Notes under the pieces: generated by a model
Told to the model about the DNA's origin: nothing
Databases searched by the model: none
The model's input: the letters and a program-made list of their open reading frames with translations, nothing else
Translations under genes and position numbers: made by a program
From: Octopus vulgaris
Lineage: Eukaryota
Assembly: GCA_951406725.2 (NCBI GenBank)
Contig: CATOCA020000086.1
Location: 1-6,765, forward strand
DNA length: 6,765 nt
Direction: 5' to 3'
In this document: positions 1 through 6,765 of the stretch, one piece after another
Layout of the letters: every line of letters begins with the position of its first letter
Position numbering within the stretch: the first letter of the stretch is position 1

Positions 1-301
1 ACGCAGATATACATCAAAAACGAAAATATCCTGTGTCTTGTTGATTCACAGACGAAGAATAAAATTCACTTCGATTTCGGGAAAGTAACACACGTGCGTT
101 TTAACACGTGTATTCGCGACTATGTTCTAGTTGCAAAATACTATATCAAAAGCGAAAATATTCTTCTCAAATACAGTGACTTGTACTTTCACTTATATTC
201 GCTTTGCAGACAATTTCGGTTCTGATAACATCGATCTCTGGAAGGACTTCCTTAATATTTAGGAGAGACACGTTAACACACTTGTTGTTAGTTCAGCGCC
301 A

Positions 302-324
302 ATATATATATATATATATATATA
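302..324. repeat. Short (TA)n, mirrored at 1572-1596
   Basis: About 11-12 TA units at the A/B boundary of both inverted arms. Confidence 0.95.
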
Positions 325-564
325 AATTCGACCAAGCAGTATTCGGTATGTAAAGACCATTTACGGTGTATTTGAAGTATTAATTTATAAAAATATGGTA
401 AAGTAAAAGAATTCACTTTACCACACACGAACTTTTCGAAATAGCAGCCAAAAACTTGGCTATTTCTTCAACTGCAAATAAAAGTCTCCAGACAATGTAT
501 ACTCAGAAAATAACTCACATAGGAATAAGGGAAAAACAATGAAAGATCACATCCATATACGATA

Positions 565-625
565 CCCGAGGACAGTCTGTTTCTGGATTTGTGGGTAAAC
601 GCCACTTTTCCTTCATCAGCTCAGA
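565..625 (-). ncRNA. Type I hammerhead ribozyme motif, inverted copy; predicted cleavage at 571/570
   Basis: Reverse complement of 1267-1328, with one fewer U in the stem II loop. Confidence 0.78.
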
Positions 626-728
626 GATTTCTTTTGATTTAGACTTGAAAATACTAAGAATCAAACATACCCGTCCGATATCTGTAACATCGGACAAACT
701 ATGCCAGACATCCAGTACTAGCGAATCC

Positions 729-1012
729 TGGCGTTTTACCCACAAATCCAGAAACAGACTGTCCTCGGGTATTGTATATGGATGTGATCTTTCATTGTTT
801 TCCCTTATTCCTATGTGAGTTATTTTCTGAGTATACATTGTCTGGAGACTTTTATTTGCAGTTGAAGAAATAGCCAAGTTTTTGGCTGCTATTTCGGAAA
901 AGTTCGGTGGTGTGGTAAGTGAATTCTTTACTTTACCATATTTTTATAAATTAATACTTCAAATACACCGTAAATGGTCTTTACATACCGAATACTGCTT
1001 GGCCGAATTTAT
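729..1012 (+). repeat. Third, 5'-truncated copy of the repeat: direct repeat of 1288-1574 and inverted repeat of 322-604
   Basis: tggcgttttacccacaaatcc...gaatttat occurs at both 729 and 1288 (offset 559). Confidence 0.96.
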
Positions 1013-1163
1013 TAATAATTAATTGATTCGACCCCCATTTTCTCATAACAATATAATGCTTTCTCTCCAAGAATTTAAACTGCAGTTTTACCTCTGTAGA
1101 AATGGAATGCTCTATGACTCACGTGGGCGGACAGGGAGAATAATAGATCTCATTCGTATTTTT

Positions 1164-1892
1164 GGATTCGCTAGTACTGGATGTCTGGCATAGTTTGTCC
1201 GATGTTACAGATATCGGACGGGTATGTTTGATTCTTAGTATTTTCAAGTCTAAATCAAAAGAAATCTCTGAGCTGATGAAGGAAAAGTGGCGTTTTACCC
1301 ACAAATCCAGAAACAGACTGTCCTCGGGTATCGTATATGGATGTGATCTTTCATTGTTTTTCCCTTATTCCTATGTGAGTTATTTTTCTGAGTATACATT
1401 GTCTGGAGACTTTTATTTGCAGTTGAAGAAATAGCCAAGTTTTTGGCTGCTATTTCGGAAAAGTTCGGTGTGTGGTAAAGTGAATTCTTTTACTTTACCA
1501 TATTTTTATAAACTAATACTTCAAATACACCGTAAATGGTCTATACATACCGAATACTGCTTGGTCGAATTTATATATATATATATATATATATATTGGC
1601 GCTGAACTAACAACAAGTGTGTTAACGTGTCTCTCCTAAATATTAAGGAAGTCCTTCCAGAGATCGATGTTATCAGAACCGAAATTGTCTGCAAAGCGAA
1701 TATAAGTGAAAGTACAAGTCACTGTATTTGAGAAGAATATTTTCGCTTTTGATATAGTATTTTGCAACTAGAACATAGTCGCGAATACACGTGTTAAAAC
1801 GCACGTGTGTTACCGAAATCGAAGTCAATTTTATTCTTCGTCTGTGAATCAACAAGACACAGGATATTTTCGTTTTTGATGTATATCTGCGT
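1164..1892 (+). repeat. Right arm of long inverted repeat (pairs with 1-728)
   Basis: Reverse-complement identity with 1-728 along its whole length. Confidence 0.97.
1267..1328 (+). ncRNA. Type I hammerhead ribozyme motif (minimal stem III); predicted cleavage after GUC at 1322
   Basis: Stem I UCUGAG(1267-72)/CUCGGG(1323-28), with 2 G-U pairs. Core CUGAUGA(1273-79). Stem II GGA/UCC plus GUGG/CCAC. Core GAAA(1310-13). Stem III ACA-GAC-UGU. Cleavage triplet GUC. Non-canonical feature: A.A (1280/1309) where the first stem II pair is normally R-Y. Confidence 0.8.
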
Positions 1893-1913
1893 GTTCTGAA
1901 AAAAGCCTCTGAA

Positions 1914-2447
<534 letters not shown>

Positions 2448-2455
2448 AGGTTTTT

Positions 2456-2469
2456 GGCCAGTATTGGCC
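2456..2469 (-). other. LINE 3' UTR stem-loop (GGCCA-ATAC-TGGCC)
   Basis: 5-bp GC-rich stem with 4-nt loop, 8 nt upstream of the terminal repeats. A further TGGCC just upstream (2472-2476) allows an alternative pairing. Confidence 0.55.
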
Positions 2470-2515
2470 CAGGCCATGTCTAACTTAATAGCACCACCTG
2501 GTGAAGTCTTTCAGT

Positions 2516-5500
2516 TCAGGATTTGGGCACCAAGGCCCATTCGAGCAGAGAGTTATTGTTTGCGGAGACATATCCGGGTGTGGATGGTTTGTCCGGTACT
2601 GTTTGAAGGAATTTGTCCAAAGACTTCTTGAATTTTGTGTGGTCAGTTTCTTTTTTGACGTGTCCTGGTGTAATGTTGAAGAGAGCGGGTCCAATTGAGG
2701 TGAAATAGTTGTGCCGTATTGTCGTTATGTGATGCGATTTAGATTTTTGTTGTGGACGGATGGCACGTGGTCCAAGCCTTGGATGCATTTTGAAGGTGAT
2801 GCCAACATCATTCGGACAGTGCTGATGGAATATTTTCCACATCATACAGATAATGTAGCGTTCACGGCGTCGTTGGAGTGAATACAATTTCAGCTTCTCT
2901 AGTCTACCCCAGTAGTCAAGGTCTGACATGCCATCTATCTTTTTTGTGATTGACCTTTGGGGAGCTTCAATTCTCATAATATTTTGTTTTGTGTAGGGAG
3001 ACCACAGTGGACAGCAGTATTCAAGGTGGGGTCGGGCAAAAGTGGAGAAGAGAAGGATAATAGCGTGGGAATCTCTCGACTGGAAGGTTCTGAGAATCCA
3101 GGAACACATTCTGCGGGCCATGTCAACTTTGCTGCTTATATGTGTAGCCCAGCTTATGTTGTTGTCCACTGTTACTCCCAGGTCTCTGATGTTGTTGGAT
3201 GCCATGAGAATTTCTCCAGAAGGAAGAGAGTATGGGAGTTTCAGAGCGTCCTCCCTTCCAAAGTGGATCAGTTCGAATTTGTCTTCATTTAGCAACATGT
3301 TATTCTTTTCCGCCCATTGGACAACAGCTAGTAGGTCTGACTGAAGGTTTATTCGGTCATCCACGCCATTGATGACCTTCTGGAGCTTGGAATCATCAGC
3401 GAAGGTTCTGATGTTGCTGTGTTTGATGGTGTCAGTAATATCATTTATGTAGATGATGAAGAGAAGTGGGCCCAACACAGTGCCTTGTGGGACACCACTG
3501 CTGACTTTGGCTGGGCTGGATTTGACTCCTTCGACTACAACAATGTTGGGTTCTGTTAGAGAGGAAGCACTTGATCCATTGCAGCAGCTTTCCAGTGACA
3601 CCAATATTGGACAGCTTTCTCAGAAGGATCTTATGATCAACCCTGTCAAAGGCCTTGCTGAAATCAAGGTAGATGACATCAGTGTTGGAACCCTCTCCCA
3701 AGGCTCTCAAAATGTCATCAAAATGATGCAGTAGCTGCGTCAGGCAATCTCTCCCATTACGGAATCCATGCTGGTTGGGGTTCAGCATATTATGACTCTC
3801 AAGGAAGTGAGTCATACGCGATCTCAGCACCCTCTCAAATACCTTGATGATATGAGAGGTGAGTGAGATTGGACGGTAATTCACGGCAAGCGATTTGTTT
3901 CCTTTTTTGAAAACTGGGACAACAGACTGGGATAGAAGGTCTTCTGGTATATATCCAGCATCCAATGAGTTCCGCCACAGATTGGCTAGAGGGGGTGCAA
4001 GTTGGTTTTGACACATCTTCAAGACACAAGCAGGGAACCTATCGGGACCTACTGCTGAATTATGCTTCATTTCCTTTATTGCTGCTAAGACATCAGGAGC
4101 GCCAAATGTTATGTCCGATAAAGTGTATTGGGGAGTAACATCACTGATACAGCCCAGATCAGTCATATCAGGATTGCTGAAAACAGAGCAATATTGTTTC
4201 TGCAATATTTCTCCCATGGTTTTGGCATTGTCTTGAAGAATACCATTTTCATCAATCAGAGGGCCAACAGTAGAACCAGTGACTCTGTGTTTTTTTGCAA
4301 ATGAAAAGAACACTTTGGGATTGAGTTTGATCTTCTCAATGGCCCAGGCCTCTTCAGCTCTTCGCTGACTATTGATGATAGACATCATGTTGTTTTGGAG
4401 TTTATGTTTTTTAATCTCTAGCGATGAGATGGCAGTCAGGTTGGTGTGTTGCTGTTGACAGTATTTCAGCATGTTGATCTTTTTGTTGATTCTTTTAATT
4501 TTCCTTATGAGTTTTTCTATTTCTAGGGATTCTGACACTTAGATTTGTTTGCAGATCTTAATGGGGTGTGTCTTGCACATATGTTCGTAATGGTGTCTAC
4601 AAGTGACTGCCAGGACTTTTTGATGTTAGTGGGTGTGTATGTGTGCGTGAAGGACCAATCGACTTGTGCAAGATCATTATTGATCGCTTCCCAGTTTGCA
4701 TTGTGGAAATCCATAGTGTCAAATGGATGAACAGGAGGGATGACATTTGTTTTGCATTTTGGCCAGTAAAATCTCAGATCACAGAGAACCATGTCATGGT
4801 CGGAGAGTAGGGTTTTCTCCACTGCAATATTGTGGATAGTATCAGTGTGATTGCTGAGTCTAAGACGTTTTTGTGACATCTCGTTGGTTCGAGTACCAGT
4901 TGGGACAAAGAAGAAGTCATCCATGAAGTCAAGAAGCGATTCCACTGCCTCCCTGTCAGGGGTTGAGAGAGAAGAACCTGGCGGCAGACTGTTTGTAGAC
5001 CAGTCAACCCCGGGAAGGTTGAAATCTCCCATCATTAAAATGTTGTCAGGTTGACACTGCTGAATGAAACACTTTATGCTGTTGAGGCATTCCTTGAAGC
5101 ATGGTAGGGGCGTTTGGGGTGGTCTGTAGAGCCCAACTACTGTTAAGTTGTTGGTTTGACTGAATACAGCGACTGCTTCGCAGTATCCATTCGAAAATAT
5201 GTTCATGGCTTCTGTTGAGAATGAATCATGGACATAAATGGCAGTCCCACCCTTTCTTCTGTAACACGATCAGCACGAATGGTTTTGAAATTTTTAACTT
5301 TCACCTCGGCTTCCAAGTGGAGGTCACTAAGATGGGTTTCAGTGAGGACGAAGAAAGGGATGTGGTTTGGATGGGCCTCGACCCAGTCCTCCAGGAATCT
5401 TATCTTCCATTTTTGTGTATTGGTGGAAGGGCTGATGCCTTGGGCATTAAGCAGAAATGTTGAGGCGAGAGTGGATGGTTTTAATTGTTTTGGTGATTTG

Positions 5501-5526
5501 TTTATTTGATTGCTTTTTAATGGCAT
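2516..5526 (-). pseudogene. LINE ORF2: APE-type endonuclease + reverse transcriptase, frameshifted (pieces 5526-5203, 5206-4523, 4538-3441, 3604-2516)
   Basis: APE motifs LLNAQG, LTETHL, (frame-corrected) RKGGTAIYV, GLYRPP, MGDFN, LSDHD. RT motifs YRPISLTS, QHGFR, YLDFSKAFDRV, GVPQGTVLGPLLF, FADD, DLGV. Frame changes inferred near 5260, 4907, 4860, 4535, 4513 and 3543; these may be decay or sequencing/consensus errors. Confidence 0.95.
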
Positions 5527-6000
5527 GTGTAGTGGGGTAATAGTGGTGGATGGCGGTGGGTGATAGCTCGGATGTTTTTTTCCAGTTCTTTTGCTAGATT
5601 CATTATAGCTAAAAAGAGGAAGAAGAGGTGGTTTCCTGTCTAGGGAACCGCAGGTGACTGTGGCCGCGGCTATTTTTATGTGAGTGGTTATCTTTAAATG
5701 TCCGACGAGTCCCCGGGAGATGGGTAAAGGGGCAATCCCTGTGCAAACACAATCTGTCTCGCTGGGAATAGCGGCAGATTTGGGGATTCCTTGTTTGAGA
5801 TATTGGTGGTTGTGGTGATGTTGTATTATGGTGGTTGCTGTTGTAGTTTGTGGGGATAGAGCGTTTTGTTCCAGGTAAATGGGTGAATTTGCAGTCTCTA
5901 TCAGTGCACAGTCTATGGCGAAGAGAATATCGGCAAATGATGGGGTTTCGAGTGGGTGTGTAGGTGCGTGTATGTGTGTGAGCTGTGAAAGGTGTAGATG
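5517..6000 (-). CDS. LINE ORF1, C-terminal part: two tandem CCCH zinc fingers plus probable helical tail (frameshifted; boundaries approximate)
   Basis: CRYSLRHRLCTDRDCKFTH and CRYSQRDRLCLHRDCPFTH (C-x8-C-x4-C-x3-H) occur in the 6304-5609 frame. A -1 shift at the T5 run (5611-5615) continues as FLAIMNLAKELEKNIRAITHRHPPLLPHYTCH to a stop at 5519-5517. Confidence 0.7.
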
Positions 6001-6746
6001 ATAGGTTTGAAGTTTTGGCGACCTTTGTGACCTGTAGGAGGTAAATTCCTTGAGATAGCATTAGTAGTAGTAGCTGTAGTAGTAGTAGTAGTAGTAGGTA
6101 GAAGAGATGTTGACGGTGGTAATGATTGAGGAGGTCGATTCCAAGACAAAGATGTTTGTCGATATATAGTGGGAGTAGTACTAGTAGTAGTAAGCAGAGG
6201 AGATGGTGTTGACAATGATGATGATTGAGCTGCTGGGGCAGTGAAAGGAAGGAGTGGTGCTTCCTGCTGTGTGACCCTGATGACTGGGGGGTCAATCGTT
6301 TCATTTAGCAAATCGGCCATTGTAGATGAATCAAGGAGTGGTTCATCCTGTTGTTGTTGTTGAGGTTGTTGTTGTTGCCTCTGAGGTTGTTGCTGCTGAA
6401 GTTGTTGTTGTTGCTGTACCTGTTGTTGTTGTTGTTGTTGCCGCTGAGTTTGTTGTTGTTGAGGTTGTTGTTGTTGTTGTTGCGCCGGTGATGCGTTCGA
6501 AGAGAAAACACATCTCAGTTTATCGAAGTGTTTATTTATTAATTTAAAAGCAACTTCGATTTGTTTTAATTTATTTTGGATCTGCTGTTCAGATCGAGTT
6601 TGCAAATGGTGAACTGTTCGTTTAGCAATTTCGTTCAGACGCGAAGCACCTATGCTCTCTGTTTCGGTAAGGCCATGCCATGTGTTGATAAGAACGTCGA
6701 CTTCATTATCAGACCAGTTTTTGTTGGATTTTTGGTGGCTAGCCAT
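5913..6746 (-). CDS. LINE ORF1, N-terminal part: Myb/SANT-like (trihelix/MADF-type) domain, poly-Gln, Pro/Ser/Thr-rich linker
   Basis: NWSDNEVDVLINTW...NEIAK...RSEQQIQNKLKQIEVAFK (6719-6543) fits the W[ST]xxE-x3-LIxxW...R[ST]xxQxxxK pattern of Myb/SANT-like domains. It lies upstream of and co-oriented with ORF2, and probably joins the zinc-finger frame through an indel around 6040-5960. Confidence 0.75.
   Translation of the reverse strand: MASHQKSNKNWSDNEVDVLINTWHGLTETESIGASRLNEIAKRTVHHLQTRSEQQIQNKLKQIEVAFKLINKHFDKLRCVFSSNASPAQQQQQQPQQQQTQRQQQQQQQVQQQQQLQQQQPQRQQQQPQQQQQDEPLLDSSTMADLLNETIDPPVIRVTQQEAPLLPFTAPAAQSSSLSTPSPLLTTTSTTPTIYRQTSLSWNRPPQSLPPSTSLLPTTTTTTTATTTNAISRNLPPTGHKGRQNFKPIIYTFHSSHTYTHLHTHSKPHHLPIFSSP
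6062..6096 (-). repeat. (ACT)n coding microsatellite, poly-Thr
   Basis: tagtagtagctgtagtagtagtagtagtag on +; TTTTTTTATTT in ORF1. Confidence 0.85.
6348..6482 (-). repeat. Imperfect (CAA/CAG)n coding microsatellite, 45-codon Gln-rich tract
   Basis: (TTG)n on the + strand; QQQQQQPQQQQTQRQQQQQQQVQQQQQLQQQQPQRQQQQPQQQQQ in ORF1. Confidence 0.95.
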
Positions 6747-6765
6747 TCTGGTTGATATGTTTTAT

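Follow-up and report, generated by a model that had tools for sequence, protein, structure and literature searches.

A young 560-nt retrozyme family of Octopus vulgaris with a Penelope-like insertion footprint

A pair of head-to-head arms built from a 559-nt repeat with predicted hammerhead ribozymes is interpreted here as a TA-flanked, two-armed insertion of a 560-nt non-LTR retrozyme, probably written in trans by the reverse transcriptase (RT) and GIY-YIG endonuclease of a Penelope-like element (PLE), probably from circular RNA. We put the probability of this reading at about 0.75. That PLE machinery moved the retrozyme is very probable, whereas a circular template is only slightly to be preferred to an uncut linear one. 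Throughout the family the insertions carry a Penelope-like footprint, namely (TA)n, head-to-head arms and alternative fixed 3′ ends. The window, i.e. the whole stretch of DNA analysed, is an entire contig of 6765 bp, and searches were run over the 2.8-Gb, 227-contig genome.

The locus and the 560-nt family

The sequence GAAACAGACTGTC occurs on the plus strand at 751–763 and 1310–1322, with CTCGGG directly after each copy, and also on the minus strand at 583–571. The predicted cleavage sites, 763 and 1322, are spaced by 559 nt, and the monomer between them (764–1322) is numbered m1–m559 below. A direct repeat relates 729–1012 to 1288–1574 (96.9% identity), and 1–728 is the reverse complement of 1164–1892 (98.1% identity). 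The junction 728/729 corresponds to 1288, which lies within the GUGG strand (1287–1290) of outer stem II; because the junction cuts this stem, the upstream ribozyme copy is without the 5′ strand of stem I, CUGAUGA and the base of stem II. The features along the window are as follows.

1–301, minus: mirror copy of flank A, reaching the contig start; unique among the loci studied
302–321: (TA)n at the 3′ end of the left arm
322–728, minus: inverted left arm of 407 nt (m401 to m249), facing the right arm head-to-head
566–624, minus: second complete hammerhead (predicted), in the inverted arm, with a 1-nt loss in loop II
729–1574, plus: right arm of the insertion, 846 nt or 1.5 monomers, from m525 through one full unit to m249
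729–768, plus: 5′-truncated ribozyme, with outer stem II, GAAA, helix III, GUC (761–763) and the 3′ strand of stem I
764–1322, plus: monomer B′-D-C′ from cleavage site to cleavage site, 559 nt, predicted to be a highly self-paired rod
946–975, plus: zone a (m183–212), the family's main 3′-end (priming) zone, predicted to be an unpaired AU loop; unused by the window insertion
1013–1163, plus: segment D, the part of the monomer that occurs once in the window
1046–1060, plus: zone b (m283–297), the family's second 3′-end zone, predicted to be unpaired; unused by the window insertion
1268–1327, plus: complete type I hammerhead (predicted), GUC at 1320–1322
1429–1478, plus: hairpin and downstream motif, kept in diverged sister families (62–74% identity over B)
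1575–1596: (TA)n at the 3′ end of the right arm, presumably the target microsatellite
1597–1916, plus: flank A, end piece of an unrelated repeat of more than 1.8 kb, outside the retrozyme

The two arms join with neither overlap nor gap. Both end at the minor site m249, and they have in common an allele at m485 that is private to them. Three substitutions and the loss of 5 nt are confined to the right arm, while the left arm has lost a single base in homopolymers four times. The hairpin and motif at 1429–1478 is a possible RT-recognition signal.

Flank A (segment A; L035–L038) is the end of an uncharacterised repeat with 114 candidates, whose copies start just after TA-rich tracts. No other inverted locus mirrors its immediate flank, the one match found (55 nt, 85%, at L014) being unrelated, and a genome search placed the junctions 728/729 and TA/A in the window contig alone. 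Transduction of flank A from the 3′ side of a donor locus was considered and rejected, as the assembly holds no donor junction. The mirrored flank is by a narrow preference an assembly artefact (a haplotype misjoin or read fold-back at the end of a tiny contig) rather than a real secondary duplication. Whichever its origin, 729–1574 is a normal arm of the family. On the minus strand of the window lies, from 2430 to about 6500, a frameshifted LINE with pieces of an APE endonuclease and an RT (Pfam Exo_endo_phos_2 and RVT_1). It is unrelated to the retrozyme, ends in a 10-nt repeat and (TA)256 at 1917–2429, and has what we take to be a CR1/Jockey-like look.

B′-D-C′ is the true monomer of a young, non-coding 560-nt family of several hundred repeats. 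Segment D is joined to B′ in 76 of 105 other loci and to C′ in 59 of the 105, with both junctions in one arm in 46, and start-to-start periods at other loci are 558–562 nt. Tandem arrays exist in the genome: 18 of 165 arms carry two to four complete ribozymes, and the longest arm has 2014 nt (3.6 units). The earlier note had seen two GUC sites 559 nt apart and an inversion junction that removed CUGAUGA by cutting the upstream stem II, had taken B′-D-C′ for a monomer and had proposed a search for arrays; all of this agrees with what was found. Of the observations that were to count against that note, a segment D unconnected to B′ elsewhere and a lack of arrays, neither was made. The 559-nt spacing at the locus is best read as a record of more-than-unit copying.

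Similarity searches with C′B′ and with D gave 1605 first-look candidates and 256 candidates respectively, of which 40 were scored in each case, and a second motif had 296 genomic matches against 0 for its control. The 106 distinct loci that were mapped are not a random sample, as similarity, the ribozyme pattern or a motif at m123–156 had guided their choice. Divergence, taken from 30 loci, was 0.49% between units of one arm, 0.51% between opposite arms and 2.26% between loci; 15 locus-private alleles were common to several units (8 of these across arms) against 57 that were single. This implies one template or one donor per insertion, and on its own does not establish a circle. The signature of A-to-G editing was absent, with 2 A>G against 6 T>C among the shared private alleles and 9 against 7 among the single ones.

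The GC content over 601–1600 is 0.31–0.40, i.e. below 50%. The longest frame of the plus arm is 95 aa from stop to stop, and no coding capacity is apparent. No PLE protein match lies within the element itself and no RT or GIY-YIG ORF is joined to it in cis at the loci examined, the few tblastn matches to PLE proteins being separate neighbouring elements; LTR-type direct terminal repeats were found in none of the mapped loci. The family is not an autonomous PLE. Its testable sequence features place it among the metazoan non-LTR retrozymes of the type I hammerhead class, a known kind of element. With the retrozymes described in PMC7229834 and bioRxiv 10.64898/2026.07.22.740005 (here and below, published work is cited from its accessible parts) it has in common non-coding tandem units with a type I hammerhead each, a GC content below 50%, a self-paired monomer and the presence of PLEs in the same genome. 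Its unit is longer than the 170–400 nt of the 2020 invertebrate set (PMC7229834) and falls inside the 51–972 bp of the 2026 survey (bioRxiv 10.64898/2026.07.22.740005).

A sister retrozyme family (L082–L100, e.g. L098, L085 and L088; 2060 candidates) has a unit of about 600 nt with 64–67% identity over B, its own hammerhead with a long loop II and a palindromic helix III, and the same 3′-end region as m292. At L143:1–2653 a perfect array of ~533-bp units with an internal inversion adjoins a member of the 560-nt family.

The predicted ribozyme and the monomer fold

The hammerhead at 1268–1327 comprises stem I (CUGAG/CUCGG), CUGAUGA, an A·A at the base of stem II, GGA/UCC, a 3 × 3 loop, GUGG/CCAC, GAAA, a palindromic helix III (ACAG-A-CUGU) and GUC. 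The pattern is not due to chance, since its core has 252 exact matches in the genome and the reversed control has 0. Core and three helices are near-invariant among 60 full copies. Covariation was analysed on 12 variants hand-picked from the 252 matches: 97.5% of the cells were paired and 5 of 10 pairs had double changes, a result matched by 0 of 500 shuffles. Because the core and some of stems II and III were already set by the search pattern, informative covariation is limited to stem I and one pair of stem II, and the changes concerned come from four diverged sequences. Four further diverged hammerheads (L131–L134) keep the A·A at the base of stem II and have compensatory changes in stem I.

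An Rfam scan gave no hammerhead family at E ≤ 1; its top match, MIR5998, was far below the gathering score and was dismissed as a reflection of the inverted repeat. In 30 loci the ribozyme seemed to show added conservation (0 of 34 columns polymorphic, p 0.04); this was discarded as evidence, as it was lost in 98 loci, where 3 of 40 columns were polymorphic, all of them loop positions (p 0.79).

Cleavage at GUC by the family's hammerhead is predicted from this fold. It may be weak, since the A·A replaces the direct G10.1–C11.1 stack and the active fold is computed to lie 3.5 kcal/mol above the ensemble in isolation (3.7 kcal/mol in the circle). In PLEs the hammerhead commonly carries one additional base after position 9, and its helix III is palindromic; both features are present in the 560-nt family. 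Such ribozymes are thought to be active as dimers (PMC4209133). In the axolotl HHR_Amex2 there is a U·U at the base of helix II, which the mismatch of the 560-nt family recalls; cleavage by that ribozyme is weak in the monomer and good in the dimer (PMC7229834). Eight of nine frog retrozymes tested did not cleave (bioRxiv 10.64898/2026.07.22.740005). The A·A itself and the long interrupted helix II set the family apart from the retrozymes described in the accessible parts of these sources.

In the model the monomer is self-paired with its ribozyme accessible. The circular form folds at −154.3 kcal/mol (z −5.7, 40 shuffles) with 66% of its bases paired, and the linear form has z −5.84 (100 shuffles). 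The predicted structure is a closed rod, with the monomer ends paired across the cleavage site. Contigs from 4 of 24 sequencing runs, these four being guessed to be RNA, cover the monomer and read through 1322, although assembled contigs cannot show ends, strand or circles. In three of these runs a contig begins at 1086 next to a TA flank, as would be expected of a single genomic copy lying within a host transcript, or of DNA.

Insertion anatomy and the template

At the 106 loci, 55 of 108 clusters are head-to-head and none is tail-to-tail. A TA run of at least 8 nt is found within 40 nt of 147 of 160 outer 3′ ends. These ends fall at m185–206 in 76 cases, at m284–294 in 40 and at m249 in six, and none falls at the cleavage site; the two main zones hold 116 of the 160. 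Zones a and b, which were delimited after the data were seen, are predicted to be unpaired (0.80 and 0.86 against a mean of 0.36) and to form AU loops at the tip of the rod. The two arms of one insertion almost never use the same zone. Among the 55 two-armed insertions both arms ended in the same main zone once, against 12.1 expected, and one arm ended in each zone in 22, against 10.7 expected (P 2e-5). The 3′ ends lie in AU runs continuous with the (TA)n flank, a hint of priming by microhomology; a target-site duplication cannot be read inside (TA)n.

The 5′ side of the arms bears on the template. Read-through was counted on 84 arms on C1–C5 picked by the m123 motif, a set with two loci beyond the listed range and a slight bias toward ribozyme-bearing arms. 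Of the 52 that reach the cleavage site 49 run past it, and the 3 that stop there compare with 2.1–4.0 expected, so that 5′ ends do not pile up at this point. A cut linear monomer as template was rejected on these grounds, which leaves a circle or an uncut multimer. Truncations at the 5′ end are about twice as frequent at m47–m97 (22 of 78 arms stop within these 50 nt), where the predicted long rod begins; possibly this excess is an RT pause.

Penelope-like helpers and the route of insertion

A search for GIY-YIG domains with PF01541 gave 6136 candidates, of which the best 150 were scored; 16 of these have a 781-aa open frame. The 781-aa protein has RT and GIY-YIG domains and a CxxxxCxxC linker, which fits the CX2-5CxxC given for Neptune elements (PMC8557442). 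A second family, with a 775-aa protein, is very young, as 148 of 148 scored matches have 100% protein identity over 257 aa. In both of these young autonomous RT + GIY-YIG families the copies have two fixed 3′ end points, 32 and ~41 nt apart, with (TA)n next to them, and in the 775-aa family both fully fetched inverted pairs use a different 3′ end for each arm. The two families thus bear the same insertion scars as the retrozyme, and by this analogy the scars point to a PLE partner.

The earlier note had proposed that the monomer is mobilised in trans by a PLE, which might be recognised by a C′-B′ repeat in common. The insertion anatomy fits PLE machinery, as proposed, but no such repeat was found: by blastn, a B-segment profile and a motif matrix, none of three PLE families among the best 150 of the 6136 candidates, compared by pLTR for the 781-aa and 775-aa families and by 3′ region for the third, shares sequence with the monomer. 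Apparent retrozyme matches near PLEs (L046, L065 and L079) turned out to be separate retrozyme-like insertions in adjoining TA tracts. A resemblance of the 3′ end of the 781-aa PLE to the retrozyme hairpin motif failed the matrix test, as 125–216 of 1000 shuffles were as good.

The 775-aa PLE (L219–L228) has long terminal direct or inverted repeats, and its pLTR has a hammerhead-like motif with a U·U at the base of stem II and, in L219, a C at core position 4. The 781-aa, Neptune-like PLE (L069–L075 and L229–L233) has an upstream ORF of up to 479 aa and a pLTR of 456–504 nt with a degenerate hammerhead-like core only. Close relatives of the PLE protein (P0029, P0040, P0060 and P0074) carry the label of proteins from bacterial symbionts of bivalves; these are probably host DNA in metagenome bins.

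A link between retrozymes and PLEs was proposed in 2020 (PMC7229834) and argued from homology in 2026 (bioRxiv 10.64898/2026.07.22.740005). In the latter work 24 of 57 Xenopus families had a counterpart among annotated TEs, in nearly every case a PLE, whereas the 560-nt family has no pLTR homologue among the three PLE families. The likeness lies instead in the insertions. Neptune and Naiad elements show partial tandems, an inverted 5′-truncated copy, a bias for (TA)n and alternative 3′ ends (the 'tail') (PMC8557442; PMC4209133); unlike them, the 560-nt family has no RT or GIY-YIG ORF in cis, and its main 3′ ends are ~100 nt apart rather than 30–40. With the Anolis Poseidon PAc (PMC11167929) it has in common internal initiation at two sites, an AT-rich target, cutting and extension of both strands, a predicted dimer, and copies that do not end at the ribozyme cut. 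The start site of PAc has no homology to its target, whereas the ends of the 560-nt family fall in AU runs that merge into (TA)n, and the 560-nt template would be a non-coding RNA supplied in trans. For retrozymes, the accessible parts of PMC7229834 and bioRxiv 10.64898/2026.07.22.740005 describe neither head-to-head arms nor a preference for TA targets nor a pair of internal 3′ ends that exclude each other. No paper on the 560-nt family or on two-site priming of retrozymes was found in a literature search of partial coverage, and the supplements of PMC4209133, PMC7229834 and the 2026 preprint may list relatives.

These observations can be accommodated in a cycle of four steps. Donor arrays with at least two whole ribozymes would be transcribed, and the ribozymes would cut, probably as dimers through the palindromic helix III, after which a host ligase would close the 560-nt circle. 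The PLE protein would then nick both strands of a (TA)n tract and prime internally on the AU-rich loops of the RNA, each DNA end being primed at a different loop. Copying would continue past the cleavage site and give arms of up to 3.6 units, joined head-to-head, the step that is seen as anatomy.

Several other accounts have to be weighed against this cycle. A satellite or minisatellite amplified by unequal crossover, in which the hammerhead-like motif is incidental, would explain the near-identical tandem units within a locus, and local amplification of retrozymes is discussed by Li et al. 2026 (bioRxiv 10.64898/2026.07.22.740005). The copies are, however, spread over many contigs, mostly with fewer than two units. 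They have the hallmarks of reverse transcription, in that 3′ ends are fixed and 5′ ends variable, TA lies at the flanks and paired arms are head-to-head, so that a satellite origin is largely refuted and very unlikely. The palindrome 1–1892 might also be taken for a DNA transposon of foldback or MITE type, bounded by terminal inverted repeats of 728 bp, in which an internal duplication gave rise to the 559-nt period, given that the outer arms are 98.1% complementary over 728 nt, flank A included. Such a structure is refuted at the level of the family by the unique junctions at the window contig and the unmirrored flanks at other loci, and as flank A occurs elsewhere without the retrozyme we regard it as extremely improbable. 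A third account, put forward in the earlier note, has the window locus free the monomer itself: a permuted hammerhead made of 1268–1290 and the upstream 3′ half would cut at 763 and the intact one at 1322. In a transcript of 729–1300 all 15 permuted pairs can form, with a mean pair probability of 0.64 and a cost of 3.7 kcal/mol, equal to that in the circle, because this stretch is a circular permutation of the monomer. A second route would be a double-hammerhead swap through the palindromic helix III, by analogy with a fold in PMC4209133. The permuted pairing is thus formable in the short transcript, but its mean probability falls to 0.01 in 729–1574 and is 0.13 after the cut at 1322, and if the inverted arm is transcribed too, the costs of the two folds rise to 105 and 178 kcal/mol. 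Release would need a transcript that starts either in the inverted arm or no more than ~35 nt ahead of 763, and an internal promoter anywhere in m1–m524 would start downstream of 763. The plus arm has one complete ribozyme, the other being on the opposite strand; by the two complete ribozymes that Li et al. 2026 take as the mark of an active copy, the family qualifies (18 of 165 arms) and the window locus does not. Release of a monomer from this locus is therefore unsupported and, as far as the folding model goes, unlikely, and the window copy is probably a product of the cycle and not a source.

The account closest to our own keeps the same family and the same PLE enzyme and differs in the template, which would be an uncleaved linear multimer from a homogeneous donor array, the ribozyme being a rarely cutting passenger derived from a pLTR. 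In vitro, a PLE RT cuts and extends both strands with internal priming at two sites; it uses uncleaved RNA, unprocessed RNA is its main substrate and hammerhead mutants are without effect on insertion (PMC11167929). These data support the priming model and also keep the uncut multimer alive. The longest arm, 2014 nt, is within the supply of a four-unit donor, the private alleles shared across units may stem from unsampled donors, and the contigs from the presumed RNA runs read through the cleavage site. Against this, arrays would only shrink in each round unless they were regenerated, and yet arms of three to four units are found in several subfamilies. Stem I covaries across diverged families, the monomer is predicted to be a closed rod whose ends pair across the cleavage site, and abundant circles are formed by related retrozymes of coral, mussel and axolotl (PMC7229834). 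A linear multimer is a real possibility, though not one we would call likely.

Returning to the circle, a more specific and tentative form of this reading, which we hold to be possible rather than probable, is that a PLE dimer acts on one ribozyme-made 560-nt circle. At each of two adjacent, unpaired AU loops at the tip of the rod one of the cut DNA ends would be primed, the circle would be copied by rolling circle in both directions, and the helper would recognise shape and target microhomology, with no pLTR sequence shared.

The copy in the window is itself unremarkable and its left end is possibly misassembled. What the 560-nt family adds is an insertion record that can be counted: the polarity of the arms, the TA target, a pair of internal starts that exclude each other within one insertion, and arms that continue past the cleavage site. 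A single genome offers both a young RNA family and two intact candidate enzymes, and the question of whether a circle or an uncut multimer is copied becomes directly testable. If a PLE dimer does prime on two loops of one circle, these insertions would be a genomic record of how an animal retrozyme moves, and would also explain the origin of the inverted tandems and 'tails' of PLEs.

Follow-up and report, generated by a model that had tools for sequence, protein, structure and literature searches.

Does a non-coding repeat on a short Octopus vulgaris contig encode a self-cleaving RNA, and how would such an RNA relate to the way the repeat spreads? The original prediction placed a type I hammerhead ribozyme in the repeat and linked it to the terminal repeats of Penelope-like elements (PLEs) and to non-LTR retrozymes. 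The window, i.e. the whole stretch of DNA analysed, is an entire contig of 6,765 bp (G000:C116) in an assembly of 2.8 Gb and 227 contigs. The fold is very probably a real, selected hammerhead in a non-autonomous PLE-type tandem repeat, and real cleavage by the predicted hammerhead is probable.

Direct reading and a coordinate check found CUGAUGA, GAAA, GUC and three stems in type I order, all where they had been predicted (Table 1). Stem I (1267-1272/1323-1328) pairs as U.G, C-G, U.G, G-C, A-U and G-C, and both wobbles become C.A on the opposite strand, which confirms that its G-U pairs are usable on this strand only. Stem II comprises a proximal helix (1281-1283/1306-1308), an AAA/AAA loop (1284-1286/1303-1305) and a distal helix (1287-1290/1299-1302). 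Stem III (1313-1315/1319-1321) closes a GAC loop, the GUC triplet occupies 1320-1322, and the predicted cut site lies between 1322 and 1323. The defining features of the hammerhead class are present, namely CUGANGA and GAAA boxes, a 3-8 pair and a NUH triplet after A15.1-U16.1. Covariation in helices I and II and ends within helix I were also found, among related sequences and with proximal helix II set by the search pattern, and helix III is predicted as pairing between copies.

Predicted pair probabilities were 0.94-1.0 for stems I and II, with 0.30 for the terminal U.G of stem I. Stem III was unformed in the monomer (pair probability <0.01); as a self-duplex between two copies, it comprised 8 bp with a central A.A (-6.9 kcal/mol). 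The folding energy of the motif monomer was not unusual (z -0.32). The two computational checks proposed with the original prediction diverged. A relaxed type I descriptor returned one match per strand in the window, compared with one match in 5 out of 500 dinucleotide shuffles and two matches in none, whereas the Rfam hammerhead models had no match on the window (E≤5) or on 1225-1370 (E≤10).

Table 1. Features of the hammerhead and of the surrounding repeat, in positions of the window
Feature	Position	Strand	Remarks
Complete type I hammerhead fold	1267-1328	+	Read directly; coordinate check; sister covariation
Core box CUGAUGA	1273-1279	+	
Unpaired A between A9 and G10.1	1280	+	Usual in PLE hammerheads
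Stem II: 3 bp, 3x3 A-rich internal loop, 4 bp, 8-nt loop	1281-1308	+	
Extra A between C11.1 and G12	1309	+	Variant feature
GAAA box, self-complementary stem III and GUC triplet	1310-1322	+	GAAA at 1310-1313
Second complete hammerhead, in the inverted arm	565-625	-	Loop II one T shorter
3' half of a third hammerhead, without CUGAUGA	729-769	+	Begins at the inversion point
Single full repeat unit, ~561 bp	1013-1573	+	Four open frames scanned, no Pfam match
Upstream tandem unit, 5'-truncated	729-1012	+	
Inverted arm	1-728	-	Mirror of 1164-1892; part beyond the unit, 1-301
Two hairpins	1427-1503	+	Region best conserved among sister families
(TA)n run, insertion 3' end (target site)	1572-1596	not assigned	

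Self-comparison of the window returned the mirrored arms listed in Table 1 and a repetition of 1288-1579 at 729-1017; the tandem content amounts to one full and one half hammerhead copy. The inverted arm also mirrors 295 bp of non-unit flank and reaches the contig start, an arrangement from which other loci differ. This small contig is the sole place where the unit-to-flank junction was seen, with one occurrence in each arm, and the differences between the two arms are mainly small indels. Either a fold-back introduced by the library or the assembly, or a doubly copied 3' transduction, may account for the part of the inverted arm beyond the unit. From the two hairpins, we infer a candidate signal for a borrowed reverse transcriptase. 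Downstream, 1598-1916 belongs to the interior of a different, larger repeat with at least 40 matches, which a long TA run interrupts here; this (TA)n occupies 1917-2429 (513 bp) and is followed by a minus-strand LINE (2430-6765) with a Myb/SANT-like frame, a glutamine run, and AP endonuclease and RT frames. The LINE is broken by frameshifts, ends at the (TA)n and has no relation to the hammerhead motif. A scan of the window for tRNAs found none, and an Rfam match to MIR5998, under its gathering score, was discarded as a product of the inverted repeat.

The exact motif pattern had 165 matches in the genome, versus 0 for a reversed control, and the same motif is present on many chromosome-scale contigs. 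Contigs of three large public runs, one of them under a second organism label, cover the unit across the motif. In contigs of public runs, the region 1440-1491 is common to other repeats. Genome searches with a pattern for the 3' region gave 499 matches, and those with a core pattern for sister families 477, each against 0 in the control. The sister families retrieved are 72-88% alike to the unit. We aligned the window, L044 and 21 out of 30 core-pattern loci (alignment A1, 23 rows; nine near-duplicate or decayed copies omitted). In A1, 94.8% of cells pair, compared with 26-44% in slid controls, and both sides change in 11 out of 17 pairs, including the core 3-8 pair (C3-G8/U3-A8), counts that come from related sequences and with proximal stem II invariant by construction of the search pattern. 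Shuffles of A1 reached the pairing level or the covariation score in 0 out of 500 cases and the pair count in 20 out of 500. RNAalifold recovered stems I and II unprompted, and not stem III. The covariation anticipated for genomic copies was, therefore, found among the sister families.

The 51 sister motifs carry four versions of the core 3-8 pair (C-G 28, U-A 14, U.G 7, C.A 2). The sequence of stem III varies widely among them but is self-complementary in most, which dimer cleavage requires; a NUH triplet (GUC, GUU, GUA or AUH) stands at the best-pairing site. The internal loop of stem II is AAU/UAA in most sisters. In some of them (L145:1491-1560 and similar), an AAU/UAA loop recurs just past stem I, a possible tertiary or protein contact. 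Two further tandem families with hammerheads were observed: L143:320-3721, with a period of 505 bp and long inverted arrays, and L261:626-1525, with a period of 494 bp. The expected conservation of the core across copies holds between families and not within the young family, where shared motif alleles numbered 0 against 2.0-2.3 expected (p 0.08-0.11, not significant). An apparent seven-fold per-site conservation of the motif within the family was discarded, since the set was partly selected by the motif and the fairer allele test was not significant. Between sisters, mean identity was 0.73-0.83 over the motif versus 0.76-0.93 over the 3' hairpin region.

The base of stem II had been described as an A.A that makes the motif a variant. 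The variant stands; the pair probably does not, because the 5' base varies among the 51 distinct sister motifs (A 38, C 11, G 1, T 1 after A9). The equivalent of base 1309 in these motifs is A in 42 and C in 9, always exactly one base where the pattern allowed 0-2. In complete copies of the unit's own family (first 30 loci, the best BLAST matches), both this A and the other flanking A are present in 48 out of 48. The A.A is, thus, probably two unpaired bases, one flanking each strand of stem II, rather than a pair: the 5' base is the known 9a bulge of PLEs, and the 3' base is the unusual part. A precedent in which extra bases flank stem II on both sides exists among viroid satellites. The extra base at 1309 would likely be tolerated opposite the 9a base. 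Other families of the same genome combine a similar stem II with a canonical junction, so the extra base is specific to one clade; for these relatives, the pattern count was no higher than the control (95 versus 96), and only the recurring families of that match list were used.

An unpaired base after A9 is usual in PLE hammerheads (PMC4209133). The minimal PLE consensus in Fig. S3 of that work has this 9/10.1 base and a palindromic helix III, both found here, and continues from G10.1-C11.1 directly to GAAA, whereas here G10.1-C11.1 does not abut G12. In the same figure, AGAAA occurs in 1 out of 56 GAAA cells (the 29th; by row order, a wasp-associated PLE, a row assigned by order only, as columns are not kept in the extracted text), a probable precedent for the extra 3' base. 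Natural hammerheads with a basal U.U mismatch in stem II have been described (PMC3088659), and the axolotl HHR_Amex2, which has the same mismatch in the same place, cleaves (PMC7229834). The extra 3' base is rare in print, probably with precedent. A review (PMC6765202) cites Lunse et al. 2017 on PLE hammerhead variants. The extra-base junction was not described in the literature that our searches covered; Lunse et al. 2017 may already describe it, and the supplements of the bioRxiv preprint may bear on its novelty.

The repeat is non-coding with a GC content of 0.31-0.39, below the 45% that characterises retrozymes. Arrays at other loci contain 2-3.5 units, each with a complete type I hammerhead, which is the tandem organisation of retrozymes. 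A frame encoding RT and GIY-YIG between repeats, as in autonomous PLEs, was not found at the examined copies. We surveyed insertions at 40 loci comprising 63 tracts. Their 5' ends are variable and scattered along the unit, and an inverted arm is present at 23 out of 40 loci. For 49 out of 63 tracts, the 3' ends fall into two zones, 1513-1548 and 1017-1057, with edges blurred by TA, and (TA)n follows most tract 3' ends. The insertion features of a non-autonomous PLE are present: 5' truncation, partial tandems, an inverted head, a tail and microsatellite targets. PLEs show this same pattern, with an inverted 5' copy (PMC8557442), and preferred ends have been attributed to internal start sites of the PLE reverse transcriptase (PMC11167929). 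Together with the covariation among sister families, this insertion pattern supports the proposed link to PLE repeats and non-LTR retrozymes. Of 100 listed copies (out of 178), 99 continue across the cut site and none begins there. The templates were, therefore, either uncut or rejoined, and both fit equally. Contigs across the cut site in four runs guessed to be RNA, one with a unit-to-unit joint, were not retained as evidence, given that the joint also occurs in DNA and the RNA status was guessed.

As possible autonomous partners, the genome contains Neptune-type PLEs with intact 781-aa frames, as well as Hydra-type PLEs, which likewise have intact frames; the names come from a comparison of domains with PMC8557442, and the Hydra-type frame has no Pfam match. 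In the Neptune-type and Hydra-type families whose motif was located, the hammerheads are their own and different from that of the unit. A young Neptune-type PLE (L135-L141), with many intact 781-aa frames and an upstream frame of up to 479 aa, carries a U3-A8 minimal hammerhead about 1 kb past the endonuclease. In an abundant Hydra-type PLE (L174-L203, L227-L230), stem II of the hammerhead is likewise built of 3 bp, a 3x3 internal loop and a long distal part, with a canonical junction. No autonomous PLE contiguously sharing the unit was found among 111 partly overlapping loci with endonuclease matches (150 out of ~6100 candidates scored per search). Four apparent neighbours of PLE frames (L131, L155, L206 and L261) proved to be separate insertions parted by TA runs. 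Further matches (L112/L138, L187, L241 and L253) are taken from the search only, not base by base.

Unit divergence is 0.52% within loci versus 2.2% between loci, and 12 arrays contain 40 non-consensus alleles fixed across all tandem units versus 27 polymorphic sites. The arrays, therefore, look rebuilt from one unit, as would result from a circle or repeated template jumps. The same 5.4-kb L1/Tx1-like LINE lies inside the unit at three insertions (L271, L294 and L295, on G000:C3, C32 and C12), flanked by a 19-bp duplication with one mismatch. The composites differ from one another in their 5' ends, in their inversions and in their 3' ends, which lie in TA runs, indicating that the repeat carried the LINE as cargo to at least three sites; a 4-kb NRPS module is cited as cargo between PLE terminal repeats (PMC6431247). 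Targeting of the unit by the LINE was considered and rejected, as the 3 out of 20 LINE ends in the unit all lie at one junction, that is, one insertion copied. The two copies of the target duplication are not identical, and the position at which they diverge is itself polymorphic in the repeat family. Elsewhere, several 3' ends of the L1/Tx1-like LINE (L279, L281, L282, L283, L288 and L292) appear to enter copies or relatives of itself, which suggests head-to-tail or nested insertion.

In the composite on C3, the two hammerheads, 6 kb apart, share C1307A, a change that breaks a stem II pair and was seen neither at 37 other loci nor in the composites on C32 and C12. This single site at a single locus is a hint that one template stretch may have been copied twice after the LINE arrived; conversion in a source array is an alternative source of the shared change. 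At C3, the upstream copy runs into plain unit, not LINE; both cut sites are intact, and the unit that precedes the LINE is uninterrupted. The run into plain unit is not what a simple circle would predict, and it needs a jump across the duplication.

How might such a repeat move? Arrays would be transcribed as multimers, in which two motifs would pair via their self-complementary stems III, perhaps aided by protein, and be cut after GUC. The unit-length RNA could then be rejoined into a circle. A PLE reverse transcriptase/GIY-YIG protein would nick (TA)n DNA and start at either of the two internal zones, and copying round more than once would yield homogeneous arrays. We consider it fairly likely that the ~561-bp non-coding repeat is a non-LTR retrozyme, with a type I hammerhead predicted to self-cleave slowly as a dimer and with likely mobilisation by PLEs; for a circular or rejoined monomer as the template, the balance tips only slightly in favour. 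A stronger version, which we entertain tentatively while leaning against it, has an active core across the whole clade, with extra bases on both sides of stem II, and copies that record PLE rolling-circle transposition, including a ~6-kb circle carrying the LINE.

Dimer cleavage and circles have been shown for other animal retrozymes (PMC7229834). In an active PLE studied in vitro, hammerhead mutants had no effect on insertion, cleavage needed protein, and RNA ends were not found at the cut site (PMC11167929). Dimers of Xenopus retrozymes cleaved in vitro in one case out of nine, and not in the other eight (bioRxiv 10.64898/2026.07.22.740005). The PLE mutant data, the Xenopus dimers and the within-family allele test count against activity. 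In one alternative account, unlikely in our view yet a substantial competitor, the fold is real and selected but rarely cuts, and no circle is needed. The fold would then act as a protein-bound structure or a late switch, the PLE protein would copy uncut linear RNA, and homogeneity would come from template jumping or gene conversion. The reading through of the cut site in 99 of the 100 listed copies agrees with it, as does the C3 composite with its uninterrupted unit and intact cut sites. Unprocessed RNA is, moreover, the main substrate of the active PLE in vitro (PMC11167929), and proximal stem II and the A-rich loop are nearly invariant, partly by the search pattern, as a binding site might be. 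On the other hand, the features that covary (the 3-8 pair, the NUH triplet and the self-complementary stem III) are catalytic needs, and alleles fixed across whole arrays need a single-unit bottleneck.

If the hammerhead did not cut at all, it could be a dead relic of an ancestral PLE terminal repeat, inactivated by the extra base and mobilised via the 3' hairpins alone. We regard this as improbable. The lack of an Rfam match, the non-significant depletion of shared alleles within the family and a sister identity over the motif that does not exceed that of the 3' hairpins are compatible with a relic. However, every sister has the extra base, and compensatory changes are seen among them in the 3-8 pair, in stem I and in the distal part of stem II. 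It appears, therefore, that the fold was retained as the families diverged; mismatches at the base of stem II are, in addition, natural (PMC3088659), and the axolotl one cleaves (PMC7229834). The chance that the match is a coincidence or an assembly artefact is practically negligible. The window being a whole contig with an odd fold-back, and the unremarkable folding energy, would suit such an origin, but it is refuted for the motif itself by its presence on many chromosome-scale contigs and in the public runs, including the one under a second organism label, and by the 5 out of 500 shuffles that match the descriptor.

The closest known relatives of the ribozyme are the metazoan PLE hammerheads that are minimal or have a small palindromic helix III (Cervera & De la Pena 2014, PMC4209133). 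Shared features are the type I order, the unpaired base after A9, the long helix II, the palindromic helix III, U3-A8 core covariation and predicted action as dimers. The motif described here differs in that an additional base separates C11.1 from G12 and is fixed throughout a clade of families; its helix II has a 3x3 A-rich loop after the third pair, its helix I is 6 bp long, and a coding frame is absent. Animal non-LTR retrozymes (PMC7229834; bioRxiv 10.64898/2026.07.22.740005) resemble the repeat in several respects: their tandem units are non-coding, low in GC and equipped with a single type I hammerhead; they occur as monomers, dimers and multimers; and they share the genome with PLEs. 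Their units are typically ~300 bp, rather than 561 bp, and their ribozymes are of the canonical loop1-loop2 type, whereas that of the octopus repeat is PLE-like. Unlike them, the repeat occurs as short arrays that are scattered through the genome, have inverted heads and lie in (TA)n, and it is known from genomic copies. Neptune, Hydra and Naiad PLEs and the non-autonomous Chlamys elements (PMC8557442) share with it the 5' truncation, partial tandems, inverted 5' copy, 30-40-bp tail and microsatellite targeting, the latter to (TA)n for Hydra and Naiad; in contrast to the PLEs, the repeat has no reverse transcriptase or endonuclease. The cargo of PLE terminal repeats (PMC6431247) likewise places several kb between two repeat copies, although here the place of the NRPS module is taken by a 5.4-kb L1/Tx1-like LINE inside the unit, in three separate insertions.

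The element class, a non-LTR retrozyme or non-autonomous PLE, is already known, so the motif alone is modest news; its unusual part is the stem II junction. The sister families form a natural allelic series, with A or C at the extra position, C-G, U-A or U.G at 3-8 and varied palindromic stems III, which could be used to test the tolerance of the hammerhead core at the stem II junction. Rfam is blind to the motif, as descriptors that require C11.1 to adjoin G12 can be expected to be; counts of such families may therefore be too low. Published work disagrees on whether these hammerheads cut in vivo and on whether circles are the templates, and the young arrays and the LINE-tagged composite offer a route to asking both questions of PLE and retrozyme hammerheads. 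If the clade-wide rolling-circle account is true, these copies would document, at the level of the genome, that circles made by a ribozyme serve as templates for transposition, which is the open step of the retrozyme model.
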